Under the pieces are notes generated by a model, which worked only from the letters and a program-made list of their open reading frames with translations, had not been told where the DNA came from and made no database searches. Position numbers and translations under genes: made by a program. This document shows positions 1-64,000 of a DNA stretch of 64,000 nucleotides, one piece after another (positions within the stretch are counted from its first letter, which is position 1; every line of letters begins with the position of its first letter). Source of the DNA: Basidiobolus meristosporus CBS 931.73 (Eukaryota; Fungi; Basidiobolomycota); the NCBI GenBank assembly GCA_002104905.1, contig MCFE01000296.1, positions 37,603-101,602 of the forward strand. Reading direction: 5' to 3'.

Positions 1-2004
1 GGATATAGCCGCGGAGACATGACGGTGCTTGGATTCTGTATAGCCAGTAAATAGGCAGAATCGGACACATATGGTCAACGAAAGACAATCGCATGGCCTC
101 CATAGTGTTGGTCGATGTGATGGCAAACGGCATCACGGAGACAGACTTTCCTAGCCGAAATTGGATGGTGGTTTCATATCCTGGAGCCAACCATCGATGC
201 CAGGTCGTAACTTTATTTCATCAAGGTCTAGGCAGGTGTGGTTCTAGACTACAAACCTGCTTCCAATCGGATGATTTTCAATGATTTTCCTTCATAGGGT
301 GAAAATATCCAATACTGATGTACCATCCGATTTGCAACATGGTGTGAGCAAACTCCCCATGCCGTAACGACGGGATTACCAACTAACATTGTGTACAGAG
401 CCATGGCTCTGCTACCCGGCCTCCACTGAAGTGTCGAGGATCATACCTTGTATCAGCTGCTGTTTGCTAAAGCCCAGCGTGATTGGCACGGGACGGAGAA
501 TAAGTCCTCGGCAACAACCCCGGAACCCCACCCTCCCGGGGGTGAAGTAGGGGAGGTAGTATCTCCCACTCCCTCGGAGTAGTGTGTAATTACGCCAATT
601 CTACAGCTTCATTGATTGGAATCTTCTGTCCAGCACGAAGAGATTTTATTGGTGAGTGGAGTGCATCGTAGACACCAAACTATACCCGCGCCTCTGGTCC
701 CTCCAAGGATAAAAAGAAAGTACGTTAGAAAGGGACTTTCCTAGTATATGCGACGCTTCTATACTCGTCACATTGATTTCCTAATGTGCGAGCGTCACAG
801 ATTCAAATCTATTTTTCGGGTGAGTAACGCACACCAAATCGACGCTGAAATCCTCCAACCCTATTTTGAATCCTGCGACTAACCATAGAAATCCGTCGCC
901 ATCTTCTAAAAGAACATCCAACGTGAATGATGCCTGGCATTTGGAATGGCAAAAATAACCCAGGGTCATGTACTAACGGCCAGGTATCGGTGTATTCTGT
1001 ATGTATATGCCTCTCCGGAATGATTTTGACATTGGTTTCGACTCTATAATGCCCCTCTAGCTCCCCCGGCAGGCTCGAGTCTGTGGACGGGAACGAGGAG
1101 GATAGGCGTTTATCCATGATCACCCTCCAAGGGGGTTGCGATACAAATAGTAAATCGGATAGGTACACCCAAGCACCCTAATTTCAGAAAAACAGACTGT
1201 TTCAAAGATTTTATCTGGCTTCAAAAATACCAGGCGGGAAGAATACCAGGATATTCATTTCCATCAAACCTCACCTTGATCCAATGATTGATCAGGATCC
1301 CTCGACTCCTGATAAACTTGACCATTTTCGAATTCTGAATACAAGGCGTCATAATTGGACGCCTCTTCTTTGTTGCCGGCCTCGACTCATGGCTGAGGTT
1401 GGGCACACTGAAACGTGGTGTTGGTAGCGGATGGCGCTTCAGTAGTGCGGCCCCGCCTATGGGGTGGCCGTGCGGATATGCAGCCCATGTCCTGGACATG
1501 AAAGCCCTGCCATACTGGTTTGCACGATGAGTGATCGATGTGTGTTGTGTAGATAAGTGTCCCTACCGATCACAAGGTCAATCGCGATAAACAAACCCAC
1601 CTTAATCAAAATGAGGCTAGTAGAACTTTGGAAAGATTACAACTGGTGGCATTTCCAATATGCTTCCATAATATATATGTGTACGATTTCTATTTCAGTT
1701 GAGGGCCATTGCTTGAATAGGACGGTGGAATCGACTTCATCCTATAAGGAAGTTTCTGGTGAACTACGCACTACAATTATAGACTGGTGCCTTGATCAAT
1801 GAGAGCGACCGATTTGCTACTGTAGGATTGCGAACCCGGTAATAAATTTACCAGCGTCTTCAAAAGCTTAGTATGCCGTGGAAATACTTGTCCAATAATG
1901 GAAAAGAGCAGCTGTTCCTTTTCACTTAAATAGGCGGTCGGTTTCCACGGTGCGATTGAATCATTTCCTGAGTTTAGGCTATTTATTTTTCTCCCATCTC
2001 CCAC

Positions 2005-3399
2005 ATGAAGTTCAATATTTATTCTACTACTCTGCCTTCCGATACCACTAATTTCATTTCTCAGCCGATCCTCTCACCAAATACCTACAAACGCACCAAA
2101 CAAGAAAACAGACAAACAATGAATGTAAAGGACCCAGCTGGACTAAAGGGAGCTATCATCCCAGATCATATAAGCTCAGATGGCTCCGAAGAGTGGTCAG
2201 GCGGCAACGATAAGAAGTCGAAATTCGCCCCTCCACCTTCCAAGAAGGTCTGTCGGCGCCAAAAGTCTGCTACTCCAGGATCTGAAACGTCAGAGGGACT
2301 ACGGTGCTCCAACTGCCAAACCACTACCACACCTCTCTGGCGCCGTAATCCCCAAGATGGCGAACCATTATGTAACGCCTGCGGCTTGTTCCTGAAGCTG
2401 CACGGCATTGTTCGCCCACTAAGTTTGAAAAGCAATGTGATTAAGAAAAGAAATAGAAACCCCATTGGAACAATGGCCAAGTTCGGCAGACACACCGGGC
2501 TTGTGTTTGGGACAGTTGCCAGCAACCGTGGCGCCGGCTGCGAAGGTGTCTTACTGTTCGAGCCATTCGACAAAACCGCAGAAGCAAATACCAAAGTGTC
2601 TCGCAAGCCACCCACCAGCTTGACCAGCTCGGATGTTTTGGCTACCAACACAACCACACCGTCCTCACCATTGAAGTTCATATCCCACTCGACCACAAAA
2701 TACCCAAGCCCACAGATCGAAAAGGGGCTAAGTTTGGTGGATGAAAGGAGTCGCGAGTCATCGGCCTCATCCTCGGAGTTCTTCTCTGAAGGTTTAGAAA
2801 GCCTCCCCCTATCTGGGGTCCTACATCCAAGCACCTACGTGGATAGTGCATCCCCGGGGCAAAATTCGGAACCGTATCATCCCACCTATTCGATTTCCAC
2901 GAACAGCGTGACCGAGGTGATCGGGTCTACACCTATTTCTAAATCAGGATATCCCAGCACTTCACAGAGCTTAGTGGACCCGTTCAATTGGCTCTCCAAC
3001 CCAACTGTTCACGCCGCCACAAGTATCTCTCTACCCAGCGACCACCATCTCGCCCACGGTCAACCTGAACCTCTGCCAAGCTATTCCTGTACAAATATCC
3101 CCATGTCATATTCTCCCGTCGCGTTTAATACCCTACTCCCCATGGTGCCCATGAACCCGGTGGACTCGCAGCCCAATTTTCAATCCAACATCCGGGCACT
3201 CAATTCCAATTTTGAGCTTGACCATAGCAACCAGGGCAGCCCCGAGAGCTTTGTATCACAGGAATTCCCAGGGCCTACCCCACCCGCCAACTACATGTAC
3301 TCGCTAAATCAAACTTGGCAGTCGTGGAACATTGACAGGAGCCTTCCTTCTTTTCCTATTGAGTCTACCTCGACAACTGAATACCCATCTACCTCGTAG
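2005..3399 (+). CDS. GATA zinc-finger transcription factor (AreA/Gat1-like finger, no N-terminal DUF1752)
   Basis: Single 464-aa ORF with [51 protein letters not shown]; S/P-rich C-terminus. The true start could be a downstream ATG (~2119). Confidence 0.9.
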
Positions 3400-5613
3400 A
3401 TACTTCTGTATACTCCGTTTCATCCCTTGAACATACTACTCAATGGACATACTTTCGTTTGCACATACTTGAATATAGAATGGAGCTCACTGCAGCTTCA
3501 GCCCCTCTTCCATTCTTCAGTTTGGTTTTGAAAATTCTTTGTAGTTTAATTAGATACCACGTTGTTTATTAGAATTGATCCATAGATAATCTTTTAATAA
3601 ATAGAGCTTCGATTCGATCCTCATGGGCGTGCTTCCCAGCTGGTTATGACGTAGGTAGCATTAAAGTTTGTCTGGTGGCAGTGGCAATGGAACCGAAGCT
3701 GAGTCACATGGCCTTCCTTTTGTTTACCCATCGCTCCATCAGTTGCATTAGGAAGTTACCGAAGCTAGCATTCAGATCTCCAAAGCCCCGTGGATAGAGT
3801 TCACCCGAGGTGACATCGCACGCATGTGGACGGCGCATGACGTAGCATCGCCATTTCGACGCTTTGGGTCGAAGTGAATCCTCGTACCAGTAGGTATTTC
3901 CAGTACCAACCATATGGTGTTAAAGCCAGAACACCCATTTAGAAAGCTACATGCTCCGAATGGAATCTCAAGAACACGGTCCAACCGCTTTTGTAAAGAT
4001 GCGAAGCGGGATACATCTGTCTTAAGCCATGTGATTGAATAACGGGATTGGAGAAGCTGTGGCTTGTCTCTACGAGGAAATTTACCCTTGATTAGTGCTC
4101 TCGATTGTTCGACGAAACGCTAACCTATCCCCTGATATGGTATAGCTACAGGATGGATTTTCCCGAATAACCGAGGTGGAAGCGCGCGAAATCTGGCTCC
4201 ATTCATTCCTCCCCTAATCACAATCGCGTCTGATTTTGGGTTCACCAATGAGGTTTGCAGCAAATTTCGGCAAAAATTGAATTCTATCAACCAGCTAGGT
4301 CTGACAGAATCGATCCCTCTCACCACGCTCTACACCAATCACCAGGAGTGGACGGATTCGGTCTACGGCTGAATTTGCCAAAATATTTAACCTAACCCGA
4401 TAAACAATTTGGAATACAAGAAAGAATTCCGTGAGTAAGTCAGGGATCGCGGTAAACGGGAGTGGAGTCGTGATGACAATCTTGGCCAATTCGTACTCCA
4501 TTTGTTCCATCAGGAAGGGGATAGGCTTCAGGATTGATGGGATTCGATGAGGTTAGACAAGCAGCGCACTCATAGATCAAGCCATATTTGTGGCTTAGTG
4601 AAAATGAACGGTGCATTTCTAAAATTAGACGCCAAGGCCTTATATTTCAGACCACATTCGAGGCTTGTGGCTGCTCCATAGTTATCTCGATGTCGGAGAT
4701 TAAATCAACGCGTTGATGACAAATCCCAGCTAAAATATTTCCCTCATCGAGAGTGCCTCAAACCCCGGTTCTGGGATCCCCCAACCAAAAGAATATCCAC
4801 CAAGTCTTTCAATTCGCAGCACTCTAGTTGTGTTTAATGTCTGTGATGTGAATATTGTTTTCTCATGTAGAAACTGGTTGAATGCTGGCACCTGTATTAA
4901 TTGGCATCCAAGTAGACCCTGTTGCGTCTTGACGTCTTTCTCCATGGGTGATTTGCGCAATCTACCGGGGTAGGGAATATATATAGGTATCCAATCCACC
5001 ATATTGGCTACAATATTAGTTCACACCAGAAACAAGCCTCAAGACTTTGTCACCAAATACTCCATCATATATTAGGGATATCACTAACTTAACTTGCAAT
5101 ATAATGTTCTCGGTACCACTTGAGATATACCATTCCTCTATGGCTCCAGCCAATGGTCATATTTACCACGTCATCCAGAGTTATAGTGAAACGAGTCCGT
5201 TAAAGGGCTCGTAGCTCTGTATAGTAGCGAACATCAGTGCAGTACAAATAAAGCATACAAACTATCATAGAAGCGTTTAAGCTTAGATGTCCCTTGGAAC
5301 CACCATCTGTTGACGCTTTTCCGCTCATCACTTCCCCTTGGATCGATGGTTGGTTTGATTTTATGGAAAATGGATTAATTCGAGAGTAAAATAAACAGAT
5401 TGATCAAACGGATTTCAATTGTTTTAACTAATTTGACCCAAGAGAAATTGTGAAGAAAAAAGGGAACTTTTGGCCCGTTGATTGTTGGGACCACTTCGAG
5501 GATAGAGGTTCTTCTTCGTACACACCGTTAGGCGGCAGCTTTTTTCAGCTCTTCGATATCCAGGTTCTAGTTCAACTTCGCTTATCAGAAGATACAGTAC
5601 TCCATTCTGCAAC

Positions 5614-6811
5614 ATGGATCAAGCAACACGGCCTTACAAACGACCTCGCATTCATCAAGAACCACTAGAGAACTCCAGCATCTTCGGCTCTGTCTGGACG
5701 GGGGATGAGAAGGAGAAATTCTTTAGAGCGCTTCAAAAATACGGGAAGCGCGATATCCGAAGAATCGCGGATGATATCAAAAGTAAGAGCTATGTAGAGG
5801 TTGGATTGTATCTGGATATTTTGGAGCGTACAGCTATGGAGAAAGAGAACAAAGGTATGTTTTTAGGTCAATCTGTTCAGGAGGAAAACCGGTAGGCTCA
5901 CCGGGTTCGGATCCATAGGTTCCGATTCGGAGGAGGATGACGAGATGAATTCGGTTCACCCCAGCGCTCAAGATATCTCAACGGTCAGCTTACGCGTTGA
6001 AGAAAGGCAAGCCAAGAAACTCCTGGAGGCAGAAGAAAGAAAGGCCATTAAGCGTGCCGAGCGAGAATATAACACCAGGCTGACTGAGGAGGAGTCTAAA
6101 AAAATAGAAGTTCTTCATATAGAAAACGCCCTTAGCTTGTCCAGTTTGTCGGTTCTTGTTCCGTCGACGCTTCCTTCATTGACAATTACTAATATGATGC
6201 TTTCTACCAGGCTATACATGAAAGAAGAACCAGTGATACTAAAGGGGCTCTTCCTAGAGATGTACAATTGTCTTCTCAGGTTCCTGGTTCCTTTAATAAG
6301 GGATGTTATTATATTTGCTGAAGAGCATGTAATCGATCCTGTTGCAAGACCCCAGAACAAAATGGTAACCCCGTAGCAACGCAATTGCCATTTCTCTATT
6401 TCTGACATAGGTTTCCTCTAGATTCATATCAATGATGTTCGAAAAGCACTTCTGTCACGCAACGCGGAATTCAACCGAGACACCTTTTTCTTCCGGTTGA
6501 TAGAGCGCTTGTCGAAAGAGGACAGACTTGTCGAGGATTCCGATAGTGACTCTGACGAGCCTTTGATCTATGCTAGTCGGCGGAACACAAGGCAAGTCGT
6601 TGAGGTCCCTCCTCAATATGAAAACGACAGCACCACCGATGATGACGACGATGACGACGACAATCAAGAGGAGAGCGAATGCAGCAGCTCGAGCGAGAGC
6701 ATTTGTCAGGACAGATTTAGCGACCCTGAGGATACTTTGATCTACTTAAATGACTTGCAAACAGATGGCGAAAGTGAGCAAAGCACTTCATCTAATGGCG
6801 AAGACTTGTAA
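5614..6811 (+). CDS. SANT/Myb-domain protein, Rrn5-like (RNA Pol I upstream activation factor subunit); spliced
   Basis: WTGDEKEKFFRALQKYGKRDIRRIADDIKSKSYVEV SANT motif; later helical segment ending IHINDVRKAL; acidic tail. Introns near 5856-5896 and 6366-6421. Confidence 0.55.
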
Positions 6812-7018
6812 TATTGATCGCTCTAATTGTAAATATGCTCTGTATTTGATTAAATAAAAGTGAAAAATTGGATCAAAATTGATCAGCACGAGGCCCAATC
6901 AGCGGGCGGGAAATTTTTCGACCGGCAGCATGGGCCCTGTTAAAATCATACGAACTGCTTTGTGCAGGACTCCTTCTCTCTCGCTCCCTTTGCGGTCGTT
7001 TGATAGTATTCATTAATC

Positions 7019-7510
7019 ATGGTACGTATGCAACCACAGTACTCGACGAGGGTCTTATTTTTCACAACGGCATGAGATGTTGCGATAAGAATAAGATGCT
7101 CGTTGACGGATGGATCGGCTCACAAGTATGGATATGCCTATACGAGACTGAGCCACTAGCCTGATATTTCAGTTTTCCTCAATCATTTGTGCTTCCGTTT
7201 AGTAACCAAATTGTTTGCCATACAATAGACTAAGGGTACTCAAAGTTTCGGTAAGCGTCACACCAAGTCCCACACCCTTTGCCGTCGTTGTGGTAAGCGC
7301 TCCTTCCACAACCAAAAGAAGACCTGCGCTAGCTGCGGTTACCCTGCTGCCAAGATCAGAAGCTTCAACTGGGGTCAAAAGGCCAAGCGTAGAAAGACTA
7401 CTGGCACTGGTCGTATGAGATATCTTAAGGATGTTTCTCGTCGCTTCAAGAACGGTTTCCGTGAAGGTACTCAAGCTCAAAAGCAAGCTCCCAAGGCTGC
7501 CTCCGCTTAA
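7019..7510 (+). CDS. RPL37: 60S ribosomal protein L37
   Basis: ATG at 7019-7021, intron 7022-7228 (GTACGT...TAG), exon 2 [42 protein letters not shown]...; stop at 7508-7510. Confidence 0.98.
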
Positions 7511-9628
7511 ATTTCAATGAATTGACCGTATCTCAGGATTGCATGCTCAATTCCCAATAAACCTAACGTTAGTTAAACAATTGATGCTTGATAGTTGGAG
7601 CACAGGTCGGATTGTAATGGATTTCTGTTTGAATGATGTGAGAGCTTTGATGCAATTATGAAGACCATGAAGCTGCGCAGCTAGTCTAGGCTTTGTTGGA
7701 TGGTTCCTCGTGGAGTGGCAGACTAGTCTTCCAGGAATCATTGCTGCATTAGCGCTAAGGTGGTGCTCGTAACACGGCTTTTAAAGTTGAAGATTTTTTT
7801 GCCAAAACAATTCCGACACAAAATTTATGGTAACGCTGACTTGATAACCCGTGTAAGAAGCTTGAAGGTCGCAACGGCAACGTAAGTACTGTTGCCTAAT
7901 AGAAGGGTGATTTGGCCCTCTTAGGCTCACGTGGACTCTAGGCTATTGAGTGAAAAGGGATATTTTGTCTAATTAGAGTTGTACGAACTGTCGCTTGGGT
8001 ATTTGGCATTTATGACTGCGATGGCTAGACCTACGAGTTTGCGACCTTGTTGATCCACCTAATTTTCGACTGTTCAGGTGATCAGAAGGTTAACTCGGTA
8101 CAGCCGCCGCACTCTTCTGAACACCGGTTGATGATACAATCATTTCACTGTGGTGGAGTGATATGAAAGATGCTTCGCGCCTGGTCACTTGCACATTCCT
8201 AGAAATTTGAGGGATCAGTATTCAGTCCCGTGGCCCTGTATAATATCGAATCGTTTGCCCAGACGGTGGTGCATAGTTCATCTCAGAATCAGCAGAAGCC
8301 ACCGCAAGTATGCGGTTTTAGCCCAATCGCTAGCGAGAAGAGCATGGAAATCGCGCTACTCGTTCATGGAGGCTTGGCTTAAACTCCAACCGCATCATCC
8401 CGTTAAGATTTAAGCCATCTGGAGCCGGCCAACTTTTGATAAGTTGCAGCAGACACAAGTTCTATGGTCAATCCTAAGCGAGAAGTGGATGGCGCGAAAT
8501 CGAACAAGCGGGAGCAAAAAGAGCCAGTGCTTACATCAAGTTCAAGAAAGAAAGCCGAATACGACGGCCGTTTTACCTGCCCAGCCGTCGGGGTTGACAT
8601 TGAGCAGCACATTTTTCTCGGGAAAGGCTTTGCGAAGCGGTGAACTTCGAGGTTACCGAACTGGGGACATCTGTTGTTAAATGTTGTATGAGCCTGATCT
8701 CTTGAAGGATCCTCTATTGAGGCTATACATAGTCGGCTAATCATCAACAACCCGTTGCTCAGGGCCACAACGGATGTTTAGACTTGGATGACGACGGTGA
8801 TGAGAATATGGCCAGGGGCATGATGATTTAGTGATTGTTCTTCGGGGACATGGGATTGGGAGGCGATGATGAGTAGAGTTGGAGCCAGGTATGTTACACT
8901 ACACCTTGTCTTCCGGATCAGGGATGTCAGCTTGGAGCTCATAGCATATGGTTCTGATGATGGGTGGATCATCTGGAAGAAAGCTGGTGGAGACATCAGG
9001 CATCTGTTGTAAGGGGGCTCGATTGGCATTATGCAGATGTCTGCCTACTCTACTCAGAAACCAACAAACACCCTGACAGCAAGTGGTGAACTGTGTTCAG
9101 CCCCACCATATGACCATACTCTAATGAGCTTCAGGGTTAGCCAAGCGTACGTACAAAGCATTGTCCAGTAGAACAAAGAGATCGCCGAAAGAGATCATGA
9201 GGATGATTCTAGGATGGCCAAATCGCCTCTGGGATGATTCTGCACATGATTGCTGCGAACTTGTTGGAAGAGATTTATTTGACTTCGATTAATGCTTGAT
9301 ATGAAAGTCCAGCATGACTCCCCAAAAAGATAGCCAGAGGATCTGTCAGCATAGATCCATCTCCAAGCGAATACATCGACTGGCTAGTTGCGTAGTAGTC
9401 CATCCATCTAAGCTTTCCGCCAGTTTAAATAACATCATCAGTCATGATTAAGCTAAATCTGACACCAGCTCCAGATGTTGTCTGACCATCTTTCCATCTT
9501 CCAATTGGGCTAGTGGAGGTACCATTTTACGAAAGCGTCGTGTTCAAGCCTCGTCATGTTGATAAAATCATATTGGTTTTCCTATATTACGAGGTGTCAA
9601 GGGGGATCCTTTCTTTGTTACTGACTTG

Positions 9629-11109
9629 ATGATGAAATTGTTGGCGCGATCATTTTTCCGTAGGCAGGATATCGAGAATGCCAATGGTGAACTGGAGCTT
9701 AAACGCAGACGCTTTGCTGAGTCCGGGGAGAAGGAGATATCCCCCCTTCTATTCAAGCCACCACTGTGGCGCCAGCGAAGAGAGTTGGTGATGCAGATTC
9801 TCAACCAGAAGAAGCCCAACTCAGTAAACTTCCGGGAATGGTACCTTGGAAACGGCCCCAGTGCTAACATACGCTTTAGGTCCTAGATCTTGGATGCGGG
9901 GAAGGCGCATTGACCTCCTTTCTGGTGCCCACATCAGATTTCCCGTTGGTACGTATCGTCGGTGTAGAGCCTAATATTGCTCACATCAAGGTGGCAGAGC
10001 AGCGGTGCCAACCAGTGCAAATGGATTATCAATATTTAAGAGAGAATCCGCTTCGAGTCGAGTTCTACCAAGGTAAGCCTCGGAATCAGCAATAAGCCGC
10101 GGTCTAATGGAAGTTCCAGATTCGCTAGAGGTCGTGAATGAAGATCTCATCGGGATTGATGCCATCGTGTGCTTGGAAGTGTAAGCATATCCAATTCCAG
10201 TCCTTGTATTGTATCCCTATGTTGAAGATTCCGGTAGCATTGAGCATCTATATCCAGCAGCCCTAACGCAGTTTCCCATGGTAACTCTGGGGACATATCG
10301 TCCCCAAACCATGATCGTTTCAACGCCAAATGCCGAGTTCAACGTAAATTTCCCTAATCTGAAGTACGGTACAGCGGAATCAGTGTTTCGAAATAACGAT
10401 CACAAGTTCGAATGGACACGCAGCGAGTTTTCAGAATGGTACAGGGTTTGGCGAAGCTGATCAATTCCAGAGCCTCACTTGACTAATCCTTTCGACATGC
10501 ATATGCAGGTGTGAGTCTATTGCTCAACAATATGGCTACGACGTGACACTAACTGGTGTTGGTACACTGAACAATGACTCATCCAACGGGTTTTGCACCC
10601 AGGTCGCTGTCTTCACGACAGCTCGCTCCTTTGTTCCCACAAGATTGGTTGGCCACAGGGCTCGTCAACCGTTCGCCATCAGCGAGTTTCCGTACTACCA
10701 AGGCGGGGTCGGAAGCGACGAAGAGATCTTGCAGGAAGCGTGTAACGAGCTACAGTTTGGACCCCAAATTTCGGCGTCACCTCCACACCAGCTGGATATC
10801 GAGACTTTTTGGAGAAGCTTGAGGATACGTCAATTGTGCAAGACCAAGTCCAGGCTGTGTGAAGTTTTCATGCGATCGGGATATTTCGAAATGGCAGGTG
10901 AAGATAAAGTTCTGATGTTCAAGAACCCGTGGTTATGTCATTCAGAGCCGATCGTTGAGCCAGGGTATGCTGATGATCATTCCCAACCACAAGATACGCC
11001 CAATTACGGTGAAAGTGTGAACTGGAAACTAGAATATACTGCAGATGGGGAAGCATGGCCGAGAGACGAGATTCCTGGATCCGAATCGTGGATAGGCACA
11101 TGGAATTGA
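9629..11109 (+). CDS. HEN1: Small-RNA 2'-O-methyltransferase HEN1/HENMT1; spliced
   Basis: FKPPLWRQR, VLDLGCGEG (after the intron ending ~9879), IEH, STPNAEFN and FRNNDHKFEWTRSEF are the Hen1 signature motifs. Confidence 0.92.
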
Positions 11110-11207
11110 TGAAATCGTGACCATTTTGTAGTCACACTTGATAGAGCGATGTACGAACAAATTGATGCTATTAAAAGCCATTTGACCTCACCCAGAGTTG
11201 GTTCGAA

Positions 11208-12241
11208 ATGTCGAATGATTTACCTGATTTTGAGTTGCTGGAAACACTCCTTTGGAGCAAGGCTCAAGGTTCGAAAGATGTTGAGAAGGAAGATGTCGCG
11301 TGCTTTACCAGTATTGCTAATCTCCACTCTTTACTACTTACTAGGGTTTTACCTGCTAGAGAGACACCTTACCAGATTATTCAACTCGGCCAAATACTTC
11401 CATGAAGGCCATCCAGAGATATTCACCACATTACCTACCTCGGAAGAGATTGCCTCCAAGATTGTTGAAGAAACCGAACCATACCGTAGAAAATACGAGC
11501 ACTTAAGGGTTCGTTTGTATTGCGCATATTTATCTGGGTTTCTCCAGTGCATTAAATGCGTAAACTACTTTTAGATCCGGCTCCTGTTGAACCCCTGCGG
11601 TAGCTATCGAATCCAAGTGAGTGAAGAAACACCGAGCGTGTTCAATGGTGCGTTTCAGTTGCAACATTAGTGCGAAGTGCGCTCACTCATGATCAATCTG
11701 GCCATAGATACACCTTACGTAGTTGTGGCTGACAAGCCAGTTGATAGTCAGGATGTGTTTTTAAGACACAAGACAACCTATCGTGCTACATATAATCAAG
11801 CACGAGAAAGGGCCGAGATCGGAAAGGCTGGCGGCCCACTTGACGTGATTCTTTTCAACGAACGTGGTGAGGTCACGGAGACCTCCATCGGTAACATTGC
11901 CATCGAAGTACCGAATAGCGACGGTTCGAAAAGTATTTGGAAAACACCCAGTATTCATTGTGGTATGGCGCTTACCGACCAAAGCATGGAGAGTGTTTCC
12001 TAATCCTTACTTCGTACAGGTCTATTGGGGGGCGTTCATCGAGAAGAGATGCTTGCGCGCAAAGAGATGATAGAAGGGATCATTTCTCTGGATGATCTCT
12101 TTGATGCGGCAAAGGTATGCTCCCATCGCGTGCCTCTACTAGATGCCTACTAATCTGTGATGACAGAATAATCGCCGGATGAAGATATTTAATTCAGTTC
12201 GCAAAGAAATCCACGTTTGCTTAAAGAAACAAGATTCCTGA
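11208..12241 (+). CDS. Aminotransferase class IV / 4-amino-4-deoxychorismate lyase (Abz2/PabC-like); spliced
   Basis: FELLETL, YLLERHLTRL, FLRHKTTYR, FNERGEVTETSIGNIAI and GLLGGVHRE motifs across exons. Confidence 0.85.
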
Positions 12242-12315
12242 CTGTATTTCGTGATGACGAGGACGATATTAATAAACGAAATAAAGGGATTATAATACAA
12301 CGAGTGAAAAGCCAT

Positions 12316-15300
12316 TCATAGGCGAATTGGAAGCTTTAGCTCCGGGAAGAGCGACATCAGCACTTCATCTAGGATTGTATAAACCAAGTGCTCGTTCAAT
12401 CTACGGTTTTGAAACAATGTGAAAACACGCCGGGCACCGCGCCGAGCGTTCTCGCGGCCAACCATATTTCCAAGCGATTCTGAAGATTGAGGTGAGATCG
12501 ATGTGGAGTGGGAATCGAGTGACGTTGCCATACCTGGAAAAAAGGTAGAAAGCTTACGGTTCGCGGTTTCTTTCGTTTGGATCTTTTCTTCGAATGTGCG
12601 CTTCTCGGCCGCCTTGGGCCATTCGCCGTTAGGCCACAAAGAATCGCTGACCATATTAATCCACGTAGCCATAGTGTCGTCGGTGAGCGTTGTTTTCATG
12701 GTCGATTTGATTTTCCTATTGAAGCCAAGAGGTCAGAAGAGTCTGGATGGGCCAAGTGTCGAAGCAACACTTACCTCTCGATAGTTCCACCCAAGATCTG
12801 CTGCAGTACAATGACCACTGCTTGGCGTCTTAACCAATTGTTCTTTTCTTTGAGCTCAAATATCTCAATAAATAGATCGCATAAAGGCTCAGTCAGAGAA
12901 GTAATCCCTTCGCTCTCGATCGGCTGCAGACCGATGTCAGGTCCCGATACCGTGACAACTGAGGTGTTGGTTAATCGTGTTGGATTATTTGGATCCTCTA
13001 AACTGGCTTCGTTGAGCATCGTAACTTGCTGACCCAAGCGTTGGGTAACTATGTCTACAGTGGATTGGCCGTTGAACATGTCGTCAATCCCCTCAGCCAC
13101 GGTTTGATAGATGTGCTTCATGAAACCAATAGACCGTTTCCGCCGCAGTCGGCTGTGTAGCATTTCATTGCTACTCCGATTGGTCAGGGACAGGTTTTGC
13201 TGGCAAAAGAAGGTCTTGAACTCCTGAGTCTTACAAACATCATGGTTCTTCACCAACAACTAGCAAGGAAAACCATCAATCAATGGTGAGAAACCGAATG
13301 GCTTCAATCTGGTCTTACCTGAAGATATTTCTCCAGAGCTACCCTGCGAAACTCCACAAAGCTTTTGTGAAATTGAAAGCCCACACGCTTACCGGGAAAC
13401 TCGTATCGTCGTACCTCAGGAAATCGGGCTTTTAAGAGATTGTGGAGATTATAAAATTCGCTGTAGCGGCGCGTTACCACCCAGCCAGAGGCGTAGGTGC
13501 CGTCAGAAGCTTTCTGATGAACCTCGATGACGTACAAAACGAAATCCTTGGTTCCGTCATTACTTATCGTGCAGCCCGTGATGTTCACTGTGGTACGACC
13601 CTACAAAAGAGGTGAATATGGGAATACTGAATAATCAAAGATATGGCTTATTTACCGGCAGGATGGAGTTCTCGGCTTCCTGGAGTTCGTATTGAGTTTT
13701 CTGGTATGTGGTTTCTTGCATTTCCCGACGAAGAGCGTGCTTCGATTTTTTGAGAATTCGAAGTTCGTCCATTTTCCCGCTAGTTTCGGCCTTTTTTATG
13801 AGTGTGTCGACAATGGCCTCCTGTTGATTGATTTTGTCGATTTCTTCCGTTAGGCGTGAGATTTCATCAGATAGCATGAGGTCTCCTGGCGGCGCCAGGT
13901 GGACGTTATTCGCGATGCTGGTATTATCATCGGCCTCTTGCGCAGGTGTTTCTTCGGACGAATCATTGGAATCCCGTTCGGAGTCTGAGTTGGGATGCTC
14001 CGCAAACTGAACCGCTTGGTTTTTCCCTATAGAACAGGAACAGCATGAGCAATTGCCACTAGCATAGTGCCAAGAGAGCAGGCCTTACCCTTGGAAATTC
14101 TAGTTTCCTCCGACTCGGATATATCCCCTGTATCCATAATAGTCGACAACGCGGCTTCCACGGCCTCGATGGCATCAGTGCGGAGGAGATCGTCTTCTTT
14201 GAAAGTGATCTGTAGACCCGGTGTTGATGGTGTTTCGAAGAGCTCCTGTTGCATAGGGATCCGCTGGGATGATCCAGGGGTAGACCTTGGGGATTTCAGT
14301 AGAGATGAAGGTTGATACGAGGAAGCAACAGACCAGTTGTCATTCTCAATCGGGCTAAAAGGAACCAAACTATCAGTACGACTCCTGTTAAGGATTCCAC
14401 CTGGTGCTCGCTTGGGCGTAGAAAATGGGTCAGGCTGATATTCCTGCTGAATCACCTCGGGCTCTAGCGTAGAATTTCCTAAGCTAGCCAGGAACTTGAA
14501 ATATAAATCGCTCTCGCGAAACCGAGGGAAATCAGACATCTCCATCTGATTGAACACCTCCTTTTGTGCTTGCAGAATGTACTCGTATCCGTTGGTTGTG
14601 TTGTTGTGAGGAATCTCAAACACCAAATTCTGAATCTTCTCCAACAACCTGGGACTGATTTCTAACGGCTGAACTAGATTCTCGGAGAAGTACATATCGT
14701 AGATCCGTCGCACATCCTCTCGAGCGGTGAGCCTCTCCTCCTGCCCATTACTAGTATTTCGCAAGCTTGTCATGTCCTCCTTCAAACCCTCAACCATCAA
14801 CCAGAACTGAAGCCGCAGCATTCCTCCGGTGCGATCCATGTGCTCCATCCAGTACGACAATCCAGTGGAGCTTGACAACATCATTGAGAGGGTGAGAACA
14901 GGAGGGGTTGGAGAGTCGATGTTTAAGGAATCATTTTCAATATAGATGCTGCTTCGGCTCTGAGGCTATAAGAGTTCTATTGTGAGAGAGATTTTCAGCA
15001 GGTCTGTGATTCAAAACTTCCTAACCTGAGAATATGCCACACCTCCTAATGCCATGATTCGCTTCTCCGCTTGCCTCTTGGCTACGTACAACCGATTGAT
15101 GTACACTTTGATCTCAGCAACCTTTTGCCCTTGAACTATCTCGTCCTTTTCTCTACCAGTGATGGCCATTCGTTTCTTTCTGATCTGAGTGACAATCTCA
15201 TTTCGAATTCGCTTGATGTCCAAGAGGTTACTGCACTCCTTGATCATTCTTAGGAACTCCTCAAAGGTATGTATTTGTGAAGAGGTTTCCTCGTGCGCTG

Positions 15301-16234
15301 CCTGCTTGTTTAGCGCTGCTCTCAGCTTGTTCACCATCTTTTGCTCGCGAATTAAGTAGGTCGTATTGGTGTCAATGATTCGGTTCCAGAGGTCGGGATC
15401 TGATAGAACTTCCATGGTGGATTGGAGAATTGTGCAAGCGAGAACCTCTCTAATTAAAACACGCTGAATGGAGCTACTCATAGAACGCTCACTAAACAGT
15501 AAATCAAGCAGTCGCTCTACCACTTTCCTCAAGTATTTATCTTTCGTTGATCTACCGCTAGAATTAGGTTGAACAGCCGGATGTAAACGGCCTTTGTTAT
15601 AGTGCTTGACTATGAGTGCGTCTAGTTCATCCGATTCGGTCAAGTTACGTTCAAAACTACCCCGGACTGCCATCTCAGCTTTACGAAATTCATGGACGTG
15701 TGTTGTTATGACTGGGACGATCTTTCCTATCACAACGGAAGCCACATCAATCGATTCAACTCTAGTAGAAAATACCCCTACTGCTTCGTATAGCATACGA
15801 GTGATAGCCTTTATCATCACTGTCTCGGGGCTGATTTTCTCATACCAACTCCGGATGAAATCTCTTATTACGTACGAGATGAGTTGGTCGATGGCTTTTT
15901 CGATGCTTGGGAACCCAGAGAGTGTCAAGTATTTTGGAGAACTTGCTCTTTCCATACTGCGACGCAGTTGCATCGCAGCCCACTCAGGCTCACTTGTAAA
16001 CACTAGTGGCCTCAAGCAATCCTGTTTACTCGAGTAGTGTTCATGCTCACGTTCTGTCTGCGAACGGTAATACCAGTAAGAGATTAACAAATTGGTCGAT
16101 AAGAGCGCTAAGGCTATGAACAGGAATATGGTAAATATGAAGAAAAATTGGTACAGAATCGAGAAGTAATTCAAAAGCAAAAGAAGAGTCGTGGTGAATA
16201 AGAAGTAGCCAGAGAGGTCTGGAATAGAAGCCAT
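12316..16234 (-). CDS. MDM1: PXA-RGS-PX-PXC sorting nexin (Mdm1/SNX13-14 family); spliced
   Basis: N-terminal TM segments; PXA (YVIRDFIRSWY); RGS (RLQFWLMVEG...FRESDLYFK); PX (VTRRYSEFYNLHNLLK); Nexin_C (NNWLRRQAVVIVLQQILGGTIER). Confidence 0.9.
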
Positions 16235-16688
16235 GGTAGAAGTTATTTTCTAAACTCTACTGTACAAGGATCTCGTTACTACCAGCACTCGATATTCTTG
16301 TGGTTCGTGATGGCTTAGTGAAGCTCCTGGAGTTAACCAAGAATGTTAGTTGCATAAAAACTGTGGACGTTTTACTGATTTGGTACATTTGATTTTGTAT
16401 GCGTTTAATTCGGTGGACTATTGTACTCTTCAGCGCATGAAATTTCTCAGGGGACAATATCTCGGCTTTATCATATTTGCTAAATTTAAATGATTCTATA
16501 CTTTGTCTTGGGTATATGGAAATGGTTACATCATTATGAGCGTTGTGCGGACTAAATAAGGGCTTTGTTTATAAAGGCAATGGTCTTTCTCACGAAGCGA
16601 AAAATATCTCCTATAAGTGTTCTACTGACGACAAACTTCTCTCCAGAGTTTCCGTTCATTCGGCACTGGTATATTTCTTTTGACAACC

Positions 16689-17745
16689 ATGAGATACATT
16701 AACGAAGACCAAGTCTTGGAAGCTACAAAAAATGAATGGAGTAATATCATTAACGATCTTGAACGCTCCTTTGTAGCCAAGACCATCACGCCGGAGCGAA
16801 CCTCCATTCAAGTACCAAATGCTGGTGCCTCGCTGTTCATGCCTTGCTGGATAGAGGATGCCAACGTTGGAATAAAACTGGTGAGCGTCAGACCCGAGAA
16901 TGCTAAGAAAGGACTTTCCACAGTACCCGCCACCATCATCCTTTTAGACGCTGAAACTGGCGCCACCGAGGCTCTTCTTCAGGCAACCACTATCACTCTT
17001 ATCCGTACAGCAGGACGTAAGTGACAGAAACGATATTTTCTCGCGAGTCCAAACTGATCTCTCTTGGAATCTAGTTTCCGCAATTGCCACCCGCCATCTC
17101 GCCAACCCCAAATCTTCAACCTTGGTTATTTTTGGTGCTGGGAACCAAGCAAGATATCATGTACAAGCAATGCTGGCAGTTCTACCATCAATCAAGAGGG
17201 TGACCATATGCAATAGAAGCAGACAGAACGCAGACAAGCTGGCATCCACTCTCAGAGTTGAACATCCCGAGCTTGAATTTTCCGCTCTTGCTACCTCCGA
17301 GGATCCTGAAGCCACGCAAGCGGCTGTATCAGAAGCGGATGTCATCTGTACCACTACAAACTCTAACCAACCTTTATTTCCTGGCTCATGGCTGAAAGAG
17401 GGAGCACATTTGAATTGCATTGGTTCGTATACACCACAAATGCATGAATTCGATGCTGAGGCAATAACCCGCTCCCGGATCACCGTTGACACATATGAAG
17501 GCTGTCTTGAGGAAAGTGGTGAGCTGATTCAAGCTTTGGATCAAGGGATTATTCGGAAAAGTGATTTGCTAGCAGACCTGCATGAAATTTGTCAATATAG
17601 TAAGAGCAACGCTCTAGACAAAATTCGCCGCCATGAACAAGATATCACATTGTTCAAATGTGTAGGAACTGCCATAGCGGATGTTTCGCTAGCAAGCTTT
17701 GTATTGAAGAAATGTGAGCAGTTGGGATTGGGCATGACCATTTAA
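16689..17745 (+). CDS. Ornithine cyclodeaminase / mu-crystallin family protein
   Basis: GIKLVSV, ITLIRTA, IFGAGNQA, ADVICTTT, HLNCIGSY, TLFKCVGTAIAD; one intron ~17018-17074. Confidence 0.9.
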
Positions 17746-17998
17746 TGTACTCGTTGTAAGCCCCACCATTGGCACGACTACGATATAAAATAATATCCAC
17801 ATGTCAATTGAATTCGATTAATCTTACCAAATAATCCAAGATCTGATAAATTGTAAAACGAGCTGGAGAGCATGGACATGGCGGTGGGGTGGTCTATTTC
17901 TATTGGATGGCGCACCACAATTCTGGGAATTCTGGTTCAAATACATAGGTGAAAATCAAGTTGAGAGGAGTAGCTTCTTTGAAGGACTATTTTTGAGC

Positions 17999-19348
17999 AT
18001 GGAAGTCAATAGAGACGAGGCATTGAGATGCCTGGAGATTGCCAAAAAGCACTTCGCTGGCAACAACCGTGCCAGCGCGTTGAAGTTTGCTAAGAAATCC
18101 ATTGCCCTCTATCCTACCTCTGAGGCAGAGAAGTTTCTGTTGAAGGTAGAAGAATCCCCTGATGAGCCTTCTGATCCACCGCCTGCATACGAGGCTACTG
18201 CCGCTTCCGAAGCCTCCACCACATCATCCAAGCCTAAGATTGCTGAGCACAACCCTGGTCGTCAAACGAAGTCGTACACGAAAGAGCAAGTAGACGCCGT
18301 CAAGAAAATCAAGACCTGCAACCCTAACGATTTTTACGCCATTTTGGGAGTTGAAAAATCCGCTAGTGAAGTACAGATAAAGAAAGCATATAGAAAAGTA
18401 AATTTCCACCGGCTGTGGTGTGCACTGAGCAGTAGACTAACGTTTCTCTTGACATTTGTAATGCGATAGCTGGCATTGCAATTCCACCCAGACAAGAATT
18501 CTGCCCCTGGAGCCGACGAGGCCTTTAAACGTAGGTTTCTACTAGCCGACTCTTTGAGTATTTCTTGTTTCTAATGATCCTCTCCCTTGTAGTTATCAGC
18601 AAAGCCTTCTCTATTCTGAGTGATAGTGATAAGAAAGAGCAATATGATCGGTTTGGTTCTGATCCCGACTCCCGAAGCTCTGGCATGAACGGATTCGCCG
18701 GCAATGCTCGCGGCTTTCAGTTTGAAGATGAAATCAACCCTGAGCAGCTGTTCAATATGTTCTTTGGCGACTTTGGTGGTAAGTGGTCCTGCATCTTGTT
18801 AAGAGTATGGAGATTGTGCTGAGCGTTACAAAATGTTAGGATTTCAAGCCGCCACCTTTGCAGGTCGCGATGGAGTTCGCTACCGTCGGTATTATCAAGC
18901 GGGTCATGGCGCTCGCCGAGGCCCAGCTGAATCGGATACCTTTACATGTCTTAAATTGCTGCCGTTTATCCTTCTTTTCTTCTTCTCGATTTTTTCGTCA
19001 TTATTCAGCAGCTCGAGCTCTGATCCGAGGTACTCCTTTGAGTTAAAAGGACAGTACAACTACCGCCGTGAGACTCCCAGACGTCATGTGGAATACTTTG
19101 TTAATTATAAGGAGTTCAATGATTACTTCTCAAACACTGCCACCAGTCCTAAGCTGAAGCAATACGAAGATATCGTGGAGAGTCAATATTATCGGTACTT
19201 GGTTCAGCTTTGCAATCGCGAGCAACAGTTGAAGCGCCAAGCGATCCTCGAAGCTCAGGGATGGATGCCGTTTATGGTCGACAGGGAAAGACTCAAAAAA
19301 GCTCAGGAGATACCGCTACCCAGTTGCGAAAAAGCGCATGCCTTTTAA
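17999..19348 (+). CDS. ER-membrane DnaJ protein (Hlj1/DNAJB12-like, C-terminal DUF1977); spliced
   Basis: MEVNRDEALRCLEIAK N-terminus; J-domain YAILGV...KKAYRK-LALQFHPDKN; TM segment LLPFILLFFFSIFS; luminal domain ending IPLPSCEK. Confidence 0.9.
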
Positions 19349-21273
19349 GCTAGCGGGACCAAGAAGATCACTACTCTTTCAAGCTGTCGCAAGTATACAT
19401 AGGGATCCATGTGATGTTGATGCTTTGTTTCTAATGTAACTCTGTTCCTTGTACTCGCCTATTTCACTTTTCAGCGCTTTCAACCTACGCCATTCCTACT
19501 TTGTAATCAGCCACATCCTTCAACGATCACAATTTACTCGTATCTATACTCTCCACTGACCTAGTATACTATTCCATTCAACAATTAATAAAATCCTACA
19601 TTGTAGCATGACATTTGAATAATGATTCTTCCAAACCGCCAAATTCGCTTGGGCAGTCGACCTGGTACTACATCAGTTTGTTGCTGCCAGAGAACATCTA
19701 TACGAGACCAAGGGTAAGTTTCGGAATTCTATGCCCAAGGGACTTTATTCCGAATATGTAACCTATTGCACACACGTACCAAAACGGGTAGCAAAGCTAA
19801 TTGTTGAGTATCCCTGGTTGAAGTAACTTCCCGTTGACTCTTTTACAAAGCTTGAAAAGACCCTAAAAAACTCAGGAAACGACCGGAGCGTTCTATTCTA
19901 CAGGATTCTACCGAACTACTCGATTTGGGAGCCACGAACCAGGTAGATCCAAGCACAAGTGTGCTTTAGTTTTTTCAAGATGCAAGCAGGCTATTCATTT
20001 GGCGCATATCCCTATATTGGCGCGAGCCCTAGTTATTTGTGTTGTATGTAAGTGCGCGAATGTAATTTTGCTGTGATTACCATTGGCAAGATTCAAATAT
20101 GGGGCGTCAGGGAGGGAGTTGTAATATCGGACCAAAGCAATTTTGCACAAAAATAAAAGAATGACTGAAGAAGGAAGTTTGTGGACATGATTGTAGTGAA
20201 TCATGCAGCAGTGTTCAGTTAGGTAGTCAGTGAAAGAGAACTTGACACAGTTGATATGTTCGTTGCATGTGGTGACCTGTCTGCCACCAGGACTCGTATA
20301 TTTATTCAGACCGGTTCGCAACCTTCGAACGTTGGAAGTCACTGCACTCTGAAGAGTCAGCGGAGTATGCAAAGGAATAAGGCCAGATAATTATTTTCTG
20401 AAGAGATCGCTTTGGACGCGCTAGCCTTCCAAGTCCCGCAAAGATAGGTTACTCTGGAAAATGGTATCGAACTGTTCTGGCGTGAAGAGATATTAGTGAC
20501 GTGATGATTCATGCATTAATTTCATTGTTTGATAGCTAATAATGCTCGAAGAGACGATTAACCACGCCTGCTAGCCACCGAAAGCTAAAAAGTCAAGGAG
20601 GCATTTCTTTGTTGGTTTTGTTAGGTAGCCCTCAACTGGTTCGACTATCCTTTCGATGTCGTTTCCAATGAAATCCTGCTCAAACTCAGCCAAGAACACT
20701 GATCATTCCTCAACGGAGTCTTTCTTGACTACCAGAAGACTGTGTTTGTTAGCGAGAATGATGGTGAGGTCAGCTTGCTTCCTATATTTTATCCAGTAAA
20801 AACATGGTGTAAAGGCTCGAAAGTAATGGTCGTAACTCGTTTCAACGCAAAATAGACTAATCGACCTTCTCATTATCCACGCTTGTGGAGCTTAATTAAT
20901 TCTTATTGTCTCTACTGCAATATGATTCAAGTGGATTTTTCCTTGAATTTTCCATCAAATCTACTGCTTTCATGAAAGAAATAAATCAATTCCTCAGACG
21001 CCAACCAAATCTAATTCTGATTTCCAATATATCGTATAAAATTATCTTTAGTTCAAACTAAACAGCGCGTGAAGTACTCACGAGCTCTTGAATACTGTAG
21101 AAAAAATCTTCAGTATTTGCATCTTGTTGACTCCTTCTTCAGTACAAGCAATCTGAAGGATAAGCCTTACTACTCACAGTAGACGTAATACTTTTTAAAC
21201 GCCAGCTTGTCCCGGGCATTTGCTAGGCGTTTGTTTCTCCAGGCAAATACACACCATACTGTAGATAGTAAAC

Positions 21274-24200
21274 ATGCTAATTTTGAAACCCGAGTGGATT
21301 TCGCACGAAGGTACACTTCCTTGTTGCACTCCCCAGATTCCATACTTTTCCGCACAAGCTGACTTCCACCACTTATTTTAAGACGAAAAGAAGAAGAAGA
21401 CGAGTATATTCTCATTGGACCTACATCCTGATGGGACACGCTTAGCAACAGGTGGTCTAGGTTTGAGCTGCTTTGCTATATCAAACATCGATCCCTTTTC
21501 AAGGGTTAAAGTTGCGTTTCGTTAGACACGAAAATCAAAATATGGAACATGGAGCCTATTCTCAATCTCACGGAGGAAGAAAACCCGGATGTACCAAAAC
21601 TTTTATCCACTATGGGCTTACACAACGGTATTCGCGTATGTTTCTCTGTTGACCAAATGCTTATTGTAAAAGCTCATGGAATCGGTTCTATTTCTTAGGC
21701 ACGGTTTTGTGTCTCAGCTGGTCGAACGGTACTGGCCGTTATTTGGCCTCCGGTTCGGACGACAACATTATTCTCATATGGGAGTTGGATAGGTGCATTA
21801 CCATGGTCGTCATGAGTTCACTGCCCCCCTTTACTTACATACTTATTTTGAAAGATCCTCGGATGGATACGGAAGTGTTCCTTTTGGCAGTTTTGATGGC
21901 GTCGGTAATGTGGAGCATTGGAAAGCGGCGAGAAGATTGGCAGGACATGAGTCTGGTGATGATGCATCTGCATATTCGTACTAATCTTTGCTGGTCACTA
22001 ATTCCTGGGAATCGATCTACAGATGTTACCGACCTCTCGTGGTCTCCTGACAACCGTTATCTTGCTTCTTGCGGTTTAGACAGTCATGTGATTATTTGGG
22101 ATACCGCGACTTTCGGTAGGTTGCACTTCAAGGATGTTTTTCGGGGTGGAGAGTAACGACCCATAATCTTATTATAGAGAGGGTCAAGAAAATAGATCAG
22201 CACCATGGTTTCGTGAAGGGTGTTACGTGGGATCCCGTTGGCAAGTATCTAGCGACGCAGGTATGAATTTTCTGAGCAAGCTCATCAACTTGCTAGGAGG
22301 CTTATGGACGTTCTCCATTACAGTCTGACGATAAAACGGTAAAGATCTGGCGAACATCGGATTGGTCGCTGGAGAAAAGTATTTCCGACCCTTTCACACA
22401 GTCTGCTGGAACCACCTTCTTCCGTCGACTAAGGTTGGTGAAAGGATTATCTCTCTTGCCTGCGTTGCCAATCTAATTGAATTCCAAGTTGGTCGCCCGA
22501 AGGTTCTCATATCGCGGCAGCAAATGCCATTAACGGGTCAGTTCCCGTTGCCGCAGTTATTTCGAGAGATACCTGGAAATCAGACGTATCCTTGGTGGGC
22601 CACGATGCCGCCGTAGAAGTAGTGGTAAGCTATGGGCAACTCACTGGGTTCTTTGCATGGCCAAAACTGACCGTAATCTTGTACATATTCAGAAATTCAA
22701 CCCGATCATGTTTCACCACAAGGACGTGAATACCACCGTAAGCTCGGCCAAGAGGGAGGAATTTCAAGACCTTACAGCAGTTTGTGCCGTTGGTAGTCAG
22801 GATCGAGGAATATCAGTGTGGATCAACAGAAATGCACGGCCTCTAGCGGTGGCCCAGTCTGTGTTTCAACATAGCGTGCTTGATCTCAGCTGGTAAGCAT
22901 CAATGTTACTAGTCCTACGGTCGCATTAGGTTTAAACATTCCCTGCTATTAGGAGCAGCAACGGACTTGTCTTATGCGGGTGCTCCTACGATGGGAGTGT
23001 GACTGTCCTTCAATTTAAGCAGGAAGAGTTTGGAGTGCCGTTAAGTAGCGAAGAAAAGGTAGACCTGGATATCATCCGTAGATCAGAGCATTTGTCTAAT
23101 CTCGAAATCCTCCATAGGATGTTCTACTGGCAAAATATGGCTACAAGAAAAAAGCCGTCATCATTGCCGAAACTCCAGATCAACTCTCGCTAGAGGAGGA
23201 AAATGCCGTCATAAATAAGAACCAGGCGTCCAAACGTATTGCGGACCTTATGGGTGGCGATTCGTCAAAGCCGACATCAATCACGAACGGGTCTGTCGAA
23301 ACCCCGAAAACCCCAACTTTTCCCAGAAATAGCATGGCCACTCCTAGGTTAAAATCCAACAATGAAATACTTCGTCCATCCGCTGGTTTGACCTCAGGCT
23401 CTGGTGGCGCGCCTTCAACCCCAGTTCAACAGAAGGTAACGCTTACAAAAGACGGAAGAAAGCGAATACAGCCACAATTCCTTCGAGGGTATTTATTTGA
23501 AATTTGATCCTTTGTATCGGCTATAATCTCACGCATCCCCAGATTGTCGGGCCCTTCTGATGCCTCTCCCAACCTATCGCGAGCATCGCCCTCCCTGGTC
23601 AGTAATGTATTTGGCAAGTGACCGTCAGCCTTTGGATACTAACGCCAATTCCAGCCACGTTCAACTCACCCCGAGTTTGGGTTTGCTCGGTTGAATGCCC
23701 CCGTCGGTTCAGAAATCGAGGCAGACTCTGTTGCTAGTTGCCTTCCACAGGCAGATATCCCTACCATGGTTATTGGAAACAAAAGAAAAGATCACACCGA
23801 GGGTGGCCCTCATTCCAAGAAATCAAGCTTGAAGGTAAGAATTGTTGGAAAAATGCATATAGCCGTGGTATTATCTCACGAATTTCCGGACACAGGACCC
23901 CAAGCCAATCGACTTGAATGGACTACAGCTGCCCTCGAACGTCGGGACATCTATAATAAAATTAGCGACACCTAAAATCAAGGCACATCTTATACGTACC
24001 AAGGTCGGGGAGGTCTCCCGCACCCTGGAGTGCCACAACAGTCTCGACATGAAGGGTAAAGTAGATACATATGAGAACCAGCTCTTGGCCTGAAGCTAAC
24101 CAAAATCCCAACCAGAACCCTCGAAGATTTTATGCACGAAGAAAGGCACAATAGCCTGGATCGACTACCTTCCAAATCCAGTTGGGCTTCTTGTAGGGAA

Positions 24201-25399
24201 CTCGCTGTTCACTGCTGCAGCGTGTGAAGATGGATGCTTACATGTCTACTCTTCCAGCGGAAGACGGTGTGGTTTGGCTCTTTTATGTGGAACCACTGAC
24301 ATACTAATAATATATATATCTTTTATTGAAGCATTTTCCCCTGTATCATGCTGGACTCCCCATCCTCTTTTTTGGACTGCCATGGCCCTTACTTGATGTG
24401 TATAACCACATCTGGATTGCTAAGTGTCTGGTACGATACGTCGCAGTAAGCTTTCGCGCACCATTCGTATGGCTAACCGTCTTTCTCCAGGAACATTTTT
24501 GAACAACGAGCTATAATTACTTCTGTTTCGGTCGCACCGTTACTTCTAAATCCTAGCAATCTGTGTACCTCACCCGAAAGGATAACACACATCACCACCG
24601 CCACTGTGCGTCCCCAAGGTATCCCCATCATTACCACAAGTGATGGGCATGGGTATACTTACCACTGTGGTATGGAGATATGGGTGCGAATAGCTGATAA
24701 ATGGTTTCTTGGATCTGAGTTTTGCGGCTCAGGGACTATTGTTACCGAAGAAAACAAAGGTGTATTATCTACACTTCAACGGGCATCGCTGAAAAATGCT
24801 GACCTGGATGAAGGGAAGGAGATGATCAACACATTGATGAGTAACAACTACGACGTGCAAAAAGCAATCACCATGGCACACCTAGAGGTATCGTGAGTCA
24901 GCCTATTGCGGTGAAGTCATTTCCTGAGGCTGATCGTTTTCCGAACACCATTAGACTTTCTTGGAGTCTTCGATACTCTTGAAATCCCCCCAGGAATACC
25001 GCTATTGGCTCGTTTGTTACGCCAGACGTTTGGCTGATGAAACGGAGGTAGCTAAAATAGAAGAACTATGTAAAGATCTACTGGGGCCGAGTGAAAGGTA
25101 ATCTCGCTAGTCTGCACACATGCACACACCAGGCCAACCACTCACATCGATGGAATCCATTCAAGCGCCAAGCCATCCGAAAAAAGTTTATGGCAGTCCA
25201 CCATATTGGTATGTAACTAAGCCTCTTCTGTTCGTTGGATTGTTTCTGATCATTTCATTGGCGAGATTAGGGGATTCCCAAGCATGAACTACTTCAGGAT
25301 ATCCTTCCGGTGCTATCCAGCAACCGTGCTCTCTTCAATATCACCTCCGAATACAAAAGAATGTTGGCTAATTTTGAGCAAACGAGTGTAAGCGAGTAA
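21274..25399 (+). CDS. HIR1: HIRA/Hir1 histone chaperone (WD40 + B-domain + Hira C-terminal); many introns
   Basis: MLILKPEWISH, IFSLDLHPDGTRLATGGLD, DVTDLSWSPD, GFVKGVTWDPVGKYLATQSDD, QKVTLTKDGRKRIQPQFL. Confidence 0.93.
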
Positions 25400-26720
25400 A
25401 CATCCCATGACTCGTATTGCCGTCATGTGAATAGACGTTCTCGATTATATCTGCACAATCTTGAAGGGTGTCTGTTCATCACCTTGTACACAAAGCTTGA
25501 GTTTCTGTTAACTATCTGTAGATTCTCCGAAAAAAAATAAATCTTCAACCATACGCATCTTGCTCACAATAGGGTTAGCACACAAAAGAGCCAGGCTCAT
25601 TGTCCTCAATCGACACCCTTCACCCTAGTTCCAATATGGGAATTTCTTTGTGATCGGAAGATTAAGGACCCTTTGTCGGTGATGGTCTATGCTATTGAGT
25701 TTCCATCTGTCCATTAACCAGTATGAGTTCTCTTTGTCCACCAAATATCTTTGAAACATGGATGGTGAAAGTTCGGCGTAAATGAAGATCTGTGTTTTGT
25801 CACTGTTTTCAATTCTGGTAACTGACATTCCACATGACTGTTGTGTTACGAGATATGCAATCGCCCTCTTAATTCATTGCGTGTTACCTAATCCATGGTG
25901 CCTCATGACTCAGCGGCCTACGGGTTCGTGAGTAGGTTACTGGATTGCAAATGTCCCTTCACTCGTTTCATACCTTCCGAATATAAATGCGTTATATATC
26001 ATCTCCACACCTCAACCTACATTACGATGTGTATTAAAGTAAGACTCCACCAATCAGAACATGTATACGGTGTGTGGGTGCGAAGATAACGAGGCTGTCG
26101 CCAACTGTCTTTCCAGTGACTCAAATGCATTGAATTATCCAGTTTTAGGTTAAATTCTTCGTTATAGGCTTACCTGGATTAGGAATAAGTTCTAATCATC
26201 TCAACCCTCAAAGTCATAAGGGAATATATAGTTGAACTGGGTGAATTCCATTTGTTTTTTTACGTGCATATAGGCAGGGTTTCATGCATTCCTTTATTAA
26301 AATGGGTTGCTCCCATATTTGATCGTGGATACCAGGTATTTTAACATTTCTAGGTCTCGCCTGTTAATTATTTTGACCCTTTTCTCCTTCCTTTCTGATC
26401 TGCCTCTTCTTTTATAATAGTCCTTGAGGCCCTTCTCACATTCCCATTGTCTCCAAACGTCTATTCCACCTGAAGAGGACAAGGATTTCTGCTGTTACTT
26501 TGCATCAGCCATACATTATTTTTGGATTAGTATAGGCCTCTCTATTTTGGTTTTGGATTTCTTGCTTGTTTCCCTACGACCAAGTGGGTATTCAGCAATC
26601 CTCTTATTACTCGATAGCCAAGTATTGGGCGTAAATTATTCTGGCCCATCTGTAGTGCCGAGATAGATATCATCAACCAATACAGCAAGATATCAGCGTC
26701 GCTAGCGTCCGTTCCACAGG

Positions 26721-27691
26721 ATGAAACTATACCTACACTCTCTATCCGTCACAGCTCTGGTGTTGATTTCTACGAATATCTCGCCACTAATAGCAGTGAA
26801 TCCCACCGTGCGGTTTTCCGAGTGTGCATCTAGCTATCTTTACAAAGGGGTGCAATACCAGGGATGTACTGAGGCAGACAACCAAGGCAAACCGTGGTGC
26901 TTTTTACAACGAGCGACTGTGCAAGACAACTGGGGATACTGCCAAACGGATACGGTCCCGCTACGAGTTGGCAGCTATAACGGGCAGCAAGTTGATTGCG
27001 ACGTCACCTCTGATGCCGGGAATGGCACATTAGTTTACGGTTGCTTCGCTACATCAGATAAGACATTTTCATGCTTCTCGTCTAAAGTCAATGCCCTGGT
27101 AACATGTACCGGTACCAAATCAGGTAAGTCCTTAACCAATGGACCTAGGCGAAGCTCCTGAAGATTAACACTTTTTCGTTGTTGCACTTAGATCCATCGC
27201 TACCCAAAAAGCCGCTCTCGGCCAATCCTTCCGATTCATCGGTCTCCAGTGAGACGTCGAAAGAAAAAGTTAATAACGGGGGAAACCCAGCCAATGGTAT
27301 TTCCACCGGGGTGATTGGAGGAGTAGTGGCAGTGGTTGTTGTAGGAGTTGCTGGCCTCGCAATGCTTATGTATCGACGAAATCAGAAAAAGAATGCAATG
27401 ATGCGACTTTCCCATAGCCATGGTATGGGTTTAGAACCTAGTATGTTTGAGGATGCCAAAATGCCACCACCCCATTTGCAGAAAACCTACACTGTGGTTA
27501 GCACCTATACTCCAACACTGGGTGACGAGCTAGAGATATACCCAGGGGACAAGGTTACCGTAATAGTGGAGTACGACGATGGCTGGGTGCAGGGGATCAA
27601 CGAGACTCGTGGTCGTGTGAAGGGAGTATTCCCAAAACATTGTGTGGAGGAAGTTTCCAGGTGCACCTCACCAGAACCAACAAATCTTTAA
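26721..27691 (+). CDS. Type I membrane protein: signal peptide, fibronectin type II-like domain, TM, cytoplasmic SH3
   Basis: CASSYLYKGVQYQGCTEADNQGKPWCFL...NWGYC; TM GVIGGVVAVVVVGVAGLAMLMY-RR; SH3 YTPTLGDELEIYPGDKV...DDGWVQG...GVFPKHCV; intron ~27125-27192. Confidence 0.8.
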
Positions 27692-28056
27692 ATCGAAGTG
27701 TAACCTTGCTTCCGCGCACTTATTCCAGGTATATTTGATCAATCGAATCTCTCGTTGAACTCTTGAGACCAACCAACCAACCAACCGACGAGTACATGTG
27801 ATCCTCCCCTTCGCTTCTATCACGGCATGATTTTCTATTCTTCCGGTTTATTCATAGATGGACTCCGAAAACCCTTGCAAGGTTATGCTTTAATATCAAA
27901 TCGACTTCGTCACCTCCATTCGATTCAGATGTACATCAAGAAACCAATTCACAAAAGCTTTCAGAGAATTGTATAATCAGTTTGATTTAATAAAAGAACC
28001 AGTAGATAGTATGGTATGGGAGGCTCTATTCGTGTTGTTTGTGCTTCACGGCGGCA

Positions 28057-29735
28057 TTATAGGTAATCGAAGGATTCGGGGAAGGTGTAAAGGGATTTGA
28101 TCCATTGATCGAAGCTATAGCCGTCGGGTGGTCAATAGATACTCGTAGAATTATAGCAGACATTACATACCTGTCGTTCTGTATGGCCAAGGCGGTCACA
28201 CTACTGTCGATGTGGTCGCTTTTGAACTTGTCAATCTGGTTCTTTGGCAGACTTTAGAGAGATCTCTCACCCAGCAAGCAAATTGCGACTTACCTTGTGT
28301 TGACTGAAGTCTATGGGACTCTTGCCTTGAGTCAGGGCCAATTTGTTATACGCAGAGAATACAGGCTGCGTACAAATAGACTGGTTAATTCGGAAGAGCC
28401 GTGAGGGGAATTTCATGTGGTTCACTAACTCTTTCCAAGACCAAACTAATCCCCGGTGCCTTGGGGATATTGAGCTTGCGTTCTAGAAAGGAATCATCGA
28501 CTAAAGATGACGGAGAGTTGGCCCTGGTCATCAAGATCATGAGGCCTATGAGTTGCACGGGTAAGTGACGGTGAACCAGTATAATCGAAGCGGCACAATT
28601 ACCGATCATTTTTCGAATTTGGTGCAACATGAAGGATTGTCCTTGAATCTGGAAGTTCACCCACTCGAAACCAGCGATGATCCGCGGCTCTGAGCACTAG
28701 ACGGTTGGTGAGAATATAGGCTACATACGCAGCATCAGTGAGCCTACCTCGAACTTTGTTATGTATCGTTTAACGCTGGAATCGGTGAAAGATTTACCAA
28801 TGGTGAAATTATGAAAGCTGTGAGTTCCGGTAAACTTGCTACATAATGTCCTGAGAAAATCCACTTTCTCGGGAGGCACCCTATATTCCCTTTGTAATAT
28901 CCGCTCCTCCTCGGTGGTAGTTGGGATTTCTCTACCGCCATCCTCCCTCAGAGAATACGAAGAATGGTTGAAGGAGGCTTGGGCTAGAATATGTGTAGGT
29001 AAAAGGTAGCTATAAACACGAGAATCGCAGAAATTCTTCGGATTGAAGGACTTGGACACTCGGACGTAATCTAATTATCAAGGCGCGGTTAGCCTCTTCA
29101 CGAGAGGCAAAAAGCAACGTCAAGTCGCAACATACCCCAAACTCGAATGTGGTCCGGCAAGTAGCTATTGATCCGAGGGACAATCTCGTCGCCCACGATC
29201 ATCTTCAAGGAAACCACCTGTCCGACAGCGTGCACGCCTTTATCAGTTCTAGCAGCACGCATCAGGCTCACCTTTGAAATAGAAAAGACGCGTGAGTCCG
29301 ACCACCAGTGGAACTTCCCTCCTCCACCCAAGAAATCTTAGGAAATTACTTTGTTTTGATCCGAGGAGTTCTCTTTAGAAACCGCACCTGCCGCCACTAG
29401 TGCCTTGAAAAGCTCACCTTCGATGGTCTTCGCATTGGGGTTACTATTTGGCCAAGTTAACGAACGATAAGTCTCGAAACAACAAACAGAATGGGGAAAC
29501 GGTCAAATTACTGCTGCATGCCTTGATAGCCAGCCCCACAATAACTCAGCAGCAGGGCTACCTTTCTTTTGGGCAGGCGCTGAGGGGCCTCTACCTCGGC
29601 CGGTTCGTTCGTGTATTCACGTTTGATGCAGTGAGTCGGAAAAGCAAGTCCACCCCGAGTGCAACTTGGTTTCAGCCAAGCAAGTCGGGCGCTCTCGCTG
29701 AATTGGCGGGAGAAGTGTCGGGCGGTAAACAGCAT
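28057..29735 (-). CDS. PUS1: tRNA pseudouridine synthase, TruA family; spliced
   Basis: KRKVALLLSYCGAGYQGMQ, RAARTDKGVHAVGQVVSLK, GTHSFHNFT, QGQSFMLHQIRKMIG. Confidence 0.93.
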
Positions 29736-29887
29736 GGTGGCCTCGCGGGGCTGTCTACGCCACCCAGCTACAAAAGCAAAAAAATTGCCCCCGGACGATT
29801 TAGGCAATGGTCACTTTTTTCCATTCTGGCATGACGGGGTTTATTTCAATCGAGATCGTTCACAGATAAATACCGGTTACATCAAAA

Positions 29888-31344
29888 TTAGAAAGATAAA
29901 TAGACGTGGACAAGAAATGCGGCGCCCAGCAAGTGCACGGCGTGGTAAACACCATCCCGACTACCGGCGCTTGGGATCGCAACCTTGGAGAAGAGCTCGG
30001 TGAGTGGTTTTGGACTGGGATTGATGGAGTATCCTAGGGTTTCAAGAACACTGGTCAACTGAGGCCCTATTGGACCGCCGACATAGTTCCCGCCACGCGC
30101 AATGTCTTCCTCCAGGGATACACCACGATCCTCCATAAAGCGCATCAGGAAATCGGAGGAGCTTGTGAATCCACGAAAATCAAAATGAGAGATAGAACTT
30201 CCAGGGATATACGGGTTGAGGCTGGTTTCTAGTAGGATTGGCTTGTCCAACGATGCATTGCGAGGTACGAAAGCTAGCGTTTGAGGAGTGGTGGCTAGAT
30301 TCAGGATCCTCGAGGCAAGCTTGTATTGTGGCGAGTAATAGAAGGTTCGATTGAACTCCTCCTCGTTGTTGAAGATTGTCCCTGGCCCGCTGGCAAACTG
30401 GTCCAGCAGGTCCACGGTGTCGGTCAGAGACTTCAGTGAGGGATACTCCACCAGAAACTTATCGAACACGTTCTCTACAAAGCCTCCGAACACGTAAAGG
30501 TCGGACGCGTTGGAGACCAGGATGTTCGGGGTAAGTGCCTGGGCAACGTCGTGGATGTAGTCCATCCAGGACGAGGACACCCCCAAGCCATGGATCAATT
30601 CGTGGATAATCACGAACAAGAAATCACTCTGACTTCGGCCAATGGTCCCTTGATCCTATTTCATATAAACCGTCCATTCACTGATTAGCCATGGAGGGGA
30701 AAATCACCTGACTTGACGTCCTAACCTTAAACCAGAAATCCACGTCAGAGTTAAATGAGGCTATGATGTCAGATGGACCAAACTTCGGATGCTTTGAGTA
30801 CCCTTTTTGCTTGAGCAATGCCTGTGGAAAGGCCCTTTTCCTGCCATCATCATCGACCATAACGATGGTTCGGGCGGGCCCGGCGCTCCCTGTCATAAAC
30901 CAGTTAACGTGCCTTGTCGGGAGGAGTGAACCGGATCACGTAAGCAATACCTAATATACGGAAGTTGGTGTCGCACTCTCGGAATTCCTTACAGAAGGAG
31001 ATAAACGAGGCATTGACCACAAGTGGCTCACGAAACACCACGACGTTCGAAATGATCTGGAAGGCGGTATCGAAGGTGGCTTTGACTTTCTCGCACTTCC
31101 CAGGTTCGGCGTTGCATTGGAGCTGCAGTTTCATGGCAGATTCGCCAGGCGACAGGACCCGAGCCCCTCCAAGCTTCCCGGTATCCTCTAGCTCACAGTC
31201 CACACGGATCCGATAGTTCTTTTGCCAAGGTCTTGGGTGGTCGTAACATATTTGCGGAAACTTGTATGCGTGTCGTGGAGCACAGTCTACAATGAGCCCT
31301 GTGAATAAGAAAAGAACAAGTATCGAAAGAAAATGGGAGAGCAT
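29888..31344 (-). CDS. Secreted, possibly GPI-anchored HExxH zincin-like metallopeptidase; spliced
   Basis: Signal peptide MLSHFLSILVLFLFTGLIVDC; FVIIHELIHGLG; SSISHFD; hydrophobic C-terminus. Confidence 0.7.
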
Positions 31345-32273
31345 CGCCGACACCAAAAGAGAAGAAATTGGACCTTGTGAGTGAAGCTGAGCCTTTACTT
31401 GGTATGAATGTGGGGAACAGTACTGGAGTCGTGTGAGTTATTGAGAAGTCAGGTCAACAGTGAAATCTCATCCCGGGCGCTCAATCTTGAGGTTTTACTG
31501 AACTCTCGCTCTTCGGGTATTTCCTGAATATCATTGTGTGTTGAACAATGGAATTTGCGGGTGCAGAACTCGTCACATCCGATATGATTGATCAATCTTA
31601 ACGATTCTACATGACAATGGGCCTCCATGTTCTGAAGAGATAGGAACGAAGTCGATCGTTTGCCGGGATTTTCTGAGCTGCATGGCCTCAAGAGGTTCTA
31701 GTGATAGAGAATGATTAGCCGCGAGTGTCGCGTTTACATAGCAGGCAGCCTGGAATTGCCCGACTGGTCCATGGAGGCTCCCCTTGAGATATTCTGTGCA
31801 ACTGCTAGCAAACTCGGCTTTTTTGTGGTTACTCTTGGTGCAATCCATATATGCCAGTTCAGTACTATATATACCCACCAGTACAACTATCAAAGTAGGT
31901 GCTAAAAATATCCCCTCTACTTCCAAAACAGGAATGATTGAGCATGAATCCAATTAAAAGCTCGGCGTTGTGTGTAACATATGACCAACAATTAACAAGC
32001 ATACTCCCATTCAAATAGCAGTAAAAATTCAGATCCTCGAGAGCTACTTCATCACGGTTCTTGAGTCCTTTTCAATTAATCACTCTTTAAGTACCAATCA
32101 ATCGGCAACTCTTAAATTAACAGGAGGCAGTTCAGTTTCCTCAGGGTATATAAGTGGCCTCCCCTGGTACCTTCTTAAAACGGATTTGTTCTATATTGGG
32201 TCTTGTAACCGAACGCCATTTTTTTATAAACCTCCAGGACGCCAATCCACTCCTGCCTTAACCTTACCTAACC

Positions 32274-33305
32274 ATGTCAAATTATTTTAATGAGCCATTG
32301 CTCGCTTCGGAAGAGGGAACTTCCAAAGCACACAAGTCTGGTGGCTCGCGGCCCTTCAAAGTTCTCGTCCTGATTTTGGTATTGTTCGCTTGTGGTGTGC
32401 TCCTTGTGGGATTCCAACACATAAAGGGTGTGAATACACAGCTGTCTCTTCTTGCAGGTCCGTATTTTAAGTTCTTCTTTCGTTGGTGGGCTTTGTACTG
32501 ACCTTCTAAACCCATAATAGAAACCCCAAGCGAGTATAAATACACTATTGTGACCGCAGCAAGTGCCAATCACTTCTGCCCTCTTCAAAGCTACCTGTAC
32601 ACCCTGCAGGATACACTTCGCTTCTTGCCATTATCGCACCAGCCAAGAATAGTCGTGTATGACTTGGGAATTGGGGACGGCCAGAAAGCAACCCTCCAAC
32701 AGTATCAGAAACAGGGTTATTTCCATGAGCTCGTTCCCTTTGACTACACCGAGTATCCATCGTTCTGGAATGTCCATATTAACCGAGGTGAATATGGTTG
32801 GAAGACTGGCATCGTATATGAAGCGGCGCAGCGATATCCCGGTGTGATACTTTGGATGGATTCTGGTGATCGTGCCTTCCCCCACTTCCTGCTGGACGTA
32901 GTAAACCATGTGAAAAAGTTTGGCATCTTCAGTCCACCCAGTAAAGGAACCATTCCTGACTTTACTCATCCTGGGATGATAGAGTATTTCTCGGATTCCA
33001 TGGAGCCTTATACCAAGTTTGTCAACTGCAATGGCGCCTTTATTGCCTTTGACTCCAAGAACTCAACCGTCATGAAGAATGTTATCCGGCCATGGGCTCA
33101 GTGTGGCCTTATGAAAGACTGTATCGCTCCCGTCGGCTCAAGTAGGGCGAACCACCGACAAGATCAGGCTGCATTCACCTATCTCATGGCAAAGAGCGGA
33201 TTTCAATGTCGTTTTGACGGACTCACAGGGCTGTTAACCCACCTAGACAAGGATTGTAAGATTCAGATTGAAAACCATTTGAAGCGAAAACAGCAAATGT
33301 ACTAA
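32274..33305 (+). CDS. Type II membrane glycosyltransferase-like protein (DUF1647-like)
   Basis: N-terminal TM; IVTAASANHF, IVVYDLG, YGWKTGIV, ILWMDSG, HRQDQAA; one intron ~32459-32519. Family assignment is from motif recall. Confidence 0.55.
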
Positions 33306-33736
33306 GTACCCCACTCGTCCACTCCCCAGTAAATTCCCTGTAAATAGCACTAATTTCTTTGAGGGAGTCCTCTTGCCCTTGAATTCCATCTCGTTTAGAT
33401 ACTTATTCCTTACAAGTTTCACCTCAGCATCCTATGGCTGCTTAATTTACAACTTCAGATATAAATTGGCTTGGAAGAAACTTCGATTGTGCCTTCATTC
33501 GTGAGTTTTAAAAATCATCAGCCTTTATATGTATATGTATGATTGGTGATCTAATCGAAGCAATGCTGATGATATCAACCACGACGTAGCACCCAAAAGA
33601 TCTGGAGTATGGTTGCGCCAACGAAAACATCAATCAATTAGGTAAGCTTATGCAGATGAGGTAACCGCCGTTCTACAATAAAATTGATCACATATATGTT
33701 GAGCTATGTATAGAGAATGATCGAGTGGCCAGGATC

Positions 33737-35404
33737 CTATTTCTCCTCCGATTGTGCGCGCATCGTTTCCATCTCTCCAGCGGAGATGTCTAATATCCCG
33801 GCCATTTCAAGGATCTGGCGGCTCTGGTTTTTGTTGGCTAGATTGACATTTCCACGTCGATTGGCTTCCTTCTCCTCAAATTGCCATTCTCGATTTTGCT
33901 GCCGCTTCGCTTGCTCTCCACCTAGACCAATAACTTCTATCTCGATTATGTCGAATTCGATTTGGAAATCGGGCCGGGAGTGTGACATGGTGTAGGTAAT
34001 ATTATCCAAGAGTGGGTCGTTCAACAACTTTCCTGCTTGGAAGGTGTTGTCAAAGTAAAGCTGGTGCTGTCCGATCTTGCCTCCAAATCCAATTCCTTGT
34101 GATGCGCTACAGTATACGTGCGCATTATTGGAATTGTTCGAAGGGAATACCTCGAATTGTGGAGAAAGCTCAAATAGCTGGCATTCGTTCGTGCCCCAAA
34201 ACTGTTTTGAGAAACGCCATGGCTCATTTACGTATGCACCAAGTATCATCTCACCGCCTTTCGCGATATTGCCTTTGGACGATCCTTGCACCTTCGTTAC
34301 GAATACTTTTACAAGTAACAGGGTCGGGCCTGGATATTTGAACACCCTTGTTTCCAAACGATTCATACTATACCCATGCTCTGACCCATTGTACAGTATG
34401 CTCCAACCAGCACCATGGACCGCTGATGGAGGAAGGAAACTGGTGAGTATACAGACATTTCCAAGGTTCAATATCTCTGATGAGAAGTCGAAGTTAGGTA
34501 GAATCTCTTTATCCCCAAATATGTGGCGTCCAACTCTGGGCCCTTCAGCCTCGCCAAGATAAAATTTGGCATATATGTAGGCCCGCCACACCTTTAAAAT
34601 TCCGGGGATATTGCGCTTCACAAAATGTTCAAATACAGTCGAAGTGATCATTTCATCCGAAGAAAACACACTGAAATTGTTGTTTTCACCCCTTGCTTTG
34701 CGTTGGTAGATTGCGAGCTGTGACAACACCAGGTCAAGTGCTGGCTCGTTTGGTGGAACAGTGACCGGTGAATGAGGTTGGTCTCCAGTGAGATTGTCTT
34801 GTAACAGGTTGGCGAAATAGGTTTTCATAACCCAAAAGGTTCCGGCAAAAACATCATATATATTTCCACAAGAAACCTGAATCTCTTCACCATCTGTGGG
34901 TTCAGCTAAAGACTCAAAGAACACTTTCATTCTCGCGCCACATCTATTATCAGACTTCTGATTTTGCTCACAATAAAATACTGTAGACGTTTTTAAACAT
35001 TCGTATGTTAGACCAAAGACATCCTCTGTTTGCGCGCCGTTTATAATTCTCGGAAGTCTGCAGAAGGGGCCATACAGAATGTGAGGCAAATTCAATTCTT
35101 TTGGTAGGCCAATATATACCTATATTGTTGAAGGAATAAATGGTAAAAAGGATTTGTTGAAAGTTAATACCAGATGCCTTCTGCTGATGCAGTTCCTTAC
35201 CTGGAAAGTTTCTTCCGGTATAATATCTACACCGTTTACGTTCTTCTTCAAGCTACGAAAAACTTCAGTCAAAGTCTCAAGCTCTTTGGGGGTTAAATTG
35301 TCATCAGTGGAGGACGTCGATTGGCTACATTGGCTAGTCGATTGTCTTTCAGAATGTCCTTTCTTTGATCCCTGTTTGCTTTTGGAGGAATGACTATTTC
35401 CCAT
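33737..35404 (-). CDS. N-myristoylated TLDc-domain protein (Rtc5/MEAK7-like)
   Basis: MGNSHS start; TLDc motifs LYNGSEHGYSM, GAYVNEPW, FWGTNECQLFELSP, GIGFGG, IEVIGLGG; C-terminal ILEMAGI. Confidence 0.85.
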
Positions 35405-35703
35405 GCCAGATAGCTCTTGAAGTATAAAGTGGATTGAAGCTCAAGGCTGTAAACAAGAAGCTCCACATATGTAAAGGTATATATATGTATATATGCATAT
35501 ACATTTATGTGCTAAATCACAATTAATTAACCTGATCTATCGAAGAAGGATGATCTCTGATCTTACGTAGGTTAGGAGGTTGATCAGTTTATTAAAGAAA
35601 TTACTCTATGCAAGACACATTACATGGGGTATCGAGAAACAATATTTCGATAGCAGTCAGGATATATACACACTTGATAAATAAGAGCCAGTTAACAGTC
35701 TCA

Positions 35704-38007
35704 TCACTTGAACCATATTGATCCAGAGCCTAACATGTTGTTATCCTCTTCATACTCATACCGATAAGTGAATACCTCATTATTCACGGACTCCCGCTCC
35801 GTTGCTCCTGTCCAGAGAGCACCTTCACCAAAGTAGTCGCTTACGTCTATATCATTGCCAAAACCACTAGGCCCACCATTATTGGAGATGGTGATTGCAT
35901 TGAAGTTTGTTGCAGTGAGCTCAGCCGTGGCTCCCATTAGATTGCCATTGGGCGAAAGTGACGAGATGGCTGGAGAATGAAACGGAAGCATATTGATGTC
36001 AGGCGATACGATGAATGAGGAGAGATTCTGCTCGACTAGGCTGGTTTGAGAACCAGAGTGGTGTGTTGGGTCTAATTGTCGATTGATTTGCTGATCAAAC
36101 GTATTGAATTGAATGTTGGGATTTTCTACAAAAGGATTGGTAGTCAAATCAATTCTGTTTGCGCTTTCGGTAACGGTATCATGTGGTAAAGACAGGTGTG
36201 GGTTTGCTTGGCTGGACATCGATTGAAGGCTTTCCAATTGAAGGTCCATAGTGCTCGGTCCTGGTACACCAGCGACATTCTTCAACTCCGTCATCTGCTC
36301 AGATATACTAAGGGACTGCAGGTCACATGATGTTTCCTGGAGGAAATTAAGGTCATTCTCCTTGATGTCATCAGAGGAAAGTCGACGAAGCCGTTTGTTT
36401 GGAATTGCTTGACCAAGTGAAAATTGGCTTGGTTTGCTAGCGTTCTCAGGATTAAACACATTGGAAGGCAAGCTTGATTTGGAGTCACAGGTGCTATTCG
36501 AGGATGATACCTTGTCGCTTGCCGGATCGGTATAGTTGCTAGGCTGGGTCCCTGAAGTATTACCAGATGCTGAACTACCCTTATTCTCTTTGATCGGGTT
36601 ACGATTTCGCTTTTTGATCACATCCGTTTTTAAACTGAGAGGCCGAACAATGCCATGGAGCTTCAAGAATAAACCACATGCGTTGCATAGAGGTTGTCCA
36701 CCTTGAGGATTGCGCCTCCACAACGGAGTTTTGGTTGTTTTACAATTGGAGCAGCTTGGATTGTCTCCACTGTTCGACTGTGAACCAACATTTCGCTTTG
36801 GCTTACTATTTGTCTTTGAAGCGGAATTGTTGAATCCGTTTGTGGCAATATGTTTCTCTTCCCGCTTTTGACTTGGAATTATATTGCTTGGGGGTTCTGG
36901 AGGATCTTCGGCAATTTGAATGGACGGAAAGGCTCTTACCACCTGAGCAGATGAAGAGCTCGCAGCCACAGCGGGTACGAAAGGGAAGCCTTTCAATGTG
37001 GAATGACCGGACGGATAGGGGTGAGTGTGGAGAGAATTCTTATTATCTGTATCTTCAGCGTTGGTAAATGTCTCCGACTCCATGATATTTATGAAGTCTA
37101 AACCAGACTGGCCGTTGGTATCGGTATAGTATGGCGCTGTGTGGTTGTCTGTCGAGCCCATATTGTGGGTGTTGAAATCCAAATTCTCACCGACTAAGGG
37201 CCCAGCAGTGTGGCCGGCCACCTTTGCCGTTGAAGGCGGGATGCTTCTTGATAAAACAGCAGCAGTGTTTAAGATTCCTATGTCACCAGTACCATCTTTC
37301 ACAAGGTTGAAATTCCAATGGCTGTTTGGAGTTCTGCTGGAAGTAACTATATTGTTACTCTTTACCTCTGGCTTGGTGAAGTTCTGCACACAATGGAGCG
37401 TTAAATTGAATCACTGGTATTACTTCGGTTGAAATTACATTACCAGAACACCTTTGCTTGTCAAGTACGTGTGCTCACGAGTAGCCGGACTAGAGTCTAG
37501 GACAACTTCTGTTGCTTTGGGTACTTCGTCAAAATAAGCTTTCTGTGCAAATAGATTTGGTGAGTGTTCCTCTATTTTGGTGTTCAGTCTTGCATTATCA
37601 CCAACGGAAGCATAAGAATTAAGCTCGTGTATAGAGAGAGAGTCCGTAGATTCTTGCGGGCTAATATACATTTTCGTATCATTGGTAGCTGGACTGGTAG
37701 ATCTAGTTTCTGACACTGCTGCTTTCTGGTTCTTCAAAGTCAAAGCCATCATTCTCCACGAGAGATTTTCTAAACGCTCGCTGTGCTGTAAATTATCTTT
37801 TGCTTTCGAATATAACCGCCATATCTCAGTTGCGAAAGGATATTTCTCGCCTCCTTCTCCAGATTCTTCCTTCTTGGAGACTGAGTCTCTTGGAGGGAAT
37901 AAATTGGAGGAGAGTATTGAGGAATGGACATTTGAAACTGAAGGAGTACAACCTCGGGTTTGAGGAGGGCTCTCCGGTGGAGAATGTAATTCCAAATTCC
38001 TCAACAT
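35704..38007 (-). CDS. areA: Nitrogen-regulatory GATA factor, AreA/Gat1-like
   Basis: Exon 1 has the DUF1752 motif [30 protein letters not shown]; exon 2 has [34 protein letters not shown]; short intron near 37390-37440. Confidence 0.88.
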
Positions 38008-38533
38008 TGAGTAGAAGACGGATTAGGCTGAATTCAATAGGAAAATAAGCTGGTCGTATTTAAGGTGGTAGAGAAGAAAATCAGTCAACTAGAAACGTTG
38101 GAAGACAAACTGGATATGAAATAAATGGAGACAATTTATTTGCCAACTGACACAATCACTATTGTAGATGATACCGAATCAATGGTTTAAATAAAATTGC
38201 GAAATATCAATGATAAAAATTTCCCGAACTCGCTAAATACTACGGTTACCTAATCTTGTTCGTATGGTGGCTTTAGAGCAGTAAGGGCATCTATGCCTCA
38301 CATGTAACGATAATCGCATTAAGCTGTTTGGTTTCAGGAGATATTGCTAAACCCCCAAGTCCATCCCTTGGAAACAAGCCACCAACCTCTCGAATGAAAA
38401 TGATATTCAATTCCGGTTTGAACATTAGTATTTGCTTAAAGCCCTGTAGATAACCAGAATTTTTTGTCGTGGGAATCACGTGTTATCCGAAATATGTTGT
38501 TTGAGTGATGTCGTCCACTATGATTACCTTGTC

Positions 38534-38947
38534 ATGAGCACCTCCAGTAGCTTGCCTCTCGACGCCCTTATACAAGTGAACGTTTTCTCCAATGCAGCCT
38601 TAAAATTACGACAAGAAGGCAAGCACCAGGAGGCGATCCCATTATTTGCCAAAGTCACTTCTATCATAGAAAACATACCAGACCGATCACAGCTATCTTT
38701 GCTGCGCCAAGTACATTCAGATTCATACTGGAACCTTGCTACATCCTACTTGGAGACGGGAAATGTCGCGAAGGCAGAATTTGCCTACACTCGTTGCTTG
38801 GATCTCAGAAAAGGTTCACCAAGCGCCGAGCTGGAAGTACTGGAAAAATTGGTTTGTGTCTACGATCTATTAGACAAAAAAGAGATGGCAACAAATCTAA
38901 CCAAGAGAATGGCGAAAGTGAGGGCTCAACTAGATTCAGAAGCGTGA
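38534..38947 (+). CDS. Small TPR-repeat protein
   Basis: Helical repeats QEGKHQEAIPLFAK / YWNLATSYLETGNVAKAEFAYTRCL / LEKLVCVYDLLDKKEMA. Confidence 0.7.
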   Translation: MSTSSSLPLDALIQVNVFSNAALKLRQEGKHQEAIPLFAKVTSIIENIPDRSQLSLLRQVHSDSYWNLATSYLETGNVAKAEFAYTRCLDLRKGSPSAELEVLEKLVCVYDLLDKKEMATNLTKRMAKVRAQLDSEA

Positions 38948-39294
38948 ATGTTTTTGAACATGCCGGCTCTCAATTTATGTAGAATGGTTACTTTTCAGTT
39001 TGGGTGACTATTTATTCATAGGGTAACCGAAATGATGGCTTAGAATAAAGAACCAACATATATTTGGTGTGAATTTTACACATTCTATGAATACATTGTA
39101 CGTTTTCAATTATTCGTATCCATATATCATGGGATTTTATGGCGAAACAACCATAGAAGCATGCTCAGATCCTGTGTCTATGCTAATACGACTGTGTGTT
39201 ACCAATCCAAGTGACTAGTCTCAATATCTCATTTGATCTGGTCAACCTTCCCTTCACTGTTATGGTAGCCTAGAGAATTTTCCAAACTAGTGGG

Positions 39295-42115
39295 ATGAAG
39301 CTGGGGATTTTGGCCAAGTACGATGATCTACTTAGTGATATCTTGGTCGATTCGTTGTTTCTATGGCACCGAACCCATAAAATGAATCAAAATCGACGCT
39401 CTACTGGAGTAAAAAAATGAAGACATTGTTGATATAGTCCTAGATAGTATAGTTGCTAAAGGATCGATAGGTTGCGCAGTTCAACGATTATTAAGGTATT
39501 TCATAGGCTTGGTTACTTCATTCTGTACTCACTGGAGTGTACTTGAGAATCAACCCTAATGTATCTGGTATTTGCCAACTTTAGTTTGGATTACATCAAG
39601 ATATTTTTACGCAGGCAGAGTGTTGCGGATATACAAGGATTTATCGAGTATGTTATTTTTAAGAAACATAGACGATTCTAGTATTGATTATTGAATGGAT
39701 AACTTTAGACATTCAAAGAGATATTTCTCAATATATCGCCCAGAAGCTGGTTTTGAAATTAGTCAGACTCACTAGTATAGAACAAACAAGACCGAGGCTA
39801 CTGCGGTGGCACCCAGATGTTGGGAAGTTGGCGAAGAAATACGATGTTGTAGTGGTGGAATTGCCGAATTGTCCGAACAAGAACTGCAAAATTTGGAAAA
39901 GTGAAAGATGGATTTTAGTGTGATGTGGTCAAGTAGAAATAACAGTTATTGCTTCTTCTCGGGTCCAGCACGATTTGTAAATGTAAGTTGGATATACAGA
40001 ACTGTTCACTGGTATATAACAAGTATTGAGAGCAGCCGACTGATGTTTCTTTGTTAAGCTTAGCACGACTGTAATTCCAATTGTGGGGTAAGTCGTGTAT
40101 AATATCTCTTCCCTGATGTGGCCTCTCTTGTAACACCAAAAAAGTTTGAGCCTTTTGGGCCGGATGGAATTTGTCCAAAGGTGGTTAGGGCTATTGATGT
40201 TGGTGAAATTACCACATATTATGGGGGAATTACTTTGGTGACAAAAATTGTGAATGCCAATGTGAGAAATCGAATTCAGACACCATCAACATCTATCTAA
40301 ATAGCACTACCGAACATTAGAGTGGGCGAAGGTGCGTTCAAACCAACCATCGGAAGCATTCTAGAAGCTAGTGACCATGAACATACCCGTAGAAGTTCAA
40401 GAAGTCGTATCCATAACCATAGTTCGAATAAAATATCTTCATACTTTAAGGGAGAAAGTATACTAACATGTCACTTTTCTAGCCTGCCAATATATGGATT
40501 GATGATGCGCTTCTCTCAGAGTACCCAACAATCGCTTGTATGAAGGAGCTCCGCACCAGTGACGTATGCCCGCGGCGCGAGCGATACAAAAGAATATTTG
40601 GCGTCGGGTGGCCGAATAGATCACCAAGAAAACACGTATCACATCAGGCAAGTGTCCATGTGAGATGCCTTTGAACGTCAAGCAACCTTTCTATGTCTAG
40701 CCCGCGTTGGAGTATGAGAGTGTGATAATTGATGAGATTTATGTGAGAGTACAAGAAGCCACAATTGGTATGTCGCTTACTTTATCTGCTCTTATTCTTG
40801 CTATTAATTTGGCGGGTAGAAATACCTGGCTCAGCAAGCAAGCAAGCCGCACCCACGATGACACCTGAACTTGAGGACTCTTCCAAGAAGCGACTCGCGA
40901 GTGCGACGTCGACATACGTGAAGAAGAAATCCAAGCCATTCACATCTTCCATATTCTCCCTAGTACCTGGCGCTGCTAACTCTGATAAGCAAGCCACCAA
41001 TACCGTGGGCGAATCAAGTAAGCTTTCCTGGTATTCTTCGATCGGAAGGGTACGGGTATTAACTATCCAAAGCATTTCCAGATACCAGCGGGGAGGTATC
41101 CGAAATACCAACGTATGAATCCAGCCTTGCCACCGATATATCTGAATCACATACTTCGCGAGACGGTGTTCCTGTAGAAATTCCCAAAATATACGAGAGC
41201 CTCAGTAAATTGGCATAATTGCTTTCTGACAGTGTGCAACCGACCGAGAATCCCACATTTCTAAAGAGCACCTGTGTGCCCAGATCGGTCGTATCGTCGA
41301 CGACTCTAACGGAAAGCGACACTTTTGGAGCCGCAGTTCTAGATTTCACCAAAACGGTTGTCTTTGCTAATTCCTTAGATGATAGCGAGCCTTTCGGGTG
41401 GCCAGCACCACTTGTTCCCGCATCAGAGCGTGATGACTATGCGCAAACCAAAGCCTGGCCAACACACCTTAAGGTATTTTGAAGATGGGACTTACTCCGT
41501 GTGCCCATCCAATGAATTTGTCCTATTCGACCCTTCCACGAAACCACTCACCCGCTTTAAGAGTCTTCCCGGATTTTCTGAATCACGTTGCTGTACGTCG
41601 GGCAGTAGCCTTCTTCGAGACCGGACAAGTGCTGAGTGAGATCAAATGGCTACGGTGGCAGGCCAATGGGAATAAGGTATCATCCATTCTATTTTTCCGA
41701 TTTGTCATGATGTAACATGATTCACTGTCGATCTAGCCCACATCACGACGAAGGCACGAAGGTAAGAATTCTAGTAGCTGTCAGCAGTAAGAATGGTAGC
41801 ATAACCACGATGCAACGAGTCGGATGTTGTGATCATAAAGACATATATGTGCGTTGTTGATGATGAGATTCAGGTGACCAGCCCTGCGCACCCAGGGAAA
41901 TCATGGAGAGCAATAGTGAAGGAAGTCGATATCCTCCAACATAGCATGCACACTGGGCTGCATTATTATGTTCATTACTCTAGAGCTAGCACGAGGTATG
42001 TTGCTGCCCAATCCCACTTGCTGTACCATGAATTAATTCCCAGTATGACTTCAGTCAGGATCAATGGATTCCTCCTTCTCATATTGGACACTACTACCAT
42101 TGCAAGGCCTTATAG
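39295..42115 (+). pseudogene. SET9: Disrupted Set9/Suv4-20-like H4K20 methyltransferase followed by PWWP-like and Tudor-knot-like segments
   Basis: Conceptual translation: LAKYDDLLSDILVD...YRPEAGFEISQT...DFSVMWSS...GPARFVN|HDCNSNC...YYG-NYFGDKNCECQC. Lesions: frameshift in the A7 run at 39411-39417, in-frame TAG 39773-39775, TGA 39902-39904, further frameshifts near 40225 and 41470. Confidence 0.8.
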
Positions 42116-42461
42116 ACATTCTGTATTATTAGTTTATTTTTTGGTGCTTCTTCCTAGAACGAATCCATCCATGTGTTTCTCAATCATTTGATTATTTGAC
42201 AGGTGATCATCTGGTAGCACGGCATCGATTTTTGTGTAGCATACTGCTTGCAATGTAGCATCAGCGTGTCGCTGAGATCAGTTTGGATTACAAAAATCTA
42301 TTCTCACCCATCAATCTGATCTTCCTATTCCCAAGAACGAGCTATTGTGTGCTCTTCACTCGAGATTACTCATTGAAGGCTCTTGATTGATAATCATTGT
42401 GATTCTATTTAAATTACCACTGTTCCAACATTGTGCGCTAGCGAGTATTGTTGCGTTCGAA

Positions 42462-42952
42462 ATGGTTGCTGCAGGTGAATTTATCAAAAACTCGATAGGT
42501 GAAAACTCAGTCTTGGTAAGTATGCTCGAGTCTGCTGACTCCGGCCAGCGCTAATGCTTTGTCGCCCTAGATATTTAGCAAGAGCTATTGCCCGTAACAT
42601 ACTTCATATATGGCTGTTTTAGTTGCTATCTCACTAACCAAACGTCCAGCTATTGCGCTCGCGCCAAAGAACTTTTCACTAATCTAAAGGTTGCCTATAA
42701 GGCCATCGAACTCGATGAGTGCGGTAAGTAGGCTTAGGGTTAACCCAGCGTAAATAGTCCCGGGCTAACCGAAAACCCCCATCGTTAGAAAGTGGAAAAG
42801 AAATTCAGGAGGAGCTGAGGGTGCTCACAGGACAGCGAACCGTTCCAAACGTGTTCGTAAATGGCCAGCATATTGGTGGCTATGATGCAGTAAGTAATGC
42901 CAAGCAGACTGGGAAATTGGACAATTATTTGCAGCAGAAGGCTAAGCTTTAG
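42462..42952 (+). CDS. Dithiol glutaredoxin (CPYC); three introns
   Basis: IFSKSYCP|YCARAK, IELDE, TGQRTVPNVFVNGQHIGG; ends QQKAKL*. Start codon uncertain. Confidence 0.9.
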
Positions 42953-43475
42953 CGCCCATTGTATCCAAAATCGCCATAATTTGCATTATCCCTGAGCCCC
43001 GAGTCTCCTATGTGTATCTTAAGCAATAAACTAAGCATGGATGTTATTACGTGGTACACAGCATGAGTACCCACCGCATTCTCCCTTCCATATGTTTCGT
43101 CATAGTTTTAATCTATTCATCTCTGATTCTTCATTCGTCATGTGTTATCCGAATGGTGTGAGATGGTCAGGTGATTTGATGCACTGAGCAGGAGTCACTC
43201 ATTGATTTCGCGATGGGCCGTCCAGTTTCATTACCCTTTTTCACAAAGTTCCATATTGAGACCCCGCACACCTGATTCAAATGCTTCTGGTGGATATTCA
43301 TCTGACCCCTTTGCCATATGACCTTGATATTTCTTTCCTTATAAATCATGAATAATCTGGTCGTTGAAAATAGTAGCTCCTCCATCTATCATCCTCTTTA
43401 CCACGCTTTGTTCACTTTGTATTTTCTAATTGTCCCTTATCAGCAGTAGTGCTTTTGAATTACTGCTCTATCAAC

Positions 43476-44730
43476 ATGGGTTACTATACTTATTTCCTAG
43501 TGGGCGGTATGCTGCTCACCGGCACCCTGAACACGCTATTAAACAAAATCCAGGATAAGCAGTGTGTGGAAAACTGTGACGATCCCGATCCTTCGAAGCA
43601 TCAACTGTTTGAGCAACCTGTGTGGCAAACGTTGAACATGTTCATCGGAGAAGCCTCGTGCCTCCTTGCCTTCTACTTTATCCAGCTATCGAACAGACGC
43701 CGCAATGCTAATCAGGGTTACGAGGAGATCCCTGGCTCTAGTACGCCCAGAGGACAAGAAGAAGATGTAGAGGGTGACGATAGTTCTGTTGTAAAGAAAC
43801 GCTTATCTTCATCGCAGCCTTCTACTGAGCCTCTAGAGGGCTGGAAGACCCTTTTAATGTGGTTACCCACGTTGTGTGATATTTGCGGGACTACTGTAGG
43901 TGCATCCATCGCTACTAGTCATTTGAAGAAAGTTAAACAAATTTACCATTTTATAGTTAATGAATGTTGGCCTGATTTACATCTCTGCGTCCATTTATCA
44001 AATGCTCCGTGGTGCAGTGGTGCTATTTGCTGGAGTTTTCTCGGTTGTCTTCTTGAAGCGCAAGCTACACCTATATCAGTGGTTCTCCTTAATTTTGGTC
44101 GTCCTGGGTGTCAGCATTGTTGGCGCCAGCAGCATTCTATTCCCAGACGAAAGCCCAGGGGCGCACCCAGCTGTAAACGCTTCATTTGTAGGGATATTCA
44201 TGGTGTTATTTGCACAGATCTTCACCGCATCTCAGTTTGTTATCGAAGAGAAGGTTCTACACGGATACCATATCGTCCCCGTAAAGGCGGTTGGCTTGGA
44301 GGGCGTTTTTGGTATAGTTTCGTTGGTTCTTGGCGTCCCAGTCCTCTACTTCTTATTTGGCAAAGGAACGAAGGGATACTTTGATATACCTGTGGGTTGG
44401 AATCAAATTATTAACCACCCACCTGTGCTAATATCTGGCATACTGATTGCACTCAGCATTGCATTCTTCAATTGGTTTGGATTATCGGTTACACGCACGA
44501 TTAGTGCAACTTCAAGATCAACTATTGATACATGCCGTACCCTATTCATTTGGATGGCTAGTCTATCTCTAGGATGGGAACAATTCAGATGGCTGCAGGT
44601 GCTTGGGTTTGTCGTTTTAATTTATGGCACTTTCTTATTCAACGGTGTGGTCTCCCCTCCCTTTTGCAAGGTAGATCATTCCGAATCTAGTGAACAATCT
44701 ACATCTTCAGCTACACAAGATGAAGTGTAG
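43476..44730 (+). CDS. SLC35F6-like nucleotide-sugar transporter / DMT family
   Basis: LLTGTLNTLLNK, FEQPVWQTLNMFIGE, LPTLCDICGTT, ASIYQMLRGAVVLF, QFVIEEK, SATSRSTIDTCRT; one intron ~43898-43957. Confidence 0.9.
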
Positions 44731-45082
44731 GTGCCTCACCCCTTTCTTTACGAGTCCATATTACCCTTGATTTGGGATCCTTCTTACTTGAATAATGCTT
44801 CGCCTATTATTCTAGTCTTCTCTTTGTATATTAGAACTTCACTAAATAAAATGAAGAATATGTGTGAATCAGTCGAGTTCCTCTAAATATATAATCGGAA
44901 TGTGACTTGAACTTCTTAATTTGGTCAGTGTTTGCCGTAAGTATGACCACGATGTTCGCCATAAAATACGAATAGCGTCACATCTGTCATATTGGCGCAA
45001 ATGCGATCACGCTAATATTTCGGTCTATATAAACCGAAGACCAGGCAACGCAACGTTGTTGAACAACATAAACCTTTACCGG

Positions 45083-47304
45083 ATGATTTCTCTCCTCGGT
45101 AAACTCCGTTCGGATATACTGTTCTCGTTACAGGCAGTTCATTTACATTCGCTCAAAACAGGATTAAAGAAGACACATATCGCTTCATCAACAGGTCTCC
45201 TTCCCCAGTTTTGCCGAATAATTTCTGCTGGGACCAAAGACAACAAATCTACTCGTAGAAATGTAGGCAACCTAATCCCAACAAGGTTCGTTACCTCAGT
45301 AGGAAAAAGCCAGGGTAAGTAAACTGTTATTAGGGCCGAGTTAACTCTTTGATTGACCACCTACGACTACTAGGGAAAATTGTTATATTAGGTACTCAAA
45401 TCTCACGTCCCACGACTATACTGCCCCCTTAATGTGCAAAATACTGAAGTATGTTGACACTTGTTTGGCTATCTACTCTACAAGGATCTGGTTGGGCTGG
45501 TGAGATTTTATGATACCCACTACACTGTAGAATGGCACTAATGCTATTTACTATCTGTGTTGACTTGTGGTAGGCTTCAAGGTGTTGAAGAAAATCAACC
45601 AGAAAAAATATGATGTTCATGTAGTCTCACCGAGAAATTACTTCGTATTCACACCCTTGCTCGCCAGCACTTCGGTTGGTACATTGGAATTTCGTTGCAT
45701 TGTTGAGCCAGTAAAGCAGCATGCAAGAGAGGCCACTTTCTACGAAGCATGGTGTGATAACCTTGGTATATTTATGTATCCCATGATATATCAATCAGTC
45801 GCCCTAATTAACCTCGGTTACTTTTAGATCTTGAAAAGCAACAAATCCTCTGCACCAGCAACTTAGGTGATAAAAATGAGAAATTCTTGCTTGACTATGA
45901 TATTCTGGTGATCTCTGTTGGGGCTTATTCGAATACATTCAATGTACCTGGTGTTAAAGAAAATGCTTTATTTCTAAAAGACATCAACGATGCAAGAGCC
46001 ATCCGGCATCGAGTTATTGAACGTCAGTATATTTTTTGTAGATATCCATATCAGGCTATTTCCACTGACTCGCTCATTACCAGGCTTCGAGCAAGCGTCC
46101 CAGCCTGGGACTTCCGAAAAAGATCAATTGGCATTGTTACATTTCGCTGGTAAGATAACGTTATATTCCACAGAGAGGTTTCTCTCAGTAATAGCCTTAC
46201 CTCCTATTCATGAATCGCCAGTCATTGGAGGTGGACCTACAGTAAGTTGCTCTCCGTTTGGAGAATAGAAACAAGCAATTGACAATGTAACTTCTCAGGG
46301 AATCGAATTTTCTGGAGAACTGCACGATTTCATTTCGGATGATATCTCAAGGCTTTACCCTAGTTTGGTAGACAAAGTGCAGATGACAGTTTATGATGTA
46401 GCGCCAAAGATTCTTTCAAGCTTTGACTCGTCGTTAGAGCAGTATGTTACCAAGCGCTTTATGAGACGAGGAATTAAGATTCGTACAGGAGCGGTAATTG
46501 AAGAGGTCAGACAACACTCTGTTATGATAAAGGGCCAAGGCGAAGGTGACTTCTCAGTAGTATGACATGACTCCGACGGCATATCTAACTGAACGATGTA
46601 GAGCCTACCGGCCTGGTTGTGTGGGCCACTGGCCTGACAGAAAACCCTTTAATTAGCGCCATGGAAGGTCAAGCTGCAAAGGACAATAGGAAACGACTTT
46701 TGACTGATCGGCATTTAAGAGTTTTAAATCCTTTCGACAAGAAGCCTATCGACAACGTGTAAGTGAAATGGTACATGTATGGCGCCTCCCCGCATACATT
46801 AACCCAAAATTACCAAGATACGCCCTTGGCGATTGTGCAACGATCGAGGATTTGGAATTACCGGCAACCGCACAAGTGGCCAAACAAAAAGGAGAATATC
46901 TAGTCAAGGGTAAGTGGTGAATTCAGATACATTTTCTCGGAAACACGCACTGAATTGCATCACAAAGCGTTGAATCGGGTTGCAAAGGAAGGAACTACTG
47001 ATGCTTGGAACAAAATCAAACCGTTCGACTATCAGCATATGGGCAGCATGGCCTATGTTGGTGGGTGGAAAGGTTAGCACAACATCCACATATATCTTTT
47101 CTTCTACTGAACGCTGTTTGGTCCATAGCTATTGTCGAACTCGGGCCGGACAAAAAGAATGAGATCAAACATGCCGGATGGCTATCATGGCTGTTTTGGA
47201 GATCAGCATACTTCACCATGAGTGTATCAAATAAGAACAAAGTTCTGATTCCCATGTATTGGTTTTTAACTTGGATATTCGGAAGAGACATTAGTCGATT
47301 TTAA
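45083..47304 (+). CDS. Mitochondrial type II (rotenone-insensitive) NADH dehydrogenase, Nde/Ndi family; many introns
   Basis: Presequence-like N-terminus; [78 protein letters not shown]. Confidence 0.93.
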
Positions 47305-47544
47305 GCTTGAAGTAAACAGATTAACAAACACACTTGTATTTCGACAGCTGATGTATTGCTCTATTCACAACAAACACCTGGAATTTTACCAATCATCAAG
47401 CACACAAAGATTTACCATATTTAATGGGATGTAGCAAAGTCTGAATCAAGCCCATCTCCCTCTTAATTCTTATTTACGTAACCTAGAATCGCTCAAGTCA
47501 CTAGATAGCCCTGCTGCCCATTTTCTACTCAAACTGACTTGAAC

Positions 47545-48272
47545 ATGCTTGGCACTGGTGAAGAATCTAACAACGCTTTGCCCAACTCTGAGAGTCAGAT
47601 CAACTCCAAGTTTACGCTGCAACCGGTGAACGAACAGAATCTCTCAAAATTACGTAGACTAAATAGTGTTCTGTTTCCTGTAAAATATAGTGAACACTTT
47701 TATCAAGCAGTGCTGGAAGCTGGAGAGATGGCAAAGTTAGGTTTGTATATTTAACTTCCAGTATATCTTTCAATTTTCGGAACTGAAAAATGGTTGATGT
47801 ATCATCCCTTTGCTTCCCACATAACCCTTACTGAGCAGCAAAAATCCAACTAAATTCTTTTTGAACTAAGCCTATTTCAAGGACACTTGCGTTGGAACCG
47901 TATGCTGTCGCCGTGAAGAAGTGCCGGACTCTCCAGGGAAAATACAATTGTACATCATGACCCTTGGGGTCCTATCGCCCTATAGACGCTGCGGTTTAGG
48001 TAAATTGGTAACTTGAAGAAATCAATTTAGCTTTTTGGTTACTGAAGGAGGTACATTACATAGGAGCGATGCTTCTTCAGCACATTTTTACTGAATGTGC
48101 GAAGGAAGAGAACATAGTCAAGGTGTATCTTCATGTACAAACTAGCAATGAAGAAGCCTTAAAGTTTTATGAGAAGTTTGGATTTGTCAAATCACACGAG
48201 ATTGAACACTACTACCGACGTATTCAGGATGCTAACGCGTTTGTACTGTACAAAGATTTAGTCGCGAAATAA
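47545..48272 (+). CDS. NAA50: N-alpha-acetyltransferase 50 (GNAT, Nat5/San)
   Basis: LRRLNSVLFPVKYSEHFY, LYIMTLGVLSPYRRCGLG, VYLHVQTSNEEALKFYEKFGF; two introns. Confidence 0.9.
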
Positions 48273-48987
48273 GCAAATCGCATTAGTAATCGTCGTATCT
48301 GAAATAAATCAGTATAAGTGTTGGTTATATTTTATATTTGTCCGATCATGGGCTAAGCCGGCTTAGACCCCAATGACGCCATTTGTACATCGTATTGTGA
48401 AAAGATTTTCGCCAAAAAGGTGGCATTAGTGATCTCCTTTTTGGGAGACTTGCCAAAACCATCACCGCAGTTGACAAAAACAAGCAGTGCAGGTTGTGTA
48501 GAATGGAATTTGTAGCATTGGAAAGGTTGAGGGCAGAAAAAAAATCAGTCGTGAGAAAATAGAAAACCAACTTGTAAATCGAAGCCATTTGATTTGTTGG
48601 AAGGAAGAGGGACTTGATTGAAACAACCATTGATGCTGAATATTGGCATGGGCTGCAACTCTCACGTTCATGTATATTTGTATTGATAGGCCATTGTAAT
48701 TGGAATTATTCCACCAACCACTCCACATGTCCTCATGTTTGCTACCAGATTAATATAATCAAATAATATATATATACACCCACACATTGCATTCATGAAA
48801 TAGTTTCCACGTATATGCATCAATATTCCAAATGGGCACTTCATAGATATCATATCCACATGGAGCGACTACGTTTGCTCATTGGGTCTGGTCATGGAAA
48901 GGTCCAAATGCCCAGTTCATATTTAAATATACGTGCCACCTTCCGGCTTGCCTTACCATTCTCTCGTTTACTTATACACTTCGCACC

Positions 48988-50451
48988 ATGACTATTTCAA
49001 ACGAGCTCCGTATTCTTGACACCATTCTTGACAATATCGGCAACACTCCCCTTGTGCGTGTCAATAAGATCGCCAAGGCTGAGGGGTTGGAATGTGAGCT
49101 CCTAGCCAAATGCGAGTATTTCAATGCCGGTGGTTCGGTAAAAGATCGCATTGGAAAACGCATGGTTGAGGAGGCCGAAAAGGCTGGCATTCTCAAACCT
49201 GGGTACACAATCATTGAACCCACTTCCGGTAATACCGGTATCGGTCTTGCTCTTGCCGGTGCTGTCAAGGGATACAGAGTCATCATCACTCTCCCCGAGA
49301 AAATGTCTCAAGAGAAGGTAGATGTTCTGAAGGCCTTGGGCGCTGAGATTATCCGCACCCCAACTGAAGCAGCTTGGGACGCTCCTGAATCTCATATCGG
49401 TGTCGCCAGACGCTTGAACAAGGAAATTCCTAACAGCGTCATCTTGGATCAATACGTTAACGTAAACAACCCTATGGCTCACTACGAGGGTACTGCTGAA
49501 GAGATCCTTCGTGCCTGTGACGGGCAGGTGGATATGATTGTTGCTGGCGCTGGTACTGGTGGTACCATTACTGGTATCGCAAAGAAAATCAAGGAGAGAT
49601 GTCCTAATGTTGAGGTTGTTGGTGTTGACCCCTTCGGTTCTATCCTTGCCCTTCCAGAATCTTTGAACGAAACCGATGTTACTACGTACAAGGTTGAGGG
49701 AATTGGATATGATTTCATTCCTGATGTCCTCCAGCGTCAATATATCGATACATGGGTCAAGAGCAACGATAGGGATTCTTTTATCATGGCTAGGCGTCTT
49801 ATCAGAGAAGAAGGCCTTCTGTGCGGTGGATCATCTGGTACTGCCATGGCAGCTGCAGTCAAGGTTGCCAAAAAACTCAAAGCCGGTCAACGTTGCGTTG
49901 TTATCTTACCAGATTCTGTACGTAATTACATGAGCAAGTTCTTGAATGATGATTGGATGAAAGAGAGTGGTTTCTCCGACTCCACCAGTCAAAAGGAGGA
50001 GCGCCAGCAAACCGAGAAATGGGGTGGTGCTACCATCAAAGACCTCAACCTTCCTGCTGCTATCACTGTGCAACCAAAGACTACTTGCCGTGAGGCCTTG
50101 AGTATTATGGAGAAGAACAGTTTTGATCAGCTCCCCGTGGTTTCCGAAACCCACCGCGTGGTTGGTTTGGTAACTATGGGAAACATCCTGTCGAAAGTTT
50201 GTTCCGGCAAGATTACCGGTGACGCACCGGTAAGCATGGTCATGTTCAAATTCACCACTGTTGGAAAGGACTTCTTCGAGATTTCAGTGAACACACCATT
50301 AGCAGAGATGTCTCGTTTCTTTGAAACCAACTCATCAGCCATCGTCACAGAGAGAACATCTGATGTGGAAAAGGTTTCCACTGCTGAGTTGAAAGTTCTC
50401 CACATAGTGACCAAAGTAGACTTGTTATCCTGGTTAATGAAGCAGTTGTAA
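48988..50451 (+). CDS. CYS4: Cystathionine beta-synthase with C-terminal CBS domains
   Basis: Single 487-aa ORF: [48 protein letters not shown]; lacks the animal N-terminal heme domain, as expected for fungi. Confidence 0.97.
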
Positions 50452-52109
50452 ATGTTATCTATATATCATACTTAATTAAATTCTTTTCATTGGGCCTATT
50501 GTGAGCATGATTCCTGAGTATTGGTTCCCTTATAGCTTGCCAAATTCCAATTAGAGATATGCATGTGTTTGCTGCTCGTTAGGCCCATGACTATCGGGTT
50601 AGCCCCGCGAGATACAATACATTGGGGTCTCTTTTAGGCCGGTGTTTGTTTGGGCTATTTTAAAATGCCAAATGGCCTCACTGTCAAGGTTAGTTGTGGG
50701 TGCTACTGGCTACTCTGCTGTCGAATTGAGGGGTACAACCAGTATTACACATGACTTTCAATTGCAGGCTTGTGTGGACCTGCAGGCGTACTCCGTAACA
50801 AGCATGCATTGATTGTCTGAGAGCAAGTCTTGTTCACGATGAGGGTCTCCACTCCAAGTATATTCATATTGGCGATCCAAAGCTAGTTTTCTGTAGTGCG
50901 GGATCGGCTCGCACTCCGATAATTATATTGGAATACATGCCAACACTAGCATACAGCAATCATTCCACATGGTTTGATCAGCAGCATGCCCGTAATTCGG
51001 ATCTCATATTTGGGAGGTAGTATTAGTGAATATAATATATCACCACAATTATAGGCACTCTTCACTCCCAGCTCACGATTGGGCTTGTTTCATGCTTTGA
51101 AATAAATGTTTTGGTGAACTCTGTAATACATGGCCCTGCATAAAAAACTCCGTCTCCCTTAGATGCCCTCACAGCCGCTTCCAAAACCTTTTTCAACGTT
51201 ACACGACCACCGCTGCATGGTAAATCCGACACCCCACCAAAAAGCTCCACAACAAAGCGCAGGCCACCCGAGGATTCCCTTCTGTTTAAGGAGTTCGAGC
51301 TAGCTGTATTGGTATGAAATTCTCGCACCAGACTCCGTTGATATGACAAGGAGTAAAACTCCTGGATTATGCTATATATTAGAGACATCGGTCTTTTTCA
51401 TAGAGATTCATTAACTGATCGAATTTGCCCAACCGAGAACTACAAGGCTAGAAGGTCCAGGGTTCCAAGTTCTTGAAGCCATACCGTGGTCTTCTACATA
51501 CAAATCTAACGACAATGCTATAGAAGGTGTCGATATGAATAATGCTGGTTCTTTCACCATCGACTTGGAGAGCATGCCTACGCCCAGGCCAGAGGTATCT
51601 CACACATTAGCTGGAAAGATTACCCGCGAGATGGACAAATGCTTATCAGTCATGCACCATGCTGGAGCATTAGTGAGATGTCTTGGGGGAGTTTGGAATC
51701 TTCTACCCTCAGATAGAGATGTTGTAAACATACACCGTTGACAGGGGTATCGGATACTGCTAATGCATAAAGGTGTTGTACTTGTCTGAAAGGAGTAATT
51801 GCTAATCATATTGCCAAGGCGACACCCATATAAGACCTCATGTTCAGTTATTGTTGATCTGCAAATAATAATAGGGCCCAACTTCATTAGAAGCTTTCCA
51901 TCCCACCCCAAAACTATCGAAGGTTTCCTAGTGAGATATCACAACACAGCATTGATATGATAATAGCAAGTTTTAGGGGCTTTGTTCCGAGACGGTCAGT
52001 ATCAGGTTAAGGAGATGTGCTGGAAAGCTTAAACAATGCTCCTCAAATATATCATCTATTAAAGGCGCCAGTCAGTCCATCCGCCAGATCTATTACCTCT
52101 TACTTCCAA

Positions 52110-52912
52110 ATGACAAGTTCATCAGTTGCGGAGCACGTGGTTGTGGATAATCTGAGCTCAGTCACTGTGGAGGAGCTTATGTCTGATTTACAGTCGAAGG
52201 AGCCACACACCATAAGTGAGAAAATAGTTCACATTATGGAGTCCCAAAATTTCCATTACACTATTATATCACTGGTACTTTTGGACCTGGTCATCGTCTT
52301 GACTGAGCTGGTATTGAGTAAGTGGACTTAACTTACAGCTATATGCCATTGTCCATGGACTAATGGCGCATGCCGTCTCTTCCGAAAGGTCTATATGAGG
52401 CTGAGGGCTTACTGCTCAATGAACATGCGCTCCAAATAGGACAAGATGTGCTGTTTGCATTAAGTCTCTCGATTCTGGGTCTGTTCATGTTGGAGATTGT
52501 ACTGAAGCTAATCTTCATGGGTATACACTACTTCTTAAATTTCTGGGGAATGTTGGACCTAATAGTAGTGGTCACCTCCTTCGTACTTGAGGTTTACTTT
52601 CACGTGGTGGATGATGCCACTCATAAATCTGTAAGCAGTGCTATTATTCTCTTCCGCTTTTGGAAAATTCTCAGAGTCATCCATGCAGTGGCTCATTCGG
52701 TAGAAAGCAAGGTTAGTGTGTAGCTGGATTATATAATGTACGTTGCTTACTTACTTTCTCTCTCATAGAATCGTCAAATCATAGATGCCACTAACAAAGA
52801 GAAGATTCGGGCGGAAAAGCGAGTTAACATGTATAAAACTAAATACAAAAAGTTACGGGAAGAACATAAGCAACTTCAAATCGCAATGGAAGCCCTCCGT
52901 ATGGAGAGATAG
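52110..52912 (+). CDS. Voltage-gated proton channel Hv1 homologue
   Basis: S1 LVLLDLVIVLTEL (selectivity Asp), S2 FMLEIVLK, S3 LDLIVVVTSFVLE, S4 ILFRFWKILRVIHAV, C-terminal coiled coil; two introns. Confidence 0.88.
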
Positions 52913-53467
52913 TATGTACTACTAGGTGTTTTAGTGTAAATCTTTTACCCAAGTTAGATGGCCTGGAGTGTGACTAGTAGAATCCTTTTTGGAGTTAGCC
53001 TATATAATACCTGATTACATTTTTAGCGTTGATTCAGTCAGTATGAACCTGATGTTGATACTCACAGAAAACTAGAAGATGTAAACTAAATCACTGATCT
53101 ATTTCGTGGCAAGAGTGGAACCTCACACATACATGTAATCTTAGTCGAACTATCGCTGCTGGATAGATTCTGGTTGATTACGAAACATAGATCAATTATT
53201 GAAAGGTACATGGCTCTGGGGCTGTACGATAGACATTAAAATAATACATATAGATACTGGGGCACTTCCGTTATGTCTGGAAATCATAGATGTTCTCAAT
53301 TACTCTTGAGTTGATCATTGAATCATACAGATTTAGATCTAGTTCGGCAATTCTCTTATCGCAAACAAGAGGTTGGCAACAGGTCAGAGTTCGAGGTATT
53401 TTATTGTTATTGAGTATATATATCTATATGAATATATATTGCGACATTCGATGATCTTTCGAGGACC

Positions 53468-55844
53468 TCAAAGGATTGTCTGTTGATCCAACAGAGTCAG
53501 GTTAGGATCGTCTTTACGCTTCCAGGTCTTGATGCTTTCTCCATTCTTCGAGATCTCGATTACACGTGAACGGCGATCCCAGCCCTTGTCGGTACCTCCG
53601 TAGGTACCATAACCTGCACCGCCGCCATAGCAAAGTTGCATGTCCGAGAATGGGAAACAGTAGTCGTTAACATGATCATGGCCAACAATGGTCATTTTGA
53701 CATCGCCCGCTAAAAGCAGCAAATATCTTAGAGAGAATAGCCATAAACCCAGTGATTAAAGCTACCTACATTCATGAAGGGCATCGATCCATGGAGACTG
53801 AACCTTGGAGCTAGAGACCGCTTCTCCCTTTGACCCCACTTGCTTCTCGGGTACCTTAGACACCTCGGCATATTCGGTGGTTGGAATGTGCCAGAATGCA
53901 ATCGCGTTGGGCTTCTGACCTTTCTTGTTCGCGAGTTTCTTGGATACTTCCTTGAACCAGTTGACTTGGTTGTCCTTGATGAAGTCATAGCCGGCTCCAT
54001 TCAGGTTGTAAGCGCCGGAGTCCACAAAGTATAGAGTAAAGGCACTCTTCCCCCTGTGGGATGAATCGTGATGAGCCATGTGACCATTGATCTCGACTGC
54101 ATGGGTGGCACTTACTTGGCGGTGATCTGAGTGAAATAGTTCCCGGAGCCAAACAGGCCATAAGGGCCGTTCTTGCCAAGATTGTACGGAACCGAGAGGG
54201 CAGCCTGAGTGATCTCCAGACGGGAGAGATCAGCTTCGTCATCATGGTTACCATGCACGAAAGCCTAGATTTGCCAGAGACAGAGGTCAGTTAGAAAAAT
54301 GCACGCATGAAGAAACCGGCCCGACTCAGTACCCAAGGAATCTTGTGCTTGGCAGCCAGGCTGGCATATTTCAGTACACTGGCTCTAGGGTCTCGAGAGC
54401 CCATCACATTGTCACCAGTGAAGGCAATCATGTCAGGTTTCTCTGCTAAAATCATTCGCTCAGCAAACTCAAAGGTCTTTAGGTTGGTGCAGTTTCGCCA
54501 CTGGATTTCCTGATGTTAGAATGGATTCCTCAACGAGGCAGCATGCTGCGTATTTACCTCAGCGGTGGATGGGATATTGTAGCACGCGCTTCGGTGGCTA
54601 GTCATATGCAAGTCGGCTAGCTGTAGGATCTTGAACGTTCCATCGCGGTGGAACTTCAACTCGGGTACTTTGGGCAATTCTGACCATTCAACATTAGCTT
54701 GTTGGGATCGCTTGTGGTGATGACGGTAGGGCACTTACGCTTCTCCTTGGACCTGTAGTAGAGATACACTTCGTCAGCCCCAGTACCCACATTAAGATCC
54801 TGTTCTACTTTGGTGTAGCCAAATGGATCCACCAGGTCCTTGCCACTCTCGAAGGTAATGGAGTAGATGGGTTTTCCGGCTCCTTTCTTGAAGAACAGAT
54901 AAACTGGCTGACCCTTGGTTCCGCTGTTCAAATCCGTGGGTATGCGCTCATAGCCTGGGAGAGAGGTGCTGGTGGATGCCTTGATACTGGTGATGTGCTT
55001 TCCCTTGTCCTGCTTGTAGAAGAGGTACACATATTTCCCACCCGCACTGATGTTCAGGTCATGATCCGATCGAATCCAGCCTTCTTTGCCACAGTTGGCC
55101 TGATCGCACGCCTCAACAGTGATGTCGGAAATGGGGACTATATATGGGTCGGCAAACACAGAGTTGCATTTGATATCGTGCGCATCAGATTATTCATGGG
55201 ATGAGTGCCTCTTACCTTCTTTCGTTTTAGGTTCGTAGAAGAGGGATACCTTCTCACCTGTGGTATGCATAGGGTCAGCAGACATACACTCGTCACACTG
55301 GATGCACGATACGTACCGGCTCCTTCATTCAAGTTGAAATCGTACGTGCGATATCCGTCTAAGGCATGTGGTGTAGCCCCGATTTTCACCAACAGATTTT
55401 GGATAGGTGCACCGGCGGCCAGGCCGGTGGTATGCGCAAGATACCGTTTGGGTGCAACCGACCCTTCATTGACGTTGACATCCAACTTTTTGTAGCCACG
55501 AGGAGTCTGGTCCGTGTCCTTCAACAGTTGGATATTGGTCAATGGGAGTTTTCCGGCCTCCTTTCGGTAGTGAAGGTAGATGTACTTGCCACCAGCACCC
55601 TTATTCAGGTCCAGCGGAATACGATGCCATGGTTCGGGAAGTTCGCAATTAGTGGTATCACATGCCTTGAGACTTAGGTCAGTAATAAAGGCACTCTCCT
55701 CCTCCCGGGCGGATTTCCCTAAATGACATGTCAAGCGTTACCAAGCTTGTTGACCGCCTCTGATAGTAGTAACAACGGTCTGAGCATACCGAATACCAAA
55801 GTTGAGATGTTCAAAAGGGCGAGTAGAGCAGTAGCAGTCTTCAT
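53468..55844 (-). CDS. Secreted calcineurin-like metallophosphoesterase (Dcr2/PAP-like) with N-terminal MABP-type repeats; spliced
   Basis: Signal peptide MKTATALLALL; repeated DLNxGxGxxxYLxY; catalytic motifs FKILQLADLH, FTGDNV, GNHD, WHIP, GHDH, CYGGGAGYG. Last host gene before the repeat array. Confidence 0.85.
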
Positions 55845-57080
55845 GGTTACCAGTACCTTGATCTGAGGGAGTCCAGGAGGCTGGCTTATATACTGTACAG
55901 GGCCTCAGGAGCTTTTCATCTCAGCCAATACCTTTGGACACGCGGTTGTTTGTCCTAGAAACCCAAGGCATGAGTTGGCTGCTTGTGGGGCCTTGGTTCA
56001 ACAATGACCATAACTAACTACATGCCCAGTGTCACAGCACATATCGCCTCTTCCGCAACATATGGGATGATTTACACATTCCGCTGTATTCGCCATTAAT
56101 GGACATTTCGAGAGTGGGAATCAGATGGGTGGGTGGCTCAATCTTACTCGCAATCACCAATCATGTTCCTCCTTAGGGCCATGTATATCCTGGTGATGAC
56201 GCTTTGCACGCATCGGTTGCTTGTGCAACAATGAATGGATCATCAGTAACCAACCTTCAAGCTAGTAATCACCACTAGGTACTTGAACATGATAAGCAGT
56301 AACCCTCGTGTACCAGCGACGCATCTCAACACCAAAAGCTGTGTGGAAATCACTTTGAAGATATGACAATGATCTGAAGGCAATCCATCCAACCGGACTC
56401 AATTGATGTTAATCAAGCTTAACCATTCTTTGGATATATGCAGTAATTATGCTGAATGCTCATACTATGTATTTATGGACCAGGCGTTTAATTATAGCTT
56501 GATCCAGCAATACAGCCACGGAGATATTCCAACAGGTAATGAGTAATTCACACTCACTCTACTTTCAATAGAATATAATGCTCAGGAACCATATCTACCA
56601 AGGTTCTTAGATACATTATTGGGAATGATATTCATTTATATATGTAATACATATCAGTTAAATGAATAAATAACTCAAAGTGAGCACTGAGAGCCAATTA
56701 TATGTTAATAAATAGCTTTGTTGTTGGACATCTGAAAACAAAAGAAGAATAGTGAAACTTGTGAGCTCCACTAGAAGACAAAGAAGGGATGCAAAGGCTG
56801 ACTTGGAAACTATCAGAACATGAGAGGAGGGGAATTACACTGAGACTTTCAAGACCATCAATTATACTAAAGGGGAGCTTGGTACTGCAAAAGACAGGAA
56901 AAAACCACAAAGTAATGATACCACACTTGCAAACAATGTATAGGGATAACCAATGGTGAATAGGCTCACTAAATACCCAAAACCTCTTATGTATGTGTTA
57001 AAGACAAAATGACACTTCAGGGTTCCCAGTAAGCTTTTGGGAACTGTCCAAGAGCACTACCAACAAGTGAGAACATAGAG

Positions 57081-57476
57081 TTAGGGTTAGTCAGGGGGAC
57101 AATCATCACCTAAGGGTGAAATCTGTTGTAAAAATTTGTATTTCCACCTAAATATTCACCTAACCTAGTCACTTAGATCATTACCTTCAAATCCTAGAGA
57201 ATACTGACCAAATTCCTTGTTGGGATTTACTTAGAATATTTACCCAGAACATGAAAATTCTCAAAGTTGTCCAAACAGCCCCAAACTTTGCACACATGCT
57301 CTTGAGACCTTCTTTAATTTTTTCTACGTGTTTGTAATGCCAAGACCAGGTAAAAGTATAAATACTACTTTTACATTCAATAAATCATTCAGTGAAAACC
57401 ACATAATCTACTTGTTCTCCAAATCACTTCCAATATCTCCAAGACTCTTACAACAATCCCTCACATTATATTGGAT
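57081..57476 (-). mobile_element. Family C: ~0.4 kb non-coding element with the shared 3' hairpin (putative non-autonomous retroelement)
   Basis: Left end (+) TTAGGGTTAGTCAGGGGG-ACAATCA-TCACC-TAAG-GGTGA-AATC, the same terminal module as families A and B; right end abuts TTAGGG of the next element; no ORF. Single copy in the window. Confidence 0.6.
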
Positions 57477-58006
57477 TTAGGGTTAGGGGGAGGAAAGTCA
57501 CCAAGTGGTGAAATCTTTATTTACTTATGACAAGTATCTAAAGAAGCCAAGTTAATCTGAAGTTATACCTAGAAAGCTAGGTCTGAGAGATATCTTTCTG
57601 GTAAGCCAGGTCTGAGAGTTGAGAACTGAGTAGTACTATATTTCCTAGTTAGCTAGGTCAGAGAGAGGTTTCCTGGAAAGCCAGGCCTGAGAAGTGAGAA
57701 TCTGGATATATCTGAGCTAAGTTATACTGGTTTGCAGTAGCTGAATTGTGGCCAGAATGGCCAGTAGACTGGGGGAACTGAGAGGAATTTCTGGGCAATC
57801 ACTGGCCAAATTTACTAGGCAAATCTGGCCAATTAGCATTTCAAGGATCTCAGCCAATCAGAGCCTTTACTTTGCCCAATGGTTGATCAAGCCATCTCCC
57901 AATGAGCACACATCAATTTATTAATCAAATTTTGCTGAATCCAGGATTTGAACCCACAACCATGGGTATGGAAGGGTTAGGGATAACCACAAGGCTAAGT
58001 GTTCTT
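57477..58006 (-). mobile_element. Family B copy 1: apparently full-length tRNA-headed SINE
   Basis: Minus strand: A box TAGCCTTGTGG, B box GGTTCAAATCC, ~430 nt body, 3' AATAAAGATTTCACC-ACTT-GGTGACTTTCCTCCCCC-TAACCCTAA. About 96% identical (by eye) to 63296-63797. Confidence 0.8.
57944..57997 (-). promoter_or_regulatory. Pol III type-2 internal promoter (A and B boxes) of the SINE head
   Basis: B box = + GGATTTGAACC 57944-57954; A box = + CCACAAGGCTA 57987-57997; 32-nt spacing. The A box has one mismatch to TRGCNNARYGG. Confidence 0.7.
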
Positions 58007-58071
58007 GGTTAGGGGGGAGACAGTCACCAACCGGTGAAATCTTTATTTCAGTTGAAACAAAGAAGCCAGCG

Positions 58072-60840
58072 CTACTGTTGTAGCTTTGATACAAGAGTGT
58101 GTAGCTGAGGGGAATTTGTAGGTAAGTTAATAAGAAGTGATGATAGTTCTTCAGTGCTCAAGACACTGTTCAGTGGGAAGGGGGGTAGCAAGAGAGGTAG
58201 GAATGACTTGTGAACAACATTAATGAGGGGAATGTGATAAGGATTGATATTCATCATAAAGGGAGTGTGCTGCTGCAGATATTGCTGCCAAAGGTCTGTC
58301 AAGTACTTCAGGTAGGCCAGCTTGGGTTTTTCTGACTGCAGAATATAGTGTGCAAACTTCTTGACTTCAGGATCTCCAAGTATAGTTCTCCAGCAGGAGC
58401 CAGGTGTTGTGTGGTGTGTTCTCTTCCAGGCCTTAATCAGTGGATTGTTACAGTTGTGAAGTCTGAGGTATAATCTGGTTCTAAGGTAGAGAAGTCTGAT
58501 CTTATAGGGCATAAACCCAAAAGCACCAAGAATAGCATGTCTGTAGGGGCATTCAGGCAAATGAGGCACCAAGGAGGTAATGCACCATACTGCAAACTTG
58601 TCAAGCTTAGTGCAGTCTCTAGAAGTAAGAGAGAGAAGTGGTAAGCCAAATTCCAGGACAGGGAAGACAAACTGCTTGAGTAAAAGGAGGCAGCTGGGAG
58701 CTGAAGTTGTAGGAGGAGTAACAGCCAGTAGCTTGTGGAGTGCCTGTCTTGCCAGGATGATTCTCTTCTTCAGGTGTGCTCCAGAGTCTAGTCCAGTAGG
58801 AAGGAAAGGAAAGCCAAGATATGTAGCAGAAACCTGAGCAGGTAGAGTGGAGTTCTCCAAGTTGATGGGAGAGCCCAAAGGTACTGTCTTTGCAATGGAA
58901 AGCTGGAGATTATTCTTCTGCAGATACTGGTGGATGGTCTGGGAGTCTTGTTGCACATTGGAGGAGGATATTCTGATGTCATCAGCAAAGAGAGTAACCA
59001 GGCAGTCAGCTGAGAGTCTTGGGAAATCATTCAGGAAGATGGCAAACAGTATAGGACCAAGCACAGAGCCTTGAACCACTCCATTAGGAACTGAGAACAT
59101 AGCTGATTGCTCACTTGGGTGCAGAATTCTTGCTTGTGGATCCAGAAACAGAGACCTGACAAGGAGGGTGAGAGAGGTACTGGAGAAGCATTGCAACTTG
59201 GACCAAAGCAGATTTCTGTCAACTGAATCAAAGGCCTTAGTAATATCAAACAGAACAGAGGGATACTTGCACTGGAGAGAGTGATCTTGGCTAAGTATGA
59301 CTGCATATTCCAAGGAGAGGCCAGGAATAAAGCCTAACTGTGCAGGATGAAACTTGAGGGAGTCAGAGTAGAGCTCCTGAGCAAGCAGAAGCTCAAACAC
59401 CTTTCTGCAGGTGGGTAGCAGAGATATTGGCCTGTAGGAGCTAGGATCCAGGTGCTTTCCTTTACCCTTGTACAGTGGTAGAACATTTGCAAAGGACCAT
59501 TCTTCAGGAGTAGAAAGTTGGGCTGAACATTGCTGAAACAGTGGAAGCAGAAGTGCAGACATGGCCTTGGTACTAGTCTTCAGAAGCTCATAGGAGATTG
59601 TGTCCACACCTGGAGCAGTAGAGTTGGGAAGCCTCTTGAGCACATTATGGATTCTCCTTTGATCAAGTGCAAGTGGGATGGGCAGAGTCTTGAAGTCAGG
59701 ATGAAAGCCAGGAGTTGAGTACTGCTTTGTGGAGAAGAAGATGTTAGCCAGCTGTTCTGTTGAAGGTAACTTCCTGGAAGAGGGCCTCATTGCCCTGTAG
59801 AGTCTTGATACTGTTCTTGTTATAGAGTTGGAAGATTGCAGAGGCAAAGAACTCATAATATGATCCCAGAGCTGAGTATGCAGAGTTTGGTGAATTGCCT
59901 TGGAGTGGTGTATTGCTGTCAGGAGGAGTTTCTCTGTTTTTGGGTTAGGGAAACTCAGGTAGCTTTGTTGCAGGGCTGAAACAATGGATTCCCATTTTCT
60001 TGAGGTAACAGCAGTAGTCTTGCATGGCAGTGAGAGGGAGGCAGACACCAGAATCAGATGCTTCACAAAGAGCCAGGCATAGTTGAGATCATCTGGCAGA
60101 GAAAGTAGCAAACTGGCAAGCTTCAAGTAGTTCCCAAAGTCTTTCTTCTGATTCTTGGTAGCTTTGTGGGTGAGCACAGTAAGCTTTGGCAGCTTCTTCT
60201 TCACAACTGGTTGCATAGAAAGGGACCAGGCTGGGTGGTCAGAGGCTCTCAAGGATCCTAGCTCAGCTCCAGAGAATTGCTTAACTTCATTCACAAAGTA
60301 GAGGGCAGCAGCAGAAGGGCAGATCCAGTCAACACATCTTTTCTCAGATTGAGCACCTAGTGCTAGCAGGTGGCTTTCTCTCAGGAAGTTCAGTAGGAAT
60401 GTAGACCTTGGCTTCATTCTTGCAGTCAGAGTAGTCTTGTTCTCAGGATGGGGAATGTTGAGATCTCCAAGCAAGATAACAGGTGTTGATTTAGATTGTT
60501 GGTATTGCTGAACCTTCTGGCATATAACTTGCACTTCCTGAAGGGCAAGACTTGGAGGCAGATAGCAGAGCACCAGACTGATAGTTGGCAACTGGAGAGC
60601 AGCACAGTAAGGGGAGTAAAGAGGAACACAGAGCTGAGGAGTATTGATGGTAGAAGAGATGAAGCAGATAGAGGAGGTATTCTTTGTTCTAGGAGTAGAA
60701 AAGCAATATAGATTAGTCAAAAGTATAGAGAGTAGCTGTACATCAATCAAACACAGGAGGGAAAATCTTGAAAGAAGTCTCTCTAGAGTTGGTCTTGATG
60801 GCTGTATGCTGTTGCAGTTAAGCAACAGAACTTCAGGTAG
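58072..60840 (-). CDS. LINE ORF2: AP-like endonuclease + reverse transcriptase
   Basis: APE: LLNCNS, CYLPP, ILLGDLN, VDWI, SDH. RT: APGVDTI, YRPISLL, QLGF, DITKAFDSV, GVVQGSVLGPILF, FADD, YLG. Open from 60840, immediately after the ORF1 stop; the first ATG lies downstream of GDLN. Confidence 0.96.
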   Translation of the reverse strand, partial: LPEVLLLNCNSIQPSRPTLERLLSRFSLLCLIDVQLLSILLTNLYCFSTPRTKNTSSICFISSTINTPQLCVPLYSPYCAALQLPTISLVLCYLPPSLALQEVQVICQKVQQYQQSKSTPVILLGDLNIPHPENKTTLTARMKPRSTFLLNFLRESHLLALGAQSEKRCVDWICPSAAALYFVNEVKQFSGAELGSLRASDHPAWSLSMQPVVKKKLPKLTVLTHKATKNQKKDFGNYLKLASLLLSLPDDLNYAWLFVKHLILVSASLSLPCKTTAVTSRKWESIVSALQQSYLSFPNPKTEKLLLTAIHHSKAIHQTLHTQLWDHIMSSLPLQSSNSITRTVSRLYRAMRPSSRKLPSTEQLANIFFSTKQYSTPGFHPDFKTLPIPLALDQRRIHNVLKRLPNSTAPGVDTISYELLKTSTKAMSALLLPLFQQCSAQLSTPEEWSFANVLPLYKGKGKHLDPSSYRPISLLPTCRKVFELLLAQELYSDSLKFHPAQLGFIPGLSLEYAVILSQDHSLQCKYPSVLFDITKAFDSVDRNLLWSKLQCFSSTSLTLLVRSLFLDPQARILHPSEQSAMFSVPNGVVQGSVLGPILFAIFLNDFPRLSADCLVTLFADDIRISSSNVQQDSQTIHQYLQKNNLQLSIAKTVPLGSPINLENSTLPAQVSATYLGFPFLPTGLDSGAHLKKRIILARQALHKLLAVTPPTTSAPSCLLLLKQFVFPVLEFGLPLLSLTSRDCTKLDKFAVWCITSLVPHLPECPYRHAILGAFGFMPYKIRLLYLRTRLYLRLHNCNNPLIKAWKRTHHTTPGSCWRTILGDPEVKKFAHYILQSEKPKLAYLKYLTDLWQQYLQQHTPFMMNINPYHIPLINVVHKSFLPLLLPPFPLNSVLSTEELSSLLINLPTNSPQLHTLVSKLQQ

Positions 60841-61400
60841 TCAGGCAGAGGTTGTAGCTTCTTCAGAGGCAGCATTGATAATGTGACCTGCAGAGTCCCA
60901 GAGCTCTTCAAATGGTGCATCACTTAAGTCAGCAAGGAGGGAAATGGCATGAATCTTGAGGAAGTATGCCACATCATAGGAGGGGGCTTGTCTCTTGATG
61001 GCAGCAAAGAAAGACAGAATGGCAACATGGGCTGGAGGCTTGTTGAACAGTAGAGAGTCAGAGGATTCAGATTCTTCAGGCACTATCTTGAAGTCAGTTT
61101 TCAGCCAGTTAAGGTTCTTCTCCACAAAGGCAACAAATGGGTCAGCAATGTTTTGGTCTAGGATAACCTCCAGAATCTTCCCTTTTCTCCAGGCCAGGTT
61201 GACAATTCTTGAGAGCTGAATATTGCATGCCTTGAGTGCTTTCCTGATGTTGGAAATGGGAGTCCAGGGAACTTGCTTCAAGTACACCACAGTCCAGGTA
61301 GAAGCTGGTGGTAGGTTTGCTGGGGGCTTGTAAGTCCTTCTGTGTTGCAATGGAGCTGCAGTAGTCAGATTGGAGTCCACATTCTCAGTAGAAGGTTTTC
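60841..61400 (-). CDS. LINE ORF1, 5'-truncated (RRM-like segment)
   Basis: Met-free open frame WTVVYLKQVPWTPISNIRKALKACNIQLSRIVNLAWRKGKILEVIL with a beta-alpha-beta-beta-alpha pattern; directly upstream of and in frame with ORF2. Confidence 0.7.
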
Positions 61401-62020
61401 TTAGGGTTAGGGGGGAGACAGTCACCAACCGGTGAAATCTTTATTTCAGTTGAAACAAAGAAGCCAGCACTACTGTTGTAGCTTTGATACAAGAGTGTGT
61501 AGCTGAGGGGAAGTTGTAGGTAAGTTAATAAGAAGTGATGATAGTTCTTCAGTGCTCAAGACACTGTTCAGTGGGAAGGGGGGTAGCAAAAGAGGTAGGA
61601 ATGACTTGTGAACAACATTAATGAGGGGAATGTGATAAGGATTGGTATTCATCATAAAGGGAGTGTGCTGCTGCAGATATTGCTGCCAAAGGTCTGTCAA
61701 GTACTTCAGGTAGGCCAGCTTGGGTTTTTCTGACTGCAGAATAAGTTCAGCAAACTTCTTGACTTCAGGATCTCCAAGTATAGTTCTCCAGCAGGAGCCA
61801 GGTGTTGTGTGGAGTGTTCTCTTCCAGGCCTTAATCAGTGGATTGTTACAGTTGTGAAGTCTGAGGTATAATCTGGTTCTAAGGTAGAGAAGTCTGATCT
61901 TATAGGGCATAAACCCAAAAGCACCAAGAATAGCATGTCTGTAGGGGCATTCAGGCAAATGAGGCACCAAGGAGGTAATGCACCATACTGCAAACTTGTC
62001 AAGCTTAGTGCAGTCTCTAG
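61401..62020 (-). mobile_element. Family A copy 2: 3' ~0.6 kb of the LINE
   Basis: Near-identical to 58009-58623; left end TTAGGGTTAGGGGGG + hairpin; truncated at ...CAGTCTCTAG. Confidence 0.95.
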
Positions 62021-63297
62021 GGGGGGAGACAGTCACCAACAGGTGAAATCTTTATTTCAGTTGAAACAAAGAAGCCAGTGCTACTGTTGTAGCTTTGATA
62101 CAAGAGTGTGTAGCTGAGGGGAATTTGTAGGTAAGTTTACAAGAAGTGATGATAGTTCTTCAGTGCTCAAGACGCTGTTCAGTGGGAAGGGGGGTAGCAA
62201 GAGAGGTAAGAATGACTTGTGAACAACATTAATGAGGGGAATGTGATAAGGATTGATATTCATCATAAAGGGAGTGTGCTGCTGCAGATATTGCTGCCAA
62301 AGGTCTGTCAAGTACTTCAGGTAGGCCAGCTTGGGTTTTTCTGACTGCAGAATATAGTGTGCAAACTTCTTGACTTCAGGATCTCCAAGTATAGTTCTCC
62401 AGCAGGAGCCAGGTGTTGTGTGGTGTGTTCTCTTCCAGGCCTTAATCAGTGGGTTGTTGCAGTTGTGAAGTCTGAGGTATAATCTGGTTCTAAGGTAGAG
62501 AAGTCTGATCTTATAGGGCATAAACCCAAAAGCACCAAGAATAGCATGTCTGTAGGGGCATTCAGGCAAATGAGGCACCAAGGAGGTAATGCACCATACT
62601 GCAAACTTGTCAAGCTTAGTGCAGTCTCTAGAAGTAAGAGAGAGAAGTGGTAAGCCAAATTCCAGGACAGGGAAGACAAACTGCTTGAGTAGAAGGAGGC
62701 AGCTGGGAGCTGAAGTTGTAGGAGGAGTAACAGCCAGTAGCTTGTGGAGTGCCTGTCTTGCCAGGATAATTCTCTTCTTCAGGTGTGCTCCAGAGTCTAG
62801 TCCAGTAGGAAGGAAAGGAAAGCCAAGATATGTAGCAGAAACCTGAGCAGGTAGAGTGGAGTTCTCCAAGTTGATAGGAGAGCCCAAAGGTACTGTCTTT
62901 GCAATGGAAAGCTGAAGATTATTCTTCTGCAGATACTGGTGGATGGTCTGGGAGTCTTGTTGCACATTGGAGGAGGATATTCTGATGTCATCAGCAAAGA
63001 GAGTAACCAGGCAGTCAGCTGAGAGTCTTGGGAAGTCATTCAGGAAGATGGCAAACAGTATAGGACCAAGCACAGAGCCTTGAACCACTCCATTAGGAAC
63101 TGAGAACACAGCTGATTGCTCACTTGGGTGCAGAATTCTTGCTTGTGGATCCAGAAACAGAGACCTGACAAGGAGGGTGAGAGAGGTACTGGAGAAGCAT
63201 TGCAACTTGGACCAAAGCAGATTTCTGTCAACTGAATCAAAGGCCTTAGTAATATCAAACAGAACAGAGGGATACTTGCACTGGAGAGAGTGATCTT
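62018..63297 (-). mobile_element. Family A copy 3: 3' ~1.28 kb of the LINE
   Basis: Near-identical to ~58010-59288; left end TAGGGGGGG + hairpin; truncated inside the RT at ...GTGATCTT. Confidence 0.95.
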
Positions 63298-63797
63298 AGG
63301 GGGGAGGAAAGTCACCAAGTGGTGAAATCTTTATTTACTTATGACAAGTATCTAAAGAAGCCAAGTTAATCTGAAGTAATTCCTAGAAAGCTAGGTCTGA
63401 GAGATATCTTCCTGGTAAGCCAGGTCTGAGAGTTGAGAAGCTGAGTGGTACTGTATTTCCTAGTTAGCTAGGTCTTAGAGAGGTTTCCTGGAAAACCAGG
63501 CCTGAGAAGTGAGAATCTGAATATATCTGAGCTAAGTTATACTGGTTTGCGGTAGCTGAATTGTGGCCGGAATGGCCAGTAGACTGGGGGAACTGAGATG
63601 AATTTCTGGGCGATCACTGGCCAAATTTACTAGGCAAATCTGGCCAATTAGCATTTCAAGGATTTCAGCCAATCAGAGCCTTTACTTTGCCCGATGGTTG
63701 ATCAAGCCATCTCCCAATGAGCACACATCAATTTATTGATCAAATTTTGTTGGATCCAGGATTTGAACCCACAACCATGGGTATGGAAGGGTTAGGG
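63296..63797 (-). mobile_element. Family B copy 2: SINE truncated inside its tRNA head (A box lost)
   Basis: About 96% identical to copy 1; B box at 63759-63769; ends at the SINE's internal GGGTTAGGG (63789-63797). Confidence 0.85.
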
Positions 63798-64000
63798 TAG
63801 GGTTAGGGGGGAGACAGTCACCAACAGGTGAAATCTTTATTTCAGTTGAAACAAAGAAGCCAGCGCTACTGTTGTAGCTTTGATACAAGAGTGTGTAGCT
63901 GAGGGGAATTTGTAGGTAAGTTAATAAGAAGTGATGATAGTTCTTCAGTGCTCAAGACACTGTTCAGTGGAAGGGGGGTAGCAAGAGAGGTAAGAATGAC
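63798..64000 (-). mobile_element. Family A copy 4: 3' end of the LINE, running off the window
   Basis: TAGGGTTAGGGGGG + hairpin + 3' UTR + ORF2 C-terminal codons, near-identical to copy 1. Confidence 0.95.

What the first reader, a model, noticed from the sequence alone, without database searches (positions are those of the whole stretch)
57081..64000. Telomere-type retroelement array: an APE-RT LINE plus two passenger families stacked head-to-tail at TTAGGG junctions
Seen: after the last host gene, seven elements (C, B, A, A, A, B, A) lie in one orientation. Each has its 3' end facing the gene-rich side, joined to TTAGGG units that are G-rich on +, so the 5' ends point outward. Known: this polarity matches terminal attachment where the chromosome G-strand 3' end primes cDNA synthesis, as for Drosophila HeT-A/TART/TAHRE and telomeric Penelope-like Athena/Coprina. 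The fungal telomeric elements I know are RLE-type (MoTeR) or endonuclease-less Penelope-like elements; APE-type telomere specialists are best known from insects (TRAS/SART, TART). Inference: an APE-LINE specialised for fungal telomeres, with its own parasites, possibly contributing to end maintenance.
Basis: partly seen in the sequence, partly recalled or inferred. Interest (0 to 1): 0.95.

Follow-up and report, generated by a model that had tools for sequence, protein, structure and literature searches.

The report
Telomere-tailed LINE/SINE stack at chromosome end
The right end of this fungal contig is a one-way stack of jumping genes that end in the complement of the telomere repeat instead of poly(A); genome-wide they sit only at chromosome tips, which makes this a telomere-specialised retroelement set of a type not yet described in fungi.

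Summary
The array is real, but two details of the observation are wrong. From 57081 to the contig end, six elements and one 37-nt stub lie antisense on +. Each 3' end faces the genes and joins (T)TAGGG.

Corrections:
- "C" is not a passenger. Its body (57124-57455) is a dispersed 332-bp MITE inserted into a telomere-type tail stub.
- B runs to 58008, so the TTAGGG at 57977 is internal to its tRNA-like head.
- The 3.4-kb A is 5'-truncated. Full A is about 4.6 kb, with a 511-aa ORF1 and a 917-aa ORF2 (APE + RT).

Genome-wide:
- A tails number 628 forward and 45 reverse; B tails 391 and 23.
- All 40 long A copies lie within 7.4 kb of a contig end, with the 5' end outward.
- Six of ten sampled contigs end in at least 20 perfect TTAGGG units.
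- Contig C479 (312.6 kb) is telomere-to-telomere with mirror polarity.
- A TERT gene is present.
- Internal junctions hold 1-8 units, usually 1-2.

The most likely mechanism is reverse transcription primed from the G-strand 3' end, which pairs with the RNA's CCCUAA-type tail at short or eroded ends. An APE nick is not excluded.

Known fungal telomere elements (MoTeR, FoTeR, Cnl1) use a REL endonuclease. This is a new variant of a known kind. The scan has already noted the same system on other contigs of this genome.

The parts
57081..57123 (-). Innermost junction: host DNA, then TTAGGG-TTAG, then a ~37-nt stub of a telomere-type 3' tail (G-run, TCACC/GGTGA hairpin, AAATC).
57124..57455 (.). 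332-bp MITE with inverted ends TGTTGTAA...TTACAACA. A dispersed repeat, not a telomeric element.
57477..57488 (+). TTAGGGTTAGGG junction in front of B's tail.
57486..58008 (-). B, a full-length ~523-nt non-coding SINE-like element. It has a Pol III A-box/B-box-like head with an internal CCCTAACCC, and the shared 3' module.
   Evidence: no tRNA call
58009..58014 (+). Single TTAGGG unit joining B's 5' end to A's tail.
58012..61400 (-). A copy 1: the 3' 3.4 kb of a ~4.6-kb LINE, 5'-truncated inside ORF1.
58072..60825 (-). ORF2, 917 aa: N-terminal APE-like nuclease and reverse transcriptase.
60841..61400 (-). C-terminal part of ORF1, the conserved ~170-aa domain. The N-terminal part is lost by truncation.
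61401..61412 (+). TTAGGGTTAGGG junction.
61410..62023 (-). A copy 2: the 3' 0.62 kb.
62021..63297 (-). A copy 3: the 3' 1.28 kb. It joins copy 2 through a TAG overlap only.
63299..63797 (-). B copy 2, cut off at the telomere-like motif inside its head.
63792..63808 (+). Junction TTAGGG-TAGGG-TTAGGG.
63806..64000 (-). A copy 4: the 3' ~0.2 kb, cut by the contig end.

Best explanation
This is the inner part of a chromosome-end array built by telomere-specialised non-LTR retroelements.

What the elements look like:
- Element A is an autonomous LINE. ORF1 has a Zn-ribbon-like motif, a coiled coil and a conserved C-terminal domain. ORF2 has an APE-like nuclease and an RT.
- B is a Pol III-type SINE-like passenger.
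- All families end in one conserved 3' module: TGGCTTCTTT, a stem that includes AAUAAA, a CACC/GGUG hairpin and a C-run. This runs directly into UAACCC units with no poly(A).

Proposed mechanism (inferred):
- The C-rich RNA end pairs with the 3' end of the telomeric G-strand.
- ORF2's RT extends that DNA end. The antisense copy therefore follows TTAGGG on the G-strand, and the 5' end becomes the new terminus.
- Telomerase then caps the new terminus. A TERT gene is present.
- Attachment happens mostly when only 0-8 repeats remain or the end has eroded into the previous element, using 1-4 nt of overlap.

What is shown and what is inferred:
- Shown: location, polarity, tail design, short internal tracts against long terminal tracts, and junction overlaps.
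- Inferred: the pairing and priming step, the timing, and whether the 3'-OH is the natural end or an APE-made nick.
- I put about 0.85 on telomere-repeat-primed reverse transcription in general. I put about 0.5 on the free short or eroded end as the usual primer.
For: Location and polarity:
- All 40 long A copies lie within 7.4 kb of a contig's right end, in + orientation.
- A tails are 628 forward and 45 reverse; B tails are 391 and 23; (TTAGGG)6 is 6728 and 68.
- Every tail on a long contig of known length lies within 18.3 kb of the matching end. Reverse-strand tails sit at left ends.
- Six of ten sampled A-bearing contigs end in 20-37 perfect units within their last 250 bp.
- C479 is telomere-to-telomere, with a full B capped by the terminal tract at each end in mirror polarity.

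Junctions:
- Eighty-nine internal junctions hold 1-8 units, and 67 of them hold 1-2. None is as long as a terminal tract.
- Thirteen of 14 truncated junctions show 1-4 nt of overlap with the telomere phase.
- No B head or A 5'UTR is split at its internal telomere-like motif with the remainder kept. There are 235 normal B heads and 0 split ones.
- The source sample's short-read contigs hold more than 200 different element-to-tail joints.

Element features:
- APE catalytic motifs are conserved across relatives that are 48-63% identical. The N-terminal domain model matches only APE1, L1-EN and R1-EN folds.
- ORF2 is open in 25 of 29 sampled copies.
- Relatives from other samples, 58-63% identical in ORF2, have the same tail and head-to-tail joints.
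- A TERT RBD is present.
Against: - No RNA data are available, so the RNA 3' end and its pairing with the G-strand are inferred.
- The conserved APE motifs argue that nicking is still used.
- Many full-length A copies share one exact 5' end followed by GGTTAGGG in one phase. This fits joining to pre-existing repeats after a nick, or immediate capping, as well as it fits end-priming.
- The four A copies in this window show no age gradient: 98.7, 97.6, 98.8 and 99.2%.
- The metal-binding Glu of the APE is Asp in this family.
- The APE model has low confidence (pLDDT 56).
Confidence: 0.6

Rival explanations
1. Endonuclease-dependent, sequence-specific insertion, as for TRAS1 of Bombyx or Tx1-1_ACar. 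The APE nicks the G-strand inside TTAGGG repeats, the nick primes cDNA synthesis, and the distal repeats stay as the telomere.
For: - The APE catalytic residues are conserved in a family whose members are 48-63% identical, and the domain has an APE-like fold.
- This model gives the same polarity as the one observed.
- Full-length A copies share an exact 5' end joined to repeats in one phase.
Against: - Random nicking of terminal tracts of at least 20-37 units should leave long internal tracts. All 89 internal tracts hold 8 units or fewer, and 67 hold 1-2.
- Some junctions hold no whole unit and the rest of the truncated element is missing, as at 62013-62023.
- None of at least 235 B heads is split at its internal motif.
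Confidence: 0.3
2. Serial template jumping. One priming event at an end is followed by RT jumps from one RNA to the 3' end of the next, either at the first RNA's 5' end or part-way along it. Several stacked elements are then one concatemeric cDNA.
For: - Inter-element tracts are short, at 1-2 units.
- Truncated junctions show 1-4 nt of overlap.
- The window shows no age gradient.
- Full-length 5' ends are exact and are followed by a tail.
Against: - Some junctions hold 4-8 units with variant repeats (CTAGGG, TTTAGGG) that look telomerase-made.
- A MITE has inserted at the base of this array, so the base is older.
- The idea rests on behaviour known for other RTs such as R2, recalled from my own knowledge and not tested here.
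Confidence: 0.15
3. The arrays grow mainly by recombination or break-induced copying between chromosome ends. Retrotransposition would be ancient or rare.
For: - The same B-to-A junction letters recur in the window, L015 and L016.
- Copies are 98-99% alike.
Against: - The source sample holds more than 200 distinct truncation-to-tail joints.
- Neighbours and unit numbers differ from locus to locus.
- ORF2 is open in 25 of 29 copies.
Confidence: 0.1
4. Assembly artefact: a collapsed or chimeric repeat at a contig end.
For: - The contig ends inside a repeat.
- The assembly is oddly oriented, with telomeres almost always at contig right ends.
Against: - The same architecture appears on dozens of contigs and on one telomere-to-telomere contig.
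- It appears in short-read contigs of the source sample.
- It appears in contigs from other samples.
Confidence: 0.02

Closest known systems
TRAS1 / SART1 (R1-clade telomeric-repeat-specific LINEs of Bombyx; PMC7265360, PMC2868851)
   Same: - APE + RT LINE found at telomeric repeats.
- TRAS1 has the same polarity relative to the G-strand (my own knowledge).
- These elements coexist with a telomerase-type repeat.
   Different: - They end in poly(A), and their ORF1 has CCHC knuckles (my own knowledge). Here there is no poly(A) and no CCHC hit.
- Here the junctions hold only 1-2 units.
- The host is a fungus and the repeat is TTAGGG.
- RT clade membership was not tested.
Tx1-1_ACar of the anole lizard (listed in PMC10088271)
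   Same: An APE-type LINE associated with (TTAGGG)n.
   Different: - It is a vertebrate Tx1-clade element.
- I did not compare sequences.
- I know of no reported SINE or ORF1-only partners for it.
MoTeR1/2, FoTeR, Cnl1 (fungal telomeric non-LTR elements; PMC12857005, bioRxiv 10.1101/2021.08.11.455996)
   Same: - Fungal, in head-to-tail arrays at chromosome ends.
- Short telomere tracts lie between copies.
- Non-autonomous partners exist (MoTeR2).
   Different: - Those are CRE-clade elements with a single ORF and a C-terminal REL endonuclease.
- Here there are two ORFs, and the nuclease is an N-terminal APE.
HeT-A / TART / TAHRE of Drosophila (PMC5537684)
   Same: - One-way terminal arrays with 5' ends pointing outward.
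- A mix of autonomous and non-autonomous elements. Family D here encodes only an ORF1-like protein, as HeT-A does.
   Different: - Drosophila lacks telomerase and telomere repeats, and its elements end in oligo(A).
- Here TERT and long terminal TTAGGG tracts are present.
Endonuclease-deficient Penelope-like elements Athena / Coprina (PMC8557442, PMC3846280)
   Same: - Restricted to chromosome termini.
- The 3' end carries the reverse complement of the telomere repeat, proposed to pair with the G-overhang.
   Different: - They have a PLE-type RT and no nuclease.
- Here the RT is LINE-type, nearest to L1 ORF2p among solved structures, and an APE domain is present.
Stringent LINE/SINE pairs such as UnaL2/UnaSINE1 (own knowledge)
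   Same: The LINE and its passengers share a short 3' stem-loop followed by a short repeat tail instead of poly(A).
   Different: - Those insert genome-wide.
- Here the tail repeat is the telomere repeat and the copies are terminal only.

Membership tests
APE-type non-LTR retrotransposon (LINE) | Reverse transcriptase domain of the LINE type | tested here: met
   - Pfam RVT_1, E = 1.5e-24.
- The best solved relatives are L1 ORF2p at E = 3.5e-13, against R2 at 0.06.
APE-type non-LTR retrotransposon (LINE) | N-terminal apurinic/apyrimidinic-like endonuclease with catalytic residues | tested here: met
   - Pfam Exo_endo_phos_2 scores 22 bits, below the cut-off of 27.4.
- The motifs N, Y-PP, GDxN-H, D and SDH align with bona fide APE LINEs. 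The metal-binding Glu is Asp.
- All top 50 Foldseek hits are APE1, L1-EN, R1-EN or ExoIII at about E = 1e-5, from a model with pLDDT 56.
APE-type non-LTR retrotransposon (LINE) | Variable 5' truncation with a common 3' end | tested here: met
APE-type non-LTR retrotransposon (LINE) | Poly(A) or A-rich tail and target-site duplications | tested here: not met
   - No poly(A). Every one of the 89 tails analysed runs into TA-G units.
- Duplications cannot be read in a repeat target.
R1 clade (TRAS/SART) | ORF1 with CCHC zinc knuckles; poly(A); RT groups with R1 | tested here: not met
   - No zf-CCHC hit in ORF1; only coiled-coil noise.
- No poly(A).
- An RT tree against named clades was not possible with these tools.
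CRE clade / REL-endonuclease telomeric elements (MoTeR, FoTeR, Cnl1) | Single ORF with a C-terminal CCHC + PD-(D/E)XK restriction-like endonuclease | tested here: not met
   - Two ORFs, with the nuclease N-terminal and APE-like.
- Features of the REL group are taken from PMC12857005.
Endonuclease-deficient Penelope-like elements | PLE-type RT and absence of any nuclease | tested here: not met
   An APE domain is present and the RT is nearest to L1-type.
Telomere-specific retroelement (functional class) | Copies confined to chromosome ends in one polarity, next to telomere repeats | tested here: met
tRNA-derived SINE (element B) | Internal Pol III A and B boxes near the 5' end | tested here: inconclusive
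   - By eye, TAGCCTTGTGG starts at position +11 (one mismatch to TRGCNNAGTGG) and GGTTCAAATCC at about +53.
- ARAGORN and Rfam call no tRNA.
tRNA-derived SINE (element B) | Non-coding, short, with a 3' end shared with a LINE | tested here: met
   - About 523 nt with no ORF of 80 aa or more.
- The last 40 nt are 85-90% identical to LINE tails.
MITE (body of 'C') | Terminal inverted repeats, short, many dispersed copies in both orientations | tested here: met
   -.
- Target-site duplication unclear: 5 bp in two copies, none obvious in the others.

The most novel reading that the evidence does not exclude
This fungus may run a hybrid telomere. Telomerase would maintain the terminal TTAGGG tract. 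A guild of retroelements would be the routine rescue for ends that become critically short. The guild comprises at least two APE-LINE lineages, an ORF1-only element resembling HeT-A, and a Pol III SINE. All would be recognised through one shared 3' RNA module that ends in the telomere complement. This would be convergent with Drosophila, but with telomerase still present, and would operate at a couple of hundred or more ends of very small chromosomes.
Probability: 0.35. Interest if true: 0.85.

Novelty: new variant of a known kind. Interest (0 to 1): 0.7.

Why it matters
Telomere-targeted retrotransposons are central to ideas on how telomerase and retroelements are related, and on how chromosome ends are healed.

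The fungal examples known so far (MoTeR, FoTeR, Cnl1) use a REL endonuclease. APE-type telomere specialists are known from insects and one lizard.

This system differs in four ways:
- It combines an APE-type LINE with a tail that is the telomere complement instead of poly(A).
- It has a shared structured 3' module.
- It has a SINE-like passenger and, elsewhere in the genome, an ORF1-only passenger.
- It coexists with telomerase.

The system is young and abundant, with at least 670 A tails and ORF2 open in 25 of 29 sampled copies. It sits in a culturable fungus, so the choice between free-end priming and nick priming can be tested directly.

Tried and rejected
- RNA evidence: no RNA run holds the stretch, so expression and the RNA 3' end could not be examined.
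- Read laying: this gave only short contigs of the source sample and two low-depth contigs from another organism. They were useful for the diversity of joints and for nothing else.
- RT clade: none of my searches gave named reference clades. The nearest non-family RTs are arthropod and Mucorales proteins at 30-37% identity. The clade is left open.
- ORF1: there is no Pfam family. The C-terminal domain model (pLDDT 76) has a beta-alpha-beta-beta-alpha core with only weak RRM-like matches, E about 0.1. This is inconclusive.
- tRNA detection in B: negative.
- Covariation in the 3' module: two hairpins are predicted, but only 2 of 15 pairs show compensatory change because the stems are nearly invariant.
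- Age gradient along the window's array: none is detectable.
- 'C' as a telomeric passenger: rejected.
I used short stretches instead.
Full report
**Where the window lies.** The window is G000:C586:37603-101602, and contig C586 is 101,602 bases long. The window's last base is therefore the contig's last base. The assembly has 89.5 Mb in 1366 contigs. A paralogue 80% identical to the element's ORF2 is filed as Basidiobolus meristosporus CBS 931.73, which agrees with the scan's earlier notes. Host genes run up to about 55.7 kb: a PALP+CBS enzyme at 48988-50451, an ion-transport fragment, and a DUF5648 frame at 54656-55734. The array starts at 57081.

**The observation.**
- From 57081 on, the + strand reads host DNA, then G-TTAGGG-TTAG, then a series of antisense elements. 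Each begins with a G-run, a small hairpin (TCACC-N4-6-GGTGA) and AAATCTTTATTT.
- TTAGGGTTAGGG occurs twice against 0.00 expected.
- Eleven of the window's 27 TTAGGG hexamers fall in the last 6.9 kb, all on +.
- Repeat finding and BLAST give the layout stub / B / A(3.4 kb) / A(0.62 kb) / A(1.28 kb) / B / A(0.2 kb, cut by the contig end).

The head-to-tail, one-orientation stack with telomere-unit junctions is therefore real.

**Corrections to the observation.**
1. 'C' is not a telomeric passenger. Its positions 38-369 (window 57124-57455) match a dispersed repeat with 3739 first-look candidates. The copies lie in both orientations and deep inside long contigs, for example C147:31160 of 166 kb. 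Aligned copies share sharp ends with inverted termini TGTTGTAA...TTACAACA and unrelated flanks. This is a MITE. Only the ~37 nt before it are a telomere-type tail.
2. B's true 5' end is at 58008. The letters GGGTTAGGG at 57975-57983 lie inside its head, and the same head recurs 235 times in the genome.
3. The 3.4-kb A is truncated. In more than 20 loci the match continues about 1177 bp to a common 5' end, which reads CTCTTTAAATTAG... in sense.
4. The junction at 62013-62023 has only a TAG overlap.

**Anatomy of A.**
- Full A is about 4.6 kb.
- The 5' UTR carries 1-5 tandem ~100-bp monomers and an internal CAACCCTAACCCTAA.
- ORF1 has 511 aa: a CxxC...CxC motif, a coiled coil, and a C-terminal ~170 aa conserved at 54-66% among related families. 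A model of that domain (pLDDT 76) has a beta-alpha-beta-beta-alpha core plus helices, with only weak RRM-like matches.
- ORF2 has 917 aa.
  - RVT_1 scores E = 1.5e-24.
  - Exo_endo_phos_2 scores 22 bits, below the cut-off.
  - When aligned with ordinary APE LINEs, the family keeps the N, Y-PP, GDxN-H, D and SDH motifs. The metal-binding Glu is Asp in all members that have an N-terminus.
  - A low-confidence model of residues 1-250 (pLDDT 56) still finds only APE1, L1-EN, R1-EN and ExoIII-type chains in its top 50 hits, at about E = 1e-5.
- By sequence, the RT is closest to L1 ORF2p among solved structures, at E = 3.5e-13 against 0.06 for R2.
- Outside its own family, the best database relatives reach only 30-37% identity in the RT. 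The clade is not assigned.
- ORF2 is uninterrupted in 25 of 29 sampled copies, and the copies are 98-99% alike. The family is young.

**The shared 3' module.** Ten tails from at least six families, one of them from another sample, align over about 80 nt. The module reads TGGCTTCTTT, a family-specific stem, AAATAAAGATTTCACC, a loop, GGTGAC, a C-run, then TAACCC. RNAalifold predicts two hairpins, but only 2 of 15 pairs show compensatory change because the stems hardly vary. I treat the structure as predicted, not proven. The module contains AAUAAA about 30 nt from the end. No copy has poly(A).

**Genome-wide test.**
- All 40 long A copies are on + and end within 7.4 kb of their contig's right end, on contigs of up to 280 kb.
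- Exact tail patterns give 628 forward and 45 reverse for A, and 391 and 23 for B. (TTAGGG)6 gives 6728 and 68.
- For every long contig whose length I obtained, + tails lie within 18.3 kb of the right end, and - tails lie at the left end: C80, C291, C416, C479.
- Six of ten sampled A-bearing contigs end in 20-37 perfect TTAGGG units within their last 250 bases. The other four stop inside elements.
- Contig C479 (312,558 bp) starts with at least 23 AACCCT units followed directly by a full-length B head in sense. It ends with a full-length B head in antisense followed by at least 33 TTAGGG units. This is a telomere-to-telomere molecule with mirror polarity.
- A TERT RNA-binding domain is encoded on C935.

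Genes resuming to the right cannot be checked on this contig.

**Mechanism.**
- The antisense copy follows TTAGGG on the G-strand, so a G-strand 3'-OH primed cDNA synthesis on an RNA whose end is the telomere complement.
- The 89 internal junctions hold 1-8 units, and 67 of them hold 1-2. Terminal tracts hold at least 20-37. Random nicking of normal-length tracts would leave long internal tracts, and none is seen.
- Thirteen of 14 interpretable truncated junctions show 1-4 nt that could belong either to the truncated element or to the telomere phase.
- No B head (0 against 235) and no A 5'UTR motif is split with its distal remainder kept.
- The source sample's short-read contigs contain more than 200 different truncation-to-tail joints.

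These results favour attachment to ends that are critically short or already eroded, with everything distal lost. They do not exclude an APE nick in the last few repeats, and the conserved nuclease motifs suggest the nuclease is still used. Serial template jumping would also give short tracts, overlaps and no age gradient, and the window's four A copies show no gradient.

**Relatives elsewhere.** ORF2 relatives at 48-80% identity come from small contigs of other samples. Where the 3' end is present, it has the same module and ends in TAACCCTAA(CC). One contig (L106) shows tail + TAACCCTAA + a truncated element + tail + TAACCC. The design is therefore conserved across diverged lineages.

**Other families in the arrays.** These come from sister loci, not from this window.
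- Lineage E is a second LINE, with ORF2 35-45% identical to A.
- Family D is about 1.4 kb. It has the shared tail, a 196-codon frame homologous only to the ORF1 C-terminal domain, and five to six ~100-bp 5' monomers that each hold CCTAACCC. It is an ORF1-only passenger reminiscent of HeT-A.
- Over the last 40 nt, B's tail is 85% identical to A's and 90% to E's. Which LINE mobilises B is open.

**Literature.**
- Searches for Basidiobolus or Zoopagomycota with telomere and retrotransposon terms, and for a telomeric SINE, found nothing relevant.
- The fungal telomeric elements MoTeR1, FoTeR and Cnl1 group in a REL-endonuclease clade (PMC12857005). Cnl1 forms subtelomeric arrays (bioRxiv 10.1101/2021.08.11.455996).
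- A 2023 survey lists SART/TRAS, GilM/GilT, Zepp1, MoTeR1, Tx1-1_ACar and Athena as the known telomere-associated elements, with only MoTeR1 from fungi (PMC10088271).

**Verdict.**
- This is a new variant of a known kind.
- The scan has reported the same system repeatedly on other contigs of this genome.

Noticed in passing
window 57124-57455; e.g. G000:C147:31160-31491, C605:42735-43067: A 332-bp MITE with inverted ends TGTTGTAA...TTACAACA is very abundant, with 3739 first-look candidates. Copies lie in both orientations and are dispersed through chromosome arms.
   Followed up: partly
G000:C479:1-312558 (L112, L113): This contig runs telomere to telomere in only 312.6 kb, with a full-length B SINE directly under the terminal tract at both ends. 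Together with roughly 200 or more terminal tracts implied by 6728 overlapping (TTAGGG)6 matches, this suggests many very small chromosomes.
   Followed up: partly
whole assembly G000: The contigs are oriented. (TTAGGG)6 occurs 6728 times forward and 68 reverse. Of the 52 contig starts I sampled, only C479 begins with CCCTAA repeats. This is probably an assembler effect, but I have not explained it.
   Followed up: no
L010:140-1500 (G000:C212), also L004, L011, L020: Family D is a ~1.4-kb element with the shared 3' module. It has a frame homologous only to the ORF1 C-terminal domain (35% identity) and 5-6 tandem ~100-bp 5' monomers that each hold CCTAACCC. It is an ORF1-only passenger that resembles HeT-A.
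   Followed up: partly
L006:5900-6075 (A 5' UTR): A's 5' UTR has a variable number (1-5) of ~100-bp tandem monomers and an internal CAACCCTAACCCTAA. B's head holds CCCTAACCC. B copy 2 in the window and a copy in L022 are cut off exactly at that motif.
   Followed up: partly
window 58000-64000: The array's + strand, which is continuous with the telomeric G-strand, has a strong GC skew of +0.22 to +0.29, against about 0 in the host part of the window.
   Followed up: no
protein P0247 (cluster of P0003): A protein at least 90% identical to a telomere-LINE relative is filed in public databases as Bacteroides fragilis 'RNA-directed DNA polymerase, partial'. It probably comes from fungal DNA in a gut-derived assembly.
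   Followed up: no
window 57080-57090: Unique host DNA is joined directly to 1.7 telomere units about 1.3 kb beyond the last host frame, with no subtelomeric repeat zone in between. This looks like an old terminal break that was healed.
   Followed up: no
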